Shown here: positions 1 through 64,000 of the stretch, piece by piece
Position numbering within the stretch: the stretch's first letter is position 1
Layout: every line of letters starts with the position of its first letter
Virus record (IMG/VR): IMGVR_UViG_3300045988_120470
Coordinates: 31,443-95,442 of that record
Strand: one strand, 5' to 3'
DNA: 64,000 nucleotides
Source of the DNA: a virus
Program-made: the position numbers and the translations under genes
Notes under the pieces: generated by a model
Seen by the model: the letters and a program-made list of their open reading frames with translations, nothing else
Told to the model about the DNA's origin: nothing
Databases searched by the model: none

Positions 1-433
1 AGTTGAGTTTTGTGATCATAATTTGCTGTTATTTGTATTCAATTAAAATTCCTGCATCGTTCATATTAGCCTTCAAACATCGGCTCAGACCGGCAAGGCT
101 TCCTCGATTGAACTCGGCGGTTACTTGCGTGAATACCCCCCCGACTTTCGGGATGTGGTAATCAATCGTGATGTTATTCATATTCTGTTAAAATCACCCC
201 TCCTGTTGTTCCATAATCGCCCAGCAGGAGCGTCCGTGAGCCGAACTTGTAATATCCGGAGAGGACGGTCGGGGCGCAATGGCTGCGGTCGGTGTTTAAG
301 GGTTGGATATTAGTCATATTCTTCAATCAGAAAACAGTTACACGGCCATGAACATATAGTGATGGTCGGACAAATCGTAGTGTTTAGCCTACCTCCCCCA
401 TTATCGCCACGAGGATATTGGTAGAAGTCGTGG

Positions 434-622
434 TTAGTCATATACCTTTACTATTACAGGCGTTTGCCCACCCCCTAATCCCATTGCGGACGTAAGGGTA
501 AACATTTCTTCGTGGAGAGTGTGGGGAGCAACAAGACCATGTGGTTGTAGATTGTAAAACACAGCGCTCTGCTCCACCTTTTTCACCATTATGGATATTG
601 CCTTTGCTCTAAGCATATTCAA
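434..622 (-). CDS. hypothetical protein
   Basis: 62-aa ORF (TTG/ATG start). It lies one codon downstream of, and in frame with, the TAG stop of 626..1042. No motif recognised. Confidence 0.3.
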   Translation of the reverse strand: MNMLRAKAISIMVKKVEQSAVFYNLQPHGLVAPHTLHEEMFTLTSAMGLGGGQTPVIVKVYD

Positions 623-625
623 ATA

Positions 626-1042
626 CTAAAAGAAACATTCTGGCTCCAATTCGGAAAGATAGCAATAATACCTTACTTCGTTTTCGCTAACAAACATACG
701 CCAATACTCATCGTTGTCGCTATAATGGTCATGTGTGAAATGCACTCCATTCAAACACCAACAAAGAATACTACAAACACAATTCGGTTTTTCTGTGGCA
801 GGATGCCACAACTGAACGATGTTGCGATATTCGGTTGCTTTATCCACCTCGTCAGCACACGACGATGCTTCTTCAATGCTTATCCCTTTAGCGTCAGCAA
901 CAATACAGGCACCGGCCTCAGTAATCTTACTCTCCAAAAATTCAGAAGCCTTCTGTGAAATGAATATCACATCAGGCAGTCGGTTTTGTTTTTCCATACT
1001 ACTTATAGTTTTATAATTCAACAAACACGCATATTCCTCCAC
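626..1042 (-). CDS. hypothetical protein
   Basis: 138-aa ORF in the co-directional minus-strand block. Ends in TAG. No motif recognised. Confidence 0.45.
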   Translation of the reverse strand: MEEYACLLNYKTISSMEKQNRLPDVIFISQKASEFLESKITEAGACIVADAKGISIEEASSCADEVDKATEYRNIVQLWHPATEKPNCVCSILCWCLNGVHFTHDHYSDNDEYWRMFVSENEVRYYCYLSELEPECFF

Positions 1043-1068
1043 TTGCAGCGGTCAGTGCGTTTACGAGC

Positions 1069-1335
1069 TTACCCCTCCCAACTGTGCGACTGCGCCTTAG
1101 AGCCGAAGACGGATAACTTAGATCGGCGGCTCCTGGGCAGGGACAGTCGGTGTAGCCCAGTTCGGTGGCCTGGCGTATGCGAAGGAACATCTCGCCCCTC
1201 TCGGTCCACCAACTGAAGGAACGGTCGGTCGGTGGTGGAGTAGATGCGGTAGAGCGAGCCGTCGGGATAGCGGCCGTACAACTTGCCGTCCTTGCGGATG
1301 GTGCCGCGCTTGTAGTGAGGGTCAGACATATTCAA
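1069..1335 (-). CDS. hypothetical protein
   Basis: 88-aa ORF in a locally GC-rich patch. The N-terminal half looks protein-like, while the C-terminal half is Arg/Ser-rich and may be frame noise. Confidence 0.3.
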   Translation of the reverse strand: MNMSDPHYKRGTIRKDGKLYGRYPDGSLYRIYSTTDRPFLQLVDREGRDVPSHTPGHRTGLHRLSLPRSRRSKLSVFGSKAQSHSWEG

Positions 1336-1458
1336 TCATTATACAGTGTGGGCATTTGTAGTCGGTGGCTCGAAGGGCGGGCGAGAAACTACCTCCCCAT
1401 CCTCGCCATTCGAGCCGATGGCTAACGGGATGCACGGAAATGTAGATGTGGGTCATTG

Positions 1459-1929
1459 TTACTCTTGGAAATACTCACCATATTGCTTCCACTCGGGGTC
1501 ATGGATGTTTCCGACAACCTCGAAGTTCTTCATCTTCTCTCGCTCTACACTATCAAGGATGCCGTCAGAAATGCCTCTTACGCAAGAGTCGGGATTCTTG
1601 GCCGTCACTGTGCCGAAACAGGCTCCTTCCTCGCAATAATACACTACGGCATAATAGTTGTCGTACTTGTTGTCTTCGGTGCAACTATAAGGGTATTCGT
1701 CCGACCGCAACACGTCACCCTCGTAAATCTCCTTGCCGTTCTTGTCAAGGAAGCCGGTGAACTGGCAGACGGTGGTGGAGTCGATTTGATGTGCCCCGGT
1801 GAAACCAATTTTGCCTTCTTCTTCAACAAATCCCAATATGTTTAAATTACCATCAAGAGAATGAGCCAAATCACCTGAGACCCATTGTTCCTGACCTTTT
1901 CTCTTTGCCTTAAATTTAATTGTTCTCAT
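1459..1929 (-). CDS. YopX-family phage protein
   Basis: 156 aa. MRTIKFKAKRK... at the N-terminus, ...CQFTGFLDKNGKEIYEGDV... and C-terminal EVVGNIHD match the YopX pattern common in phages. Confidence 0.7.
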   Translation of the reverse strand: MRTIKFKAKRKGQEQWVSGDLAHSLDGNLNILGFVEEEGKIGFTGAHQIDSTTVCQFTGFLDKNGKEIYEGDVLRSDEYPYSCTEDNKYDNYYAVVYYCEEGACFGTVTAKNPDSCVRGISDGILDSVEREKMKNFEVVGNIHDPEWKQYGEYFQE

Positions 1930-1954
1930 TGTTCTCTATATTTTCTTTATACTG

Positions 1955-2296
1955 TTAATGTTTATCCTTTATCCAGACAACCTTGAACCGATTTTCCTTT
2001 AACCTGATGATGTGAAACAACGGTTTAGATTTATCCATTAGCCAAAGATTCTTAGGGATGTATTTCTTGGGCGGAAAGCGCAAACAGCGAGGGTCACGCC
2101 AATCAAAATAACCTTTAACCTTCCACATGGAATGAGAAGCTTCTTTTCGATTGTCGCAGTAATCAAGTACATCTTGTTTCCAGTAAAGACGGTGCTTTAA
2201 TTCTCCATACAATTTCCACTGGTTCTTCACCCTAATCCTGAAATTCGACATAGAGGGATATAACTTCTTTATGATTTGAGTTGTCTTTATCTTCAT
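1955..2296 (-). CDS. hypothetical protein
   Basis: 113-aa basic, Trp-rich ORF, tightly packed with its neighbours. Confidence 0.5.
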   Translation of the reverse strand: MKIKTTQIIKKLYPSMSNFRIRVKNQWKLYGELKHRLYWKQDVLDYCDNRKEASHSMWKVKGYFDWRDPRCLRFPPKKYIPKNLWLMDKSKPLFHIIRLKENRFKVVWIKDKH

Positions 2297-2328
2297 TGTT
2301 CTCTATATTTGCGTTAATACATTATTAC

Positions 2329-2658
2329 TTAATCTTCCTCTACTGCTCCTGCCCATAGCAATCGTAGCAGACTCTCCCCGTCCTTTCCGAATCTTTCCAC
2401 GATGTCTGGCATTCTTGAAACAAGGGTAGGCATAGCGTTCGCGGTCAGATGTGGAACAAGGGGATTTTCGATTACGGAGTAGCCCACTACTTCCGCCCTT
2501 TTGTTCAGGTCGGCAATAGCATCATCAATGGTGTCGAAGCGACAGGTACAAACGTGCTCGGTGGAAAGGTTTACGAAGCACCATTTCTTTGTGGTGCGGT
2601 CCTGACAGAGCATTACGATGCAGTTGGGACGGTTGCGACGTTTTACCTTGATATACAT
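2329..2658 (-). CDS. hypothetical protein
   Basis: 109-aa ORF. Its ATG lies one codon after, and in frame with, the TAG stop of 2662..3339. Confidence 0.5.
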   Translation of the reverse strand: MYIKVKRRNRPNCIVMLCQDRTTKKWCFVNLSTEHVCTCRFDTIDDAIADLNKRAEVVGYSVIENPLVPHLTANAMPTLVSRMPDIVERFGKDGESLLRLLWAGAVEED

Positions 2659-2661
2659 AAG

Positions 2662-3339
2662 CTAATCTATTAGTTCAAAATCGTAAACAAATACATAAGG
2701 GTTGCTCTCAAAAGTGCCTTTGCCTGAAATACGGTCGATTAATGATGCGTAGGCATCCTGCGGAGTGCGGAACGAGGAGTTGGCAAGGCCATGATACCAA
2801 TACGTCATACCTTCAAGTCCTACGTCGTGTGCCATCCAAAGACCTTCCTTTAAGCAATCCTCGCTTTTTATGTCTTGCAAACGCTCAATGCGAATATTGG
2901 TTATACGGATATGATGGGGCATATCTTCGGCACGAACAAACATTTTATTGTTCCAACCTAATTTCTCTTTGCGGATCATACATTTTACCAAATCTACTGG
3001 AGGCGTAATGTCGGCATACGGCTGCGCAATAGCTACGGTCTCGTTCATCTGATAGCGCATAGATCTGCGATTATTGATAAATCTTTTTCTCCAATAGGGA
3101 TTGAGAACGAAACGGTCGTAAACAAGAAAGAGCGAAGCGGGAGAGTCGTATTTTTTGATAATCTCAAGCATCTCCTTGTTTGTTATAATTCGCCTTGTCT
3201 GCGTCTTTCGCTTTGCAAGCACGGCTTCAGTCAATCCGTACTTGTCATTAAACATAATCTTCTGCATACTCTCTATTTTCATTAATAACCTTTTGTCATC
3301 GGATTTCACGGATTTTTCAGTTCGTTTCATTCGCATCAT
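2662..3339 (-). CDS. ASCH-like domain protein (tentative)
   Basis: 225 aa. ...GLTEAVLAKRKTQTRR... resembles the ASCH N-terminal G.KT.E.R element. The match is weak and the true start may be an internal Met. Confidence 0.4.
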   Translation of the reverse strand: MMRMKRTEKSVKSDDKRLLMKIESMQKIMFNDKYGLTEAVLAKRKTQTRRIITNKEMLEIIKKYDSPASLFLVYDRFVLNPYWRKRFINNRRSMRYQMNETVAIAQPYADITPPVDLVKCMIRKEKLGWNNKMFVRAEDMPHHIRITNIRIERLQDIKSEDCLKEGLWMAHDVGLEGMTYWYHGLANSSFRTPQDAYASLIDRISGKGTFESNPYVFVYDFELID

Positions 3340-3387
3340 TCGATGATGAACGAAAAATCCGTTGAATCCGATGTAAAAATACCTTTA

Positions 3388-3882
3388 TTAGAAATTCTCC
3401 CTAATACCGAAAGGTGTTCCATCAAGGAAGGTGGCATCTTTAAACTTTTTCTCTGGAGTAAACCATATTCCATAGCATTTTATCCATCTCTTACTAAAGT
3501 TAGTACCAATCAGTTCAATGGGATAAAAAGAATAATTGTCTTTCACCCAACCGAATGGTACATGTTTTTTCATCTCCTCAATACACTCTTCTGCATTAGC
3601 AAATGGACGATATTCAGGTTTAATGCGGTAATCAAACTTATTCCAATCTCTGTTATCTTTTGATGGAAATAGCAAACATTCACTTTGTTCAACGTTATAC
3701 CATTTGCCTTCATCTGTAAAATTTACGTTGCTATATGGAATCTCATTCTCTAACGCCCTAACTATAATAGGAAATTTATGATTTCCTATATCAATTCTTA
3801 CAAACTCCACTTCTCCATACAAAGGAGAATAGAGTTTTGTCCCTTCAGGACAGCCTTTTAATTTTTCTGCTACATTTATCAT
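3388..3882 (-). CDS. hypothetical protein
   Basis: 164-aa ORF. Its start overlaps the stop of 3879..4061 by 4 nt (ATGA coupling). Confidence 0.5.
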   Translation of the reverse strand: MINVAEKLKGCPEGTKLYSPLYGEVEFVRIDIGNHKFPIIVRALENEIPYSNVNFTDEGKWYNVEQSECLLFPSKDNRDWNKFDYRIKPEYRPFANAEECIEEMKKHVPFGWVKDNYSFYPIELIGTNFSKRWIKCYGIWFTPEKKFKDATFLDGTPFGIRENF

Positions 3883-4061
3883 ACATTCACTAATTTAAAA
3901 ATTACATCTTTACCGTCAGAACGGTCTTTTGGACAACATTGAAAACCGCCTGTTGGTTTCAGACAAATATTTCCACTATCAAAGTAACATCCATCACATA
4001 ATGATTGCTCTACTGCTTCAAGGGTTATTGTTACCCGTTCTCCTATTTTAAGTTCTTTCAT
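3879..4061 (-). CDS. hypothetical small Cys-containing protein
   Basis: 60 aa with five Cys residues, including adjacent CC and a C..C pair. Translationally coupled to the next ORF. Confidence 0.45.
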   Translation of the reverse strand: MKELKIGERVTITLEAVEQSLCDGCYFDSGNICLKPTGGFQCCPKDRSDGKDVIFKLVNV

Positions 4062-4221
4062 ATTATTACTTTGTCTTTGTCATATCTGCAAACTATTAAA
4101 TCTATGTAAGTTCCATAGGTTCGTCTTCCCTTCACTGAATGCCTGCATTACATCCACCAACTGCTTTATTCTTTCTTTTCTCATTGTTATCTATATTTTC
4201 GTTAGTACATTATTACTTGTT

Positions 4222-4602
4222 TTATAATTTTTGCGAATCAAAAAACTCTTGCAAGTCTTTATCATCTTCGGGTGTTCCAAGAGTTTGTACCTTCATGCCG
4301 CTGGGGTTACATAGAGGCTCAGCCAACGGAGAAATGGCGTGCGGCTCTTTTTGCCACACAATAGATGTGCCGTCATTGTAAAAAGATAAATCGGCAAAGC
4401 CATACTTCAGAAGGAATATAAGCGTCTTCTGCATTTCATACTGCAAACTTGACAAAAGCATTGATTGTCCCAAATATCCATTTATGATATAGCCTCCGGC
4501 GCAATACTGATAGGATGCTCCGTCGAGTCGATGTTCATAAAGAGTAACGCCAGCCTGGGCGCAATACCCTTTCAATGCCTTGCGTGTAGCGTATCTTCCC
4601 AT
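4222..4602 (-). CDS. hypothetical protein
   Basis: 126-aa ORF, in frame with the TAG stop of 4630..5703 with 9 sense codons between them. Confidence 0.5.
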   Translation of the reverse strand: MGRYATRKALKGYCAQAGVTLYEHRLDGASYQYCAGGYIINGYLGQSMLLSSLQYEMQKTLIFLLKYGFADLSFYNDGTSIVWQKEPHAISPLAEPLCNPSGMKVQTLGTPEDDKDLQEFFDSQKL

Positions 4603-4629
4603 ATTCTCTATAATTCCGTTAATACATTT

Positions 4630-5703
4630 CTACTTCTTCCTAATATTCTCCATTTCCTCATTCTCCTTCGAGAGCCGCTCCAGATGCTCCAGCTCGAGCA
4701 AATACGACTGATTGTTCACCTGGTCTTCAGTCAGTCCAGTGTATTTCTGCATGGTGGCGATGGTGGCGGTGTATATTTCAAGTGGGGTGGAGGGTCGCTG
4801 TGTGCGGTCGAGCTTCTGCACCTTGAACACATGGGGATAACGCCGTGAAAGGGTGTGCATCATGCCAGTCCACCAGAAGAGGATGGGTTGCCACTGGTGG
4901 TCGGGGAAGTGACGGAAGAGTGGGGCTTGGGTGTCGAACTGGCGGGTGTCGTAATGGAAATCGTGCACCTTCACGTTGGTGTTAGTGTCGATGAAGTCGA
5001 TACGACGGTTGAAGATTGTGGCGAGGAACATAGAGCGTGCCTGGTCTACGCTGTCGGCTTGCTGCGCTATCTGCTCGGTCGTGAACCTACCCATCTGCTT
5101 CATCTTGACAAGATTGTTTGCGAGCGAGGTGTATTGTCCCATGAGGTCGGAGGCAAAACGATACTGCTGCCAGGAAAATCCGTCCATATCCTGCGCAGGA
5201 CCTTCATAGTCGGTCTTACGACGTAGCAGACCGCGCTTGTTGCGAAGGAGAAGGGTGGGGTAGGGAAAGCGAGTGAGGTGAGCGCCACGCTCGTTGTCGA
5301 GCCAGTCGAGCATTCCGGCACCGGAGGCAAGATACTCAGCCGAGTTGCGATCGTCGGTCTTCGGCTTGGGCGTTAGCCAATGATTGAGTTGCCATAGGTA
5401 GATGGGGAAGGTTTCTTCTTCCTGCTGCTTGCGACGGAAGAAACGGTTGCGACGGCTCGTGGTGGTGAGTCGGCAAGTATAGTGTTGCTCTTCGAGAGGC
5501 TTCGACTCGTCTATGCCCTCCACTATCTCGATGCCAGCAAAGACGAAGAAGCACGCTATCTTGACGTTGCGCATGTCGAAGGGATGGTAACGGTCGGCTC
5601 GCTGTATCTGCTCAAGCATGATGCGAGAGATGAGCTCCAACTGCTCTGTGCTGCACTCGTTCCATGAGCGGGGCAGCGTTAGGTTGATGTTTCGTTGTGA
5701 CAT
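4630..5703 (-). CDS. hypothetical protein (358 aa)
   Basis: The ORF track gives 4630..5814. I prefer the ATG at 5703 (MSQRNINL...) because the 37 upstream codons run back toward the terminator region at 5783..5819. No motif recognised. Confidence 0.55.
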   Translation of the reverse strand: MSQRNINLTLPRSWNECSTEQLELISRIMLEQIQRADRYHPFDMRNVKIACFFVFAGIEIVEGIDESKPLEEQHYTCRLTTTSRRNRFFRRKQQEEETFPIYLWQLNHWLTPKPKTDDRNSAEYLASGAGMLDWLDNERGAHLTRFPYPTLLLRNKRGLLRRKTDYEGPAQDMDGFSWQQYRFASDLMGQYTSLANNLVKMKQMGRFTTEQIAQQADSVDQARSMFLATIFNRRIDFIDTNTNVKVHDFHYDTRQFDTQAPLFRHFPDHQWQPILFWWTGMMHTLSRRYPHVFKVQKLDRTQRPSTPLEIYTATIATMQKYTGLTEDQVNNQSYLLELEHLERLSKENEEMENIRKK

Positions 5704-5782
5704 AATTTTCGGGTTTCTTTCATGAGCAAAGATAAGTTTTTTTGATTTGGTGAGGCGGACATGGTTAGGTACGGACAACGAA

Positions 5783-5819
5783 AGAAAAAGCCCGACGCAA
5801 TCCGCAGACTGCATCGGGC
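5783..5819 (-). terminator. rho-independent terminator candidate
   Basis: Minus strand: GCCCGAtGCA ... TGCgTCGGGC stem followed by TTTTTCTTTC. It lies 41 nt after the stop of the frameshift extension (5860). Confidence 0.5.
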
Positions 5820-6026
5820 CAAGGTATTGTCCCCACGAATAATTTGCTTTATGAGCGATTTACTTCTTTCGGCTCCGGGAAGGAGATTCGGTAGCCGTCT
5901 GCTGAGTCGAGTCCATTGCGGACTGGGGGTCCTCACTTGTGGGAGACGCTTCACTTACGGCTTTCTCCTCTCCTTCACTGAGCACTTTCTTAGCGATATT
6001 GTCCTCGCTCTGTGCGTCAATATCGC

Positions 6027-6587
6027 TTACGCGTTTTTTGATGCGAGGAGCGAGTCCCAACCGCCTTCGGGCTCTGGAATCTCGTAGCGGCCATAGATTG
6101 TGGGCTGGAGGGTTCCGCTGCAAGTCACGCTGCGCTCGTCATCAACCTTCTTGCCCGTGTCGCCCTTGATGCCACCTGAGGCATATTCCACCTTGTGCTG
6201 AGAATCATACACGATGATGCTCTTGTCTCCATCCTGGAAGATGTAGCCAAGGTCAAGGTTGTTCAGACCGCGGGCCACTTCAGCAGACGCTGCGTTTACG
6301 CTCTCAAGTACATAGTCAATTGTCTGCTTGTAGCCGCCTCTTCGGCCAAGGGACTCAAAAGAATGTCCCTGGCTACTCTCCTTACACTCGAATTTGAAAA
6401 GCCCCTTACCCGTGTTGAATGACTCGGTGGTCAGCGCAGGATAAATGTTTTTTTCTGCTTTCAAAGGAGCCTTGAGATCGCTCTTGATGAAAATATATAC
6501 ATTGACACCAAGGCCGCCAAAGTTCTCTAAGCATTCGTTAGCTGCGAGAATATCCTTAATCTCGGGACATGTTGCTGTTACTGCCAT
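6027..6587 (-). CDS. structural protein of unknown role (decoration/connector/tail by position)
   Basis: 186 aa, immediately downstream of the capsid candidate and the last gene before a hairpin + T-run. It carries a slippery heptamer 2 codons before its TAA. Confidence 0.55.
   Translation of the reverse strand: MAVTATCPEIKDILAANECLENFGGLGVNVYIFIKSDLKAPLKAEKNIYPALTTESFNTGKGLFKFECKESSQGHSFESLGRRGGYKQTIDYVLESVNAASAEVARGLNNLDLGYIFQDGDKSIIVYDSQHKVEYASGGIKGDTGKKVDDERSVTCSGTLQPTIYGRYEIPEPEGGWDSLLASKNA
6033..6039 (-). promoter_or_regulatory. candidate -1 ribosomal frameshift site A_AAA_AAC
   Basis: The heptamer is in the correct X_XXY_YYZ phase of 6027..6587. The -1 frame is open for 57 further codons, to the TAA at 5860. 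Confidence 0.45.
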
Positions 6588-6713
6588 ATTCTATGAATTT
6601 AGGTATTGTTGTGTTGTATTGATTAAAAAGAGGGGCGACGGGTTAGCATATTCCGTCGGGTCAGCCGCAAACGTCGCCCTGAAAATATAGAGTGAAAGAA
6701 ACTCCGTTAGGGG

Positions 6714-8006
6714 TTAACCGTTCTTCTTGAAGAAGGCTGTCAAGCCCATGTTCATGCCGGAAGCGGTGAGCTGAATCTTCTTCTCGGTCTTACCGTTGCT
6801 CCAACCTGTAAACTTATAGTTAGTGCCATCGGCTGCCTCAAGAGAGAGAATCTGGTTAGGAGCGGTTTCAATCGGCTTGGTGTAAGGTGTTCCGTTCACC
6901 TTCACAGTACCGTCCGGCTTCTGACCGTCATCGCCAACAGGAGTAATCACGAGCATAGTGTTGTCGTAGTCACCGGCTACATACTCAGGAGCAACGAGAT
7001 TACCGTCGCTGATGCACAGAGCCGATTTCAGGAAGTTGCGTAGACCTGCTCCCTGTATTGACTGAATCTGAAAAGACAGGTCTCTGTGATCTCGGTCGGA
7101 GCCGAGTCGAACACTTACATACTGCTGGTTGCTCAGGGTGTCAACACCGTAGACAAAGTTCTTGTCGATGGTAGCATACATACGGTCGCCTTCGCCGAAG
7201 TTGGCAATAGGACAGATAGTAACCTTAGAGAGACCCGGCAGCTTGAAGTTGTCGCCCTGATTGTACTCTACACGGAAGTTGCCGTGGAATTTATTAGCAT
7301 AACCTGCTGCAATGTTCATGGCAGTTGCCTCGTTCATGTAAACACGTGTTGGAACCTTGCGAAGACGCTCATCCCATTTTGCGTGCCACTTGACGAAGTT
7401 GTCATAAGGAGTAGAGTCGTTGTTATCAGCAGGAGCAGAGATAGCCTCGCAAGGAACGAGGTTGCCGTTAGCCTCTGAGATAAGACCGTCCTCGATGTCG
7501 TGCTTGATGCAAGTGTGGAAACCGTCGTAGAGAGCCATTGCCTGGTCGCGAGCCGGAACGGAGTCGTCACCATTGTCAAGAGAGATGTCGCCGAACCACA
7601 AGTTAGCAGCAAGGTTGTCGGCATAGTCTTTGAGGATTGCCTCTACAGCCTGTGAAGAGAGAGGGAACTGCCCCTGAGCGTCTGTGCCGAATACTTTCTC
7701 ACAGAAGTCGTCTATATTGCCTGGAAACTTATCCCAGGAGAGCTTCGAGACAAGCGTACGCTCTTTCAAGAATCCAGCTTCGCTGTTGATTTCGCGATGA
7801 ACGTCCTTACGACGTGTGGTGCCACCCTTACGGATGAACAAGTGGAAAGTGCGCTTGAACTGAACACCAGTGATGATGTCGATGCCAAGGCGGTCCATCT
7901 CTTCGGCATCTGAATAGCCAGGACCCATCACGATCTCCTTTGACACCTCCTCGGCTACATGCTGAAGAGCGTCAAGGCCGATAAAATCTTTAGGTAAATT
8001 TGCCAT
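6714..8006 (-). CDS. major capsid protein candidate with C-terminal beta-repeat domain
   Basis: 430 aa, directly after the protease-scaffold gene; size and order are typical for an HK97-type capsid module. The last ~65 aa (...NYKFTGWSNGK...LTAFFKK) resemble a Listeria-Bacteroides (Flg_new-type) repeat. Confidence 0.6.
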   Translation of the reverse strand: MANLPKDFIGLDALQHVAEEVSKEIVMGPGYSDAEEMDRLGIDIITGVQFKRTFHLFIRKGGTTRRKDVHREINSEAGFLKERTLVSKLSWDKFPGNIDDFCEKVFGTDAQGQFPLSSQAVEAILKDYADNLAANLWFGDISLDNGDDSVPARDQAMALYDGFHTCIKHDIEDGLISEANGNLVPCEAISAPADNNDSTPYDNFVKWHAKWDERLRKVPTRVYMNEATAMNIAAGYANKFHGNFRVEYNQGDNFKLPGLSKVTICPIANFGEGDRMYATIDKNFVYGVDTLSNQQYVSVRLGSDRDHRDLSFQIQSIQGAGLRNFLKSALCISDGNLVAPEYVAGDYDNTMLVITPVGDDGQKPDGTVKVNGTPYTKPIETAPNQILSLEAADGTNYKFTGWSNGKTEKKIQLTASGMNMGLTAFFKKNG

Positions 8007-8074
8007 AATCGTTTGTGTTTTGTGTTGTTGTTAAATCTTTGTGTTGTTTGTGTCGGTTGAGGGCAGTGATGCTT

Positions 8075-9670
8075 TTATTCCTCACCTTGCAAGAAACGCT
8101 TGAAAGCTGCCTTGCGCTCAACATTGGTCTTGTACTTGCTACCATCGAACGAGCGCAACTGCGGAGTCTTCACTCCCTCGCCATTGTTCTCAGGAGCCTC
8201 GCCGCTGTTCAGTTCGTCGCCGGCCTCATTGGTGAGGGCAGCTATCTGAGCCTGCTTGTCGGCAATGGTCTGCTCGGCTGTAGCAAGCGCGTCCTTAGCG
8301 GTCTGAAGGTTTGCCTCGGCATCAGTCTTGTCGGCTGTGAGCTGGGCAATCTCCTTGTCCTTTGCCTCGGCGAGAGCTTTCAGCTCGTTGTCCTTCTTGG
8401 CAATAGCCTCGGTGTGCTGTGCGTTAAGGTCGCTTAGTTCTGTACTATGAGCCTCGTTAGCCTGGGCGAGTGCGGTCTCCGCGACTTCCTTTGCTTCGTT
8501 GGCTGCGTTTACATTGGCGGAGAGTTCATCGAACTTGCCCTGCAATTCTGCGAGAGCGTTCTCCGCTGCGGTGGCTTTCTGCTCGGCATCAGTCACCTTC
8601 TGCTCGGCTTCCTTCATGTGGGCTTCGAGAGAGTCAAGAAGCGAGGCGTTCATATACGCGCCCTCTTCCGATACGGCTATCTCGCCAGCCTGCAATCCGC
8701 AAGCGTTGCAAATAAGAGGATATTTCTCCATATTTATATTTGTGTTTGTGTTGGTTGCTGTGGTAGATTCGCTCGGCTTGGCAGCTACCTCGGAAAGCAG
8801 ACGCATGACTATCTCGTCAAGGGTTGATTGCCCGTCATTGAGAATGCCTTCAACATTCTTTGCCTCGAAGGTGGCACCATGCAGATGCTCGTCAGTGACA
8901 TTCGGACGATGGGCCTTCACGTCGGCCATAAACTCCTCACAAGTCTCGTCAAGGTCTTTCTGCAATTCCTCGTAATCGCCCTTAGCAGCATCACGATACC
9001 ATTTGTTCTTCTCGTAGCTCTGCGTGGCATAAATCTCATTCCAAGTTTCGTTTGTATAGGCATTCTTCTCGCCAGACAACATAGTGTAGAAGCCTCCCAT
9101 CACACCGATAGAACCGAAACCGTCCTTCACGTTCATATAGTAAATCTCGTCACAAAGCACAGCCAGATACATTGCAGCCGAATAGCAAGCGCCATCCACA
9201 AAAGCAATTACCTTCTTGCCCTTTGAGTGGGCATAGTCGATGGCATACTTATAGTCGGGGATAGCTGCTGCCGAACCACCACCTGAGTTGATGTAAACGA
9301 TGATGCCCTTACACTCCTCATGGTCGGAGGCCTGCATCATTATGTTGCGGAAGTCGATAGATCCGTAAGAGCAAGCGTCGCCATTACGTGTGATAGGTCC
9401 ACATACCGGAATTACGGCTACGAATTTATCATCGTCTCTCTCGCTGGGGTCACGTCCTGCGTCTTCATCACTTGCCGACATAGAAAAACGAGACTTATCG
9501 CCGTCGGCGGTCATACCAATAGCATAAGCCTGATGCTTTGCTACCTGCTCCGCTGATAGGACAACACGTCCTGCGATGTTCTCCTGCATGGCCATGCGGA
9601 TTGCATTGAGGATAGGCGGGTGCATCATCCATTCTCTCGTAGCGGAAACTTCAAGAAGTGTTGTTATCAT
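8075..9670 (-). CDS. S49/ClpP-like prohead protease fused to coiled-coil scaffold-like domain
   Basis: 531 aa. The N-terminal half has an SppA/S49-like pattern (...IIVYINSGGGSA..., ...DGACYSAAMYLA...). The C-terminal ~200 aa are Ala/Glu/Lys-rich heptad-like sequence. Confidence 0.8.
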   Translation of the reverse strand: MITTLLEVSATREWMMHPPILNAIRMAMQENIAGRVVLSAEQVAKHQAYAIGMTADGDKSRFSMSASDEDAGRDPSERDDDKFVAVIPVCGPITRNGDACSYGSIDFRNIMMQASDHEECKGIIVYINSGGGSAAAIPDYKYAIDYAHSKGKKVIAFVDGACYSAAMYLAVLCDEIYYMNVKDGFGSIGVMGGFYTMLSGEKNAYTNETWNEIYATQSYEKNKWYRDAAKGDYEELQKDLDETCEEFMADVKAHRPNVTDEHLHGATFEAKNVEGILNDGQSTLDEIVMRLLSEVAAKPSESTTATNTNTNINMEKYPLICNACGLQAGEIAVSEEGAYMNASLLDSLEAHMKEAEQKVTDAEQKATAAENALAELQGKFDELSANVNAANEAKEVAETALAQANEAHSTELSDLNAQHTEAIAKKDNELKALAEAKDKEIAQLTADKTDAEANLQTAKDALATAEQTIADKQAQIAALTNEAGDELNSGEAPENNGEGVKTPQLRSFDGSKYKTNVERKAAFKRFLQGEE

Positions 9671-9734
9671 TAGTAAAATCTGTGTTTTGTGTTGTGTTAT
9701 CCTGAATACAACCTTTTTACCTGGTTGCTAAATG

Positions 9735-9808
9735 TTGTGGAGGAAGGACTCGAACCTTCGACCTCTTGGTTATGAGCCAAGTGAGCTACCATCTGCTACC
9801 ACTCCGCT
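9735..9808 (-). tRNA. tRNA with CAT anticodon (Met or Ile2-type), structurally irregular
   Basis: Anticodon arm CTTGG-CTCATAA-CCAAG, T arm GAAGG-TTCGAGT-CCTTC and a D loop with A14/G18G19/A21. There are also A.A at 1:72, C.A at 3:70, one extra T in the D stem and no encoded CCA. Confidence 0.6.
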
Positions 9809-9856
9809 GTGTTATCCGTATGCAAAATTAAAGACCGTGCTTTTTAACATTAGGAC

Positions 9857-9886
9857 AAAAAAAACCGCTATCCTCACGGACAACGG
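9857..9886 (-). terminator. rho-independent terminator
   Basis: Minus strand: CCGTTGTCC-GTGA-GGATAGCGG, a 9-bp stem with 2 G.U pairs and a GNRA loop, followed by T8. It lies downstream of 9914..10405. Confidence 0.65.
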
Positions 9887-9913
9887 CATCGGTAGATAAA
9901 AAAGTAATCAGTT

Positions 9914-10405
9914 TTATCTTATTGTTATTGAAATAAAATCCGACATAGACTTGCATGAAATGGATAGCGGCATCTGTTCTTCGGACTGTGATAAACTGGT
10001 AGTCGCCTTGAAAGAAAATGTGTTGGGTAATGTGTAGCAAAGAAGCAACTGCCCGTCTTCACGACAAAGCACAATATAGTAATCATCCCCCTCGATGGTT
10101 ATTTTTCTTTGCGTTTCGCGTACATTTTCCTTTCCGTCAGTAATTGTTGCACTTATTTCTAAAGAAAATACCGACCCACAACCCATTTTACTGGTAGTGG
10201 ATTTAGCGGTCAAGGTTTTAGCGACCACAGGTTTTCCGTCCTGTGTAGCTATATGTAAAAGAGCATCAGAAAAAACACAGTTATTGATATTCAGTATTTG
10301 TGCCACACTGAACGGCACAGGAATACTACTGCTTTTAGTAGGGTAGATGTAAACATCTGTTATTCCTGCAAGAAAAAACTCTTTGCAATTATCGGGTAAA
10401 ACCAT
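9914..10405 (-). CDS. hypothetical protein
   Basis: 163-aa ORF followed by the terminator. Confidence 0.5.
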   Translation of the reverse strand: MVLPDNCKEFFLAGITDVYIYPTKSSSIPVPFSVAQILNINNCVFSDALLHIATQDGKPVVAKTLTAKSTTSKMGCGSVFSLEISATITDGKENVRETQRKITIEGDDYYIVLCREDGQLLLCYTLPNTFSFKATTSLSQSEEQMPLSISCKSMSDFISITIR

Positions 10406-10470
10406 ACGTATTATAATTTTGCTTGTTTTTTAATATTATTTTACATTCATTTTAACAATCGTAAAGACTT

Positions 10471-11205
10471 TTAATCCAACCATTGAAAATCATCTATATG
10501 ATGACTATGTTCGGAATCATCTCCATACTTCATGTCTAAACAAGAATACGACCTAAAGAAACAATGCTCTGCCTTGAGCCATCTTTCCACAATCCGGCGC
10601 ATGTTGTCCTTTTCTTCCTTTGTGGGGTCTATACCGTATCGCATCAAGAAACGTTCCAGCATGGCAGCTTTACTGCGAGCTATAATCTTGCCGTTTGCTG
10701 TGCAATAGTCAAAGGTGGCAAGTGCCCATTCCACCACACTACGCTTGAAATCGTTGTTTAACAATTCACAAAGTTTAAATATTCCATATCGGTCAAGATT
10801 CCATGTCGGGGTAACTACACGAACTGTATCTACAACTTCTATTTCATTGGGCAATTTTATACAGAGAAAGTCTTCGTTGTCACTTCTGCTGTAATCATTA
10901 TATCCGTTTATTTTCTGTACTTCTGCAAAAGTAAGGTATTCCGAAGTTTCACGCTTTACAACGACATTGCCTCCGAGGGGGTGTCTGCCGTTCATCATAT
11001 TGCGCCATTGCTGATGAGAAAAGCACTGTGCATTCACCTGCTGTGTGACAGCATCCGCATTGGATAGTGAATTACGCATCACGAAGTGTTCAGGCATATA
11101 CATATTGAAAACTACGGGCTCATTCTTGGCAAGAGGTCTGTTCGGGTCACGATGACGAAAGTACTGGCACCGATTTGTGGGTAGACGAAGATATATATTA
11201 GGCAT
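10471..11205 (-). CDS. hypothetical protein
   Basis: 244-aa ORF, 5 nt after the stop of 11211..12173. Confidence 0.55.
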   Translation of the reverse strand: MPNIYLRLPTNRCQYFRHRDPNRPLAKNEPVVFNMYMPEHFVMRNSLSNADAVTQQVNAQCFSHQQWRNMMNGRHPLGGNVVVKRETSEYLTFAEVQKINGYNDYSRSDNEDFLCIKLPNEIEVVDTVRVVTPTWNLDRYGIFKLCELLNNDFKRSVVEWALATFDYCTANGKIIARSKAAMLERFLMRYGIDPTKEEKDNMRRIVERWLKAEHCFFRSYSCLDMKYGDDSEHSHHIDDFQWLD

Positions 11206-11210
11206 AGCTA

Positions 11211-12173
11211 TTAATTCTTTACAATTCGTTTAAAATTAAGCATGACAGCATCTGTCAGTCTAAACGACAAGAGGGTTTCAGAGTCGAAAGATTTGCATTC
11301 TTCCTTACTGAAATGCTTTGACAAACGTTCCAAAATGACAGTCTGCTCTGCATTGAGAGTGCCGGCGAGAGCCTTGAAACTGATATAAGAACCATTTGAT
11401 TCTGTATGACCGATTATCCTGTTGTCAAACTTCGGATTTTCGCCAAACACCTGCTTTACTCCTTCTATCATATCCTGCTCAGTGTATATCTGCAAGGGAG
11501 GATGAATCTTGTTGTACTTTTCTACATAAGTCTTGAACCTCTTATTCAAATATGCGTTGATAGAATCTGCGTATTCGATAAAGAGCCGTTGCGCAGGACT
11601 GTCGCAATCCGCATTTTGTGTGGAATTAAAAAATAAGTCAAGTTGCCGCAAAGTCTCCTGCACAAGATTAAACTGATTGAACTGGATTTCAGGACCGAAC
11701 AAGTCAATCATATCGCCTTTCAGATCCGTAATAACGCTCGAAAGATAATCCGCCAGGAACATAATAGTTTTCAGGCGAACACTCAAATTCTCTGACGTTC
11801 TCTTCTTTTCAGAGTCAGAATAGTCCACAAAGTATTTTTGCAGGGTTGAAAATTTCAAATTTTCATCCGTTTTCTTAGAGTAAGAATTTACCTGTACGAG
11901 AGTAGAAAAAATAACAGCCGCCAGCTTTGAGTCAAGTCTGACAACTTGCTGTAATAGACTTTGCATTTCTGAAGAGCCAGGGCGCAAGCGGTCAGAGGCC
12001 TGCACCAATTTGTTGCGCCGTTCCTCAATGGCAGCATACTCAGCATTTTGCTTCAGCATGTTCAGAGCCTTGTCATAATTGGCAGTAGATACTTCCTTCA
12101 ATGTAAATTGGTAAATTGTAGGCAACGCAAGAGCCTTCGCCATCTTCTCCGGAGATATTTTCTGTTTGCCCAT
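11211..12173 (-). CDS. hypothetical protein
   Basis: 320-aa ORF, predicted helical; no motif recognised. Confidence 0.55.
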   Translation of the reverse strand: MGKQKISPEKMAKALALPTIYQFTLKEVSTANYDKALNMLKQNAEYAAIEERRNKLVQASDRLRPGSSEMQSLLQQVVRLDSKLAAVIFSTLVQVNSYSKKTDENLKFSTLQKYFVDYSDSEKKRTSENLSVRLKTIMFLADYLSSVITDLKGDMIDLFGPEIQFNQFNLVQETLRQLDLFFNSTQNADCDSPAQRLFIEYADSINAYLNKRFKTYVEKYNKIHPPLQIYTEQDMIEGVKQVFGENPKFDNRIIGHTESNGSYISFKALAGTLNAEQTVILERLSKHFSKEECKSFDSETLLSFRLTDAVMLNFKRIVKN

Positions 12174-12213
12174 ATTTCTTTTATTTTACATAATACTTAT
12201 TACAAATAAAATT

Positions 12214-12603
12214 TTAGCGCATATCACCATCACCGGCAATGACATTTCGCTGCCTGCGTGAGGCAAGTTTTGCGAGGTTTTCTTCTGCCACTTCTTCGAG
12301 CGTAACGCCCATCACTTTTGCCAGTCCTGCTGTCTGCCAGAGAATGTCGCCGATTTCAGAAAGCATCAGATGGCGTTCCTCGTCGCTGACGTTCCACACC
12401 TGCGTATGCAGGATCTTGCCTTCCTCGTCGCGTTGTGTTGTGGTTATATGCAGCTTGCCCTTGCGCATGTGCTTGCCGGCTTTGCTTGCAAACTCGCCGA
12501 CCTCGCCTACGAGATTGGCAAGCATATAGAAGAGATTGTCACTCTCAGGCATACAAGTACTCATAGCCTTATCCTGATATTCGTTTAATGTTAAATTTGC
12601 CAT
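12214..12603 (-). CDS. MazG-like nucleoside triphosphate pyrophosphohydrolase
   Basis: 129 aa with the characteristic LVGEVGEFA (E..E) and SEIGDILW (E..D) helices of all-alpha NTP-PPases. Confidence 0.8.
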   Translation of the reverse strand: MANLTLNEYQDKAMSTCMPESDNLFYMLANLVGEVGEFASKAGKHMRKGKLHITTTQRDEEGKILHTQVWNVSDEERHLMLSEIGDILWQTAGLAKVMGVTLEEVAEENLAKLASRRQRNVIAGDGDMR

Positions 12604-12628
12604 GATATATATATGTTTATATTAATGA

Positions 12629-13525
12629 TTAAATTTCAAAGCTCGGAATATACTGCTGCATCCTATCATTAATGATTCTACTGATCTGTTTGGCTATGAT
12701 AGAAGCGTCAGGATGTGCGATTCCAGTTTTATTGCGTAAGCGCATATCCAAAATATGCTTCCACTCACTAAGAGTGTATGTATAACCACAAATGGTATAA
12801 GTATTAAAAGTTAGATTACCCCTTGCATCTTCAGGTTTTAGACCTGTAAATATCAAGAACTTATAAACCTTCTCTGCCACCCAATAGCCAAAATGAGAAG
12901 CCCAAAGTTGATACCACTTTGCTTGTGCCTCCCAATGCGGGCGACAAATTTGAACACCACCTTTCCGTGAAAGGTTTACATAACGTGTACTTTGTTCGGC
13001 TATACAATTTGGTGATTTTCGATTATACGACTCTCCTTGTATGCGTTGCGTGGTTACTACCAGCGTCATGCGAATAATGTAGAACGCCTCCTCACACTCG
13101 TACTTCTGTGCCTTCTCAATAAACTCGTCTTCGCTGACACCATACGAGCTAAGCGCGTCCATCAAGTTCTTGTGCTCAAACATGAACTGCATATTGGTAC
13201 TGATCCATACTTTATGGTTCTTGGTGGCATAATCAATATAGGGCGAAGCATTCAGATACGCCCAGATGTAGTTAGGGAGACCCTTTTCGTGGGGCATGAA
13301 AAAGTATATGGTGCCGTGGCGATACATCGAGCGGTGTCCGCTTTCCCAGAAGCCTTTGCAGCGTTCCTCGTCGCGCTTCTGAATGAAGGCTTCCACTTCC
13401 TCTTCGGTCATTCCTTTTCCGGGCTGCTTGCCCTTTGTCTTGTAGCATATTCTGCCCACTCTTGCTATATGTCGTGCAAGAGAGGTCTGCTGCCACCATT
13501 CCACTTGTGGCTCGGTGAATTTCAT
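12629..13525 (-). CDS. ThyX-like (FAD-dependent thymidylate synthase-like), divergent
   Basis: 298 aa. GHRSMYRHGTIYF and ...AEQSTRYV... loosely parallel the ThyX H.S..EH..F.F and S.RY motifs, but the canonical RHR is absent. Context is supportive: it sits between MazG and a dNMP kinase. Confidence 0.4.
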   Translation of the reverse strand: MKFTEPQVEWWQQTSLARHIARVGRICYKTKGKQPGKGMTEEEVEAFIQKRDEERCKGFWESGHRSMYRHGTIYFFMPHEKGLPNYIWAYLNASPYIDYATKNHKVWISTNMQFMFEHKNLMDALSSYGVSEDEFIEKAQKYECEEAFYIIRMTLVVTTQRIQGESYNRKSPNCIAEQSTRYVNLSRKGGVQICRPHWEAQAKWYQLWASHFGYWVAEKVYKFLIFTGLKPEDARGNLTFNTYTICGYTYTLSEWKHILDMRLRNKTGIAHPDASIIAKQISRIINDRMQQYIPSFEI

Positions 13526-13578
13526 TACTTATGAATTTTAGTTTATTATTTAAGAGATTGTGCATTTTCATATTTTCC

Positions 13579-14076
13579 TTACACAATCATATATTTTACT
13601 CGCTGCACCTCGTCCTGCAAATCGCTTGGCGAATCGTTATTGAAGATTACTGCGTTGAAGAACGACAACGGCAGACGCTTGCGCTTCTTGTCGCGGTCCA
13701 TACGTTCCTGCGACACGCCTCGGCGTAGTCGGGTGCCTTCTTTTGCCGACACACATATCTTGAACAGCTCGATGTCAGGGAATTTCTTGCACAAGGCTCT
13801 CAGCCCGTCCTCGTCAATGACATAAATAGCCTTGTCCGTCACCTGATCGATGGTGGTCCAATACTCATAGCCACCATACTGTGTGTATGCCAACATCTTG
13901 TCGTGTGGCACGTCGCATTTCTCCACAAAATAATGTTCCACACCGTCAATCTCACCTTCACGTTTCGGACGTGTGGTATAAGAACACAACACTTTATAGC
14001 CACCCATTTCGGAAAGCATCCGAGCCACAGTGTCCTTTCCTGCACCACTCGGACCGGTAATTGTTATTAGTTTCAT
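13579..14076 (-). CDS. guanylate-kinase-like (d)NMP kinase
   Basis: I prefer the ATG at 14076: MKLITITGPSGAGKDT (P-loop) ... YTTRPKREGEIDGVEHYFV. The longer track ORF (to 14214) runs through structured non-coding repeats. Confidence 0.75.
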   Translation of the reverse strand: MKLITITGPSGAGKDTVARMLSEMGGYKVLCSYTTRPKREGEIDGVEHYFVEKCDVPHDKMLAYTQYGGYEYWTTIDQVTDKAIYVIDEDGLRALCKKFPDIELFKICVSAKEGTRLRRGVSQERMDRDKKRKRLPLSFFNAVIFNNDSPSDLQDEVQRVKYMIV

Positions 14077-14219
14077 AGAGTATAGAAAATGAGGTGAGCC
14101 ACGTACTTCATACGGCACTTCAGTGATAGTGATGGCGATAGTGATAGCCACCGCAGTCGAGTGATAGTGATAGCGAAATAGAAGATGTTGACTGCGGAGT
14201 GATTTTTTGCGCAATACTT

Positions 14220-14275
14220 GCTCTATCCAGTTGAGCTACATTTCTCTTGAAAGAAAAGATAGGATTCGAACCTAT
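14220..14275 (-). ncRNA. tRNA-like fragments (T arm + acceptor hairpin + D arm), not a canonical tRNA
   Basis: Minus strand: ATAGG-TTCGAAT-CCTAT, then CTTTTCT, a 6-nt loop, AGAAATG (6/7 complementary), TA, then GCTC-AACTGGATA-GAGC. No anticodon arm could be folded on either side. Confidence 0.35.
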
Positions 14276-14411
14276 AACCTCGTGAGACACGTTTCGAAAA
14301 ACGCATGATTCACTAAAAGAAAACTCCGTATGCTATCCGTGTGAGAGTCAGTTTCACGGTGCAAAACCTTCAGTCTGACCTTACCCACCTCGTATTATTT
14401 ATATTTTTTGT

Positions 14412-15305
14412 TTACAAACCGTTGACCTCCGCATATATTCCCTGAAGGTCGTTAGGGATAATAATGCGTAGAGACGTTATCTCTTTGATTTCCTGCTGTT
14501 GCCACTCAACGAACATAGTCTGTAATCTCGACATTTCAGTATCGAAAATATTTATCTTTTCTTGATGCTCTGCATATTTTTTCTTGTATTCAGCCAATCG
14601 CTTGCTGTACTCTTTTTCGGCTTCCATGAGGAAACGATGCTCGATACCATTAAACTCGGCTTGCAATGCCCGATATTCGCCCTGAAGCTGGAAGAAGGTC
14701 TTATTCAGTCGGTCAATGGTATCAGGTTCAACATTATAAGAGAACACAACCATATCACGGCCTTCTCCCTCTATCTCCGTAGGATTAGCCAAACAAAGTG
14801 ACACTCTCTTTAATGCCATAGGCAATAGCCCGTTGGGATGAATATACTTGCCATACACCGCCATCTTGGTTTTCAACTCAATATAACGGTTGCGATCCTT
14901 TACGTTCAGAATCTCATTTCCCACCTTGTCAATAACGGAAACTGGGTCAGGAGCCACGGGCTTTTCAGGAAGAGTAATATTGTGATCGTCAGCCCACACC
15001 ATGAAGTTGCAGTCTTGCACCGACTTCAAAACTTTCTCACGTTCATTGATAGCCTCACGCAGCCAACCGATAAGGGCATTACACTGAGCTACACGACGTA
15101 TAACATCGGGAATAGCATCAAGAGTATCAAGAGGGGCTTCCACAATCGACGGCTGTGTATCACCAAGCAGACGTGCGCTCTTTGTGTAAAGACGCAAGGT
15201 TTCAGCCTGCGCCGATATTCGCTGCGCATACTCCTTAGCCATGTTTGCTACATGGTTGGCAGATGTGGCTGTCAAGCCTTCTTTTGCAAAAAATACTTTA
15301 TTCAT
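14412..15305 (-). CDS. hypothetical protein
   Basis: 297-aa ORF, helical/coiled-coil-like at the C-terminus. Confidence 0.55.
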   Translation of the reverse strand: MNKVFFAKEGLTATSANHVANMAKEYAQRISAQAETLRLYTKSARLLGDTQPSIVEAPLDTLDAIPDVIRRVAQCNALIGWLREAINEREKVLKSVQDCNFMVWADDHNITLPEKPVAPDPVSVIDKVGNEILNVKDRNRYIELKTKMAVYGKYIHPNGLLPMALKRVSLCLANPTEIEGEGRDMVVFSYNVEPDTIDRLNKTFFQLQGEYRALQAEFNGIEHRFLMEAEKEYSKRLAEYKKKYAEHQEKINIFDTEMSRLQTMFVEWQQQEIKEITSLRIIIPNDLQGIYAEVNGL

Positions 15306-15491
15306 ATATATATATCATTTTTGTTTGAATTTTAACATTTGAGCAATCAATAGAGAATCATAAGACCACCGTAAGACATCCGTAAAATACGCATAAGCCT
15401 CAATTTTTGCGAAAATCGGGGTGTTTTTGCCGTTTTTTGAGTTTTCGGTTTAACACTTGTAAAAAGTGTTTCGCTGAAAATTTTAGGTTCT

Positions 15492-16592
15492 TCATCCGTA
15501 TATCTCCAACAAATCATCCCTCGTCAATGTGATGTGTTTATCCTTACACTGCTTGAAGAAGAAATTTATTGTATTGGAGTATTGGGCAAACGACGGCCAC
15601 CTCTTAGCAAAGTCGCTCTCATGGTGTCCGCAAGTAGAATCCGCCGGACGGAATCGCGATACACGCTTCCAAAAGTCGTAACCATCCTGCCCTACCAGAT
15701 GATAGAGAGACATTCCACAATACACCCACTCTATATATCCACCTTCGGTTCCTGCCATCAAATCTACATGCTGTTGCTCTACCTTCTCAACAAGTCGTTT
15801 CACCTTACGGTAAACTATTTCGGGGGTGTCATTGTGCCAGTCACCAATAACAACACCATTCTTCGCTGAAGATCCATGGCGAGTTTCCACATAAGATGAA
15901 TGATGTGAGCGAGACAAAGGCAGAGGCATTACCACTTGGTCGTTCAGTCCCGTATAGGCAGTTGCCCTCTCATTGATATATATATGCTCAGGATCATCCC
16001 ATGACGCAAAACGTACACGACCGATATTGCCGCATGACCTATCGAGCGTAATGCCACAAGCAGCATAATCCTTCAACAGGGCCTTGAACTGGTCTTTATG
16101 CCTATCTGGATAAGCCAAGCGCACAAGACCGAAATATCCGCTACCGGAACACGACCGCATCAGCAAGGCTATCTCAGGGCGATATTGGCATACAAAACGC
16201 ACATTATTGAACTGAGTAAGATGTTTGTTGTCGTCAAGATCGATGTCGATGGCGAGCCAGCCTGTGTGTCGCTTTAAGTGAGTCTCCCGACGGCTCACCA
16301 TTACCCGCTGCCCTGGATGTGTTAGGCTGTCATCCTCATAGAGGGCGAACAGTCCGCTAAGAGTGGCACCAGGCAACTTCTTCTTGGTGTCGATATACTC
16401 CTGCATCTTCTTTGCCTTACTGCCAAATTCTTGGCGCATAGCGCGAAGGTGCTGCACATACGGCTTCCATCGGTCCGTAAGGCAGAACTCGCGGATGGTC
16501 ATCTGCTGGATGCACTCACCAGTTTCACGGTCTACATACCGGCCTACATTATCGAGCGCATCAGAATATATGGAGCATATCTCATCGAACAT
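15492..16592 (-). CDS. primase-like protein (BT4734/VirE-N-like, tentative)
   Basis: 366 aa. ...WLAIDIDLDDNKH... (acidic DxD-type motif) and ...SCSGSGYFGLVRL... recall the VirE-N/BT4734 primase-like domain of Bacteroides mobile elements. Confidence 0.4.
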   Translation of the reverse strand: MFDEICSIYSDALDNVGRYVDRETGECIQQMTIREFCLTDRWKPYVQHLRAMRQEFGSKAKKMQEYIDTKKKLPGATLSGLFALYEDDSLTHPGQRVMVSRRETHLKRHTGWLAIDIDLDDNKHLTQFNNVRFVCQYRPEIALLMRSCSGSGYFGLVRLAYPDRHKDQFKALLKDYAACGITLDRSCGNIGRVRFASWDDPEHIYINERATAYTGLNDQVVMPLPLSRSHHSSYVETRHGSSAKNGVVIGDWHNDTPEIVYRKVKRLVEKVEQQHVDLMAGTEGGYIEWVYCGMSLYHLVGQDGYDFWKRVSRFRPADSTCGHHESDFAKRWPSFAQYSNTINFFFKQCKDKHITLTRDDLLEIYG

Positions 16593-16620
16593 ATCATTTC
16601 TCTCCTTATTGTTTCGGTTA

Positions 16621-16628
16621 CAAAATTA
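16621..16628 (-). promoter_or_regulatory. Bacteroidota -7 box (TAATTTTG)
   Basis: TAnnTTTG on the minus strand, 29 nt upstream of the ATG at 16592. Confidence 0.45.
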
Positions 16629-16780
16629 AAAAAATATACTTCACTCCCACAAGTATTTTGCGTTTTTATTGGTGTGTCCTACATTTTTTTAACTTTTATA
16701 GTTCTATTAGTAATGGTTACTCCTAATTTTTAGTTAAGTAATATTCATAACCATCATTTTTGCCAAAACCTTTATACATA

Positions 16781-16788
16781 TACCTTTG
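16781..16788 (+). promoter_or_regulatory. Bacteroidota -7 box (TACCTTTG)
   Basis: TAnnTTTG 14 nt upstream of the ATG at 16803, divergent from the 16621 box. Confidence 0.5.
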
Positions 16789-16802
16789 CCACAAGTCCGA
16801 TA

Positions 16803-17342
16803 ATGGGCGAAACAACAAAACACAAAAACACTATGCAGATTAAAACACAAAACGGCGACTATGATGTTGCCAGCAAGGGACTGGGCAATACAGCTCTCGG
16901 TCTCGGCATCGCAGGATTAGCTACCAGTCTGTTAGGCGGTGGCGCATTGCTCGGTGGCCTTGGAAATGGCAAACAAATGACTGCCAACCCTAACGACCCC
17001 GACGCAAGGTTCGTAACCAAGAGCGAGACTAACCTGATTCAGGAGAACTCTACACTCAAGACAGAACTTGCTATCCAGAAGAGCGAGAACTACACCGACA
17101 AGAAACTTGTAGAGGTGACACAGTATCTCGACATGAAGCTGCGCCGTGTGGAAGACAAGGTTGATGCCAACAAGGACGCACAGCAAGCCGTGAACGCACA
17201 GCAGATGGCTTACAATGCCGCTGCAAATGCAAACATCGACGTGCTGAAGTCGCAGGTAGCAGCACTGAACGGTGTCACAAAACTCTTTGTGCCTTCATCT
17301 AATGTCTGTCAGACAGGATGCGGTTGTGGTTGCAACGCGTAA
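16803..17342 (+). CDS. membrane-anchored coiled-coil protein with C-terminal CQTGCGCGC tail
   Basis: 179 aa. It has a Gly-zipper hydrophobic segment (ALGLGIAGLATSLLGGGALLGGLG), a long Gln/Ala/Asn-rich heptad region, and ends ...VCQTGCGCGCNA. Confidence 0.55.
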   Translation: MGETTKHKNTMQIKTQNGDYDVASKGLGNTALGLGIAGLATSLLGGGALLGGLGNGKQMTANPNDPDARFVTKSETNLIQENSTLKTELAIQKSENYTDKKLVEVTQYLDMKLRRVEDKVDANKDAQQAVNAQQMAYNAAANANIDVLKSQVAALNGVTKLFVPSSNVCQTGCGCGCNA

Positions 17343-17356
17343 AAACGTGAAGTGAT

Positions 17357-17779
17357 ATGGAATATTCTAATTCACAAATCTTGGCAGCAGTCGTGTCCGA
17401 ATGGGCGCGACCTGCCATTTCACAGATTGCCGCAGGTAACATCATGCGTCTGCCCATGCTCCAATCACTGCAAGCCACTATCGGTTCACTTGGATTGGTA
17501 AGCGGAACTTACAACCTGCAGAAGGATATAGAACCGCTCATACAACCTGTTGTCAACTCACTGGTCACTCCGATGCTTGCCCGATATTTCGGACAGATAC
17601 CGGAAGAGAGCATTCCGCAGATGGCGCACGACATTGTGGAGAAGGTTCGCTACAACGGACCGCTATCCGTTCTCGAAGGTATGATAACGTTCGACGAGGA
17701 AGACCTGGATGAACTTGCCGATCTCTTACAGAAAAACCTGCCGGTGGAAAGTGCAGACCATTACCAGGTGAAGAAATAA
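17357..17779 (+). CDS. hypothetical protein
   Basis: 140-aa ORF, 14 nt after the previous stop. Confidence 0.5.
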   Translation: MEYSNSQILAAVVSEWARPAISQIAAGNIMRLPMLQSLQATIGSLGLVSGTYNLQKDIEPLIQPVVNSLVTPMLARYFGQIPEESIPQMAHDIVEKVRYNGPLSVLEGMITFDEEDLDELADLLQKNLPVESADHYQVKK

Positions 17780-17834
17780 GTTTTACTAACATAAGCGTCG
17801 GCTCGCATCGTCGCTATATTAAAACACAAAAAAT

Positions 17835-18257
17835 ATGAACAAACGTACTATTCCGGCTATTATTACAGCCACGCTTGCAGTAGGCGCAACAGCCACTGCT
17901 CCATATTATGACGTGAATATCACACAGCAGCTCTGTACTCCGGCTTGTGTGGACGAGACACCTGTGTTTACTCCCTCATTCTCGGTAAAGAGTATTGCAA
18001 AAGTGGGTACATCGCAATACCTTGTAGTGCTCCATGTGGAAGGTGTTATCAACTATGTTCCGTGTAACTGCAGCACATGCTGCACTCGTTCACAGGTGGT
18101 GAGCCAGGATTTCACCATTCCGGTGTTCAGTGCTACCGCCATCAACAGTGTCACACCTACCATCGGCGCGGTACAGAACGGTATCGCCAGGATTGCCTGC
18201 TGCTCATGCAGCAAGACTTTCGTGTCAGACGTGCCTCTCACCTTAACCATCGCATAA
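17835..18257 (+). CDS. secreted Cys-rich protein
   Basis: 140 aa with an N-terminal signal-like segment (MNKRTIPAIITATLAVGATATA) and 9 Cys residues, including CNCSTCC and CCSC clusters. Confidence 0.55.
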   Translation: MNKRTIPAIITATLAVGATATAPYYDVNITQQLCTPACVDETPVFTPSFSVKSIAKVGTSQYLVVLHVEGVINYVPCNCSTCCTRSQVVSQDFTIPVFSATAINSVTPTIGAVQNGIARIACCSCSKTFVSDVPLTLTIA

Positions 18258-18258
18258 C

Positions 18259-18555
18259 ATGCCGATGTTCTTGTTAACAAGCATGCTTCTGATGGTATCT
18301 GTCAATCTCATTCACCATCTCGGACTGGCTCAGGCTATAGCCGAGGTGATGAATAAGATATTAGGGTGTAGCCAGTGCCTTACATTCTGGAGTGTTGTCG
18401 CTGGACTGACATATCTCGGTCAAGACATTATTACGGCGGTATTCCTTGCTATCACGATGGCTTACCTATCTAATTGGTTTGGACTAATATTATTGTATCT
18501 CCAAAGAAAATTCACTACATTGTATGAAAGAGAAAAAGATAAAAAAGCAAGATGA
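18259..18555 (+). CDS. small multi-pass membrane protein (holin-like by shape)
   Basis: 98 aa with three hydrophobic segments and a basic C-terminal tail. Its start is 1 nt after the previous stop. Confidence 0.5.
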   Translation: MPMFLLTSMLLMVSVNLIHHLGLAQAIAEVMNKILGCSQCLTFWSVVAGLTYLGQDIITAVFLAITMAYLSNWFGLILLYLQRKFTTLYEREKDKKAR

Positions 18556-18670
18556 AAGTAAGCCAATGGAGAAATCTTCCGGCTTTCAACGGCATACAAC
18601 ATTCGCTACTTTGGTGCCGATAATTCCCAAATTCAAGGGCATCTGCCCTAAATGTTAAAACAAAAAGAAA

Positions 18671-19168
18671 ATGAAATACATTCAATTAATAGAACAGGCT
18701 CGCGCCACTGGAGTGGCGAACGAGAGTAAAATGAACGTAGCCATCGCGCAGATGTCGTGCGACCTTGAAAGCGTAAAAAACGAGAAACCAAACTTGTTTT
18801 GGAAAATTATGCGCCATCAGCATGCTGTGCTCTATGACCGCCACTACAGCGAGAAGTTCGCCAACCATGACGTAAATTGCCTGGAATATGGCGAACCGGA
18901 TGAAGAGGGTATGCCCACCCTGCATGGCGCACATTGGACGCGCTTACAGATCATGGAAGCTACACGGGATCTCAAATTTCATCCAAAGGTAAACGACTGG
19001 GACAAATATGTCGCCTTCAATGCCATGTATGCCGACCTATGCGCTGACATGTCGGAGGAGGAGATAATCAAGGCTGCATATCTGTTTTATTTCAGTGATG
19101 TTGACTGGCAAACGGATGATGATTGCACTAAGATTTGGGACTATATGTTCTTACACGCAACAATGTAA
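18671..19168 (+). CDS. hypothetical protein
   Basis: 165-aa acidic ORF; no motif recognised. Confidence 0.5.
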   Translation: MKYIQLIEQARATGVANESKMNVAIAQMSCDLESVKNEKPNLFWKIMRHQHAVLYDRHYSEKFANHDVNCLEYGEPDEEGMPTLHGAHWTRLQIMEATRDLKFHPKVNDWDKYVAFNAMYADLCADMSEEEIIKAAYLFYFSDVDWQTDDDCTKIWDYMFLHATM

Positions 19169-19322
19169 AAAATAACTTTTTGCGAAAATAAATAAAGGAA
19201 TCAAGTCCCTTTGCGCTATTAATTATAGTACCGAGGGACTTTCATTTTATTACAAAAAGACTATTTTATCTTTCTATTAGTATAATTTTTCGTTAATAAA
19301 TCTATAGTTAACAAAAATCATC

Positions 19323-19330
19323 TACCTTTG
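19323..19330 (+). promoter_or_regulatory. Bacteroidota -7 box (TACCTTTG)
   Basis: TAnnTTTG 42 nt upstream of the LysR ATG at 19373. Confidence 0.45.
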
Positions 19331-19372
19331 TATCTATAAAACTTATATTTTTTTCAATTAAAAGTGATAATT

Positions 19373-20278
19373 ATGGAACTACGACATCTGCAATCTTTTG
19401 TTTATGTGGCAGAAAATCTTTCATTTTCTATCGCCGCCAGCCGATGTTGTGTCACGCAATCGGCAATCAGTCAACATATAAAACGCCTTGAGGAAGAAAT
19501 GGGATGTAAATTGCTCATTCGCACCTCACACGATATTACACTTACAGAATACGGCGAAGCTCTATTGCCTCGCGCAAAAGACATACTCAAGCAAGCTGCC
19601 GACTGTAAAGAACATATACAAGAACTTAACAACTGTATGACAGGTGAACTGCGTATTGGTGTAGGGTCTTTTATAGCTCCATACATCCGTGTGGCTGCTA
19701 TCATTTTTATGGAGCGTTATCCTAACGTAAGACTTAACGCCGAAATGACCAAAGCCACAAGTCTTAACCATCTATTGCGTAACCATGAACTTGACATAGC
19801 CTTTACGATGAATACTGCATTTAAAAATGAGGGTATTGAATCCATGCCGTGCATACCATTTTATATTTATGCCATAATGCGCGACACACACCCATTGGCA
19901 AAACTACCGGAGGTGTCGTATAAGGATATGCTCTGTCATAACGTTATTATGCCCGACGTGGGAGAGCGTGTGTTCAACACTTTTCAGCAATATACACAAC
20001 AGGATCTGACGAAGCTGAATGTCAAGTGTATTGTAAGTGATCCTAACGAAGACCTTGCTATCGTGGAAGAAAAACAGGCCATTACCTTTATGCCTAAGCT
20101 CTATCTAAAGAATCATCCTGCCCTCGTTGCTAAACCTATCAGAGAACTGAAAAAGAAACTTATGAGTAACGCCCACTATATGCAGGATGTACCTCTCAAA
20201 CGCTCTGCACAGATATTCCTTGACATTATAAAACAAGAAGCAATACCGTATATTCAAGAATTGGAGAAAACCTATTAA
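19373..20278 (+). CDS. LysR-family transcriptional regulator
   Basis: MELRHLQSFVYVAENLSFSIAASRCCVTQSAISQHIKRLEEEMGCKLLIRT is a textbook LysR winged-HTH, followed by a ~200-aa substrate-binding-like domain. I prefer the ATG at 19373 over the track start at 19364. Confidence 0.9.
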   Translation: MELRHLQSFVYVAENLSFSIAASRCCVTQSAISQHIKRLEEEMGCKLLIRTSHDITLTEYGEALLPRAKDILKQAADCKEHIQELNNCMTGELRIGVGSFIAPYIRVAAIIFMERYPNVRLNAEMTKATSLNHLLRNHELDIAFTMNTAFKNEGIESMPCIPFYIYAIMRDTHPLAKLPEVSYKDMLCHNVIMPDVGERVFNTFQQYTQQDLTKLNVKCIVSDPNEDLAIVEEKQAITFMPKLYLKNHPALVAKPIRELKKKLMSNAHYMQDVPLKRSAQIFLDIIKQEAIPYIQELEKTY

Positions 20279-20325
20279 CGACCTGTTTGAATACTGAATT
20301 TTACTTTTAAACTTTACAGCCTTCT

Positions 20326-20839
20326 AAAGTCCAGTTTTTAGACTTTGAGTCCATTTTTCAGAAAATCACCGAAAAATGAAAAGTCCATAAATCTGAAAAC
20401 ACAAAGTAAAGTCCACCCCAAATCCATCTCGTGACCCCCCAATGAATTTTTCAAAAAGTGATTTAACTTTCTGATTTTCCGCTATTTATCTATTAAAAGT
20501 CCAAAAATGGGGTATTTTTTTATATACCTATACGAGCGCAAAGAACAAAAAATATATAAAGAATAGTAGAAATAAGGCATTTTATACGCATTTTCTCCCA
20601 TTTCAGTTGCCTTTATTATCCATGCAACTTACTAAATGTCAATTATTTACGCCATAGGCGTTAATGCTACTAACCTTATTATCAGAGTTGGGGAGTTTTG
20701 AAAATGGGAGAAAAAGAAAATTGGCGAAATTTATATATAGTAGTAGCGTTATTTAGTAGATTTTTGGACTTTTAGGGAGTAGATGTTAGATAATGTCCGT
20801 GATTATTAGGGAGTTACGAGAGTTTGTAGTTTTGGACTT
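20326..20839. repeat. dispersed AAAGTCCA repeats (5 direct, 2 inverted) around an internal 13-14-bp inverted repeat
   Basis: AAAGTCCA-like copies at 20326, 20347, 20379, 20408 and 20495. TGGACTT copies at 20765 and 20833. TTTTCTCCCATTT (20591) pairs with AAATGGGAGAAAA (20702), and there is a central ACGCC-ATA-GGCGT. Confidence 0.7.
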
Positions 20840-20939
20840 TGGGGGACGGAAGTTTATTCTTGAATAAGCGAGAAAAGGAAGGAATGCGAGAGAAGCGCAA
20901 AAGAAAAGATCGCCTCGCCTAACGGCGCGACGACCTGAT

Positions 20940-21046
20940 AAATGCTTTGCTAATTGCGAAAGATAGCGCAAAATAAATGCTTTGCCGCTTGCGAAAAATG
21001 TAGCGCAAGGAAAATGCTTTGCTGATTGCGGATTGCTGCAAAGGCA
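20940..21046. repeat. three tandem ~35-37-bp repeats
   Basis: AAATGCTTTGC-N5-TTGCGAAA...AGCGCAA occurs at 20940, 20975 and 21012. Each unit contains a TTGCG/CGCAA inverted pair. Confidence 0.7.
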
Positions 21047-21058
21047 GGTTGCGGAGGG

Positions 21059-24000
21059 CTATTTATTCTTCATAAACTGATTAGCCTTTGTCATACTGTC
21101 ATAGAGCTTGCCACGGCCATACATATCTATCTTTGCCTCAATAGGCTGCTCCAGACGTTGCAGGAGCGTGTTTACGGCTTGCAGAAGGGCTACGTTTGTG
21201 TTGGCTTGGTTAGACACCATTTCTTCGGTTACGGAAGCTCCTGCGGCGATTGTGGGGCTTGTTTCGGCGATATTGCCAGTGTCGTAGGTACGGCGACCGG
21301 AATAGTTGCGGTCGTAATTGACGAGAGCCTTCAACAGCTGCGGATTATTCATCATCATGGCTTGCGTGGTCTCACGTCCGATTACCAACTCGGGACCGTT
21401 CTCGGCCACTAAGGATGGTTGTCCGTTGATGGTGGTGGCGGTAGGATGTGTGAGGAGAGAAACACCGTTGTGGGGCTTGCTGTCCTCGGTTGCCCAATAG
21501 AGACTACCATCATTACCGACAAACGGACGGAGATCTTGCACGTTACCGGAATCGTAAGTGAGCATACCGGAAACAACCTTAGTATTAGGACCTTTGGACG
21601 AATTTTTCTTCTTTCCTCCGCCAAGAGCCGAACTTAAAGCCCATTGAAGCAAACCCATAAGAGTTGACATAACTACGGCAGCAGCAATAGGACCCGCTAT
21701 TGGGCCCAAGAACTCAAAACACTTCGCCATTGCACCCGCAATAGAGAAAGTCACCTCTCCTTCAGTACGTTTTGCATCCGATTTCACAACCTCGTCATTA
21801 TTCTTTTGCTTGGCAGTGAGCGTTGCGTTAAGGGTAGCGTCAGTTGCGTTCAAAATAGTTTGTTGCGTCACCTCGGTATTCTTGCTTTGTTCTTTATTGC
21901 CTTGCTCGGTTGTGGCGGTCATTTTCTTCACGCCCTTGTCGGTAGTCTTTTCGCGGTCCTTTGTACCCTCCTTAACCTCTTTGGTAAGTTTCTTTTGGTG
22001 TTTCTTCTCTTCCCGAAGTTGCTTCTTGCGCTGTTTTTCCTCCTTTCTGTCTTTCTTTCCTTTACCAAGGTCGGCATTCAGAGCTGCATTTACGCCACTC
22101 ATAGCAATATTAGTTGCGGCTTCACCAAGACCACTATTGCCGGTATCGGCAACGGCAGCACCGGTCTGTGCCGCCATCGAAACACCGATTTGACCGCCAG
22201 TGCTTTTTACCTCCTTATTATAGTCGTCGATAGTCTTGCCCGGATTGCTTTTCTGCCATGCTAATGGAGGTTCGGTCGGTGCAGTATCGCTTTGAGTAGG
22301 GTTACTGTTGGTGTCTACAGAGATACCATTATCAACAATCACATGAGCAGGGTTGCCAGCCGTACCAATATCGGATGTATTCATTGTTACCGCATTAGCG
22401 TTGGCATTGGCACGGGCTGCGTCAATGTCGGGCTGCGCTTTCGCCTTACCACGTTTGGCACCAGCATCGTTGATGGCTTTCCACATTTGTGTGTTCACAT
22501 CGTTAAGCGCCATCTTCGCCCAGGATTCAAGCATGGATTTAAGGGCAGACCTAATAGCGTCGTTTGCACTCTCTGCGTCGTAGCGCATTTCTGCAAGAGC
22601 CTGTCCCACGGCAGCACCGAAATCCTCGATAGGCTGTACGAGTTCCTTCATCTGTGAGAGACGCGACTTCATAGCTGTTGCCATCTGATTGGCATAGGCA
22701 AGTTCCGCCTCCTGCCGAGCACGCTCGGCTTCGTCGATAAGCTGTTTGTTCTTCGTTTTACGTTCTACAAAGGCGTAATAGTCTTCAGCAGCTTGCATAC
22801 GGGCCTTCATAAGTTCTATTTCAGGGTCGGCCGTGAGGTTGGCAAGACCGAGATTAGAGAGAAGGTTTGTGCGCTTGCCAAACATCTGACTCTCATTCTC
22901 CATCTTGCGCAGTTTCGCTTGCTGGGTAAGATTGCGCTTGTTGGATGACCACCAAAAATCAACTATTTTCTTTGCAGAGTCGTACTTCTTTTTCTCGGCT
23001 TCCGCGTAATCGTCCGAATACTGGATAAGGTTCTGATAAAAAGCCTTCCAGCTCTCTTCGCTCTCACCCAACGACTTCTTGATACGAGCAGCCATACCGT
23101 CGGGATCATCGCCAAAGAGCATCTTCATCAACACTCCCCTACCCTTTGTAGTAGTAACATCAATCGTATAAAGCTGGGCAATATTTCGGCGAGCCGCCTC
23201 AAACATCTCTTTGATGACCTTCTTGCGCTTCTCGAATGCCGAAATGTCGAGAATCTCCTTTCCGTCAACCACCTTCTTCGTAACGGTTGTCTCCTCCTTT
23301 GTAGGTGCGGCATAACCCATTTCATTGAAGTTGTCATACGAGTTTTGCTGAACAATACCCGTATAGTCATGTTCCATAGCAATCTTACGGCGTGCCTCCA
23401 TCTGCTTGAACTGCATATTCAGAAGTTCCTGCTCGCTGCGTGTGGCTTTTGCGAAGATTTGCGCTGTAATGGAGTTCATAGACAGACCAAGTTTGTTGCC
23501 CAACTGTTCCATGAGTTTGCGCAGATTCCCGATATTGTTTTTCAATATACCGTCAAGCAAATCTTTTGAAAGGTTTACGCCCGTCTCGTCCGCTTGTTCC
23601 ACCATATCAGCAGCCATCATTTTCTTCGCATCCTCCCACTTATTTGGTTGACCTGCAACCGCAAGACGCACCTGCGAACGAGCTATTTCCTTGTTTTGCT
23701 TCAGAGGGAGGACAAACTGCTTCTGTTCGGCTTCGTCCATATTAAGAGATATGGCTTGAGCCAACTTAGCGTTAATCTGACGGTCGTAGTAGTTATCCAC
23801 ATCGTCCATGATAGCCTTCGCCTGGTCCTGCTTCTGCTTCAGTTCCTCACGCCAAGCACGTTCGCGGTCACGCTTGTCCCGTTTTTCCTGTGCGATAGCG
23901 CCCTTGTCGGGAGCATTGTTTTCGAGGGTGCCAGGTTCTTCATCCGGATAGTCTTTATATCCCTTGGGAACAAAGTTTATATAAGCATTCTCTATTTCAT

Positions 24001-26440
24001 CCTCCTTATCAAATCTTCTGTTCGTAGCATTGGCATACCAGTTCGATGCAGACAGCAGAGCCGGATTGTAGTAATCTGCATAAGCCTTTTCACCTGCTTT
24101 GTTTGTTGTATATAAACGCCCTTTCTTATCTATTTTATAGCTAAGGTTCCTCAGCATACCTGTCTGCTCTTCCGGTAATTTACTTACTAAATAACGATAT
24201 ACTGCATTACCATTTGCGCCTTTACTTATCCACCTGTCAATGTCTTTAAACGAAACTCCGAACAAATCTAACTCTGCCAATCTTACCTGTCTCATCAACT
24301 CATTGGATGCAGCATTTCTATCAGCATCATATTTAGGAAGAGCCTGCTGTTTCGCTTGCTCTCGCAGTCGATAATAGGTGGCCCTCTGAGCTTCCTGCGC
24401 CAATTCTGAATAATGGTCACGCAAATCCTTTACGTTCTTTATCTCAATGCCAAGATTGGAAATGTATGAACGGAAGTCCTTATTAAACCTTGATATAAGT
24501 TCCTGGCGTTCCTTCTGTGTAAGATTCGACTCATTCATCATCTTTTTGTAGTTTGCGAGTTTTCTGTTCAGATTACTCGTTTCTACAGCAGCTTGTCCTA
24601 ATGTATCTTTCCACGCATTTGCTTGTCTTTCCGCTTCAGCTTGTGCTCTTGCAGCCTCCTTTGCCTGCTGCACATAACCATATATAGCTCCCGCCACACC
24701 GATGATGACACTCGCGAGGGCTATCCACGGATTCATCTTCATTGTTGTATTCAGTGTACTTTGCGCTGTATTAGCCGCAAAAAGAGCTCTTACATATTGG
24801 TACATACTCTTTACGGCTACACCGAGTGCTGCTCCATATTGCCACAAAAGCCTCAGACCCGAATAAATTCCTTGTGAAGCCATGTAACCTATAATTACCG
24901 GCAGAAATGTTGCAACAGCTCTCAACGCCCATAATACCGCCTGTAAAGATATAAGCAACGTGCCTTTCAGCAACGGACTACTTGTCATGGTCTTCGACAT
25001 TTCGTACCACCATTCCGCCATACCCTTCACAGCATCCACACCATCGGGGTTGACAAATGCCTTCTCCCAAAGATTGTTGGCACGCTCCAGAATACCGATA
25101 GCAGACTGCTGCTGCATACTGTACTCGTCTGTAACGGCAGATGCTTCTTCAAAGGCTTTCTGCGACTCGTAGAGATGATCCTTGAGCATATCCACGTTCT
25201 TCGACATTGTAACCATAGCAGTGACGAGACGTTGACCGTCTGAACCGAGGTCTTTGAATATACCACCGAGAGCGTTCATGTTGCCCTTGTCGCGCATCTT
25301 CTCGAGCACAAGGACAATAGCGTCCATGGCATGACCCGACGCATAGAGATTCTTGATAGTTTCGTCAGGGATGCCGAGTTCTTTAGCAATAAGGTTGTGG
25401 TTTTTCTGCAAAGCCACGATAAACTTACCCATAGCAGTAGAAGCCACTTCAGGCATCAGCATCATAGAAGAACTTGCAGAGCCAAGAGCTAACAACTGGT
25501 CGGTAGTGATACCTGCTGTACGGGCAACACCGGTCAGTCGCTTGGCAAACTCCACAATGTCATTGGAAGTAGATGTGCTCGTAGAAGATAATTTGAACAT
25601 GGCAGAGCCTGTAGCCTCCATTGCCTTGTCGATACCCATCTTCGGGATAAGACCCATCACCTCCACCATCTTAGAGAGTGCCGGCAACGCTTCCTCGCCC
25701 ATTTCCTCACCAATGGCAACATTAATCTTATCGGCTGCTTTTACGAACTGAGCCATACCATCAACGCCATACTTGCCCATACCGAGCTTCGCTCCCTGGT
25801 ATGCGAGCTGCGCCAGTCCATCCACGCTTGTTCTGGTGTCAATCTTAGCCAACTCTGTAGATAGTTGTTTTACCTGGTCCATCGTCAGACCACTGACCTT
25901 ACGGATGTCGGTCAACGACCCCGAATACTCAAAGTTCTTCTTGATGGCACCCGTTACAAGGTCTTTCGCCTTGTTGAACAGCGCAAACATACCGACATAC
26001 GCCGTAAGATTCTTCATGGCTGTGTTCCATGCACCGCCTTGCTTGTGCACCGAGCCAGAGAGTTTGTCTATCTGTTCTTGCAGAGCCTTCACATTACCCT
26101 GCATCTGCTTCAATCCTTTGTCGCTTGCCGACATCTTGCCGAGCTCGCTCTTAGCCGCAGACAGCGCACGCTTCAGTTCGTTAAGCGACGTGCCTGACAA
26201 ATTTTTCATCGCCTTACTGATACGCTCCGTGTTCGTGATGTTCTGCGACGTAGCCGAGTTGTAAGAAACCAGTTCTTTTTCCAATTTCTTAAACTCGCGC
26301 TGGCCTTCCTTGGTTGTCACGTCGAGCGCAGCCATCTTCTGTTTTATACCGTCGATACGCTGTTGAAGCTCCTCCATCACCATTTTGGCGACGGCGGCAT
26401 TGGCAGTAATGACGATTTGAGTTTTCTTTGCTGTAGCCAT
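21059..26440 (-). CDS. tail tape measure protein
   Basis: 1793 aa. The N-terminal region resembles the TP901-type tape-measure core (...LAQLAYQGAKLGMG...ADKINVAIGEEMGEEALPALSKM...). There are central hydrophobic helices and long Lys/Glu/Gln coiled coils. Ends in TAG. Confidence 0.85.
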   Translation of the reverse strand: MATAKKTQIVITANAAVAKMVMEELQQRIDGIKQKMAALDVTTKEGQREFKKLEKELVSYNSATSQNITNTERISKAMKNLSGTSLNELKRALSAAKSELGKMSASDKGLKQMQGNVKALQEQIDKLSGSVHKQGGAWNTAMKNLTAYVGMFALFNKAKDLVTGAIKKNFEYSGSLTDIRKVSGLTMDQVKQLSTELAKIDTRTSVDGLAQLAYQGAKLGMGKYGVDGMAQFVKAADKINVAIGEEMGEEALPALSKMVEVMGLIPKMGIDKAMEATGSAMFKLSSTSTSTSNDIVEFAKRLTGVARTAGITTDQLLALGSASSSMMLMPEVASTAMGKFIVALQKNHNLIAKELGIPDETIKNLYASGHAMDAIVLVLEKMRDKGNMNALGGIFKDLGSDGQRLVTAMVTMSKNVDMLKDHLYESQKAFEEASAVTDEYSMQQQSAIGILERANNLWEKAFVNPDGVDAVKGMAEWWYEMSKTMTSSPLLKGTLLISLQAVLWALRAVATFLPVIIGYMASQGIYSGLRLLWQYGAALGVAVKSMYQYVRALFAANTAQSTLNTTMKMNPWIALASVIIGVAGAIYGYVQQAKEAARAQAEAERQANAWKDTLGQAAVETSNLNRKLANYKKMMNESNLTQKERQELISRFNKDFRSYISNLGIEIKNVKDLRDHYSELAQEAQRATYYRLREQAKQQALPKYDADRNAASNELMRQVRLAELDLFGVSFKDIDRWISKGANGNAVYRYLVSKLPEEQTGMLRNLSYKIDKKGRLYTTNKAGEKAYADYYNPALLSASNWYANATNRRFDKEDEIENAYINFVPKGYKDYPDEEPGTLENNAPDKGAIAQEKRDKRDRERAWREELKQKQDQAKAIMDDVDNYYDRQINAKLAQAISLNMDEAEQKQFVLPLKQNKEIARSQVRLAVAGQPNKWEDAKKMMAADMVEQADETGVNLSKDLLDGILKNNIGNLRKLMEQLGNKLGLSMNSITAQIFAKATRSEQELLNMQFKQMEARRKIAMEHDYTGIVQQNSYDNFNEMGYAAPTKEETTVTKKVVDGKEILDISAFEKRKKVIKEMFEAARRNIAQLYTIDVTTTKGRGVLMKMLFGDDPDGMAARIKKSLGESEESWKAFYQNLIQYSDDYAEAEKKKYDSAKKIVDFWWSSNKRNLTQQAKLRKMENESQMFGKRTNLLSNLGLANLTADPEIELMKARMQAAEDYYAFVERKTKNKQLIDEAERARQEAELAYANQMATAMKSRLSQMKELVQPIEDFGAAVGQALAEMRYDAESANDAIRSALKSMLESWAKMALNDVNTQMWKAINDAGAKRGKAKAQPDIDAARANANANAVTMNTSDIGTAGNPAHVIVDNGISVDTNSNPTQSDTAPTEPPLAWQKSNPGKTIDDYNKEVKSTGGQIGVSMAAQTGAAVADTGNSGLGEAATNIAMSGVNAALNADLGKGKKDRKEEKQRKKQLREEKKHQKKLTKEVKEGTKDREKTTDKGVKKMTATTEQGNKEQSKNTEVTQQTILNATDATLNATLTAKQKNNDEVVKSDAKRTEGEVTFSIAGAMAKCFEFLGPIAGPIAAAVVMSTLMGLLQWALSSALGGGKKKNSSKGPNTKVVSGMLTYDSGNVQDLRPFVGNDGSLYWATEDSKPHNGVSLLTHPTATTINGQPSLVAENGPELVIGRETTQAMMMNNPQLLKALVNYDRNYSGRRTYDTGNIAETSPTIAAGASVTEEMVSNQANTNVALLQAVNTLLQRLEQPIEAKIDMYGRGKLYDSMTKANQFMKNK

Positions 26441-26459
26441 ATTTAGTGTGTTTGTGTTG

Positions 26460-26987
26460 TTACATTATCTTTATCGGACTTGCTTCCTCAAAGGTGTTTA
26501 TAAGTTTCACCTCGCCCTCGTAGCCGTAGAAATCCACAAGATAGTTGGCTATACGCTGCTGAAGGTGGCGAAGTTCCATCATGATGGCAGGACGTTGCGA
26601 TTTGCCCGACTTGCGGTCCCACTTGCTGACGTATCGCGTCTGGAAGTGAGCCTTCTTGCCCGACTCCACGTCCTCGTATGTTGTTCCTTGACCGACACCC
26701 ATATCCACAAAGCGCATATAGTCGTTGAACTGGAAGGCCATCGTTACCTTGCCTCCTTCTCCGGCTTCGATAATTTTGCCGGCAAACGATTTTACTCCCT
26801 CGCCAGTTGAGTGCCACTGGCCCATCTCCTTGCGTTTCTGATTGACGACAGCATATCCGTTATACACCTCCTTGGGATAGATACACTGCGTCATGGTGTT
26901 TACCTCAAGTTGATTGATGGTCTGCTGAAAAAAGCGAGCAGCTACCCTATTGAAGGGGAATATCGGGTTTTTGATTGGTTTACCCAT
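26460..26987 (-). CDS. hypothetical protein (tail-assembly position)
   Basis: 175 aa, immediately upstream of the tape measure gene. Confidence 0.5.
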   Translation of the reverse strand: MGKPIKNPIFPFNRVAARFFQQTINQLEVNTMTQCIYPKEVYNGYAVVNQKRKEMGQWHSTGEGVKSFAGKIIEAGEGGKVTMAFQFNDYMRFVDMGVGQGTTYEDVESGKKAHFQTRYVSKWDRKSGKSQRPAIMMELRHLQQRIANYLVDFYGYEGEVKLINTFEEASPIKIM

Positions 26988-27008
26988 ATCGCATATATTA
27001 TTAAAAGG

Positions 27009-27590
27009 TTAGGGCTCTTTCTGCACGATATATTTGCCGTTGCTGCCACACGCAAAGTTGTATAGCGGTTGCAGACTCTTCCAGTCGAGACCCATTACGA
27101 GCCACTGTCCGGCGTAGATGTCGCCTACCAATCCGAAGGAGATTGAACTGGTGTCGATGCTTTGCAGCTCTGCCATCACCACGGCATCGTCGGCAAAACT
27201 GCGCTGGGTGACGGGACAACAACCTGTGCGCTTCACCTCGATAAGCCAGGCTATGAGGTCCTTGCAGTAGTCGGTGAGGTCGTTGGCCGTGCGCTCTATC
27301 TTGTTGCCGTCGTAACGGCCAAGGGTCTGCGGCGTGTCCTTCACTTTGGCGAGAAACCACACCTGGTGAGAGACCACGGCCTTCTTTGCATCAACGAGTT
27401 CGCCGGTGGTCATTACACTCTGAAGCATACAAGGCGAGTGAATGATGTTGGCGTTACGGGAAAAGATGTTCTCAAGGTCTATGTAGCGAATGCGGAAGAA
27501 ACTCTGGTCTTCGAGGCGTCCGCTTTCAGGGTGGTGAGACAGGGGCTTGTAGATAGAAGCCCAATGCTCAAGGATATTGCTTATTGTCAT
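27009..27590 (-). CDS. hypothetical protein (tail module)
   Basis: 193-aa ORF, co-oriented with and packed against its neighbours. Confidence 0.5.
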   Translation of the reverse strand: MTISNILEHWASIYKPLSHHPESGRLEDQSFFRIRYIDLENIFSRNANIIHSPCMLQSVMTTGELVDAKKAVVSHQVWFLAKVKDTPQTLGRYDGNKIERTANDLTDYCKDLIAWLIEVKRTGCCPVTQRSFADDAVVMAELQSIDTSSISFGLVGDIYAGQWLVMGLDWKSLQPLYNFACGSNGKYIVQKEP

Positions 27591-27639
27591 TATGCTATAT
27601 GTTTTTTAACTACGGAACTCGCGGAATACGCAGAAACTC

Positions 27640-28191
27640 TTATTTCACTGATTCTTCCTTTGCTGATTCTTCCTTTGCCGATTCTTCCGAAGTCTCCGCT
27701 TCCTCCTTATCCTTCATCAGCTCTTTCAGCTTTACATTGAAGTGTCGCTCGGTCTTGTCTGCCACAATCTTTTGCAGCACCCTTGCCCAAGCCGCACCGT
27801 TACATGTACTCTCGTTTTCGAGTATCGAGACGAACTGCACCAGGCAGTACATGGCGGTGAGCTGGTTGGCGAGGTGGGTGTTCATATAGCCGAGAATGTT
27901 GCGGTCGAGATACGAGGCGAGGCAGATGCACATGATGAGCACCGAGAACGTCCACACCATCTTTGCCATCTTCTTTGAGCGCAGCTTGCCGTCCATCTTG
28001 CACTTCGGGTTGCGCTTTATCTCCTCGCGGTATCTTTGGTAAATGCGTCGGTTGCACCTCCACGCCGTGTAGCAGTCGATGATGAGGGCGAAGAAGCAAA
28101 CGGTAATGAAATTGATAGATGGTTCGATGTGAACCCACAGCAAGCCGAGCACTGCGGCAATGGCTCGCGAGACATAGAATGGATTGTTCAT
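27640..28191 (-). CDS. holin-like membrane protein (Phage_holin_4_1-like, tentative)
   Basis: 183 aa with several TM segments. ...LIIDCYTAW... and ...LVQFVSILENES... recall the conserved D..TG and SI.EN elements of that holin family. The C-terminal tail is acidic (EESAKEESAKEE). Confidence 0.45.
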   Translation of the reverse strand: MNNPFYVSRAIAAVLGLLWVHIEPSINFITVCFFALIIDCYTAWRCNRRIYQRYREEIKRNPKCKMDGKLRSKKMAKMVWTFSVLIMCICLASYLDRNILGYMNTHLANQLTAMYCLVQFVSILENESTCNGAAWARVLQKIVADKTERHFNVKLKELMKDKEEAETSEESAKEESAKEESVK

Positions 28192-28234
28192 GTTTTGTGT
28201 TGAGTTTTGTGTTGTGTTCTGAATTTTTCTACCA

Positions 28235-28242
28235 CAAATTTA
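28235..28242 (-). promoter_or_regulatory. Bacteroidota -7 box (TAAATTTG)
   Basis: On the minus strand, 44 nt upstream of the ATG at 28191. Confidence 0.4.
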
Positions 28243-28378
28243 CTGATAAACTGCTACGCACAGCGGACATGAGTTTAAGGGAAGAGTGAAAAACGAAGAG
28301 TGAAGAATCCAATAGTTACGAGTGAGACTTGAGGTACGGGGATATTGAGGATGTCCGCACGGGGAAGAAAGAATATCG

Positions 28379-28386
28379 TAACTTTG
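28379..28386 (+). promoter_or_regulatory. Bacteroidota -7 box (TAACTTTG)
   Basis: 20 nt upstream of the ATG at 28407. This supports the internal start of the following ORF. Confidence 0.45.
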
Positions 28387-28406
28387 GCTACATAAAACAC
28401 AACACT

Positions 28407-29222
28407 ATGTCAGGAATTTCTCAAAACACATTGGCTCGCATCGACAAGTGGCTCTCCTACGGCACGAGTATGCAGACGGCTTTTCCGAAGCTGGAGCAAC
28501 GCTATCGTATGCAGATCTGCTCGGAGTTCTACAAAAGATGGGTGCAAAACAAGGACATCGACCCACGGACGGTGTGCCGCAATATCGCCCGACGCGACTA
28601 TGAAATGTTTTTCAATCAGGCAGCACAGGGCAACAAGGAGGCGCAGGATTATGTGCTTGCGCTGAAGATTACGCTCGACGATGAGGGCAATATATGTCCG
28701 CGTACCGTTACGGAGCTCAACAACGACGTGCTGGTGTGCAACCATCTGATACGTTTCTTCCAGACCGACGAGAGTCCGCGCCACAAGGCTATGTTTCTCG
28801 GTTCGGCAGAATGGCTTATCCGCACGGGCAAGCAGCAAAACAACGACCGTGCCGTGGCTAAGGGCATGGAGGCGCTGGCTAAGGTTTACAAAGACTTCGA
28901 CGAGGAGCGCGACGCTACGGACGAAATGCCGGACATGAGTCGCATTGCCATCACGCAGGACGTGAGCATAGTGAAGCGCGACCGTGTGAACTACACCGAG
29001 GAGGAGAAGCAGCGCATGGCCCGAAAATATGGTCTTACTACGAAGGACCTCCAGGAGATTGAGGACGAAGAGCTACTGAGTGGAGGGAAGCCGGAGGAAC
29101 CGGACTACTTTGAGTACATGGAAAAGAAGGACGAGGAGGATGCGCTCGGACGTGAAAACAACGAAATGAGCGAAATAACGATTCCGAGCCTACGGATGAT
29201 GCGGAATAAACAGAAAACATAA
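28407..29222 (+). CDS. hypothetical protein, possible small terminase subunit by position
   Basis: 271 aa from MSGISQNTLARIDKWL.... It is the first gene of the plus-strand packaging operon, is helical, and has an acidic C-terminus. The functional call is positional only. Confidence 0.3.
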   Translation: MSGISQNTLARIDKWLSYGTSMQTAFPKLEQRYRMQICSEFYKRWVQNKDIDPRTVCRNIARRDYEMFFNQAAQGNKEAQDYVLALKITLDDEGNICPRTVTELNNDVLVCNHLIRFFQTDESPRHKAMFLGSAEWLIRTGKQQNNDRAVAKGMEALAKVYKDFDEERDATDEMPDMSRIAITQDVSIVKRDRVNYTEEEKQRMARKYGLTTKDLQEIEDEELLSGGKPEEPDYFEYMEKKDEEDALGRENNEMSEITIPSLRMMRNKQKT

Positions 29223-29231
29223 AGAATAGAG

Positions 29232-30041
29232 ATGAAAATAGGACTCATAGACGTGGACGGACACAATAAAAAGACACGTTGGGGGTCAGCTTTCCCTAAC
29301 CTCGCCTTGATGAAAATATCGGCTTGGCATAAACGGCAGGGCGACATCGTGGAGTGGGCAGAGGCAAGTGTCCGCTACGACGTGTTGTATCAGAGTAAGA
29401 TTTTCCGCTCGTCGCCTGATGTGGAAGGTGCATACATTGCCGATGAGATCAGGAAGGGAGGCACAGGCTATAGTCTTACAGAAGTATTGCCCGATGACAT
29501 CGACCGGATGCAACCCGACTATTCCATCTATCCGTGGATTAAGTCGCGTGAGGCTTACGGCTTTCTCACTCGTGGCTGCCCTAACAAATGCAAGTGGTGT
29601 GTCGTACCGAAAAAGGAGGGTGCAATTCGTCCTTACATGGATGTGGACGAGATAGCGCAACACGGCAAACGTCCATACCTTACGCTGATGGATAACAACA
29701 TTCTTGCTGCTGGCGATTATGCCGTGGAGCAGTTGGAGAAAATCATTCGGGGTGAGTATCATGTCGATTTCAATCAGGCGATGGACGCACGACTTATCAC
29801 TCCGCAATACGCTCGGCTGCTGTCTCGCGTGAAATGGTTCCCGTATATCCGCTTCGGGTGTGACACCCATGCTCAGATAGCGCATTGCGAACGTGCTCTT
29901 GCTCTGCTTCACGAAAACGGATGGCACGGCAATGTATTCCTCTACTGCATGATTACGTCTGACTTCGACGAGAGCATAACAAGAGTAAGCTACTGGCGCG
30001 ACAAACTCGTAGCCGGAGAAAAGACCTATCCGCACGTATAG
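29232..30041 (+). CDS. radical SAM protein (N-terminal B12-binding-like fold), ends at an in-frame TAG
   Basis: ...GFLTRGCPNKCKWCVVP... gives the CX3CX2C cluster motif. The N-terminal KIGLIDVD...FPNLALMKISAWHKRQG resembles class-B rSAM N-domains. The reading frame continues after the TAG into 30096..30365. Confidence 0.65.
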   Translation: MKIGLIDVDGHNKKTRWGSAFPNLALMKISAWHKRQGDIVEWAEASVRYDVLYQSKIFRSSPDVEGAYIADEIRKGGTGYSLTEVLPDDIDRMQPDYSIYPWIKSREAYGFLTRGCPNKCKWCVVPKKEGAIRPYMDVDEIAQHGKRPYLTLMDNNILAAGDYAVEQLEKIIRGEYHVDFNQAMDARLITPQYARLLSRVKWFPYIRFGCDTHAQIAHCERALALLHENGWHGNVFLYCMITSDFDESITRVSYWRDKLVAGEKTYPHV

Positions 30042-30095
30042 CCTTACCTCGACTTCAACGATCCGAACTGGAAAGCTCCGAAATGGCAACAGGAT

Positions 30096-30365
30096 ATGGC
30101 TCGATGGTCGGGCATTATCTCGCTGAAGAAAACATTTCCTATCATGGATTACGTTCCACGAAACGGTTTCGTATTTTCCATGTATCGTGACTATCCAATA
30201 TTACAACAATGCAAGACAAAGGAAGAAATAACTGCCATAATGCAGCGACACAACATACCTGCGGCACCTGTGCGGCCATTGGTAAAGAAGTCAGAGAAGA
30301 CTGGATGTTGCCAGACGAACACTACCACTACTGCCCGACAACTCATGCTCGAATTGGATTGGTAG
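30096..30365 (+). CDS. hypothetical protein, or C-terminal continuation of the radical SAM gene
   Basis: Same frame as 29232..30041. The two are separated by one TAG and 18 sense codons (PYLDFNDPNWKAPKWQQD). Confidence 0.4.
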   Translation: MARWSGIISLKKTFPIMDYVPRNGFVFSMYRDYPILQQCKTKEEITAIMQRHNIPAAPVRPLVKKSEKTGCCQTNTTTTARQLMLELDW

Positions 30366-30415
30366 AGGAGGGCGACGAATGGCCGTGTTGGAAGGCTGCT
30401 GAAAAAAAAACGATA

Positions 30416-30466
30416 GGCATAACATTACCAAGGTAATGGGCATAACCTTATGAAGGTAATGGGCAT
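30416..30466 (+). repeat. ~2.2 copies of a 23-bp direct repeat
   Basis: GGCATAAC(A/C)TTA(CC/TG)AAGGTAAT-GGGCAT, followed at 30492-30560 by four (G/C)TTAA(C/T) boxes. It lies in the 220-bp gap upstream of 30586. Confidence 0.6.
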
Positions 30467-30585
30467 TGTTTGCATATAGCATAAAAATCATGTTAACAAA
30501 ACGCTAAATTCTTAACATATCGCACACGACGTGTTAATGAAAACGCGATTTACTTAACACGTTCTATAAAAAGACAGTAAAAAAT

Positions 30586-31698
30586 ATGGAGTTAAACATT
30601 ACGCTTGCCGAAGCATTGGAGCGAGCTTCGACAGGACTGCGAAAGAAGATGCTTCACTCGGTAGAGCTGCTGCAAAAAGCAGAGAAGATAGCTCTGAACT
30701 ATGATGCCGAGAACGGATATTACTTGGCGTTTAGTGGAGGCAAGGACTCTCAGGCTCTTTTCCACATGACTCATTTGGCTGGGGTTAAATTTCGTGGTCA
30801 CATGAATCTCTCGAGCGTAGATCCGCCCGAAGTCATTCGCTTCGTAAAAAGGAACTATCCCGAAGTGGAACTGATAAAGCCAAAGAAGAGCATATTCCAG
30901 ATTGCTATTAAAAATCAAATTTTACCCACTATGCGTGTGCGTTGGTGCTGTGCTGAATACAAGGAAACGTCAGGTGCGGGCAAGGTTACGCTAATCGGCA
31001 TTCGCAAGGCAGAGAGCACACGTCGAGCCAAGCGAAATGAAGTGGAAATAAACAACCATAAGTTTAGTGGCAATCTGGACGGTCTGGACGAATACCGACA
31101 GGAACAGAAGGCTAAACGTGCTCGCCGTAAATCTAAGGAGCAAGGTGTGAACATCACTAACGCTGATGAAGAACAGACGTTAGGCTGCATCCACGGCAAA
31201 GAGAGCCTGCTGATTTCGCCTATTATCTATTGGACGGAAAAGGAAGTCTGGGAGTTTCTCAACGACGTAGTGAGGGTTCCGCATTGCTCGCTCTACGATG
31301 AGGGCTGGCATCGCATAGGTTGCATCGGCTGCCCAATGAGTTCGCATAAACAAAAGATGATAGAAAACGCTCGTTATCCGCATGTAAAACGAAACTGGAT
31401 TAAGGCTATTAAAGCCATTCGAGAGGGGGGTATTCAAAAGAGAATATATCTGGTGGAACATCCGCAAGAACTGGAATCCTCTCAGAAACGTCAGAGGATT
31501 GCTCAGGACGCAGGCGGCTACATCAAACATCCAGACCCAGGACACTGGATGGGGGGGGAAATACGAGGCGCAGCAATGCCAACATTCCGAATCTGCAAAC
31601 AATGGATGCAGACAAACTGCAACTGGGAGACAAAAAACACGGGAGTAGGGTTCTCGCAGTACCAGGGTTTTCATCCAGCTCCTCTTCTGACCGCTTGA
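30586..31698 (+). CDS. PAPS-reductase-family PP-loop protein (DndC/IbrA-like), probably frame-broken at a G8 tract
   Basis: ...YYLAFSGGKDSQALFHM... (PP-loop SGGKDS) and ...MRVRWCCAEYKE... are family hallmarks. After the G8 run at 31551-31558 the sequence turns implausible, while another frame continues sensibly to 31838. Confidence 0.8.
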   Translation: MELNITLAEALERASTGLRKKMLHSVELLQKAEKIALNYDAENGYYLAFSGGKDSQALFHMTHLAGVKFRGHMNLSSVDPPEVIRFVKRNYPEVELIKPKKSIFQIAIKNQILPTMRVRWCCAEYKETSGAGKVTLIGIRKAESTRRAKRNEVEINNHKFSGNLDGLDEYRQEQKAKRARRKSKEQGVNITNADEEQTLGCIHGKESLLISPIIYWTEKEVWEFLNDVVRVPHCSLYDEGWHRIGCIGCPMSSHKQKMIENARYPHVKRNWIKAIKAIREGGIQKRIYLVEHPQELESSQKRQRIAQDAGGYIKHPDPGHWMGGEIRGAAMPTFRICKQWMQTNCNWETKNTGVGFSQYQGFHPAPLLTA

Positions 31699-31838
31699 CT
31701 GAGGAGCAAGAAAACGAAATAGCGGAGAATATCTACGACTGGTGGATTTCGGGCAAGTCATACAAACAATGGTATGCCGAGAAATTCCAACAGATGAAAT
31801 TTGATTTTGGAGAAGAAACAAAAACAACACAATTATGA
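31602..31838 (+). CDS. probable 3' part of the PAPS-reductase-like gene in a shifted frame
   Basis: The frame is open from upstream of the G8 tract. ...LTEEQENEIAENIYDWWISGKSYKQWYAEK... looks like genuine helical protein. Its stop overlaps the next ATG (ATGA). Confidence 0.4.
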   Translation: MDADKLQLGDKKHGSRVLAVPGFSSSSSSDRLTEEQENEIAENIYDWWISGKSYKQWYAEKFQQMKFDFGEETKTTQL

Positions 31839-32116
31839 TAACAATCAAAATCAAGACATGGAAGGACTGGAAAAAGGACTTCATTGACTGGGTAAAGGAA
31901 CCGCGGCGCAAGACTTGCAAAGAGTATGTTAATTACATAATGGCCTTGCAGGATAGAACTGTGCATAAGGTTATTTGTGACACTTGCGACAAATATTGCA
32001 ATATGCGAGAGGACCAGATTAATGCCATCTGCGATGCGATGGACCGATGTATGAAGGATTGTGCCAAGCAAACGCGCGAGCTGATTGACAAGTGTCAGCC
32101 GATCAAGTTCTTCTAA
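31835..32116 (+). CDS. hypothetical protein
   Basis: 93 aa, Cys/Lys-rich, translationally coupled (ATGA). Confidence 0.5.
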   Translation: MITIKIKTWKDWKKDFIDWVKEPRRKTCKEYVNYIMALQDRTVHKVICDTCDKYCNMREDQINAICDAMDRCMKDCAKQTRELIDKCQPIKFF

Positions 32117-32213
32117 CTAAAAAAATAAGGGCGAGACCACTGTAAAATATTCCAAATAAACTATACTGAATATATTCAGCATAAAATCAGTATAAAATAA
32201 CATAAAACAAAGC

Positions 32214-32915
32214 ATGATAGAACTGAATAAGATATATAATGAAGACTGTTTCGAGGGGATGAAACGGATTCCGGACGGAAGCGTCTCGCTGATAGTGACC
32301 GACCCTCCCTATTTGTTAGACAATAAGGGGGGAGGGATATACACACAAGATGACAAGCGATACGCAAAGGAACTCGAAGAAATAAAAAGCGGCTTCGACC
32401 TTAAAGTTCTCGACGAATGTTGTAGGGTAATGAAAAAGATAAATATATATTTGTGGTGTAGTCAAAAGCAAATCCCCATTTACTTAGACTATTTCGTGCG
32501 AGGAAAAGGATGCAACTGGAATTTGCTTACATGGCATAAGACAAATCCTATTCCTGCATGTGGCAATAAATACATTACCGATACCGAGTATTGTCTGTTC
32601 TTCAGAGAAAAGGGAGTACAGATATACGGTGATGTCTCTACAAAAGGAACGTATTTCATTACACCTCTTAATTCTACCGACAAAAAGGCTTGGGGACACC
32701 CTACAATAAAACCCCTGGCGTTCTTTGAGAAGCATATCGTCAACTCAACTCTACAGGGAGATGTTGTACTCGACCCGTTCATGGGTAGCGGCACCACTGC
32801 CATTGCTGCCATCCGCGAGAAGCGCAACTTTATCGGCTTTGAGCTCAACAAGGAGTATTACGACAAGGCTTGCAAGCGTATCAAGTTGGAGCAAGCACAA
32901 CTCTCACTATTTTAA
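32214..32915 (+). CDS. DNA methyltransferase (N6-A/N4-C, beta class)
   Basis: Motif IV is ...LIVTDPPY.... Motif I, ...VVLDPFMGSGTTAIAA..., is near the C-terminus (permuted beta order). Confidence 0.85.
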   Translation: MIELNKIYNEDCFEGMKRIPDGSVSLIVTDPPYLLDNKGGGIYTQDDKRYAKELEEIKSGFDLKVLDECCRVMKKINIYLWCSQKQIPIYLDYFVRGKGCNWNLLTWHKTNPIPACGNKYITDTEYCLFFREKGVQIYGDVSTKGTYFITPLNSTDKKAWGHPTIKPLAFFEKHIVNSTLQGDVVLDPFMGSGTTAIAAIREKRNFIGFELNKEYYDKACKRIKLEQAQLSLF

Positions 32916-32937
32916 TATAAACAACACTAAACACCAC

Positions 32938-33165
32938 ATGAGTAACAACCGACACAAATACTTTAACAAGGTTCCGCCGTTCAAGCCGGATCCTGAACAC
33001 TACACACGCAAGCAACGCTCATGGAAAGCGAAGGAGGTCTACGAGAGCGAGGATGATGCCTGGGAATATCTCAACCAAAAACCGAAGCTACGGGCGCAGG
33101 GCATGACGGTGTATCGGTGCAGGACGTGCAGCAAATGGCATGTAGGACATAAAACATCAGGATAA
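32938..33165 (+). CDS. small zinc-ribbon-like protein
   Basis: 75 aa from the ATG at 32938 (MSNNRHKYF...), with ...YRCRTCSKWHVGH. The longer track ORF overlaps the methyltransferase and is not preferred. Confidence 0.45.
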   Translation: MSNNRHKYFNKVPPFKPDPEHYTRKQRSWKAKEVYESEDDAWEYLNQKPKLRAQGMTVYRCRTCSKWHVGHKTSG

Positions 33166-33167
33166 CA

Positions 33168-35162
33168 ATGCAGCAAGCACATAATATATACTTGACTAAG
33201 TTTCAGCAGCAGTCGCTATACATGGGAGCCAAAGATGAGCGAGTGATCGCTGCCCGCCGTGTGGGTAAGACCGACGGACTTGTGGCTCCTTACGTCTGGA
33301 CGGCATCAAGCTCTATGCCAGGTATGCTCGGCGCATGGGTGGCTGTGTCGCGTCAGCAGGGCTTCGGCAAGACCATACCAAGCACAATGGCTGCCATGGA
33401 ACGTATGTTCGGCTTTACGCAGGGCATTCATTTCGGTTGGGGTCGCCCGCCGAAACATGCTCGTGAGAGTATCTTCAAGCCGAAAAACTACGACAACTAC
33501 ATTTGGTTTGCCAATGGTGCCGGATGGGTACTTATATCACTCTCGCAAACCGCCTCTGCCAACTCCTACACCTTCTCCGCCATGGTGGGCGACGAGGCGA
33601 GGTTCTTCCCGTATAAGAAAGTGACCGACGAGCTGATGCCGGCTCTTTCAGGACAGACGCACCCGCTCGGAAACATCAACTTCTCCGACTACAACCCGAT
33701 GTATAAAAGTACGCGCTTCCTCTCGGATGCTTCGCTCACTGCCAAAGGTTCGTGGCTGGAGAAGGAGGAAGAGAAACTGGACTTGCAAATTGAGGCAGGT
33801 CCGTTCAAAGGCAAGACTTATCGGTGGGTGCAGGAGCAGTTAGAGGAATACGCCAATAAGGTGATACGCTACAACGACTTGCTTTATAATGCGAAGAAGA
33901 ACGGACACATAGTCCACGTAGTGCCAAAAGAAACTCGCACCATTATGCGTGCCGTGGCTCTGAAGATGATGAAGCATGAAGGACAGTTCCGCATCATGCC
34001 CAATCATGGCAGACACGTCACGAAGGCAATGGTGGATATGGCGGTAAACTATAAACTCATTCCACAAAAGGATGCCGAATTAGTTTACGATTACGAATAT
34101 CTGATTACTTACGAGGAATATCTTGAAATGCAGATGATTGATCGCAAGCAGAAATATTACAACCTCGATTTGCGTGAGCTACGCCGTGTGGCTTTCTGCG
34201 TGCGTCGTGCATCATCCCTCGACAATGTGGATATTCTGGGTGAAGACTATATCCGTCAAATGAAGCGAGACCTTCCACCCTACACTTTCGCGGTCTCCAT
34301 TCTCAATATCAAGGTACAGAAGTCAAACGATGGCTTTTACTCTAACCTCGACATCGACCACGTTCACGGTTATATCCCCGACGAGATAGATCCTTTGTCA
34401 TCTGCAAATTTCACTACACAAAAGGTGTCGGGCATCATCGGTGGACGGAAAGTCACAAGCGAGAGTTATCAACCCGACTTCAAGGAGTTGGGCGAGCGCA
34501 ACGACTCACGCATGGATTCCGACTGCATCAACTCCCTCCCTTTATATATAGCCCTCGACTATAACGCCAACATCAATACGCTTGTGGTGGGCCAGATGTA
34601 CGAACGTGACGGAATGGAATGCCTGAACGTTATCAAGAGTTTTTATGTGAAGAACGAGCGCAAGCTGCGTGAAGTGATAGCCGATTTTTCGGATTATTAC
34701 GCACCGAAGCGGGCCATCAACCGCGACGTGACGTATTTCTATGATGCTACGGCAAAGCAGGGCGCGTCGTATGCTTCGTCAGACGAGCGATTCTATATGA
34801 CCGTGATTGCAGAACTGGAGAAGCGAGGGTGGAACGTGACGGCCATAGATATGGGCGCTCCTGAAAAGCACGAGGTGAAGCACAAGATTATCAACGACGG
34901 CTTGGCTCACCTCTCCTACCCTGCCATCCGCATTAACCAGGTGAACAATCCCGACCTTATCATAGCGATGCAGCTCTGTGAGGTGCAAATTTCATACAAG
35001 GGCTTTCATAAGGATAAGTCAGAAGAGAAGAAGCCGGAAAGCGAGGACACGCTACCCCTGCAGCAGCGTACCGACTTCACGGATGCCTTCGATACGCTGT
35101 ACTTAGGTTGCAAGTTCTTCCGTGTCGGTGGCGGTTGGTTTGTGCTGCCGAGTGGAAGATGA
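33168..35162 (+). CDS. terminase large subunit
   Basis: 664 aa. Walker-A-like ...AARRVGKTDG... and Walker-B-like ...AMVGDEARFF... Size and operon position fit TerL. Confidence 0.7.
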   Translation: MQQAHNIYLTKFQQQSLYMGAKDERVIAARRVGKTDGLVAPYVWTASSSMPGMLGAWVAVSRQQGFGKTIPSTMAAMERMFGFTQGIHFGWGRPPKHARESIFKPKNYDNYIWFANGAGWVLISLSQTASANSYTFSAMVGDEARFFPYKKVTDELMPALSGQTHPLGNINFSDYNPMYKSTRFLSDASLTAKGSWLEKEEEKLDLQIEAGPFKGKTYRWVQEQLEEYANKVIRYNDLLYNAKKNGHIVHVVPKETRTIMRAVALKMMKHEGQFRIMPNHGRHVTKAMVDMAVNYKLIPQKDAELVYDYEYLITYEEYLEMQMIDRKQKYYNLDLRELRRVAFCVRRASSLDNVDILGEDYIRQMKRDLPPYTFAVSILNIKVQKSNDGFYSNLDIDHVHGYIPDEIDPLSSANFTTQKVSGIIGGRKVTSESYQPDFKELGERNDSRMDSDCINSLPLYIALDYNANINTLVVGQMYERDGMECLNVIKSFYVKNERKLREVIADFSDYYAPKRAINRDVTYFYDATAKQGASYASSDERFYMTVIAELEKRGWNVTAIDMGAPEKHEVKHKIINDGLAHLSYPAIRINQVNNPDLIIAMQLCEVQISYKGFHKDKSEEKKPESEDTLPLQQRTDFTDAFDTLYLGCKFFRVGGGWFVLPSGR

Positions 35163-35295
35163 TGGGAGTTTTTAATTTTGTATTTTTAGTAAGAAAAGCT
35201 AAGGACAGACGTTATCACAACGGCTACCCTTCAAATCAAAAAAAAACTATGAAAATTGCGAATATTTCTTGTAGTAATACAAACGACAAATCCGT

Positions 35296-35610
35296 TTACT
35301 TTTTTTCTTCATTCAGCATATCATGCCGTAGACCCATGATCCACGACTTGAGATTGATGTAACGACCATCATCGAGATTGGCTTCACGCCACTCGGCATA
35401 TTCATCATAGGTGAGACCGTTCTCGATGATGCGCACCATGTCTTCCGGATTCAGTACGTCGGTTTCCTCAAAGTCGCACACTCCACCTACTTCGGCACCT
35501 ATCCAATACCACTTGCGGCAACCGTCAAAAAGTTGCATGTTGACGAGTTCTGCCAACTTATTACAACTATCCTTGTATTGCTTTACAAATTTCTTCAACT
35601 TAGATTTCAT
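35296..35610 (-). CDS. hypothetical protein
   Basis: 104-aa ORF, last gene of the minus-strand replication block. Confidence 0.5.
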   Translation of the reverse strand: MKSKLKKFVKQYKDSCNKLAELVNMQLFDGCRKWYWIGAEVGGVCDFEETDVLNPEDMVRIIENGLTYDEYAEWREANLDDGRYINLKSWIMGLRHDMLNEEKK

Positions 35611-35628
35611 ATCTGTAAATTTAGTTTT

Positions 35629-36183
35629 TTAATTTTGACTTCTTAAGTTAAAACGCTCGCTAAAGTCGTCGTATATGTCAAGATCGTTCCACCACTCTTC
35701 CTTGTCTTCTTCTACGTAATCGTTGCGCACCCCTCGACTTCTTACTGCTATCTTTATACGATCGTCGGGAATAAATACATCAAACGCTTCTATTGCATGT
35801 TGGAGTTTCCACCTCCGCATTTTTTCATCGAAACAATAAAGATGCAGCGGTCTGTACTTGCCGTGGAAACGGTAGCAGAATGCCCTGAGCGTTTTGCTCC
35901 CGTCCTCGGAACGGAACAACACTTTATAGCGATTGCCCCGATGCAGAGCAGCAAGCACGTGCATGAAATCGTAGTAGCCGAAGTTGGTTCGATTTTGATA
36001 AAAATAGACACCAAATATATCACGGCGGAGAAAGTACCACAGATAGTCCATATCCTCAGCAGACATCTGGGGAATCGCCTTGTAAACGATATTGCGCCAT
36101 ACGTGCTGACGTGGATGTGAACCACGGGCAAATCCTTCGATGGCGAACAGAAAATCGTGGTGATCAAAAGACACTTTAATCAT
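35629..36183 (-). CDS. hypothetical protein
   Basis: 184-aa ORF rich in aromatic residues. Confidence 0.5.
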   Translation of the reverse strand: MIKVSFDHHDFLFAIEGFARGSHPRQHVWRNIVYKAIPQMSAEDMDYLWYFLRRDIFGVYFYQNRTNFGYYDFMHVLAALHRGNRYKVLFRSEDGSKTLRAFCYRFHGKYRPLHLYCFDEKMRRWKLQHAIEAFDVFIPDDRIKIAVRSRGVRNDYVEEDKEEWWNDLDIYDDFSERFNLRSQN

Positions 36184-36733
36184 CGTTGCTATTTATAAGG
36201 TTGTGCTTTACTTCATCGTACATAGCCATCTCCACCTTCTCTCCATCGTAATGACCGAGGGCAAGGAGCAGGCCGCTCTCTTCTGTAGCATCCTGCGCCG
36301 ACGGAGCACTGGCTCGGACTACAAAGATGTCAAACTCCTTGATGCAGTCAAGCTGTTCGGGGGGGATAACAGACATGTTGTCTCGCGCATTCTGGCGGAT
36401 GCGCTGAATGTCAGCTTTGGTTAGCAATGCAAACTTGCGTTGCGCTTTGCGCACAGCCTCAGTCTCAACGGTCAAACAGCGTGCCGCGTAAGCCTCTTGG
36501 ATAAGTATATTGTTTTGCCAGGTAGCAACCTGGTTGAGGAACTTCAAAAAGCCGTCGCGCCCTTCTGCCAACTTCAGAATAGCGAAATATTCCTCTATAA
36601 TAAGGATATTGTCTTTTTTGCGCCAGAAGATGACTCCTCGACGACTCAATTTCTCAAAGATAGCCGTCATTATGGCAAGGTCTTGCAGCTCTTTCAGCTT
36701 CTTATTCTTTTTGATTCTAAACGGATTCCCCAT
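36176..36733 (-). CDS. hypothetical protein
   Basis: 185-aa ORF with an 8-nt overlap with the next gene. Confidence 0.5.
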   Translation of the reverse strand: MGNPFRIKKNKKLKELQDLAIMTAIFEKLSRRGVIFWRKKDNILIIEEYFAILKLAEGRDGFLKFLNQVATWQNNILIQEAYAARCLTVETEAVRKAQRKFALLTKADIQRIRQNARDNMSVIPPEQLDCIKEFDIFVVRASAPSAQDATEESGLLLALGHYDGEKVEMAMYDEVKHNLINSNDD

Positions 36734-36745
36734 AATGTTTTGTTT

Positions 36746-37054
36746 TTAATGTGTTATAAATCTCGTGCCGTCTACTTCGAGCACGAGTATATCATTCACA
36801 CCCCTTATCTCGCCACTCTCCACGAACTGCACCTTGCGCTGGTGGCGCATGGTGTCAACGGATAGGCAGACACAGGTGCCGGTGTCTACATGTCCCGTCT
36901 TGGTAAGGAAACGTATGTAGAACGGCATTCGCGCCACGTTACGTGCTGTCTGCGGTGGATTAAAGCCAGTGACACGCTGTCCCGTGCGAGGGTCGTTCCA
37001 TTGCCACTTCTCCATATAGCGGCGAAGTTCGGTGTAGGATTGTGTTATGCTCAT
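36746..37054 (-). CDS. hypothetical protein
   Basis: 102-aa ORF. Confidence 0.5.
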   Translation of the reverse strand: MSITQSYTELRRYMEKWQWNDPRTGQRVTGFNPPQTARNVARMPFYIRFLTKTGHVDTGTCVCLSVDTMRHQRKVQFVESGEIRGVNDILVLEVDGTRFITH

Positions 37055-37081
37055 TTTTGAATTTTGAGTTTTTGTTTTTAA

Positions 37082-37714
37082 TTACTCACGTAAAGGCGGA
37101 AACTCAAGGTGTATAAACCTATCTAATTCCCTATCTTTAATTCGTTTTATACCTCCGGCAAAAATTTTCTTGCGCTGACGCAGCACGTCGGGGAAGAGAA
37201 TATTGCGAAGCGAATTGCCCCAGTCGGCTGTAGAGTTCAACAGATGAGAGGGGTAGAACACGATGGTATATGCAGCAAGTCGTACATCCATTTGCGGACG
37301 ATCAAACATCGGTCCGCTTAATGTCAATGCTCTGTCTTTGTTGTAGAGCACCATGTGACTGCTCAGGTCGCTCACATCGTCGCTTTGTGCATAGATGATG
37401 CGATCGGCGTAATCGTCAAGGTGTTTTGCTATGAGCGAGTCGCATAAGCGGTAGGTGGATAGCACGAGGTGGGTTATCCATCCTCGCTCAAAGCATTGCT
37501 CAAGAAACATGAATGTCTCTTGATTAGGCGAAGGCATGGTGAGCACCATGACGTGAGAGTCTATCACGAGGTGGCTCACTGCCTTATAGAATTTCTCCGC
37601 TGTCACGTCACCATGTGTGTAGAACGTGAGCTGACGGTGGGGTGCCTGATTGACCGCCTTGGGCAGCTTTTTGTCTACGCAGCAAGGCGGAATGAAGAGG
37701 AGAGTATCGTCCAT
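37082..37714 (-). CDS. hypothetical protein
   Basis: 210-aa ORF. Confidence 0.5.
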   Translation of the reverse strand: MDDTLLFIPPCCVDKKLPKAVNQAPHRQLTFYTHGDVTAEKFYKAVSHLVIDSHVMVLTMPSPNQETFMFLEQCFERGWITHLVLSTYRLCDSLIAKHLDDYADRIIYAQSDDVSDLSSHMVLYNKDRALTLSGPMFDRPQMDVRLAAYTIVFYPSHLLNSTADWGNSLRNILFPDVLRQRKKIFAGGIKRIKDRELDRFIHLEFPPLRE

Positions 37715-37732
37715 ATCTGTTTTATTTTTATT

Positions 37733-38920
37733 TTAATCATGAAGCATCATTGGCATGCACAATGTCATTACCTTTGGTGCCGGATCGTCGGCGGTGATTA
37801 CTACGGCGTGCGAAGCATCGAGCAACTGCATTCGTATGGTGTCCGACGGAATGGAGTTGATGCAGGTCTGGAAGGCAGTAGACTTTAATCCGATGCGGAA
37901 GTTGTCGTCACACTGGGCATCGGCTATGCACACCTGGTCTTCGCCAGATACAGAAAAGTCTGCATTGTTTGCCGACACAGTGAGGAACATGCCGTTCTTC
38001 TGTATCTCTACGAGGTTGCTCTCATTGCTTGAGAACAGACTGACACGGCGCAGAATGTCGAGCATTTCCTTCTTGTCGAACACTACATAAAACGGATTCG
38101 ACTTCGGAATGACCGCGTTGTAGTTGGGGTATCTACCCTCTATGTGCTTGCATATCAATTCCGTGTCGCCTGATGTGAAGCGGATGGTATGGCCGTCGTT
38201 CTCAATGGTGATGTCCTCACTGTCATCAAAGGCGGAGAGTGTGCGGAAATAGTTGCGGTGGATAAGCGTCTTGCAGGGTTCGCCGCTACGGAAAAAATCG
38301 CTGCCTCCCTTTGCAGGGTCGTTGCTGTGCATCATCCGGACAAGAGTTAGTCCGTTGGTTCCAACAAATACCACCTCGGAACGGTCTTCGGCTACGTCGA
38401 GGCAAAGACAGGATAGCTGCGGACGAAGTTCATCCATAAGGGCAAACTTATCGGCTGTGTCTACGACGGAATGGAACAGCGACATCGGCAGACTGATTAC
38501 TGACGACTGCTCGGCTTTCGGCTGTTCCATCTGGGGAAAGTCTCCACCCAGAAAGAGGCACATCTGCGCCTTACCCGGCTTCACATTGTCCTCGCTGCTC
38601 GTGCAATATTCTACGGTGAATGACTGACTGTCGTCGGGAATGTCGAATGTTACTACGCAATCGGGCAAAGTACCTAATAATGCGCTGAGCATCTTGATGG
38701 GCAGCACAATGTCGCGGTCGTATGTGCCGTTGCAAATGGTGAGCGGTGCCGGGATGGTAAGCTGTGCCTCAGTGGTTGACGATGTAAGAAAGAACTGCTC
38801 TCCCTTGCGTGTCAACAGCACGTTATCGAGGATAGCTATAGTGTTCTTAGAGCCGATACACTTTGCCGACTTGTTTAGGGCTGCGTGCAGGGCTTTGGAT
38901 GATTGAGCTTGTAACTTCAT
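37733..38920 (-). CDS. dnaN: DNA polymerase III beta-subunit-like sliding clamp
   Basis: 395 aa. ...HIEGRYPNYNAVIPK... matches the conserved G(R/K)(F/Y)P(D/N)Y..V(I/L)P clamp motif. The length fits a three-domain clamp. Confidence 0.75.
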   Translation of the reverse strand: MKLQAQSSKALHAALNKSAKCIGSKNTIAILDNVLLTRKGEQFFLTSSTTEAQLTIPAPLTICNGTYDRDIVLPIKMLSALLGTLPDCVVTFDIPDDSQSFTVEYCTSSEDNVKPGKAQMCLFLGGDFPQMEQPKAEQSSVISLPMSLFHSVVDTADKFALMDELRPQLSCLCLDVAEDRSEVVFVGTNGLTLVRMMHSNDPAKGGSDFFRSGEPCKTLIHRNYFRTLSAFDDSEDITIENDGHTIRFTSGDTELICKHIEGRYPNYNAVIPKSNPFYVVFDKKEMLDILRRVSLFSSNESNLVEIQKNGMFLTVSANNADFSVSGEDQVCIADAQCDDNFRIGLKSTAFQTCINSIPSDTIRMQLLDASHAVVITADDPAPKVMTLCMPMMLHD

Positions 38921-39011
38921 AATATATAATTTTGAATTTTGATTTTTAAAATTTTCACAGAAAAGTCAAACGCCTTTTGTGTCCTTTTGTGCTTCTTTGT
39001 TTTTGCCATTA

Positions 39012-39617
39012 TTAGAACGGCATGTCATCTACGTCAGCATCGGTATAACCTGCGAGTGGGTCGGTGCTCTCGGCTGGTGCCACATATCCGGTGGCTGCTC
39101 CTGCTGCGGCTACATTCGGTGTGGCGTAAGGTGAAGGCTGCTGTTTTGCCCATGGCTGGTAGAGCATAGCCAGACGCTTGTTCATACGCTGACGGATAGC
39201 CTTAAAGAGGTGAGTGTTCTCATCGGTGGGGTCTTGGTTTACAATATCGGGGTCGCGCTCTTTGTTGGCTTCCTTCACTTGCTCTACGAGCTTCGGGAAC
39301 TTCTGCGCTACTGTCTTGATGTAGTCAACCGAATAAAACATCTGCATTTCGTGTGTCGGAACTGTCACGTTGCTGTCGCCACGCTCCAAAGCTGCCTGGC
39401 GCACCTTAGCCTTGTACTGCTCGTTGAGAGGCCAGATGCTTACACGCATCTTAGCCAATGTGCGGGTAGGATCTTTAGAAGCCTGCTCTACTTTAATTTC
39501 ATTCAAGTCTGCCGGAATGCAGACATACACACGCTCAGGTTTTTTCGAGTCGATACCCTTGAACACCTGCGCTCCGTTCAGGGAGAGCAGGTCGATGTTG
39601 CCGTTGTAACTTGCCAT
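39012..39617 (-). CDS. SSB-like protein (non-canonical core, SSB-type acidic C-terminal tip)
   Basis: 201 aa. It ends ...DADVDDMPF, mimicking the bacterial SSB tip D-D-D-I-P-F, preceded by a Pro/Ala/Gly-rich linker. It sits next to the clamp and primase-helicase genes. Confidence 0.5.
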   Translation of the reverse strand: MASYNGNIDLLSLNGAQVFKGIDSKKPERVYVCIPADLNEIKVEQASKDPTRTLAKMRVSIWPLNEQYKAKVRQAALERGDSNVTVPTHEMQMFYSVDYIKTVAQKFPKLVEQVKEANKERDPDIVNQDPTDENTHLFKAIRQRMNKRLAMLYQPWAKQQPSPYATPNVAAAGAATGYVAPAESTDPLAGYTDADVDDMPF

Positions 39618-39654
39618 TTTTTTATTATTTTATGATTTATGTTTACTTTTTTTT

Positions 39655-39887
39655 CTAATAGAGTCTCGCCTTGCTGTCGCTCATGTCATCCACCGTGCGC
39701 ACCTTGTACCATTTCTTTACTCGGTTCTTAGGCGCATACACCTTTGACAGCCCGATAAAACTACTACAAGCAAGGTGCAGCGGACTGATACTTCCGCCGA
39801 ACAGCGGTGAGCTCTCTTCTCTACAGCTGCATTTTATGTAGTCGTAGGAAATGCAGCTTTCGCATTTGGGGGGGTAAATGTTCGCAT
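39655..39887 (-). pseudogene. small Cys-rich (zinc-ribbon-like) ORF interrupted at a C7 homopolymer
   Basis: ATG at 39887 (MRTFTPP), then a C7 run (plus-strand G7 at 39868-39874). A 68-codon frame (KCESCISYDYIKCSC...KARLY*) with no start of its own continues in the other frame. One extra C would fuse them. Confidence 0.45.
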
Positions 39888-39893
39888 AAACGT

Positions 39894-40319
39894 TTATTGA
39901 AAATCAACTATAAAAGTTGGTAATATATCTTTCTCCAAGACATCAATATTGATGTCATCGCGGGAATAACTGCTAATGCAATACTCATCGAAATATTTGG
40001 TAGGCGAAGACGTTATGGGATAATCATCAATAGTCTTTCCCTCTGCATCTATCTTGTCGTAGTCAATATAGCGACCCTTGCAAGAAGTAAACTTTCCAAT
40101 GTCCTTAGGCTCGAACACCATAAGGATGTCAGTACTTACGATTCCACGCAACCTGCGTAAGGCTTTCTTTGCCTGTTCCTCGTCGCCGATGCCGAAGCAG
40201 AAGCCTTTTGCTGTACTTGCAGAACCGCGCTTTATGCTGTGGTCAGTAATGTTTTCTAACGTCTCACCTTTAAGAAGTTTATCACATTCGGCGATTGACA
40301 TAAAACGATATAATTTCAT
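39894..40319 (-). CDS. hypothetical protein
   Basis: 141-aa ORF. Confidence 0.5.
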   Translation of the reverse strand: MKLYRFMSIAECDKLLKGETLENITDHSIKRGSASTAKGFCFGIGDEEQAKKALRRLRGIVSTDILMVFEPKDIGKFTSCKGRYIDYDKIDAEGKTIDDYPITSSPTKYFDEYCISSYSRDDINIDVLEKDILPTFIVDFQ

Positions 40320-40389
40320 ACTCTATATTTTTAAATGTTATACATATTTCTATTTTCTATAAAAACACCGACAAAAATTTTTCTGCTCA

Positions 40390-43300
40390 TTAGAACGGCA
40401 AGTCTTCATCTTTTATATCTGGAACACTTGCCGTTGCGTTATTCGTTGCCGCAGGTGCCGCCATTCGCCTACCCTGTTTGCGTGTCTTGTTGTTCTCCCA
40501 GCGTTCCTTCTCTTCGTCGGTAAGCGTGATGATGTTGCCGTCATCATCGCGGTATGGCAGCGGGTCGGGCTGTTCGGCAAAGGCTTTGGCTATGCGTTTG
40601 AGCTCTCGGTAATCCTTCGGTATTGCGTCCTTGCCAGGACGGTAGAAGAAGAACACATGCTTTGACGTTTGCAGATAGCGGATAAACTTCGGCTCGATGG
40701 TGTTGTCATTTTCCCACTCACGCCCGGTGAAGTATTCCTGCGTAACCCATGCCTGCAGCTTGAAGCATTTGCGCTGTTTGTCGCTCTCGTTCTCGAAGAG
40801 GTGCTTCGGGTTGCACGATATTGACATATTCTCGCAATAGTCGTATATCTTCTTCTTGAAGGTGGCTCGGCTATACTCCTTGCTCTTGCCTTCAGAGGCA
40901 TCTGCCCAGTCGCGCATAAACTCGTTGAACATATCGTCGGTGCATATCGGCACTCCGTAAACCTCGTCGCGAGAGAAAAACCACTCGAAGTAGCGGACAA
41001 TGCTCTCAGTGAGCTTCTGCACCATCTGACGGCGACGCACATTGCCTTGCGGCGCAATGGCAAAGGTGTGATAGCGCATCAGGAACTGCACTGCTAAGGC
41101 GCAGATGTAAATGGCTTGGTTGCGGTCGGTGTCATCTATTTCCTCCGGTTTATCGCTGAAGTTCTTCATCAATGCCGACATCAGACGTGCTGCCTTCCGC
41201 TTCTGCGGATTGGCTCTGGCAAAACGATTGGAGAAACTGACGAGTGGGAAACGTCCTACGGTTGAGTCGTCATCATCCGACAGCGGATAGTTGCAGGTGA
41301 TGACGTGTTTAGGGGCGTCTTTTAGTGGGACAAGTTCCTGATCTACGCTTTTCTTTTCTACAGTCAGTCCAGTAGTAACCATATTATAGAAGTACTTCAT
41401 TGGGAATCCTTTTTGCTTATCCTCCCAGTGTAGAACCCTGTACTTGAACGGCTCGCTGAGTAGATTGCCCAGCACAAACCTCGCATCGGTAATATGCTCC
41501 ATGCGCTTCATATCAATGTCGAGCACGTTCACAGCACTGCCAACAACAAGTTTCACGATGATAGACTTTCCTGAGCCACCAGTAGCCTGTTTCTCGTCGG
41601 GAATGTCGTCTTCAAGGAAGTACGGACAGACTGGCATCATACCCCTGTTAGAACGATAACACAAACGTCCGATTCCTGAAATCATATTGACGAAATGAGC
41701 ACCGATAACGGCTTTTTCCAATTCCGTCAAGTCTTCCTTATTGCGCTGCGCTTCCTGCTCTCGCTCCCAAAGAACGTTAGAGCAACCACGCACAATACGC
41801 AAGATAGGCCAAAGATCTTTCTCTTGTTTTCCCTGCCAGTTGACATCCCATCGGTAGGTTTGCGCCCATTCTTCGAGGTCGGCTTTCATCTGCCCTATCT
41901 CGAATGTAGAAAACACCAAAGACCCGTCCTCATTCTGCATCTTCTCTTTCTTGTCTATTGCTTCCTGTCGGTCACGATATTCCTGTCGCTCGGTGATGGT
42001 GAACGGTGTCTTGAACACTCGCATCGTGAAGTCATACGGTTTCTTGGCAAGCGAGGGGATAAAGAAGTTGATGTCGTCATACGACACCGTGCGGATGCTG
42101 TCGGGTGTTATCTTCAGTGCCACATTGTTGAAGTAGAAGTATTCCGTATTTGCATCGAAGGCATCGGCAAAGTTTATCACCATGCTCTGCAAACCTCCGG
42201 CAGACTTCTCCGTAAAGGTCTTATCCACCATATTGGCACAGTCGGACATCAAGCGTCTCTCGTTGTCGTTGTGCCTCCATGCCTGCTCTATATACTCCAA
42301 GAGCATAGTCTTTGCAGCCTGAATAATACTCTTTGCGTCGATATACTCCACAAAACATTTGTTCAGGTGGATATATTGACCCACGAGGTCGGTGCTCTCC
42401 GGGTCTATCATACGGTAATAACCGTGACAAGTCATAAAGAGCCACAATCTTGTGGGCGACACCTTGCAGGTAGGCGGTTTTGGTTTCCCACTTCGGGGAT
42501 CACGCGGATATTCTATCTCGAATGGTTCCGTGTTCCTCGATCCTCGCAATCGGGAGTAGAGCGGAAGACGAAGGTCGTGGTCAAACTGGAAATTCTCTTC
42601 CGCATTCATGGTGTACGTTAGCAGATAGTCGCGTACGCTTCGGGGAGGGCAGCCATATAGCCATTGCCAGCGCCGGCAATAACGTGAGCGGAAGCCTTCG
42701 GGTAGCATTGCATAATACAACGAGCTGAACTTAGTGCATATCGCTCCGCAGTCGCGCTGTGAGGCAATGTCGTTGGGGTATAGGATGATGACGTGCTCGG
42801 CAAAGCGGTTCATCTTCTGGTATTGCACGGCACTGAAATCAAGATTTTCCCGTTTCCATTCGCCACGCTCGATATACCAGAAGTTTCTGCGACCTATTGA
42901 AAACGCCACATGATACCAACAGAAATCTTGGAAGTGTTGGTCTTCCGTCTTGTCAAGACGCAAAGAGCGCATGGCATAATACACGCTCAATGCGTCTTCG
43001 GGCGTACGGCAGAACACGATATTGCGAGCCTTTATCTCGGCGGTGGGGATTTTTACGTCCACTTTTTTGAACGTACCTTTCGGTTCTCCATCCTTGGTCT
43101 CGTTCTCCTCCCATACCTCCTTGGTCTCGGTGTATTTCTCTTCGGGGTCATACTTGGCAATAGCAGCATGAACGGCTGTGTTGTCGCTTTTGCGATTATC
43201 CATCGCGTGAACAAAAACATTGTCACCCATGAGCCACTTGCTCACCTTCCTCACGCTATGCTCCTCGGCGGTATAGAACACTATCGGTTCGCTCCCTGCC

Positions 43301-44058
43301 ATTGCCGGACGGAAGAAACATCCGTATGAGTTTTGCGGTCCTATCTCCTGCGAAGCAAAGCATACGAACAGCGGATTCCAGGGTGTGCCGTGGATAATCT
43401 CGCTAACGTGCTGACCGTCGCGTATCACGTCGGGCAGCGTTACGCTCAGAAGGGAATAGATACGGAAGTCCTTGTTAAGCATGTCAGGAGTGAACGTACT
43501 GCCAAAGCCGAAGCGAGGCAATCCTTTGTCAAGCGTCACCTCACACCCAAGTGCTGCAAGCTCTTGTGGCGAGAAGTCGGTCTTCGGCATAAAAGAGAAA
43601 GTCTCGATGGTCTGCTGTGCCTGAGTACGGTAGTCCATCTTGGCAAACACCTCTGGGAAGGCACGGCGCACCTCATCGGTATCGCCATACACATCCCTTA
43701 CAAGTCTTTGGCAGATACGCTGAAGACTATATCCATGCATCGGAAGATTCATCTTGGCTGCGTACAACTCGATGGCTCCGTAGCCTGTCTTGCCCGTGCG
43801 AGTGCATTTCCACTTTACGGCACCATGTTCTGCCATTCGGTTGTCGTCAACGCCAACGCCCGAATACAGTCCACCTCGCTCATTCTCATAGATGATGAAG
43901 TGAGGTGTCTGCTTGACATCGGCGTCCGCGTACTGCCCATTCTTGCAGATAGGGCAGAAACATGCGGTCTGACCTTCTATGCGCTGCTCGTTGGCGGGCT
44001 TTACGAGAAGGTGCAGATCGATGTTGGCGAGACGATTTATAATAGGATGAAAGAACAT
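40390..44058 (-). CDS. primase-helicase (zinc-finger N-terminus, D5/P4-type SF3 helicase P-loop)
   Basis: 1222 aa. N-terminal CFCPICKNG...H zinc-binding element and central Walker A ...EKQATGGSGKSIIVKL.... The C-terminus ends ...DIKDEDLPF (SSB-tip-like). Confidence 0.7.
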   Translation of the reverse strand: MFFHPIINRLANIDLHLLVKPANEQRIEGQTACFCPICKNGQYADADVKQTPHFIIYENERGGLYSGVGVDDNRMAEHGAVKWKCTRTGKTGYGAIELYAAKMNLPMHGYSLQRICQRLVRDVYGDTDEVRRAFPEVFAKMDYRTQAQQTIETFSFMPKTDFSPQELAALGCEVTLDKGLPRFGFGSTFTPDMLNKDFRIYSLLSVTLPDVIRDGQHVSEIIHGTPWNPLFVCFASQEIGPQNSYGCFFRPAMAGSEPIVFYTAEEHSVRKVSKWLMGDNVFVHAMDNRKSDNTAVHAAIAKYDPEEKYTETKEVWEENETKDGEPKGTFKKVDVKIPTAEIKARNIVFCRTPEDALSVYYAMRSLRLDKTEDQHFQDFCWYHVAFSIGRRNFWYIERGEWKRENLDFSAVQYQKMNRFAEHVIILYPNDIASQRDCGAICTKFSSLYYAMLPEGFRSRYCRRWQWLYGCPPRSVRDYLLTYTMNAEENFQFDHDLRLPLYSRLRGSRNTEPFEIEYPRDPRSGKPKPPTCKVSPTRLWLFMTCHGYYRMIDPESTDLVGQYIHLNKCFVEYIDAKSIIQAAKTMLLEYIEQAWRHNDNERRLMSDCANMVDKTFTEKSAGGLQSMVINFADAFDANTEYFYFNNVALKITPDSIRTVSYDDINFFIPSLAKKPYDFTMRVFKTPFTITERQEYRDRQEAIDKKEKMQNEDGSLVFSTFEIGQMKADLEEWAQTYRWDVNWQGKQEKDLWPILRIVRGCSNVLWEREQEAQRNKEDLTELEKAVIGAHFVNMISGIGRLCYRSNRGMMPVCPYFLEDDIPDEKQATGGSGKSIIVKLVVGSAVNVLDIDMKRMEHITDARFVLGNLLSEPFKYRVLHWEDKQKGFPMKYFYNMVTTGLTVEKKSVDQELVPLKDAPKHVITCNYPLSDDDDSTVGRFPLVSFSNRFARANPQKRKAARLMSALMKNFSDKPEEIDDTDRNQAIYICALAVQFLMRYHTFAIAPQGNVRRRQMVQKLTESIVRYFEWFFSRDEVYGVPICTDDMFNEFMRDWADASEGKSKEYSRATFKKKIYDYCENMSISCNPKHLFENESDKQRKCFKLQAWVTQEYFTGREWENDNTIEPKFIRYLQTSKHVFFFYRPGKDAIPKDYRELKRIAKAFAEQPDPLPYRDDDGNIITLTDEEKERWENNKTRKQGRRMAAPAATNNATASVPDIKDEDLPF

Positions 44059-44067
44059 AGTTTTCCT

Positions 44068-44496
44068 TTATAGATTTATAAAAGTGTTTAATTTATAGTA
44101 TCTCACCTTACAGTTGCATATTTTATTGATATGAGCTATCAATAAAGTTGTAAACTCTCTGAATGAGATAAACTGCTCATTAATGCCGATAATCCGCACC
44201 GCCACCCTCCAGTAACATTTTCCGTTGCGTCTACGGCAAGAATGCTCATTACTGATAATCAAATCCTGTATGTTACCATTCATTATGCGAAAAATGAATG
44301 AACAAGCATCTTTTATTAACGCAAACGGTGCATGGAAGAGCAATACCCGTTCGTCGTAATTGTCTCCTCGTAAAGCCTCGGTGTAGGCGATACGATGAAG
44401 AAAGGCATAAGGTGAAGTGCGCCCGTCCCGTTTTATGTTCTCACGGTTAGGTACGTAAGGTCTGGAGAGCATAAGACTAAAAACTCGCTTCCCCAT
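44068..44496 (-). CDS. hypothetical protein
   Basis: 142 aa from the ATG at 44496 (MGKRVFSL...). This avoids the overlap with the exonuclease gene implied by the longer track ORF. Confidence 0.45.
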   Translation of the reverse strand: MGKRVFSLMLSRPYVPNRENIKRDGRTSPYAFLHRIAYTEALRGDNYDERVLLFHAPFALIKDACSFIFRIMNGNIQDLIISNEHSCRRRNGKCYWRVAVRIIGINEQFISFREFTTLLIAHINKICNCKVRYYKLNTFINL

Positions 44497-44498
44497 TT

Positions 44499-45155
44499 TT
44501 ATTCTTTTTCTATATCCAGACTTCGTAGACGCTTCATCATCTGCCACGTCGAGTAGATACTGCGTTTACAATCATAGACGGGATTGTGCGGCTCGCCGGG
44601 TCCATCGTATTCGTTAACCAACAAGTATGCTTTGTTACTGTCCAGTTCCTCTCCCGCCTTGCCACCGACGATATTTGCGCCTTCCATAAAGAATGTGCGG
44701 TGGTCGCGAAAATTCTTGTAGCTGACAGGAATCTCAATACTATACTTGCTACAGATATTTCTTAATATACCGATGTCGAAATCGGTACCTTGCGACCAAA
44801 GCTTCACTTCCATGGCGGAAGTTTCATCCTGTACATATACGATAAAACTAAAAAAATCCTCTATGACACTATCTATCGACTGCAAAGGTTTTTCGTCGTA
44901 ATCCAACAGTGACTTTTTTACATCATCGCCCTGTGTTGCCCACCATTCCGATGTCTTTTTATCGAAGGTTAGTCCGTCAACGAACGATGATCGCAGGTCA
45001 ACGTGACGGTAAAAACTGTAACCGCCGGAAAGACCGTCCGTAAAAGGATCGTCTTCCGCCGCGGCATTCCATGCCACAGCTCCGATGCTCATTACGGCTG
45101 CCGTAGGGCACAAGGCGCAGGTTTCTAAATCGAAAGTTATATTTAATTCGCCCAT
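44499..45155 (-). CDS. DnaQ-like 3'-5' exonuclease
   Basis: 218 aa. Exo I ...ITFDLETCAL..., Exo II-like ...SQGTDFDIGIL..., Exo III ...HNPVYDC.... Confidence 0.7.
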   Translation of the reverse strand: MGELNITFDLETCALCPTAAVMSIGAVAWNAAAEDDPFTDGLSGGYSFYRHVDLRSSFVDGLTFDKKTSEWWATQGDDVKKSLLDYDEKPLQSIDSVIEDFFSFIVYVQDETSAMEVKLWSQGTDFDIGILRNICSKYSIEIPVSYKNFRDHRTFFMEGANIVGGKAGEELDSNKAYLLVNEYDGPGEPHNPVYDCKRSIYSTWQMMKRLRSLDIEKE

Positions 45156-45163
45156 AAAATACT

Positions 45164-45637
45164 CTATTTTTTAATAAATTCTTCGATAATAACTTTCACG
45201 CCCTTCAATTCCCAAGGTTTCCAGTCATCCTCCTTGAAACGGGTACGGACTGTCATCTGGGAAGACATGCCCAGTTCCGACATCCTATCACACAGAACCT
45301 TTCCCATCTTTAGGTTTGTGACAAGTTCGTAAAACTTGCTGTCGTTATATTCTGAAGAGAGTGCAAGCACAGCACCATATCCTCTGCTGCCTTCCTCTCC
45401 GTCCGGTATATTATCGGTATTACTCTTCTCTTCTACAAGAAAAGAGTCTTTTATATGCGACACTCCCATAATCTCCCACTTGCAGAATCCTTTGTTGAAG
45501 AACCTGTTATAGCAGGTTGATTTTGGCATGCCATACCCCTCAAACAAGACGTATAGCCTTTTTTTCTCTTCGGGGGTAAGTTCTGTAGAAGATAATATAC
45601 CGCCGTCAAATATTTTCTTCCAAATATTCTTGGTCAT
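45164..45637 (-). CDS. hypothetical protein
   Basis: 157-aa ORF, first gene of the minus-strand replication operon. Ends in TAG. Confidence 0.5.
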   Translation of the reverse strand: MTKNIWKKIFDGGILSSTELTPEEKKRLYVLFEGYGMPKSTCYNRFFNKGFCKWEIMGVSHIKDSFLVEEKSNTDNIPDGEEGSRGYGAVLALSSEYNDSKFYELVTNLKMGKVLCDRMSELGMSSQMTVRTRFKEDDWKPWELKGVKVIIEEFIKK

Positions 45638-45652
45638 TCAAATGATAAATTT

Positions 45653-45660
45653 TATATTTG
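45653..45660 (+). promoter_or_regulatory. Bacteroidota -7 box (TATATTTG)
   Basis: 98 nt upstream of the ATG at 45758. It sits back-to-back with the minus-strand box. Confidence 0.35.
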
Positions 45661-45664
45661 TATG

Positions 45665-45672
45665 CAAAGATA
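45665..45672 (-). promoter_or_regulatory. Bacteroidota -7 box (TATCTTTG)
   Basis: 28 nt upstream of the ATG at 45637. Confidence 0.45.
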
Positions 45673-45757
45673 GTATTTATTATGTGACTATCAAACAATA
45701 TCACTACTTTTAACATAAAAAATTATTCGAGTATCATATAATTTAAAAATTAACGAT

Positions 45758-46360
45758 ATGAAAGAGCATAACATTGTTTATAATTATGGGTTTCTCGCCG
45801 ATTGGATGATGGCTAACCCATCTATTAAAAGGAACGAAATTCTTCAGAGTATGGAGATGAGTGACTACAACACATTACGCAACTGGGTGGATGGTGTGAC
45901 AATGCTTCCACTTACGCAGCTGATGAAGTTCTGCAACCGCTTCAATGTTCCCATTACCGCTTTCTTCCTTGATGAGAAAGCCGACGACACATCAATCATA
46001 GCACCTATCACACCCGGATCTATGATTGAACCTGCCGGAGGATGGCCTGACTCAAGTAGGAAGGCGGGTATCAAGGTGTGCGACCCACGCTCTAATATCC
46101 ACATGATTACAAACATGCCCGACTATATCAAGATGGAGAAGCCCTCTGGTATCTGTGAACAGAAATCGGACATCATTAGTAGTATTCCGGAGAAGGAACG
46201 GATGCGCTACCTTGATATAATAGAGAAACTAAACGATCGGTTGATGTCTCTATACGAAGAAAACATTAGACTTAACAAACTAATAAATAAAAAGGAAACA
46301 GAAAGAGAGGGAAATGCTCACGGCTACGGCATGGTTGCTGAATCAAACTCACATGTATAA
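45758..46360 (+). CDS. HTH-type regulator candidate (repressor-like position)
   Basis: 200 aa and the only plus-strand gene in a 10-kb minus-strand block. ...MSDYNTLRNWVDGVTMLPLTQLMKFCNRFNVPITAFF... resembles an XRE-type HTH, and the C-terminus is coiled-coil-like. Confidence 0.45.
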   Translation: MKEHNIVYNYGFLADWMMANPSIKRNEILQSMEMSDYNTLRNWVDGVTMLPLTQLMKFCNRFNVPITAFFLDEKADDTSIIAPITPGSMIEPAGGWPDSSRKAGIKVCDPRSNIHMITNMPDYIKMEKPSGICEQKSDIISSIPEKERMRYLDIIEKLNDRLMSLYEENIRLNKLINKKETEREGNAHGYGMVAESNSHV

Positions 46361-46366
46361 CAAAAA

Positions 46367-46398
46367 GCATCCGCCTATCTTCGCAAACTGGCGGATGC
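46367..46398 (-). terminator. rho-independent terminator (possibly bidirectional)
   Basis: GCATCCGCC-N14-GGCGGATGC. On the minus strand it is preceded by T9 and followed by TTTTTG. It lies between convergent genes. Confidence 0.6.
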
Positions 46399-46443
46399 AA
46401 AAAAAAACTAAAAAACGTCTTTCTAAAATTAACTAACTAAAAA

Positions 46444-46965
46444 CTATGTCTCATTTATCGCTGCCATCTTGCGACGATAAAATTCTTTTTCCTCTATCTT
46501 CGTGAGCGCCATGTCGGCGCTTACATACGGAACGTCGGCATACCAGTAGCCTTGATGCAAGAACACGATGGGCGTGCTGTTGCCAAAGGTCATAGGCAAA
46601 GGCAGGTTGTCTTTCGTGCGCTTCGGCTGGAGGTTGAGTATGCCGAACAGCTCTGCCTCGCTCACAACTGGCAGGGCATTCATCTCTCTTTCCAAGTCGG
46701 AGCCTTCAATGGGGAAGAAAAACACATGTCCGTCGGGAGACACTTCCTTGTCCCATCCTTCACGCTCGGTGGTGTCAGCAAACTCCACGGCTCCCACTCC
46801 ACCTGCCATGCCATCAGGCGACTCGTAGTAAACGCTCGCACCTTGTCTTTCTACCCATTCACGCGCCTTTTCTTCGGATTCCTGACAACGATGCATAAAT
46901 TTCTGTAACTCTTCGCCTACATTTGATGTAGCCGAGATTTTGTAAAAATAATGCGGTTTCTTCAT
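46444..46965 (-). CDS. hypothetical protein
   Basis: 173-aa ORF. Confidence 0.5.
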   Translation of the reverse strand: MKKPHYFYKISATSNVGEELQKFMHRCQESEEKAREWVERQGASVYYESPDGMAGGVGAVEFADTTEREGWDKEVSPDGHVFFFPIEGSDLEREMNALPVVSEAELFGILNLQPKRTKDNLPLPMTFGNSTPIVFLHQGYWYADVPYVSADMALTKIEEKEFYRRKMAAINET

Positions 46966-46995
46966 TTCTATACTTATTAATTATTAATTCAAAAA

Positions 46996-47289
46996 TCATC
47001 GTAGCGCGGTATATATAACTGGTTCTCCACATTCATCATCCTTCATCTTAAAACCTCTCGCAGCCAACTCCTGAAGGTACAATGCCAACGGATCACCCAG
47101 CGGACAAACCACTGCCTTAAAGTACGAGCGAAGCTGATAATCGGTGAACATGTCGCAGTCTTCACGCCAATGGTCGAGAGGCTTGTATTTCTCGCAGAAG
47201 GCTTCTATCTTGGCAGGGATTACGAAGTCTTGCAAGGTGACTTCCAGCTGCTCGGTGTTTTCTATCATGTCTTGTTTCTTTCTGCTCAT
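46996..47289 (-). CDS. hypothetical protein
   Basis: 97-aa ORF with a 4-nt overlap with the upstream gene. Confidence 0.5.
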   Translation of the reverse strand: MSRKKQDMIENTEQLEVTLQDFVIPAKIEAFCEKYKPLDHWREDCDMFTDYQLRSYFKAVVCPLGDPLALYLQELAARGFKMKDDECGEPVIYTALR

Positions 47290-47873
47290 AATGTTTTATT
47301 TTTATTATAAAGCCAGGTACAAAAAATAATAGCAAATATAAGAGCTACGATTGTAAACCTTTTCCATCCCGGCATAGACTGAATATCCACCGTATTCTTC
47401 TCCTTCACCACATTCGTACTGTCCTTCTTCGCCCAGTGGGTGCCAACATTCAGCTTATTGCTCAACACAAGGCTGTCTATCGTGTGCTGCATCCGCGTCA
47501 TGATTTCTTCCTGATGCTTCAGTCGTGCCTCGTATGTTGCATTACGCTCATAGTCGCCCTTGCGGTGTATGGTTCGGTCGGTAGTAGTGGTTTTGTTGCC
47601 CTGGGCATCCGTGCTCTCAGTCACTCGCTCCTGGATAGTCTCCTCTCCCCTACCCTTCTCGCTCATGGTGCCGGATGCATGGCTCTCATCCGTGGCAAGA
47701 TGCGCAGTGCTATCGGTCTTCACATCCGACTTCCTCACGCTATCCGTAACGACTGCCACCGTACTGTCCCGTCGCTCCTCGTGACTACCGGTCGCAGTCT
47801 TCCTCGAAGCCGCACAGCCCATGAGTGTGACTACGGCCATAAGCCATAACGTAACATTTCTGATTTTTCCCAT
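47286..47873 (-). CDS. lipoprotein with C-terminal membrane anchor
   Basis: Signal peptide with lipobox ...VVTLMGC|AAS. The middle is Thr/Ser/Asp-rich and the C-terminus is hydrophobic (FTIVALIFAIIFCTWL). Confidence 0.6.
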   Translation of the reverse strand: MGKIRNVTLWLMAVVTLMGCAASRKTATGSHEERRDSTVAVVTDSVRKSDVKTDSTAHLATDESHASGTMSEKGRGEETIQERVTESTDAQGNKTTTTDRTIHRKGDYERNATYEARLKHQEEIMTRMQHTIDSLVLSNKLNVGTHWAKKDSTNVVKEKNTVDIQSMPGWKRFTIVALIFAIIFCTWLYNKNKTL

Positions 47874-47900
47874 ATATATATGTTTGTTGGTTTCCGCTTA

Positions 47901-47908
47901 CAAAATTA
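47901..47908 (-). promoter_or_regulatory. Bacteroidota -7 box (TAATTTTG)
   Basis: 28 nt upstream of the ATG at 47873. The flanking sequence resembles the box at 16621. Confidence 0.45.
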
Positions 47909-47983
47909 AAGAAAGTAGCTGACATCAACAGGACATAATAAAACACCGCCTACCCTACGGGAATGAGTAAGCGGTGTGATTTT

Positions 47984-49423
47984 TTATTTATCCGGCAAAG
48001 AGAATTTCCATTTGATTACTTTGCCGAATACTTGCTTTGAGCATTTTTTTATGTGTGCCATAATATCATCAGACAAGCAACTATCAAACTTTTTGTATTG
48101 CTCCCGACTCGCTTTTAGAAGGATCGCGTTCCCGTCATACGATACAAACGTCATCTTGCGCAGTTCCGAAACTATGTCGCCGTCAAGCATCGCCACAAGC
48201 TGCTGCCATTCTTTTTCGCCCGGCTTCACCTCCTCAACTTCGGCAAAGACAAACGTCATCTGCCGTGGTTCCGCCTTTGCGCTATGCTGTTTTATCCATT
48301 GCTCCATAATGTAGAACACAAAGTCCTCCATCGTACCGCTCCATCTATGTGGCTGCTCCACTGCCTTCGGCACACCATTATAGGCATACGCTTTGAAATC
48401 GCTCCAAAGATCTTCCGGAACCTTCTTGAATATCTCCATCATGCGCTTATCGTCGAGCGTAGGATATATTTCGCATAACGTCTTGCACAGTCGCTTTTCT
48501 GAAGCCTTGCGATGGTCTTGCTTTGCCTTCTTCTGCTCCGCCACCTTCTTAAACTCGATATAGCTCGGTTCGCCAGTCTTCTTGCCTCGCGGACGCACCT
48601 CTTTTATGTCGAAGTAGAAATCAATCTGACCTGCATCGCAAACACGTTTTATATCGTCAAGAGCCGTTTTTATGATGCGCGATTTAAACATACTGTAACG
48701 AGGGTATTTTACGTTAATGACATTTCCATCGGCATCACGCTTGATAAATCCTAAGTAGTCGCGTATTTCAAAAGGAGTAATCTCCACCTTAGACAGCTTA
48801 AAGTTCTTCATCTTGTGTCTGACAAGATAATACATCAACGGCATGTTATCCACCTTGCCGATACGTGCTATATCTTTAGGATGCGACACATAGCCAAGGT
48901 TCATGTCAAACATTTCAAAGACCATATCCGTATTCAAGTAGATGTCTATATATCCTCGTGTGCGGTCCACCTGTACATCAGTCAGTTCATCATCCTCGCC
49001 TAACTTCATTCTCACCTGTGTTCCCTTGTCAGTAACAGGAGTGTCTATCTTTGAGAATATTTGTATCAAGCGTTTTACAGGCTTTCCTTCATCGTCAAAC
49101 GTATTCTTCTCTATCTGCACGTTTAGCACTTCTTTTAACGCCTCACGTACTCTGTTGTACGAACCGGAAGCTACACCCAGCTCACTCAGTTCTATGCGCA
49201 CAGGAGGCAAGTTATCCCTATCCTCACGCGTCATCATAGGCTTAGGATCTTCCTTGGAACCTTGCAGCACAGGATTTTTAAAGTACTTGCCTATATACAC
49301 CTGTAGATGCTCAACCACCTTTACCATGATGTTCTGCTGGAGCAAAGTCAATCCCTTCTGTGCCCTGGCATAAGCGAAAGGTGTGTTGATGTATTTCTTT
49401 ATTAACTGCTTATTGTCTTCCAT
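47984..49423 (-). CDS. plasmid-type replication initiator (Rep_3/RepB-like)
   Basis: 479 aa. N-terminal ...FAYARAQKGLTLLQQNIMVKVVEHLQ... resembles the Rep_3 opening (...ykLsl.eqRll...). The gene abuts the iteron arrays. Confidence 0.6.
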   Translation of the reverse strand: MEDNKQLIKKYINTPFAYARAQKGLTLLQQNIMVKVVEHLQVYIGKYFKNPVLQGSKEDPKPMMTREDRDNLPPVRIELSELGVASGSYNRVREALKEVLNVQIEKNTFDDEGKPVKRLIQIFSKIDTPVTDKGTQVRMKLGEDDELTDVQVDRTRGYIDIYLNTDMVFEMFDMNLGYVSHPKDIARIGKVDNMPLMYYLVRHKMKNFKLSKVEITPFEIRDYLGFIKRDADGNVINVKYPRYSMFKSRIIKTALDDIKRVCDAGQIDFYFDIKEVRPRGKKTGEPSYIEFKKVAEQKKAKQDHRKASEKRLCKTLCEIYPTLDDKRMMEIFKKVPEDLWSDFKAYAYNGVPKAVEQPHRWSGTMEDFVFYIMEQWIKQHSAKAEPRQMTFVFAEVEEVKPGEKEWQQLVAMLDGDIVSELRKMTFVSYDGNAILLKASREQYKKFDSCLSDDIMAHIKKCSKQVFGKVIKWKFSLPDK

Positions 49424-49450
49424 ACCATGTATTTTTGAGTCGTAACCTGT

Positions 49451-49516
49451 AAGTCACTACAAAAGTGTGCCGAAGTCACTACATTTGTGTGCTGTTTTCA
49501 CTACAAAAGTGTGCTG
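49451..49516 (+). repeat. iteron array A (3 x 22 bp)
   Basis: Contiguous copies of AAGTCACTACAAAAGTGTGC(C/T)G-like units with no spacers, 28 nt upstream of the Rep start. Confidence 0.8.
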
Positions 49517-49695
49517 TTTTGTTTTCTAACTCATTGATTTTCATTCTCTTAGCCTTTCAGTAATATAGAATATATAAATATCGGTGATTTTTATTTTTCT
49601 ATAATATATAAATTACTATAGAATCCTCTATATTCTTATATTCTATATTCCGACACGAAATAATAGCTGATTATCAGTTGTTTACATGCCAAAAG

Positions 49696-49783
49696 AGCTC
49701 AGTTTTGTAGTGAAAACGGCTCACTTTTGTAGTGAAAACGGCTCACTCTTGTAGCGAAAACGGCTCACTTTTGTAGTGACTTC
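49696..49783 (-). repeat. iteron array B (4 x 22 bp, inverted relative to array A)
   Basis: GGCTCACTTTTGTAGTGAAAAC x4 with few substitutions. It is separated from array A by a ~180-bp AT-rich stretch full of TATAGAAT/CTATATTC repeats, a candidate unwinding element. Confidence 0.8.
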
Positions 49784-49839
49784 GTAAACAAAACCGTAGG
49801 TTTAGACTTTTAAAGGTACAAACCTACGGTTTTGTTTAC
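49784..49839. repeat. 20-bp perfect inverted repeat
   Basis: GTAAACAAAACCGTAGGTTT-N16-AAACCTACGGTTTTGTTTAC, lying between the par operon stop and the iterons. It could be a terminator or an origin element. Confidence 0.7.
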
Positions 49840-49880
49840 CTCGCGCACATTAAGGTAAAAATATTTAGTAGGATTTTACC

Positions 49881-50321
49881 TTACTTGTTTCTATCCAAGA
49901 ACTCAATCACAGCCTGTAGCGCCAAGTCTTTGATAGGTACACCCGTGCGCATTTTCATCAGGGCAATGCGCTCGTAATACTTCATCGGCACGTAGATAGT
50001 GATGCCGTTCTCGGTCTTCTTGCCCTTCGGCTTACGTATGTTCAAAGCAATATCGTTGCTGAATGATGTGGTTGCCGGTTGATTTGCTACATTTGTCGGT
50101 ATCTCGGTCTCAGTTGTTGTAGAAGCAGTCGGCTTGTCTGTAGCCGGAGTGTCTGAGGATGGAACGGGGACTGCACTCGCTGCCGCTTCCCTACTCTCCT
50201 TGTTTTCCCTATTCTCCTTACGCTGCTGGCTGCCGGATTCCAATATGCGCTCGTTCTCCTCGATAGCATCAGACTCCTCAAGACTGAAACGTTTCGTCTT
50301 CTTCGTCATTTCTCTTGCCAT
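49881..50321 (-). CDS. RHH (ParG/CopG-like) centromere-binding protein candidate
   Basis: 146 aa. The N-terminus is disordered and acidic/Thr-rich. C-terminal ...GITIYVPMKYYERIALMKMRTGVPIKDLALQAVIEFLDRN has a strand-helix-helix shape. It lies directly downstream of parA. Confidence 0.55.
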   Translation of the reverse strand: MAREMTKKTKRFSLEESDAIEENERILESGSQQRKENRENKESREAAASAVPVPSSDTPATDKPTASTTTETEIPTNVANQPATTSFSNDIALNIRKPKGKKTENGITIYVPMKYYERIALMKMRTGVPIKDLALQAVIEFLDRNK

Positions 50322-50332
50322 ACTCTATATTT

Positions 50333-51199
50333 TTATACGTTAAAACTATTTATGATTTCTTTCGTAAATCGCTCGTAGTCCTGCCCTACCCTACAATATC
50401 TGGCATACTCGAAGATGTCCTTGCGCATAGCCTGAGCTTCCACCATCTTGGTGTCTCGCCGTGTATATGCGTCAAACATATAGTCTTGGTACTTCTCGCC
50501 CAGGTATGCCTTAAATTCTTTGGTGGCGTTGGTCTGGTCATTGCTCATAACCATCAGTAAGCCTCGGATGTCAAGGTCGGGGTTCAGATCCTCACGCGTC
50601 TCCTCGATGGCATTGATAATCTCGGCAATACCTTTTGTTGCCAGCACTTCGAGCTGCACGGGCAGAACTACGCTTGTGGCTGCTGTCAGAGCGTTGTACG
50701 TGAGCAACGACATTGCAGGAGGACAGTCTATCAGCACGTAGTCGAAAGCTTCCGTAACGATCGTTACGCCCTCGTCTGCCAGTTCCGTACCGCTCAACTC
50801 GTTCAGTGGTTTTGCGAGCAACTTATAAAGTGCCTTTCGTGGCATTGCTCTCTGGTTTAGGAAGGGTTCGATGGATATAAGCTGCTGCGCTGCCGGAGCA
50901 AGGTAGATGCCCTCGCGTACCTGATAGACGGGCAGATTGCTCTGCTGTACCAATGCGTCGTAAACGGTAGGCTTGCCGACGTTCTGAGTCTCGCTCCATC
51001 CGAAGAGGAATGATGCACATGCCTGCGGGTCAAGGTCAATTATGAGTACACGAGGCAAACGCTTGCGTCCGTCTGCATCCTCACCAAATTTTCCCTTACC
51101 AAAAAGACGTAGACCTGCTGCCAAGCTCTGTACTGTTGTTGTCTTTCCTACTCCACCTTTGTGGTTTACGAAGGCGAGAACTTCTCTGAGTCTTTCCAT
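50333..51199 (-). CDS. parA: ParA/Soj-type partition ATPase
   Basis: 288 aa with the deviant Walker A ...FVNHKGGVGKTTT..., ...VLIIDLDPQ... and ...YVLIDCPP.... Confidence 0.9.
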   Translation of the reverse strand: MERLREVLAFVNHKGGVGKTTTVQSLAAGLRLFGKGKFGEDADGRKRLPRVLIIDLDPQACASFLFGWSETQNVGKPTVYDALVQQSNLPVYQVREGIYLAPAAQQLISIEPFLNQRAMPRKALYKLLAKPLNELSGTELADEGVTIVTEAFDYVLIDCPPAMSLLTYNALTAATSVVLPVQLEVLATKGIAEIINAIEETREDLNPDLDIRGLLMVMSNDQTNATKEFKAYLGEKYQDYMFDAYTRRDTKMVEAQAMRKDIFEYARYCRVGQDYERFTKEIINSFNV

Positions 51200-51272
51200 A
51201 TTCTTTAAGTATTTAAATGTTTATAATATCTATTCCAGTCTTCAGAAACATCATGCTTTCTGTAAAACGTTA

Positions 51273-51280
51273 CAAATTTA
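51273..51280 (-). promoter_or_regulatory. Bacteroidota -7 box (TAAATTTG)
   Basis: 74 nt upstream of the parA ATG. Confidence 0.35.
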
Positions 51281-51316
51281 AGAATTATAATCCATATACG
51301 CAAACATCCACGCACA

Positions 51317-51510
51317 TTTATTTGTTTATTTGTTTTTTAATTGCTTTCTTCATTGCTTTCTTCATTCGTTTCTTTATTTATTAATGTGTGTATTTGTTTA
51401 TTAGTTTATTTATTCATTACTTTATGCATTGATTAATGTCTTGATTTATTAATTTATGTATATGTTTGTGCGTTTATGCGTTTATGTATGGATGTGTTTG
51501 TGTGTTTATA
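51317..51510. repeat. T-rich degenerate short-repeat region upstream of parA
   Basis: Stacked short repeats (TTGCTTTCTTCA x2-3, GTTTATT, TGCGTTTATG x2, TGTGTTTGTGTGTTT). This is a candidate centromere/operator region. Confidence 0.5.
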
Positions 51511-51540
51511 AAAAGCCACAAATGTGCATTTGTGGCTTTG
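51511..51540 (-). terminator. rho-independent terminator
   Basis: AAAGCCACAAATG/CATTTGTGGCTTT 13-bp stem followed by TTTTT on the minus strand, 28 nt after the ligase stop. Confidence 0.7.
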
Positions 51541-51567
51541 TGGGATTGTGTAGTTTCATTTGATGAC

Positions 51568-53070
51568 TTATTCTTTCCTCAGTCCGCCGATCATCGGCAT
51601 TAAGAACACCGCAGCACCCGCAAACGCCAACATCACGACTCCCGTTGACACAGCCATCAGCACCGCCAGTACACCTGCCAACACTTTCTTTACAGTCAGT
51701 CTCTTGTTCTCCCTCACCGTAGTGTCTTCACGCTCCTCTCGCAGCGTCGGCTCGCCTACCTGCGGATAGTTACGCTTGCGCTTCGGCTTCGGCTGGGGTA
51801 TAGGTGCCGGCTCCAGACTCTGATTAATCTCAGGCTCTATAACGCAAGGCTCTACTTCCGGCTCCTGACTCTGATAAATCTCAGGCTCTTCTTCCACTTT
51901 GCCATCAACGCACACGATAACATCGCCGTGCAAACTGACCTCAATCTTGCAACCTGCTACAAGACCCTTCTGGTTGAAAGTCTTCTCGCTTCCGCAGTTG
52001 GCATGGGAAAAACGGTGTCCGTTCATTTCCACTTCGTCAAAGTCGGCTACGAATGTTATCTTGCCAGTCTTCTCACCTATCGTGGTATGATGGCCGCGAT
52101 ATGTGGTGACGGCCTTGAATACGGGGCGAAACTTAAAAGCGCAGTTATACTTTGCGTCATGGTCGGTATGACCGATGCGGTCATAATAGTCGTAGTTGTC
52201 GAACTTGAATACAAGTCCGTCGGTAGGGTAGGGCAGCGACTCACGCTCCACCTCGGCAGAGCACACGATGTTCTCGATGTCCTGCTCCAACTCGGCATCC
52301 GTCTTTTCAAGATTGAGAGCCGACACAAAGCCCGAAGTCTTAAAACCGTTACGCTCCAAGGCTTGCATCGCCGGCATGTGTCTTATCACGCCATCCATAA
52401 TAAGGCGGAAGGGATGAAACTCCAGACGCTTGCACTCGTCCTTTACAGCCACTTTCTTAGACATGATACCGTTGCTCGTAGAACGGGGCGATTTGCCAGC
52501 CTTGCCATAACAGGCAAACTCCTCAAGCGAGATGATCACCTCACCTCTCACCTCCACACGGTCGTACTGGCTCCATACGTCCACCTGAGCAGGAACACCC
52601 TGCACATGCTTTATATGGTCCAGGCAGTCGTTGCCAAACAACTCTTTGCCGTGTCCGTAGGTGGCTTCTGCAAACACTCCCTGACGATATACCAGGCTCA
52701 CGGTCTCACCGTCAAACTTCCACTCTACAGCTACCTCCGTGCCCTTGCTGCTGATGTTGGCAGCACGCTGTTGCGCTCTCAGGTATTTCACCACCGCCTT
52801 GGCATCATGCAGCTTCTTCATGGAGAGGCAAGCCGTGCGACGTGCCACCGTGCGCTTGCCGTTGCCGTTCTCGCTGTAGCACTGCTGGGTAGGTGAGTCG
52901 GACAATATCTCGTCCGCGTGCTGCTCTTCATACTCCTGCAAGGCAAAGTACATAGCGTCGTATTCCTCGTCGCTGACGGTCGGATTGTTCAGTCCGAAAT
53001 ATCTATAGTCGTGCATCTTCACTACGTCTACCAGCGCACGATAATCGTTGAAATTCTCAATCTTAGTCAT
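51568..53070 (-). CDS. NAD-dependent DNA ligase-like protein (adenylation + OB only) with repeat linker and C-terminal TM segments
   Basis: The N-terminus resembles LigA domain Ia (...YRYFGLNNPTVSDEEYDAMYFALQEYEE...) and KxDG is present (...VEWKFDGETV...). No Zn-finger, HhH or BRCT was seen. The C-terminus has an EPE(I/V)...Q repeat and VLAGVLAVLMAVSTGVVMLAFAGAAVFLMPMI. Confidence 0.7.
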   Translation of the reverse strand: MTKIENFNDYRALVDVVKMHDYRYFGLNNPTVSDEEYDAMYFALQEYEEQHADEILSDSPTQQCYSENGNGKRTVARRTACLSMKKLHDAKAVVKYLRAQQRAANISSKGTEVAVEWKFDGETVSLVYRQGVFAEATYGHGKELFGNDCLDHIKHVQGVPAQVDVWSQYDRVEVRGEVIISLEEFACYGKAGKSPRSTSNGIMSKKVAVKDECKRLEFHPFRLIMDGVIRHMPAMQALERNGFKTSGFVSALNLEKTDAELEQDIENIVCSAEVERESLPYPTDGLVFKFDNYDYYDRIGHTDHDAKYNCAFKFRPVFKAVTTYRGHHTTIGEKTGKITFVADFDEVEMNGHRFSHANCGSEKTFNQKGLVAGCKIEVSLHGDVIVCVDGKVEEEPEIYQSQEPEVEPCVIEPEINQSLEPAPIPQPKPKRKRNYPQVGEPTLREEREDTTVRENKRLTVKKVLAGVLAVLMAVSTGVVMLAFAGAAVFLMPMIGGLRKE

Positions 53071-53107
53071 ATTCTATAAAGTATCTAAAATGTTATTATC
53101 GTCCTTG

Positions 53108-53422
53108 TTAATCCTCGTCATCGCCCGGAGTAGAATCCTCGTTGTCGTGCCAGAAATAGGAATACTGCACCATGTCGATAGCTGTTCTCAGATTGTCACC
53201 CGGATATAGCTCTTGATCGAGAACCAGACGTAAAGTCACTTCTTTTCCCGACTTGAAGCAGACTGTCACAACAGCATCTTCTTCTGTGTAGTCATCATCT
53301 TCGCACGGGAAAAAGCTGTAACTCTCAACCTCACGAGCGTCAAAAACTATATTTGCTTAGTTGTCAATACCTTCGCCGCATTGTTTTGCATGTATAAACG
53401 GATAAACTTTCTTTATTGCCAT
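53108..53422 (-). pseudogene. 104-codon ORF with one in-frame TAA (codon 22)
   Basis: MAIKKVYPFIHAKQCGEGIDN*ANIVFDAREVESYSFFPCEDDDY...DDED*. The downstream 82 codons have no start codon of their own. Confidence 0.45.
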
Positions 53423-53447
53423 AATACTTTGTTTTTATTGTTGTTAT

Positions 53448-53621
53448 TTATTTCTGTTCCGGCGCTACCGCCATAATAGTGTGTATGGTGTCAGTGAGGT
53501 ACTTTCCACCACCATGTGCCATTATCCACTCATGCACATCGTCAGTCACTACATATTGTCGTCTTTTGCCACCGATAGCAGGTCTGCCTGCCTTCGATGT
53601 TCCACTCTTTATAATTTCCAT
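53448..53621 (-). CDS. small RHH/CopG-like DNA-binding protein (tentative)
   Basis: 57 aa, below the track cutoff. MEIIKSGTSKAGRPAIGGKRRQYVVTDDVHEWI... follows the GRP...(strand)...helix pattern of RHH proteins. Confidence 0.4.
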   Translation of the reverse strand: MEIIKSGTSKAGRPAIGGKRRQYVVTDDVHEWIMAHGGGKYLTDTIHTIMAVAPEQK

Positions 53622-53633
53622 AATTCCGTGGTT

Positions 53634-54260
53634 TTAATCTTCGTCTATAATATCATCGTCATCATCCTCAGCAAACTCCGAACGCTTCAGCTCCTCAGGC
53701 AACCATGCCGGCCACCAAGTCACGTCCATTGCCCATCGCATCATATCGCCCTGGTCGGTCTTGTAGTTCCAGAACACATGAAGAATTTTGAACACTTCCC
53801 AGGCTTCTGCGTCTGTCAACTCCGACAACACGCCCTTCAGATTCTCCTCCTCGGCTTTCGTCAGGTCCACGCTCTTCTCGAACTCCGCCCAGTCGCATAC
53901 CTCGGCGTACAACATACAAGCAGCGTGGTCTGCGTCCACGTCCGACAACAGAAGGCTGTTGGTAGCTGCTGCCATGGCCAGCCAATATTTTTCGTTGCTC
54001 AACTTCCAGATTGCCGAGCGTCGAGCTTTCCAGTCGCTGAGAGCCACCTCCACATGATTCTCTGCCATCCAGTCGCCTATCTCGCGCATGATACGTGCCA
54101 TTCTCGGAGCGTCGCCACAAGTGAAGCCTTCAGGCATCTTCACCTCCTGACTCTCATTAAACAAACCCTCGCGGAAGTCAATCGCGATACCACACTCGTT
54201 GTCCGTAACCGTCCACATCAGATCCTTGCCCGATGTCAACTCAAATCTTTCTTTTGCCAT
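53634..54260 (-). CDS. hypothetical protein (acidic C-terminus)
   Basis: 208 aa, Trp-rich, ending ...AEDDDDDIIDED. Confidence 0.5.
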   Translation of the reverse strand: MAKERFELTSGKDLMWTVTDNECGIAIDFREGLFNESQEVKMPEGFTCGDAPRMARIMREIGDWMAENHVEVALSDWKARRSAIWKLSNEKYWLAMAAATNSLLLSDVDADHAACMLYAEVCDWAEFEKSVDLTKAEEENLKGVLSELTDAEAWEVFKILHVFWNYKTDQGDMMRWAMDVTWWPAWLPEELKRSEFAEDDDDDIIDED

Positions 54261-54290
54261 AATCCTTTAAGTTTTTGTTATTAATGTTTA

Positions 54291-54515
54291 TTACTCGTGC
54301 TTGTATAGCTGACAATACACGCCGTTTCTCACTCGCTTGATGTAAAACACCGCTTCACCCTTTACTGGCTCATAGTCCGATTTTACAAACATAGTGTTCT
54401 TGCCATCCGTGGCAACATACTTCTCCATCCCGAACACATTCTTCGGAGTGCTATCCTCGTAATAGCTTTTGGCTACCGAGGATAGCTGGAGAGGAGATTT
54501 TTTTTCCTTTTCCAT
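54291..54515 (-). CDS. hypothetical protein
   Basis: 74-aa ORF. Confidence 0.45.
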   Translation of the reverse strand: MEKEKKSPLQLSSVAKSYYEDSTPKNVFGMEKYVATDGKNTMFVKSDYEPVKGEAVFYIKRVRNGVYCQLYKHE

Positions 54516-54528
54516 ATTTTCCGTGAAT

Positions 54529-55932
54529 TTATTTTCTATTCATAACGTAGATGATCACACGATCGGTATAATATGACAAATCGAACATCTTGCCATACTT
54601 GCGAAGGTCAGCAAGGGAAATCTCATTCACTTCGTGACCGACTTCCTTCTCCACAAGGTTCTTGAAGTTCTGGGTACCTGGGCGACAGTTACCAGCGTTC
54701 AGAGAGTCGTCGAAGGTGAACATATACTTCGCCAGTTCTTCCATGCGCTGCTTCCTCTCCGCTGCCTTCTGCGCACGCTTCGCGCGAGCGTTAAGAAGGT
54801 CGAAAGCCTGCTGCTTGCGCTTCTCTGCGTTGATGCGCTTAGCCTCCTTGAGCGTCTTCGCCTCGATGTGCTCACCTCTCACGAGATAGCCCTTCTTTGT
54901 GTCGATGTCGGCAATAGCGCGTCCCTGCTCTACCCATTCACACGCCATGCCGTCGCGCTTGAACTCGCCGCGGTAGAAAGTAATCAGACCGCCTACAAGT
55001 CGGATGCTGTAGCCCTTCTTTATTGTCAGACGGAAGCCGCGTTTAATCATCGGAAAACTACAACTATGGCTATAACCTTCGAAATCCTTCTCCTCACAAC
55101 AGCCGATAGCGTTGAAGTCGCCTACTGCGCAAGTGCGGAACATGACGTGCCCGCCAGTCTTGATGTGACGCTCGATGAAGGTCTCATAGTCATAATTATA
55201 GGCTTCGCCATTCTCATAGAAGATATGACTATTCACATATTCTATATCGCGTACACGCTTCTTCTCGGCTGCTTTCTCGGCTCTCGCAGCCGCTTTTTCT
55301 GCCGCTGCCTTATCCTTAGCATCCTGTTCCAAACGTGCCAGATACTCGTCCCCATTGGCAAAGCCTTCTTTGCTCAGGAACTTGGCAAATGCCTTCTCAG
55401 CAAAGCCGAGTGTACGGCGGACAGCCTTGTCTCGCTTCTGCTCGTCCTTCTCATAAGCACCGAGCATGATGTAATCAGAAAGCAGCTCCACCTCGTTCTT
55501 GCCCTTCAGGTAGTCAGAACGGAGCATCCATGTGGCACAAGCCTCTGACACGCTCGCCAATACCTGTGCGTTAATGCAGCACTTCATGCCATTCTTACGC
55601 TTGTAAGCCTTCTCTACGTCCTTGGCGAACGTAGGGGCAATTATATAAAATCTATTGGAATTGAAGTCCACAGTCGACTCTTCATTTACGTAATGAGAGC
55701 CCCAACCGTCTGCATAATAATCCGTGTAAACGTCCATCTGATAGCTGTCAGCAAGTGGCAGAGAGAAGAATTGTGAGGCATCCCAGCAGTTATATTTCTC
55801 CTTATAACCGAAACGTACTACCGCTACCTCACGACCGCGAGTCTTGTCTGCTTTGTCAAAACGGAATGATCCGAGGAATACTGTAGCGTTCGCCTTAACA
55901 TTGTTCTTGAACTCCTTAAATGTAATAGTCAT
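54529..55932 (-). CDS. hypothetical protein
   Basis: 467 aa with two Lys/Ala/Glu coiled-coil stretches; no motif recognised. Confidence 0.55.
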   Translation of the reverse strand: MTITFKEFKNNVKANATVFLGSFRFDKADKTRGREVAVVRFGYKEKYNCWDASQFFSLPLADSYQMDVYTDYYADGWGSHYVNEESTVDFNSNRFYIIAPTFAKDVEKAYKRKNGMKCCINAQVLASVSEACATWMLRSDYLKGKNEVELLSDYIMLGAYEKDEQKRDKAVRRTLGFAEKAFAKFLSKEGFANGDEYLARLEQDAKDKAAAEKAAARAEKAAEKKRVRDIEYVNSHIFYENGEAYNYDYETFIERHIKTGGHVMFRTCAVGDFNAIGCCEEKDFEGYSHSCSFPMIKRGFRLTIKKGYSIRLVGGLITFYRGEFKRDGMACEWVEQGRAIADIDTKKGYLVRGEHIEAKTLKEAKRINAEKRKQQAFDLLNARAKRAQKAAERKQRMEELAKYMFTFDDSLNAGNCRPGTQNFKNLVEKEVGHEVNEISLADLRKYGKMFDLSYYTDRVIIYVMNRK

Positions 55933-56015
55933 ATTGTGTGCTCATACCCTTGAGACTTAATTAGGCTATCTGGTGCAGCCGATTAATAAAAAATGTTTGT
56001 TTCTTTTATCTGATG

Positions 56016-56023
56016 CAAAGGTA
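56016..56023 (-). promoter_or_regulatory. Bacteroidota -7 box (TACCTTTG)
   Basis: 84 nt upstream of the ATG at 55932. Confidence 0.4.
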
Positions 56024-56166
56024 GCAATAATTTTTTAAACTACCAAATAAATGACGCATAAATTACACATTAATGCGTATTTTATTATTTTCTTTGCGTT
56101 TTTCCGCCAGGCTCCACGGGGGGCACGGGTTTTTCGTGTCTTCTGTGTCGTCTGTCACCTCTCCTT

Positions 56167-56254
56167 GTCGCCCATCCAGGAGCTCGAACCTGGTGCCATG
56201 CCTTGCCGTGGTGGGCGTTGCGCTGCTCGCTATCCTCACGGACTGCCAGCAGCC
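56167..56254 (-). ncRNA. hairpin + tRNA-like element, copy B
   Basis: Minus strand: long hairpin GCTGCTGG..TCC-GTGA-GGA..CGAGCAGC, then CGCCCA / hairpin / CCAGG-TTCGAGCT-CCTGG / TGGGCG. It is collinear with copy C, with compensatory changes in the stems. Confidence 0.45.
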
Positions 56255-56282
56255 TAACAAAATACTCTGATTATGATTATAT

Positions 56283-56334
56283 GCTCCCGCCGATGGAGTC
56301 GAACCTTCGCAAAGGGCCGTGCCGGGCGCGGGAT
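56283..56334 (-). ncRNA. degenerate tRNA-like minihelix, copy A
   Basis: TCCCGC ... GAAGG-TTCGACT-CCATC ... GCGGGA. It shares the CACGGC core with copies B and C but lacks the 5' hairpin. Confidence 0.3.
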
Positions 56335-56343
56335 GGGGTAGGG

Positions 56344-56577
56344 CTACTGTTTGTAAACTTCAATTGTCTCTATCGCCTCACAGTCTATATAACTGTTGCA
56401 AGCCTTGCCCTGCACTGAGATAACCTCCGTGTCGATGTTGTAGCCGATGATGTCGTCCTCGCCGCTGTCGCCGTTCGCGAAACTGAAGCACACGTCATTG
56501 TGGTGCGTCTTGATCACTCCATGCTGAAGGTTGCTCTGTGCAGCCATCAATATCGTTTTAACTGTTGCAAATTTCAT
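56344..56577 (-). CDS. hypothetical protein
   Basis: 77-aa ORF preceded by the palindromic motif. Confidence 0.45.
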   Translation of the reverse strand: MKFATVKTILMAAQSNLQHGVIKTHHNDVCFSFANGDSGEDDIIGYNIDTEVISVQGKACNSYIDCEAIETIEVYKQ

Positions 56578-56634
56578 TGTTTTCTATTGTTTTTAGAGGG
56601 TTGTATAATATAGGGTGCTTTCTTGTGAGACGCA

Positions 56635-56814
56635 TCAGAATGTCTGACGGAGGCAAGAGAACAGCGCATCAAGTCCTAAGTTATACTCTATGCGCTCTTT
56701 GTTGCCGAACTCGTCAGGATCAGGAGGCGTGAGGGTGATGTACTCGATGATGCGTGTCATTGCCTCACGGAGGCTTGCTTTATCCATGTCTATTGTTATA
56801 ACTGTCTTTTCCAT
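56635..56814 (-). CDS. hypothetical protein
   Basis: 59 aa from the ATG at 56814 (MEKTVITIDMDK...). The longer track ORF adds an implausible leader. Confidence 0.4.
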   Translation of the reverse strand: MEKTVITIDMDKASLREAMTRIIEYITLTPPDPDEFGNKERIEYNLGLDALFSCLRQTF

Positions 56815-56961
56815 TATTTTGTTGTTTTTATTTGTTCGTAAATGCTCCTCCCAACAAAGGGAGGAAGAAAACGGCTGCACCGAATAAAGAGAACAGCACT
56901 ATGCACATACAGACTACTGTCAACGCTGCAACGATATAGGTTAAAACCTTCTTCATTCGCT

Positions 56962-57591
56962 CTATTTTATGAAATGATTTCCCTCCAGCTTCGCCATCGT
57001 CTCAAGATAGACCATTTGCGAGGTGTAATAACAGAGGTTTTCGTATGTAACAATCCAGTTGTTATACTCTTTTTTTATGCGGTCACTCCCATTCGTGAGG
57101 TCGAAGAGTCGCTTCCAACGCTGATAAATCTCGTCTGTGTAGTCTCTCAACGGTCTGAGAGATGTTTCCAAGTCGCAAGGCTTAGAATATACAGGTGCCG
57201 GATGAACAATCTCACCATTTGCAACCTTGTGGAATACCTGACGGTAGACCTCGAACACGGAGCGAACCTTGCGGGCGATGAAGAACTCAAGGCAGGGGAC
57301 GGAGAGCATGTAAATCTCTATCGGGCGACCATTTCTGACTTTTCCCCCGTTTTGGGCTAAAACCTCGGAGTTTTCGCCATTTTGGGCTAAAACTTGATAA
57401 TCAACGTTTTGCAGAAACAAATCGTTAGATTTTAAAGCTCTTACGGCTTTTTCTTTGGCCGAATACACCAACGGCCACACATCATCCAGATTAACCGGAA
57501 ATTCCTCACTGTCTTTCGACATTCTTAATACTTCTTCAAAGTACGCCTTAATCTCTTGGCCGGTACTTTGTTTTGTTAATTGTAGAATCAT
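56962..57591 (-). CDS. antirepressor/KilA-C-like DNA-binding protein (tentative)
   Basis: 209 aa. ...EFPVNLDDVWPLVYSAKEKAVRALK... resembles phage Ant/KilAC-type proteins. There is an internal duplication, VLAQNG..(x2). Confidence 0.35.
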   Translation of the reverse strand: MILQLTKQSTGQEIKAYFEEVLRMSKDSEEFPVNLDDVWPLVYSAKEKAVRALKSNDLFLQNVDYQVLAQNGENSEVLAQNGGKVRNGRPIEIYMLSVPCLEFFIARKVRSVFEVYRQVFHKVANGEIVHPAPVYSKPCDLETSLRPLRDYTDEIYQRWKRLFDLTNGSDRIKKEYNNWIVTYENLCYYTSQMVYLETMAKLEGNHFIK

Positions 57592-57648
57592 ATTGTTTTG
57601 ATTAAAAAATTGAAATCCTCAATATTTTACACACGCTATAAAGAGGCG

Positions 57649-57930
57649 TTACCACTTGATGCACACTACCATTGCCACGAACATTACCACCACGCCGAAG
57701 CCGAGGTATTGCCAACCCGTCATTATCACGGGGTCCTCCTTGTCGGTGAAGTTGTGGCGGTTGTTGAGCCACTGGCACACGCTCAATACTGCACACTGTG
57801 CCAGTCCGAAGGCTTTCGCCGTGCACTGCAAGACATACACAAGGCAAAGCACCAGGCATCTGCAAAAAGATCTTGCTACGTCCAATGCGCTCACATTGGG
57901 CGCGGTCGGTGTTGTTACTATTGCTTTCAT
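57649..57930 (-). CDS. small membrane protein, paralog of 61584..61889
   Basis: 93 aa. It shares MK..T.TP..., ...DP(V/I)..TGWQ(Y/F).G... and a C-terminal TM helix with the 101-aa ORF at 61.6 kb. Confidence 0.55.
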   Translation of the reverse strand: MKAIVTTPTAPNVSALDVARSFCRCLVLCLVYVLQCTAKAFGLAQCAVLSVCQWLNNRHNFTDKEDPVIMTGWQYLGFGVVVMFVAMVVCIKW

Positions 57931-57961
57931 ATCTTTCTAATTTTATAGGGTTTATAACATA

Positions 57962-58046
57962 GTCGCCCGACGAGGAGTCGAACCTCGTCCACGTGTCAGC
58001 CGTGCGGGCGGTGTACCGTGGCTATCCTCACGGATTACCACAGCCG
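57962..58046 (-). ncRNA. hairpin + tRNA-like element, copy C (best preserved)
   Basis: GCTGTGG-TA-ATCC-GTGA-GGAT-AG-CCACGGT hairpin, then a 6-bp CGCCCG/CGGGCG helix enclosing CACG-GCTGACA-CGTG and ACGAGG-TTCGACT-CCTCGT (canonical T loop). G.U pairs fit only the minus strand. Confidence 0.5.
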
Positions 58047-58229
58047 AAAACAAATAAATACGATTCTATAAAGTATTAAAATGTCATTTCTTGATTTTCA
58101 ATTTTTCCGTGATGTTTTATGTATTCTATAATATAGGTTTCTTGTTTCGGATGGAGAAGGGCGGCGGCTTATCGTGCCGCCCAGCCTCCTTTATGCTGCT
58201 TTGCTCTCGTTGTTCGGGATAGAGGTATT

Positions 58230-58502
58230 CTAAGATATTTTGTATTTGCCTATCTTAACAGCATAACCGATTTTGGTCAGCTTCGTTCGTCCGAAGGCCA
58301 ACACGTCGCTGTACCAAGATGTATATGTAAGAAATATGCTGTTATCCTTCTGGGTGCAGCCGAGTATATCACAACTGACGCGATGCCCCCGTTGCAAATG
58401 CTTTATATAGGCTTCCTTCGCCTCTCTTAATGTTCTATGACATTCGCCGCCAAATTTATACGGTTCATATATGTCAAACTTATAATAATCTATTCTTACC
58501 AT
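58230..58502 (-). CDS. hypothetical protein
   Basis: 90-aa ORF. Confidence 0.45.
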   Translation of the reverse strand: MVRIDYYKFDIYEPYKFGGECHRTLREAKEAYIKHLQRGHRVSCDILGCTQKDNSIFLTYTSWYSDVLAFGRTKLTKIGYAVKIGKYKIS

Positions 58503-58648
58503 AAATCAGTATGTTTTTATAGGGTCTATAATCGGGCACGCTGCTTGCCCAACTGGGGTAACGTGCTTGCCCATCATGGGCAACGTGCTTGCCCCAGTTG
58601 GGCAGATTTGCTGTCAGAGGTCTGCCCAATAAGTTGATGACGTAATAC

Positions 58649-58924
58649 TCATCTTTCTGTTTTCTGTGTTCTGCCGGCTCCGTTGATACGTTCCGTAAGT
58701 TTCACGCCTGGGCGGAAGCGGACAAGCGTTTCAAAGGCTGCCTGATAGGTGGCGAATTTCTGGGGAAAGGAGCAGCCGCCGCCGTTTTCGTCGCTCACAT
58801 TGACGAACACCATAAAGCCAGACGGCACGCGCTGGATTTCGTGGCGATAGTTGCCCGATGCTGTAGACTGGATAAATACCCATGTAGGGAGGTTGTTTGT
58901 TATAACGGAATTGTGATTTACCAT
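58649..58924 (-). CDS. hypothetical protein
   Basis: 91-aa ORF. Confidence 0.45.
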   Translation of the reverse strand: MVNHNSVITNNLPTWVFIQSTASGNYRHEIQRVPSGFMVFVNVSDENGGGCSFPQKFATYQAAFETLVRFRPGVKLTERINGAGRTQKTER

Positions 58925-58972
58925 AATTTTCTAATATTTTGCATGTTCTATAATATAGGGGCTTTCTTCTGA

Positions 58973-59005
58973 GCGTGTGCGAAATCCTCAATATTTCGCA
59001 CACGC
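58973..59005 (-). other. 13-bp perfect stem-loop after the 742-aa gene
   Basis: GCGTGTGCGAAAT-cctcaat-ATTTCGCACACGC with no U-run. The right half plus its flank is repeated at 57612-57648. Confidence 0.5.
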
Positions 59006-59019
59006 TATAAATAGGGAGT

Positions 59020-61248
59020 CTATGCGACGGCGTGCTGCTTCGGGTGTGGCGTGCCGAACAGGGTTTGCCATTCTTCGGGCGTGAGCACTTCGGCGGCTCT
59101 GCGGTCGGCGGTACTGCTTAGCCTCTGGATAGCCTCCAAGGCGCAGGACGTAGCCGCCCGCCCGCCGACGCTCTCGGGCGGTATGCTCGCGGCTAACGTC
59201 ATAAGGTCATACACCTCCACGCCCAAGGCGTTGAGGGCATACAGCCGGGCGCGTAATGCGTCCAACGGGTTTTTATGCCTGCCGCTTTGGCGAAGGTCGG
59301 CGGCGACGTAACGCAATAGGGCGAGGCGGTCGGCGGTCGGCGTTGGTGCGGTGTCTGTGATTTCTCCGGCCTCGTATAACGTAGCATTCGCGCCCGTCTG
59401 GGCGGTTGTGCTGTCGGTTTCCGTTGGCTCGGTGTCGTCGGCTTCTGTCGGTTCGGTGCTGTCGCTTGTCGTGGTGGGTGTGTGCTCACCCTGGGCGGTC
59501 GGTGCGGTCGGTGCGTTCTTCTGTGGCTCACTCTCGTTGGCTGTGTCGGCTTCTTCGGCGGTCGGGGTAGCAGACACCCCGAACCACTCGCGAAGGCGTG
59601 CCACGGCCTCCGGCTCGCTTGCTTGCCACTGCTGGGCGGCCTTGTTCCAGGTCGCGCCGTGCGCCTTGATCTGCTTGCGGTTGCGGTAGGTCGTGCGGCT
59701 GTCGCCTACCACTGCCACACCCTCGGCGATGCTGACCAGTTGCAGACCCTCGGCGGGTGCGTCGGTGTCGGTCTGTGCTGCATCCTGAGCAGGTGCCGCG
59801 GTGTCGATACGCTCCTCCTCTGTGGCGGTGCGCTTGGTCGGTGTCGGGTCGGTCGGCTTGGTATAGCTGCGGAGATTCCACGCACGGCGGGCGAGGGCTG
59901 CGGCGTTGTCGTTGTAGCCAAAGGCGAAGACGTCGAACACGTCCACGCCCAGGGCAGCGGCCACGGCCTCGGCCTCCTTGGCTGTGTAGGTGTAGTTATT
60001 GTAATATCCGTGATTGTCCGTAACGTTAGCAGCTGGCACGGCGGCGAAGATGTCGGCTAACAGTGCGGCGCGTGCCTCGTCCGACATCTCGCGGCTTGTC
60101 TTAATGTCGCCCCCGTTGCTGCCCATGGTCAGGCGGGCGAACTCGGCGAACTCGGTATAATATACGTCGGTGGAATCGTCCCAGCCGTTGAAGGTATCGC
60201 GACGGCTGCAAAACAAATCAAGATCCACGCTGTCTTTAAATTCTTCCTCGGTCGGTCCGTCGGTCCATGTTAGTTCAAAATCGGCACCCCAGCCACGGCG
60301 CACAGATACGGAGAACTTCACGCCGGGGAAGGCGGCGGCGCACATCGCCAAAATGTTAGCCTTCCGGGCGTTGTCTATCTTTCGGGCGGTGGCCTTCTCC
60401 TGCTCCATCTTCTCAACGTTACGCATTAATGGCGACCACTTCGCGCAACGCTCGCGATACTGGGCAAGGCGTGCCGCCTTCTCTTCTGCTGCCTGGCGCT
60501 CTTGCTCGGCTTGTCTCTTTTCCTGGGCAGCCTTAACGGCTTCCAGTTCGTCGGCGAGCATCACGGGCCACTCTATCGGCAAATATATGTAGCGGGCGTA
60601 ATTGTAGCCCTCCGAATCGATAAAAAAGTACTTACCAGATGGCGACACAACGAGGGCGCCGACGGTGTAGAATGTGGCTAATTTCTCGGGGTCGTTGTAA
60701 TATTCGTTATCGTCTTCGGCCACATCCTCGGAGCGGCTGAAGCCTTGCAGGTGGTGGAGTGTTACGAGTTCGTCGGCCAATCCTGGGCGGTTAAAATCTT
60801 CCTCGCTCACATGGAAGATTTGAGCGACACAACAGAGGCGGGCGGGCTGCTCCTCGTCGGCGTGTGTGTAATAAGTGAGGTTGTGCAGCTCCTCGAATAG
60901 TCCGCGGCTTCCGTCACACTTTAAGCCGCTATTATCAGCCCAGAAGAAGCCACCCACGGCGGGCACACCTTCGAGGCGGTCGGCCTCCTGTGCATGCTCT
61001 GCGTACTTGGTGCGCTGGCGTGCTGCCTTCTTCTCTGCGATGATCTCGCGGGCCTTCGCCTCGGCTTCCTCGGTCGTGGTCTTGCCGAAGGTCTTAATAT
61101 ATGCCGGACGTGATACGGGCGACATGGTGCCACACCATCCGCACATACAAATATATTGCTCGTTATCGCTGTAATACTGTGCGCTCTCGGCCTTGTCGGC
61201 GAATACATTTACTAAATTCTCGGCGATCTGGTTAAATGTTGCTTTCAT
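59020..61248 (-). CDS. large multidomain protein of unknown function (polyvalent-protein-like)
   Basis: 742 aa and GC-rich. It has a central coiled coil, Thr/Pro/Ala/Glu-rich linkers, and a ...GDSRTTYRNRKQIKAHGATWNKAAQQWQ... module of the G.TY...K..IK..GA.W......W type seen as an add-on domain in phage and conjugative-element proteins. Confidence 0.5.
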   Translation of the reverse strand: MKATFNQIAENLVNVFADKAESAQYYSDNEQYICMCGWCGTMSPVSRPAYIKTFGKTTTEEAEAKAREIIAEKKAARQRTKYAEHAQEADRLEGVPAVGGFFWADNSGLKCDGSRGLFEELHNLTYYTHADEEQPARLCCVAQIFHVSEEDFNRPGLADELVTLHHLQGFSRSEDVAEDDNEYYNDPEKLATFYTVGALVVSPSGKYFFIDSEGYNYARYIYLPIEWPVMLADELEAVKAAQEKRQAEQERQAAEEKAARLAQYRERCAKWSPLMRNVEKMEQEKATARKIDNARKANILAMCAAAFPGVKFSVSVRRGWGADFELTWTDGPTEEEFKDSVDLDLFCSRRDTFNGWDDSTDVYYTEFAEFARLTMGSNGGDIKTSREMSDEARAALLADIFAAVPAANVTDNHGYYNNYTYTAKEAEAVAAALGVDVFDVFAFGYNDNAAALARRAWNLRSYTKPTDPTPTKRTATEEERIDTAAPAQDAAQTDTDAPAEGLQLVSIAEGVAVVGDSRTTYRNRKQIKAHGATWNKAAQQWQASEPEAVARLREWFGVSATPTAEEADTANESEPQKNAPTAPTAQGEHTPTTTSDSTEPTEADDTEPTETDSTTAQTGANATLYEAGEITDTAPTPTADRLALLRYVAADLRQSGRHKNPLDALRARLYALNALGVEVYDLMTLAASIPPESVGGRAATSCALEAIQRLSSTADRRAAEVLTPEEWQTLFGTPHPKQHAVA

Positions 61249-61311
61249 AATCTTTGTATTTTATTTTGTTAAAAATTCGGTGTTATAAGATGTTGCCTAT
61301 AATATAGGGCG

Positions 61312-61548
61312 TTAATCCTCGATAGGTTCACCGTTACGGCGGTAGTGTGTGCCGTTGTTCTTCACGGCATCACGGAGGCGGCGGAAGGCGGCGAGGGTCG
61401 GCGCTTCGGCGTTCTTGGTGTCGTCGATCATTGTCATATCGGTTATATATGCGCGCCAATAGTCGCCACGTGTCGGGGTTGTATAAGTTACAATATATCG
61501 GCCATATCCGGCAACATGGAAATTAAAAGCAAATCTAATATTATTCAT
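61312..61548 (-). CDS. hypothetical protein
   Basis: 78-aa ORF. Confidence 0.45.
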   Translation of the reverse strand: MNNIRFAFNFHVAGYGRYIVTYTTPTRGDYWRAYITDMTMIDDTKNAEAPTLAAFRRLRDAVKNNGTHYRRNGEPIED

Positions 61549-61583
61549 AATCTTGAATTTTGTTTATTGTTAAAAATTCGGTG

Positions 61584-61889
61584 TTAATATATATATGTCA
61601 TAATAGGGCGTAAATACTTAATGCTAAGTAATACGACGACCACGGCGGCGGCTATGTTGTAGCCGACGAACTGCCAGCCGGTGCAGCGGATGGGGTCGCC
61701 ATCCTGGGCACAAAACTCATGCGAGGCACGGAGCCAGGCGCGGGCGGCTATTGTGAAGCGTCGGGCAGTTCTCAGGGCTGCGGCGGTACGCTGTGCGCCG
61801 TATGTGGCGGCAAGGGTGAGAGACTGAGCCAGGGCGCGCACAACGGCGGCGGCTGTGATGGTCTGAGGGGTGGCGGTTGTTGTCTTCAT
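61584..61889 (-). CDS. small membrane protein, paralog of 57649..57930
   Basis: 101 aa. It has the same end architecture (...GDPIRCTGWQFVGYNIAAAVVVVLLSIKY...) but a much higher GC content. Confidence 0.5.
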   Translation of the reverse strand: MKTTTATPQTITAAAVVRALAQSLTLAATYGAQRTAAALRTARRFTIAARAWLRASHEFCAQDGDPIRCTGWQFVGYNIAAAVVVVLLSIKYLRPIMTYIY

Positions 61890-61925
61890 TGTGTAATTTT
61901 TAAAAATTGCTTAATACCGGATTTC

Positions 61926-63263
61926 TCAAATTTTCGCAGGGCCTATAATATAAGGATTTTGCGCAGGTGCAACGTCGAGCGTGTCGGCGTTGTCGGTGCT
62001 CTCTGCTGTCTGGATGCTGTCAGATGATACGGCGGGCGCAATGTCGAGCGTGTCGGCGTTGTCGGTGCTCTCTGCTGTCTGGATGCTGTCGGATGATACG
62101 GCGGGCGCAATGTCGAGCGTGTCGGCGTTGTCGCCTTCTGTCACATCCTCGACAGGCGCGGCAAATGCTGCAAAGGCGTTATAATTACATTCTAATTTCG
62201 TTTTCTCGTTGTCGGCGGCGGTCGCTGTCGTTGTCAGGATTTCTTTTTTGTCACACGATGCGATCATTGCAACACATTTTGCACCGGCAAATACCATACT
62301 TTCATTTTGTGCTATATACAAGGTATCGGCGGCGTTATTAATGGTTTTCAAACGTACCGCCGAACAAGCAGCCGCGAAGGTGGCGGCGAGGTGTTCAGCC
62401 AGTGCAACACGGCGCGTAATTTCGCCGCCGTCGCCTTGTGCTGATATTGTTATAAAGTTGTCGCCGTTATATCCTGATAAACAAACATATTCACAGCCTG
62501 CAGCCTTTGCAACGGCGGCGGCGGTCTTTTTTAGTCCGCGGATGCTTTTTGCAAATCGCACGGGCGCAGACTCGTCTACATGCGAAAAGACGCTTTTATA
62601 ATTCGGGTATCTTTCCGGGATCTCGTGACAGCTCGCACCATTTGAGGCAACGGCGCACAGGGTGCCACCTTCTTTATATATTGATACCTCGCAGCCCTTC
62701 GCATGCTTTATAAATGCACGATTAAGAGTGACGCCGCCGAAGGTGAACGCGTCGGCGTTAAATACTTGAGCATCGACGAGACGGGAAACATTAAGCGCGA
62801 AACTATCGCAGCAACATGCGAGACCGGCGGCGAGATCTAAATAAACGCCTTGCAACTGTGGGTGGCATCCTTTGCGCGGATCCTCGCACGCGGCGAGACT
62901 GTCACATAAAACAGCATCCAACGTAAAAACGGCGACGGCCTCGCCGTGCTCCTCGACACGCTGAAAAACAGCGCGCGCCTTTGTTCCTACCTTTGCCAAA
63001 CGCTCGAATTTATAAGCCAGCACAAACGCCAGGCGCGCCGGGTAGCTACATTCGAAACCGTCAACACTAATATTAATAAGCTCTTCGGCGTCGTATTCTT
63101 TGCGAAAATACACGCCGGCGGGCGCTGTCTTGCAAGTTGTGCCAACTTTTGCCAGTTCAGCCAGCGAGTAAACGCCGGCGGGAGCATTTACACCATCGTT
63201 AAAAACACGTTCAGCGGCGGTGCGCATCTCGTTATATATATAAATATTCTTTTCCATATTCAT
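61926..63263 (-). CDS. divergent sliding-clamp-like protein with C-terminal 23-aa tandem repeats
   Basis: 445 aa. ...HEIPERYPNYKSVFS... parallels the clamp motif of 37733..38920. The C-terminus carries DNADTLDIAPAVSSDSIQTAEST x2.3. Confidence 0.45.
   Translation of the reverse strand: MNMEKNIYIYNEMRTAAERVFNDGVNAPAGVYSLAELAKVGTTCKTAPAGVYFRKEYDAEELINISVDGFECSYPARLAFVLAYKFERLAKVGTKARAVFQRVEEHGEAVAVFTLDAVLCDSLAACEDPRKGCHPQLQGVYLDLAAGLACCCDSFALNVSRLVDAQVFNADAFTFGGVTLNRAFIKHAKGCEVSIYKEGGTLCAVASNGASCHEIPERYPNYKSVFSHVDESAPVRFAKSIRGLKKTAAAVAKAAGCEYVCLSGYNGDNFITISAQGDGGEITRRVALAEHLAATFAAACSAVRLKTINNAADTLYIAQNESMVFAGAKCVAMIASCDKKEILTTTATAADNEKTKLECNYNAFAAFAAPVEDVTEGDNADTLDIAPAVSSDSIQTAESTDNADTLDIAPAVSSDSIQTAESTDNADTLDVAPAQNPYIIGPAKI
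61974..62133. repeat. 69-bp tandem repeat, 2.3 copies (coding)
   Basis: The units start at 61974, 62043 and 62112. The two full copies differ at a single position. Confidence 0.85.
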
Positions 63264-63269
63264 TTATAA

Positions 63270-63506
63270 TTAAAGTTTGTTGCGCATTATTAGAAGGCCC
63301 GCTTTTGCCAAGACAGCAAAAAAGAAATTAAAGAACGTAATGGAAGCCAAAACGGATCCAGCAAAGGGATTTTTTCCGAAATATGCCACAAAACCGCCAA
63401 AATTTACGACCGTGTTATATGTATCAATATCAATTAATACCAAAACGATCAAACAAGCGATCGAAAAGAATAAGCCTAAAAAAATTCTAAATGGTTTCAT
63501 AATCAT
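63270..63506 (-). CDS. small membrane protein
   Basis: 78 aa with two or three hydrophobic segments. It is the first gene after the divergent promoter region. Confidence 0.5.
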   Translation of the reverse strand: MIMKPFRIFLGLFFSIACLIVLVLIDIDTYNTVVNFGGFVAYFGKNPFAGSVLASITFFNFFFAVLAKAGLLIMRNKL

Positions 63507-63536
63507 AAGTATTTATTTGTTATTTGTTTACGATTG

Positions 63537-63544
63537 CAAAGATA
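63537..63544 (-). promoter_or_regulatory. Bacteroidota -7 box (TATCTTTG)
   Basis: 30 nt upstream of the ATG at 63506. Confidence 0.45.
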
Positions 63545-63640
63545 TAAAGATATATTCATACTACCAAACAAAACATAAAGAAATATTTATATTTAACGTT
63601 CATTAATATAAATATATCTTCATATCTTATATATAATGTG

Positions 63641-63648
63641 TATCTTTG
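63641..63648 (+). promoter_or_regulatory. Bacteroidota -7 box (TATCTTTG)
   Basis: 26 nt upstream of the ATG at 63675, divergent from the 63537 box. Confidence 0.45.
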
Positions 63649-63674
63649 CACAATCACAATATAAATAGAATCTT

Positions 63675-64000
63675 ATGCAAGTATATATAAAAGAGATGTT
63701 AGCCGCCAAAGGACTAACACAAAAGGATATAGCAAAAAAAATGGGTGTTACCCAGTCTAATATATCCGCCACAATCTCGCGCCCATCGTTCCCTACATTA
63801 GAGCGCATCGCCACCGCCTTAGATGCCGAGCCGTGGCAGCTGCTCGCCCCTCCTTCCGTCGTTGAGGAGCTGAAGCAAGCCAGGGCGCAGCGTTCAGGCG
63901 TTGGCGGTGGTGGATTGGTGGGTGTCGTGCGTGTCGGCTGTGAGATCTACACCGCCGACACCGTGCAGCAGCTCCGCGCCATCGTCGAGCGTCTGGAGCG
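63675..64000 (+). CDS. XRE-family HTH regulator (3' end beyond the window)
   Basis: This ORF is not in the track because it is still open at the window edge. MQVYIKEMLAAKGLTQKDIAKKMGVTQSNISATISRPSFPTLERIATALDAEPWQLL is a typical Cro/CI-type HTH. Confidence 0.7.
   Translation, partial: MQVYIKEMLAAKGLTQKDIAKKMGVTQSNISATISRPSFPTLERIATALDAEPWQLLAPPSVVEELKQARAQRSGVGGGGLVGVVRVGCEIYTADTVQQLRAIVERLE

What the first reader, a model, noticed from the sequence alone, without database searches (positions are those of the whole stretch)
56167..58046. Small family of hairpin + tRNA-like RNA elements in intergenic gaps
Two ~85-nt elements (56167-56254 and 57962-58046, minus strand) are collinear.
- Each has a long hairpin whose tip is the invariant (A/G)TCC-GTGA-GGAT (GNRA loop).
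- A 6-bp helix (CGCCCG/CGGGCG or CGCCCA/TGGGCG) follows. It encloses a small hairpin and a T-arm with a GGTTCGA(N)TCC loop, an acceptor/T minihelix mimic.
- The outer stems differ in sequence but keep pairing (GCTGCT/AGCAGC versus GCTGTGG/CCACGGT).
- The G.U pairs fit only the minus strand.
- A shorter degenerate copy sits at 56283-56334.

None of them folds as a cloverleaf: there is no D arm, and the 7-nt loop GCTGACA lacks U33. The same TCCGTGAGGATAG tip caps the terminator just upstream of the CAT tRNA at 9.86 kb. I found five GGTTCGA-type T-loops in the window, all minus-strand and intergenic, and only one belongs to a near-canonical tRNA. The elements could be RNase P/Z processing signals, decayed tRNAs or an undescribed sRNA class.
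Basis: seen in the sequence. Interest (0 to 1): 0.65.

Follow-up and report, generated by a model that had tools for sequence, protein, structure and literature searches.

The report
Anticodon-less mini-tRNAs with leader hairpin
This gut-phage genome carries three small RNA elements from a large, uncatalogued family that keeps only the top half of a tRNA, usually behind a conserved hairpin, most likely so that the host's tRNA-trimming enzymes cut the phage transcript at these points.

Summary
Elements C (57958-58046) and B (56163-56255), both on the minus strand, share one architecture:
- a 5' hairpin P1 with a GNRA tip;
- a 4-nt linker;
- an acceptor-like stem, a short GG-containing D-loop substitute and a canonical T-arm;
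- a 3' tail reading A-C-N-A.

The "degenerate copy" (A, 56283-56333) is a third tRNA-like element without P1. ARAGORN and Rfam 15 call none of them.

They are not chance and not decay. Pattern scans and two covariance models recovered 142 distinct relatives in uncultivated gut viral contigs and MAG contigs. In these, 92% of predicted pairs form, against 61% in shuffles and 37-46% with slid partners.

The retained parts are the ones tRNA end-processing enzymes read: a 12-layer acceptor/T helix, the T-loop, the elbow GG, and A73 with an invariant C74. Genuine tRNA genes in the same loci show the same trailer. One relative has P1 in front of a real tRNA-Met.

Best reading (inferred, no transcript data): a tRNA-derived cassette cut by RNase P and the tRNA 3'-end pathway. 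This punctuates a phage early operon and releases a mini-tRNA. A trans-acting decoy role is not excluded. Why the P1 tip is conserved, also on plain terminators, remains unexplained.

The parts
57958..58046 (-). Element C, a full unit of P1 + linker + tRNA-like domain + tail. It lies 29 nt upstream of the ATG of the 93-aa ORF.
   Evidence: R1 102.9 bits; R2 74.9 bits; MFE fold; downstream ORF offset.
58015..58044 (-). P1 of C: 8-bp lower stem, an A*A mismatch, 4-bp tip stem AUCC/GGAU and a GUGA loop.
   Evidence: fold; tip motif at 58022-58035; helix 1 is 94% paired across the family.
58005..58010 (-). Acceptor-like 5' strand of C (CGCCCG). The predicted RNase P cut lies between 58011 and 58010. 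The 4-nt linker ACAC is at 58011-58014.
   Evidence: Helix 2 is 98% paired and all 6 pairs show changes on both sides; linker is 4 nt in 112 of 142. The cleavage site is inferred.
57988..58004 (-). D-region / P3 of C (CACGGCUGACACGUGGA). GG lies 3 nt after the acceptor strand. A subfamily-specific small hairpin may form.
   Evidence: GG present in 141 of 142 D-regions; P3 only 71% paired.
57971..57987 (-). T-arm of C: CGAGG / UUCGACU / CCUCG.
   Evidence: Helix 4 is 97.6% paired; loop T-T-C-G-A is nearly invariant.
57960..57969 (-). Acceptor 3' strand CGGGCG (57964-57969) plus tail A-C-U-A (57960-57963). The predicted 3' cut is at or after C57962.
   Evidence: Tail columns A 126/142, C 142/142, N, A 116/142; same trailer in genuine tRNA genes. 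The cut is inferred.
58047..58066 (-). T-rich box (..CGTATTTATTTGTTTTC) directly upstream of P1 of C. It resembles the Bacteroidota -7 promoter element TAnnTTTG.
   Evidence: Conserved at 4-7 nt from P1 in related loci, with exact TAnnTTTG in several. Promoter function is inferred, not shown.
56163..56255 (-). Element B, a full unit: P1 56222-56253, linker GCAA 56218-56221, acceptor CGCCCA 56212-56217 / UGGGCG 56169-56174, T-arm 56176-56193 with an 8-nt loop, tail ACAA 56165-56168.
   Evidence: R2 69.4 bits; identical copy in L022.
56283..56333 (-). Element A, a tRNA-like domain without P1. Acceptor UCCCGC 56328-56333 / GCGGGA 56285-56290; T-arm CGAAGG-UUCGACU-CCAUCG 56291-56309; tail G-C 56283-56284. 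It starts 10 nt after the stop codon of ORF 56344-56577.
   Evidence: R2 18.7 bits, E 0.005; conserved in 26 aligned loci; 4 T-arm pairs with compensatory changes; invariant C after the discriminator.
56256..56282 (-). Conserved A-B spacer (ATATAATCATAATCAGAGTATTTTGTTA) with a promoter-like box before P1 of B.
   Evidence: Near-identical spacer in more than 20 loci whose flanking helices vary.
56045..56078 (-). Terminator-like hairpin + T-run (ACGCAU..AUGCGU CAUUUAUUU) that closes the unit after B.
   Evidence: Read; it lies about 15 nt after B in relatives such as L010 and L024. One search aligned a terminator model segment here.
56344..57930 (-). The ORFs bracketed by C and A on the same strand: 93 aa, 209 aa, 42 aa, 81 aa and 77 aa. 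No family assignment.
   Evidence: no PHROG or Pfam hits.
9857..9886 (-). Stand-alone P1-type hairpin (tip GUCC-GUGA-GGAU-AG) followed by a T-run. It is an intrinsic-terminator-like site 57 nt upstream of tRNA-Met.
   Evidence: R2 joins it to the tRNA T-arm at 31.6 bits.
46362..46398 (-). Second stand-alone P1-type hairpin + T-run. Its tip GUUU-GCGA-AGAU-AG is a compensated variant of the same motif.

Best explanation
B, C and the truncated A belong to a phage RNA family that descends from tRNA genes. The family has lost the anticodon arm and D-stem. It is kept under selection for the parts of a tRNA that the end-maturation machinery reads.

Shown:
- The structure is conserved and covaries.
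- The acceptor stem plus T-stem form a 12-layer stack.
- The T-loop sequence is canonical.
- A GG sits 3-4 nt after the acceptor strand, where it could partner the T-loop.
- The discriminator A and an invariant C74 are followed by a non-CCA trailer, exactly as in genuine tRNA genes of the same genomes.
- A stable hairpin (P1) ends 4 nt before the acceptor.

Inferred:
- Transcription of C and B starts at a Bacteroidota-type promoter box just upstream of P1.
- Host RNase P cuts at the acceptor 5' end: between 58011 and 58010 in C, 56218 and 56217 in B, and 56334 and 56333 in A.
- The tRNA 3' pathway cuts at or after C74, and the CCA-adding enzyme completes the end.
- In the window these cuts bracket a five-ORF early operon (C ... 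ORFs ... A, then B, then a terminator).
- They would separate the leader hairpin, a mini-tRNA of about 55 nt, and an mRNA with a short A/U-rich leader.

On this reading the element is a tRNA-style punctuation and processing cassette. I cannot decide whether the released mini-tRNA also acts in trans. The sequence conservation of the P1 tip is not explained by this model.
For: Family and structure:
- 147 hits (142 distinct) at E < 1e-4 in 813 kb of related loci.
- 92.3% of pair cells form, against 60.6% in shuffles and 37-46% with slid partners. The covariation score is 0.748 against 0.208. Helices P1, P2 and P4 are 94%, 98% and 97.6% paired.

tRNA processing determinants retained:
- T-loop columns T-T-C-G-A and the two G-C pairs beneath it are essentially invariant.
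- GG is present in 141 of 142 D-regions.
- A seventh acceptor pair is present in many subfamilies, giving 7 + 5 layers.
- The tail is A (126/142), C (142/142), N, A (116/142).

Same trailer in real tRNA genes of the same loci:
- C74 is encoded in 40 of 41 (genome loci) and 11 of 11 (viral loci).
- Full CCA is encoded in only 8 of 41 and 0 of 11.
- Position 76 is mostly A.

tRNA origin and shared gene architecture:
- L130 has P1 + 4 nt + a genuine tRNA-Met scoring 49.3 bits on Rfam tRNA.
- L174 keeps a D-arm.
- Genuine phage tRNA-Gln genes also have a leader hairpin ending 3-5 nt before +1.

Context:
- Elements lie on the coding strand.
- 77 of 142 have an ORF of at least 50 aa starting within 120 nt downstream with no terminator in between.
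- A sits 10 nt after a stop codon in the window and holds the same position just upstream of the B-type copy in 26 aligned relatives.
- Promoter-like boxes sit at a fixed short distance before P1.

Established knowledge (not tested here): bacterial RNase P recognises the acceptor/T stack, the T-loop/D-loop elbow and the 3' RCC. An anticodon arm is dispensable.
Against: - There are no transcript, end-mapping or enzymatic data, so every cleavage is inferred.
- A stable hairpin 4 nt from the cleavage site could hinder RNase P rather than help it.
- B and C start the acceptor with C1-G72, whereas RNase P generally prefers G+1 (own knowledge).
- Tandem arrays of 4-6 units, some apparently with their own promoter-like boxes and T-runs (L078, L127, L084), look more like selection for RNA dosage than for a cis signal.
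- Phage genomes are densely packed, so closeness to a downstream ORF carries little weight.
- The strict conservation of the P1 tip is not needed for processing. This covers the R*A mismatch, the G.U wobble and the GYGA loop, and the tip's reuse on 19 distinct plain terminators.
Confidence: 0.5

Rival explanations
1. Trans-acting decoy or competitor. The abundant anticodon-less mini-tRNA, with or without P1, binds a factor that reads the tRNA top half or 3' end. Candidates are a host tRNA-end-targeting toxin or defence nuclease, RNase P, the CCA-adding enzyme or SmpB. Binding would protect or redirect the host tRNA pool during infection.
For: - Multi-copy tandem arrays suggest a dosage effect: L127 at least 6 units, L078 5, L084 4, L130 4.
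- B is followed by a terminator, like a stand-alone sRNA gene.
- The D-stem-less GG loop resembles the tRNA-like domain of tmRNA (the comparison is from own knowledge).
- Phages are known to counter tRNA-targeting immunity with tRNAs (abstracts listed: PMC11555353, 10.1101/2023.03.15.532788).
Against: - Most known antiphage tRNases cut anticodon loops, which these RNAs lack.
- No conserved partner protein lies within 5 kb across subfamilies.
- Acceptor sequences vary freely, so no single aminoacyl-tRNA synthetase identity set is kept, and there is no G3.U70.
- Only 26 of 142 units have a terminator-like site within 110 nt.
Confidence: 0.22
2. P1 is the functional core. It would be a GNRA hairpin recognised by a phage or host protein, like lambda boxB/N or a stability factor. 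That protein would act both at promoter-proximal leaders and at P1-capped terminators to control read-through or RNA stability. The tRNA-like part would only release or present P1.
For: - The tip motif is conserved with compensatory variants: GUCC..GGAU, GUUC..GAAU, GUCU..AGAU, GUUU..AAAU. A selected R*A mismatch and a G.U wobble accompany it.
- The same tip caps 19 distinct hairpin + T-run terminators in the viral loci and 2 in the window.
- P1 sits directly after promoter-like boxes.
Against: - No candidate binding protein co-occurs across subfamilies.
- Other family members and genuine tRNA genes use unrelated leader hairpins in the same position (L025:980, L015/L032 A-type, tRNA-Gln). The position matters more generally than the tip sequence.
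- The tRNA-like part is the more strongly constrained half.
Confidence: 0.1
3. Neutral relics: decaying tRNA pseudogenes, or DNA-level att-site copies of tRNA 3' halves, with no RNA function.
For: - The window also holds clear tRNA debris at 14246-14357.
- Its tRNA-Met has a poor acceptor stem.
- Phages often carry tRNA 3' fragments at attachment sites (own knowledge).
Against: - Compensatory changes occur in all three main helices across 142 distinct sequences.
- Both acceptor strands are kept and covary, which a DNA att copy does not need.
- G.U pairs are strand-specific.
- The C74 and GG positions are invariant.
Confidence: 0.04
4. They are real decoding tRNAs of unusual shape that the detectors miss.
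For: ARAGORN forces odd 86-95-nt 'tRNA-Lys' or 'tRNA-Ala' calls on a few relatives.
Against: - Most members have no anticodon arm. The region between acceptor and T-arm is only 9-22 nt in the majority and varies in length and sequence.
- The P3 loop lacks U33 and is not conserved.
- Rfam tRNA gives no hit on B or C even at E <= 10.
Confidence: 0.01

Closest known systems
tRNA (Rfam RF00005) and phage tRNA genes
   Same: - 12-layer acceptor/T helix.
- GGTTCGANTCC T-arm.
- Discriminator A, and an encoded C74 followed by a non-CCA trailer.
- A leader hairpin ending a few nt before +1, as in genuine tRNA-Gln and tRNA-Met genes of related phages.
   Different: - No anticodon arm and no D-stem.
- Not called by ARAGORN; below the Rfam threshold, with no hit at E <= 10 for B and C.
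- Cannot decode.
tRNA-like domain of tmRNA
   Same: Acceptor stem + T-arm joined by a short D-loop substitute with GG and no D-stem. There is no anticodon arm (tmRNA features from own knowledge).
   Different: - No mRNA-like region, pseudoknots or tag ORF.
- No G3.U70.
- ARAGORN finds no tmRNA.
- Carries a 5' hairpin instead of the long connecting helix.
mascRNA / MALAT1 and MEN-beta tRNA-like elements (Rfam RF01684)
   Same: Works alike in the proposed model: a non-decoding tRNA-like fold embedded in a longer transcript. RNase P would cut 5' of it just after a stable structure, and the small RNA is released. This was the only Rfam model to touch C's minihelix.
   Different: - Eukaryotic, with a full though small cloverleaf.
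- Scores 17.6 bits against a gathering score of 42.5 (E = 3.4), so C is not a member.
Bacterial Y RNAs (YrlA)
   Same: Non-coding RNAs with a tRNA-mimicking module, sometimes phage-encoded (PMC4201824, title and abstract).
   Different: - In YrlA the 5' and 3' ends form the Ro-binding stem and the acceptor-like stem is closed (own knowledge). Here the acceptor is open with a free 3' tail.
- No Rfam hit.
- No Ro60 (rsr) gene was recognised among the few neighbouring ORFs scanned.
RNase P-processed phage small RNAs (P1/P7 C4, P4 CI, T4 species 1 and 2 RNAs)
   Same: Phage-encoded stable RNAs matured by host tRNA-processing enzymes. C4 lies in the leader of the operon it belongs to (own knowledge, not tested).
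   Different: - Those RNAs lack a canonical T-loop.
- C4 and CI act by antisense pairing, and I found no indication of that here.
- No Rfam C4 hit.

Membership tests
tRNA | Cloverleaf detectable by a tRNA finder | tested here: not met
   ARAGORN calls only 9734-9808 in the window. It does not call the elements in 29 related loci, apart from one odd 93-nt call.
tRNA | Reaches the Rfam RF00005 gathering score | tested here: not met
   No tRNA hit on B or C at gathering score or at E <= 10. A few relatives with long D-regions do reach it: L130 49.3 bits, L174 48.5, L078 38.0.
tRNA | Anticodon arm with a 7-nt loop and U33 | tested here: not met
   The region between acceptor and T-arm is mostly 9-22 nt and varies in length and sequence. 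C's loop GCUGACA has C at position 33.
tRNA | T-arm with T54-psi55-C56-R57-A58 and G53-C61 | tested here: met
   Columns T140, T140, C142, G138, A142 out of 142; G-C 142/142 and 140/142.
tRNA | Acceptor stem stacked on the T-stem (12 layers), with a discriminator and a 3' end that can be completed to CCA | tested here: met
   6 bp + junction nucleotide + 5 bp. The seventh pair forms in many subfamilies. The tail is A-C-N-A, as in genuine tRNA genes of the same loci.
tmRNA | Tag-peptide reading frame and pseudoknots between the halves of the tRNA-like domain | tested here: not met
   ARAGORN finds no tmRNA. The two acceptor strands are only 45-50 nt apart.
tmRNA | G3.U70 alanine identity pair | tested here: not met
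   The third acceptor pair is CG 78, GC 45, UA 6, AU 3, GU 3.
mascRNA-menRNA (RF01684) | Reaches the Rfam gathering score | tested here: not met
   17.6 bits against 42.5, E = 3.4.
YrlA / Y RNA; C4 antisense RNA | Any Rfam match | tested here: not met
   No hit in the window or in 14 related loci.
RNase P / tRNA 3'-end substrate (functional class) | Actual cleavage at acceptor +1 and after position 73/74, followed by CCA addition | not testable with these tools
   Only the sequence determinants could be checked.
The P1-plus-tRNA-like family defined here (models R1, R2) | GYGA-capped P1 with R*A mismatch and G.U wobble, short linker, 6-7-bp acceptor, GG D-loop substitute, T-arm, A-C-N-A tail | tested here: met
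   C 74.9 bits and B 69.4 bits with R2. A meets only the tRNA-like half (18.7 bits).

The most novel reading that the evidence does not exclude
The mini-tRNAs would be a new class of phage counter-measure or host-takeover RNA. They would be abundant anticodon-less tRNA top halves, possibly CCA-tailed, that occupy a host factor reading the tRNA elbow or 3' end. That factor could be an acceptor-end-modifying toxin or defence enzyme, RNase P, the CCA-adding enzyme or SmpB. The conserved P1 tip would be the binding site of a still unknown factor that also acts on the phage's P1-capped terminators. Together these would form one RNA-based regulatory system spread across Bacteroidota and Firmicutes gut phages.
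Probability: 0.2. Interest if true: 0.85.

Novelty: new variant of a known kind. Interest (0 to 1): 0.65.

Why it matters
- **A new RNA family.** If the family is real, as the covariation strongly suggests, gut phages carry a widespread structured RNA that no catalogue lists and that tRNA finders skip. Phage "tRNA" counts and intergenic annotation are therefore incomplete.
- **Minimal tRNA shape.** The family shows which parts of a tRNA survive when decoding is no longer needed: the top half, the elbow partner and A73-C74.
- **Bacteroidota tRNA genes.** It also exposes a general feature of these genes. C74 is encoded and the rest of CCA is not, and a leader hairpin abuts the RNase P site.
- **Transcript processing.** If the processing model holds, it is a bacterial-virus counterpart of tRNA punctuation in mitochondria and of MALAT1/mascRNA 3'-end formation. 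It could also serve as a portable cleavage cassette for Bacteroides engineering.
- **Phage-host conflict.** If the decoy model holds, it adds an RNA player to the conflict over tRNAs.

Tried and rejected
- **Ordinary tRNA, tmRNA or any Rfam family.** Rejected.
- **Similar annotated phages.** blastn of C and of a low-GC pair against INPHARED found nothing. The 2.4-kb region matched only two unannotated fragments over 3-6% of its length.
- **Degenerate pattern in bacterial genomes.** Most hits were chance, chiefly Flavobacteriia tRNA-Gly (GCGAAAATAGCTCAG...). Only about 10 true members were found, all on short MAG contigs.
- **MAFFT + RNAalifold on raw sequences.** This recovered only the P1 tip and T-arm because indels misaligned P2 and P3. 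It was replaced by covariance-model alignment.
- **Conserved partner protein.** All-against-all comparison of ORFs within 5 kb gave only module-level neighbours: DUF3127 and an unassigned 145-aa protein. The top two 'clusters' were spurious antisense ORFs.
- **Antisense (C4-like) role.** I considered this but did not search systematically for targets. The variable loops are short or absent in many subfamilies.
- **SRP RNA domain IV, sarcin-ricin loop and Y-RNA stem resemblance of the P1 tip.** These were compared from memory only. The tip stem is Watson-Crick where those motifs are non-canonical, so I dropped them.
- **Fold-back docking of the GNRA loop on the T-stem.** P1 arm length and linker length are inversely related (Spearman -0.51). 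This partly follows from how the two were measured, so it is not evidence.
- **More copies in the window.** An unfiltered search found none.
- **Literature.** Four searches found nothing relevant.
Full report
**1. What is in the window**

Read on the minus strand, element C (57958-58046) has these parts in order:
- a 30-nt hairpin P1 (58015-58044) whose tip is AUCC-GUGA-GGAU followed by AG;
- a 4-nt linker, ACAC;
- a 6-bp stem CGCCCG/CGGGCG that encloses a small hairpin and a T-arm (CGAGG-UUCGACU-CCUCG);
- a tail, ACUA.

Element B (56163-56255) is collinear with C. It has a different but still paired lower P1 stem, acceptor CGCCCA/UGGGCG, a compensated T-stem (CCAGG/CCUGG) and an 8-nt T-loop.

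C adopts exactly this fold as its minimum-energy structure: -43.7 kcal/mol, z = -3.7, with none of 200 shuffles as stable. B gives the same P1 and acceptor stem at -40.9 kcal/mol, z = -2.5. The opposite strand folds worse; for C it gives -33.0 kcal/mol, z = -1.2.

Detectors do not call these elements:
- ARAGORN finds one tRNA in the whole window, tRNA-Met at 9734-9808.
- Rfam at gathering score finds only that tRNA.
- A permissive Rfam search of 55900-58300 gives no tRNA hit. It gives only a 17.6-bit match of C's minihelix to mascRNA, far below that family's threshold of 42.5.

Motif counts against chance:
- The tip motif GTYYGYGARRATAG (up to 1 mismatch) occurs four times, all on the minus strand, against 0.54 expected.
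- GGTTCGANNCC occurs four times against 0.31 expected.

**2. It is a large family, not a pair**

An exact scan of viral contigs for TCCGTGAGGATAG-N(20-50)-GGTTCGA returned 35 loci. A version degenerate in the tip returned 110 stretches.

I built two covariance models. R1 came from nine near-identical C-type copies with a hand-drawn structure. R2 came from 114 hits of R1. Searched over 83 sources (813 kb), R2 found 147 matches at E < 1e-4, of which 142 are distinct.

On that alignment:

| Measure | Observed | Shuffled partners | Partners slid 1-3 columns |
|---|---|---|---|
| Pair cells forming a standard pair | 92.3% | 60.6% | 37-46% |
| Covariation score | 0.748 | 0.208 | 0.08-0.12 |

Of the 27 pairs, 25 show changes on both sides. 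P1, the acceptor stem and the T-stem are 94%, 98% and 97.6% paired. The small inner hairpin P3 is only 71% paired and is specific to some subfamilies.

The alignment was fitted to the model, so these figures lean towards the structure. The gap to both controls is too large for that bias to explain.

Members occur in several settings:
- IMG/VR contigs of 30-200 kb;
- Prevotella, Tannerellaceae and Bacteroidaceae MAG contigs;
- contigs binned as Acutalibacteraceae, Agathobaculum, [Ruminococcus] lactaris and 'Azospirillum sp. CAG:239'.

The window itself is phage. It encodes a head maturation protease, a primase-like protein, a sliding clamp and an NAD-dependent ligase. No deposited phage genome matches the elements by blastn. 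Four literature searches found no description.

**3. What is conserved**

In P1:
- The loop is G-Y-G-A.
- The tip stem is C-G, Y-R, U-A and then a G.U wobble, kept in 126 of 142.
- Below the tip stem lies a mismatch. Its 3' base is A in 130 of 142. Its 5' base is G, A or C, and U in only 4.
- Next comes a Y-G pair.
- Tip variants are compensated: GUCC/GGAU, GUUC/GAAU, GUCU/AGAU, GUUU/AAAU.

Elsewhere in the element:
- The linker is 4 nt in 112 of 142.
- The acceptor stem is 6 bp. In many subfamilies a seventh pair forms between the next nucleotide and the junction nucleotide. The acceptor plus T-stem therefore form 12 layers, as in tRNA.
- Between the acceptor and the T-arm lie mostly 9-22 nt of variable sequence. 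They contain GG in 141 of 142 cases, usually 3-4 nt after the acceptor strand. This is a D-loop substitute without a D-stem.
- The T-loop is T-T-C-G-A-N-T over two invariant G-C pairs.
- After the acceptor 3' strand the tail reads A (126/142), C (142/142), any base, A (116/142).

**4. The tail matches that of real tRNA genes here**

I ran ARAGORN on all fetched loci and located positions 73-77 from the T-loop.

| Feature | Genome loci, mostly Bacteroidota (41 distinct tRNA genes) | Viral loci (11 distinct) |
|---|---|---|
| C74 encoded | 40 | 11 |
| Full CCA encoded | 8 | 0 |
| Position 76 is A | 22 | 9 |

Position 75 is mostly T or A. The window's own tRNA-Met ends ...CTCCACA-A-C-A-T.

The elements thus carry the same trailer as bona fide tRNA genes of these hosts and phages. 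The sample of tRNA genes is a convenience sample: it consists of whatever lay in the loci fetched for other reasons. The agreement is nonetheless striking.

**5. Origin from tRNA genes**

- Rfam's tRNA model hits a few family members that have long D-regions.
- L130:5105-5213 is a P1-type hairpin, 4 nt, then a genuine tRNA-Met (CAT) with a C1.A72 mismatch and tail A-C-U-A.
- L174 keeps a 7-bp acceptor and a canonical D-arm but has no anticodon arm.
- Genuine phage tRNA-Gln genes in related contigs also have a leader hairpin ending 3-5 nt before +1. That hairpin is unrelated in sequence.

'Hairpin, short linker, tRNA' is therefore a general gene layout in these phages. The family is a version of it in which the tRNA has been reduced to its top half.

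**6. The third copy and the operon**

Copy A (56283-56333) begins 10 nt after the stop codon of ORF 56344-56577. It has these features:
- a 6-bp acceptor (UCCCGC/GCGGGA) stacked directly on a 6-bp T-arm;
- a GG-containing connector;
- a tail N-C whose C is invariant;
- no P1.

It is conserved upstream of B-type copies in 26 aligned loci, and four T-arm pairs change on both sides. In L015 and L032 another hairpin precedes it.

The 27-nt A-B spacer is nearly invariant, while the helices on either side vary. It ends in a T-rich box. C is preceded by a similar box (CGTATTTATTTGTTTTC) at the end of a 180-nt A/T-rich gap. Across Bacteroidota-type loci this box sits 4-7 nt before P1. In several loci it is an exact TAnnTTTG, the Bacteroidota -7 element (the consensus is from my own knowledge). 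Low-GC and Firmicutes-binned members have -10-like boxes at a similar distance.

I therefore infer, but cannot show, that B and C are transcribed from their own promoters starting at P1.

C is followed after 29 nt by the first of five small ORFs. A, then B, then a terminator-like hairpin (56045-56078) close the block.

**7. P1-type hairpins elsewhere**

The same tip caps two hairpins followed by T-runs in the window. One is at 9857-9886 upstream of tRNA-Met. The other is at 46362-46398 and carries the compensated variant GUUU-GCGA-AGAU-AG.

In the viral loci the tip occurs in 110 distinct tRNA-like units, 19 distinct hairpin + T-run sites and 5 other sites, three of which are units with variant T-loops. 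P1 is thus a module used both as a leader hairpin and as a terminator hairpin. I have no tested explanation for the conservation of its tip.

**8. Mechanism**

What survives in these RNAs is what bacterial RNase P reads: the acceptor/T stack, the T-loop/D-loop elbow, and the discriminator with C74. The tRNA 3'-end and CCA-adding enzymes need the same parts (established knowledge; not tested here). What has been lost, the anticodon arm and D-stem, is what those enzymes do not need.

Together with the shared trailer and the shared gene layout, this makes processing by the tRNA maturation machinery the best-supported mechanism. The predicted cuts are:

| Element | RNase P cut between | 3' cut at or after |
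|---|---|---|
| C | 58011 and 58010 | C57962 |
| B | 56218 and 56217 | C56167 |
| A | 56334 and 56333 | C56283 |

In the window this would excise the five-ORF mRNA from its leader hairpin and its 3' flank, and release mini-tRNAs.

I give this 0.5. The weak points are:
- there are no transcript data;
- a hairpin only 4 nt from the cleavage site may hinder RNase P;
- the first acceptor pair in B and C is C1-G72;
- the P1 tip conservation is unexplained;
- arrays of 4-6 units in some contigs look like selection for RNA dosage.

That last point keeps a trans-acting decoy role alive (0.22). A P1-centred protein-binding role gets 0.10. Neutral decay or DNA att copies get 0.04, given the covariation. 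Unusual decoding tRNAs get 0.01.

**9. Comparison with known systems**

- The elements work like tRNA-like processing signals such as mascRNA downstream of MALAT1.
- They resemble the tRNA-like domain of tmRNA in lacking a D-stem.
- They fail every membership test I could run for tRNA, tmRNA, mascRNA, YrlA and C4.

I file them as a new variant of a known kind: tRNA-derived, non-decoding tRNA-like RNAs.

**10. Verdict**

| Item | Verdict |
|---|---|
| Observation | Confirmed |
| Family | Real, widespread and uncatalogued |
| Mechanism | Inferred |
| Function | Open |
| Interest | 0.65 |

Noticed in passing
window 14246-14357 (-): tRNA debris. A T-arm (ATAGG-TTCGAAT-CCTAT) with acceptor 3' strand CTTTTCT is followed 6 nt later by AGAAATG-TA-GCTC-AACTGGATA-GAGC, which is an acceptor 5' strand plus a canonical D-arm. 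The two acceptor strands pair at 6 of 7 positions, so this could be a permuted or rearranged tRNA. R2 scores it only 12.6 bits, and ARAGORN and Rfam call nothing.
   Followed up: partly
window 9734-9808 (-): The only called tRNA, Met (CAT, Rfam 40.1 bits), has two acceptor mismatches: A1*A72 and C3*A70. Its trailer is A-C-A-T. It may be an initiator-like or partly degenerate tRNA.
   Followed up: partly
window 9857-9886 and 46362-46398 (-); 19 distinct sites in viral loci: Intrinsic-terminator-like hairpins in these phages share a specific cap: an R*A mismatch, a G.U wobble and a GYGA loop, followed by AUAG. Compensated variants occur. This suggests a factor or a folding property that selects the tip independently of the tRNA-like part.
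   Followed up: partly
Loci L040-L151 (Bacteroidota genomes), viral loci and the window: Genuine tRNA genes encode the discriminator plus C74 in 51 of 52 cases but the full CCA in only 8 of 52. Position 76 is often A. I do not know whether this partial-CCA signature of Bacteroidota tRNA genes has been described.
   Followed up: partly
L130:5105-5213 (-): A P1-type leader hairpin lies 4 nt upstream of a genuine tRNA-Met (CAT) with a C1.A72 mismatch, the hallmark of bacterial initiator tRNA.
   Followed up: yes
L156, L169, L180, L195, L175 and others, upstream of tRNA-Gln (TTG): Phage tRNA-Gln genes carry their own conserved leader hairpin (for example CCUCAC-AGCG-GUGGGG) ending 3-5 nt before tRNA +1. 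The hairpin-linker-tRNA layout is therefore general in these phages.
   Followed up: partly
L169, L184, L196, L200, L208, L215, L217, L223; L012 and L021: ARAGORN run with defaults makes forced 86-95-nt 'tRNA-Lys (TTT)' or 'tRNA-Ala (AGC)' calls that swallow P1. These are likely false tRNA annotations that could already sit in public phage records.
   Followed up: no
window 56049-56168 (-): A weak Rfam match to Bacteroides sRNA BTnc005 (22.2 bits against 174.8, E = 0.03). It is driven by the terminator hairpin after B and is probably meaningless. The window carries about 70 extra nt between B and this terminator compared with relatives.
   Followed up: partly
window 30586-31698 (+) and 51568-53070 (-): A PAPS-reductase-like protein (PHROG 424) and an NAD-dependent DNA ligase are encoded in the phage. 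The former family includes DNA-modification enzymes.
   Followed up: no
window 57960-57952 (-): C's tail reads ACUAUGUUAUAA, which contains a three-codon frame AUG-UUA-UAA. The AUG is not conserved in relatives (ACTATA.., ACTACG..), so it is probably chance.
   Followed up: partly
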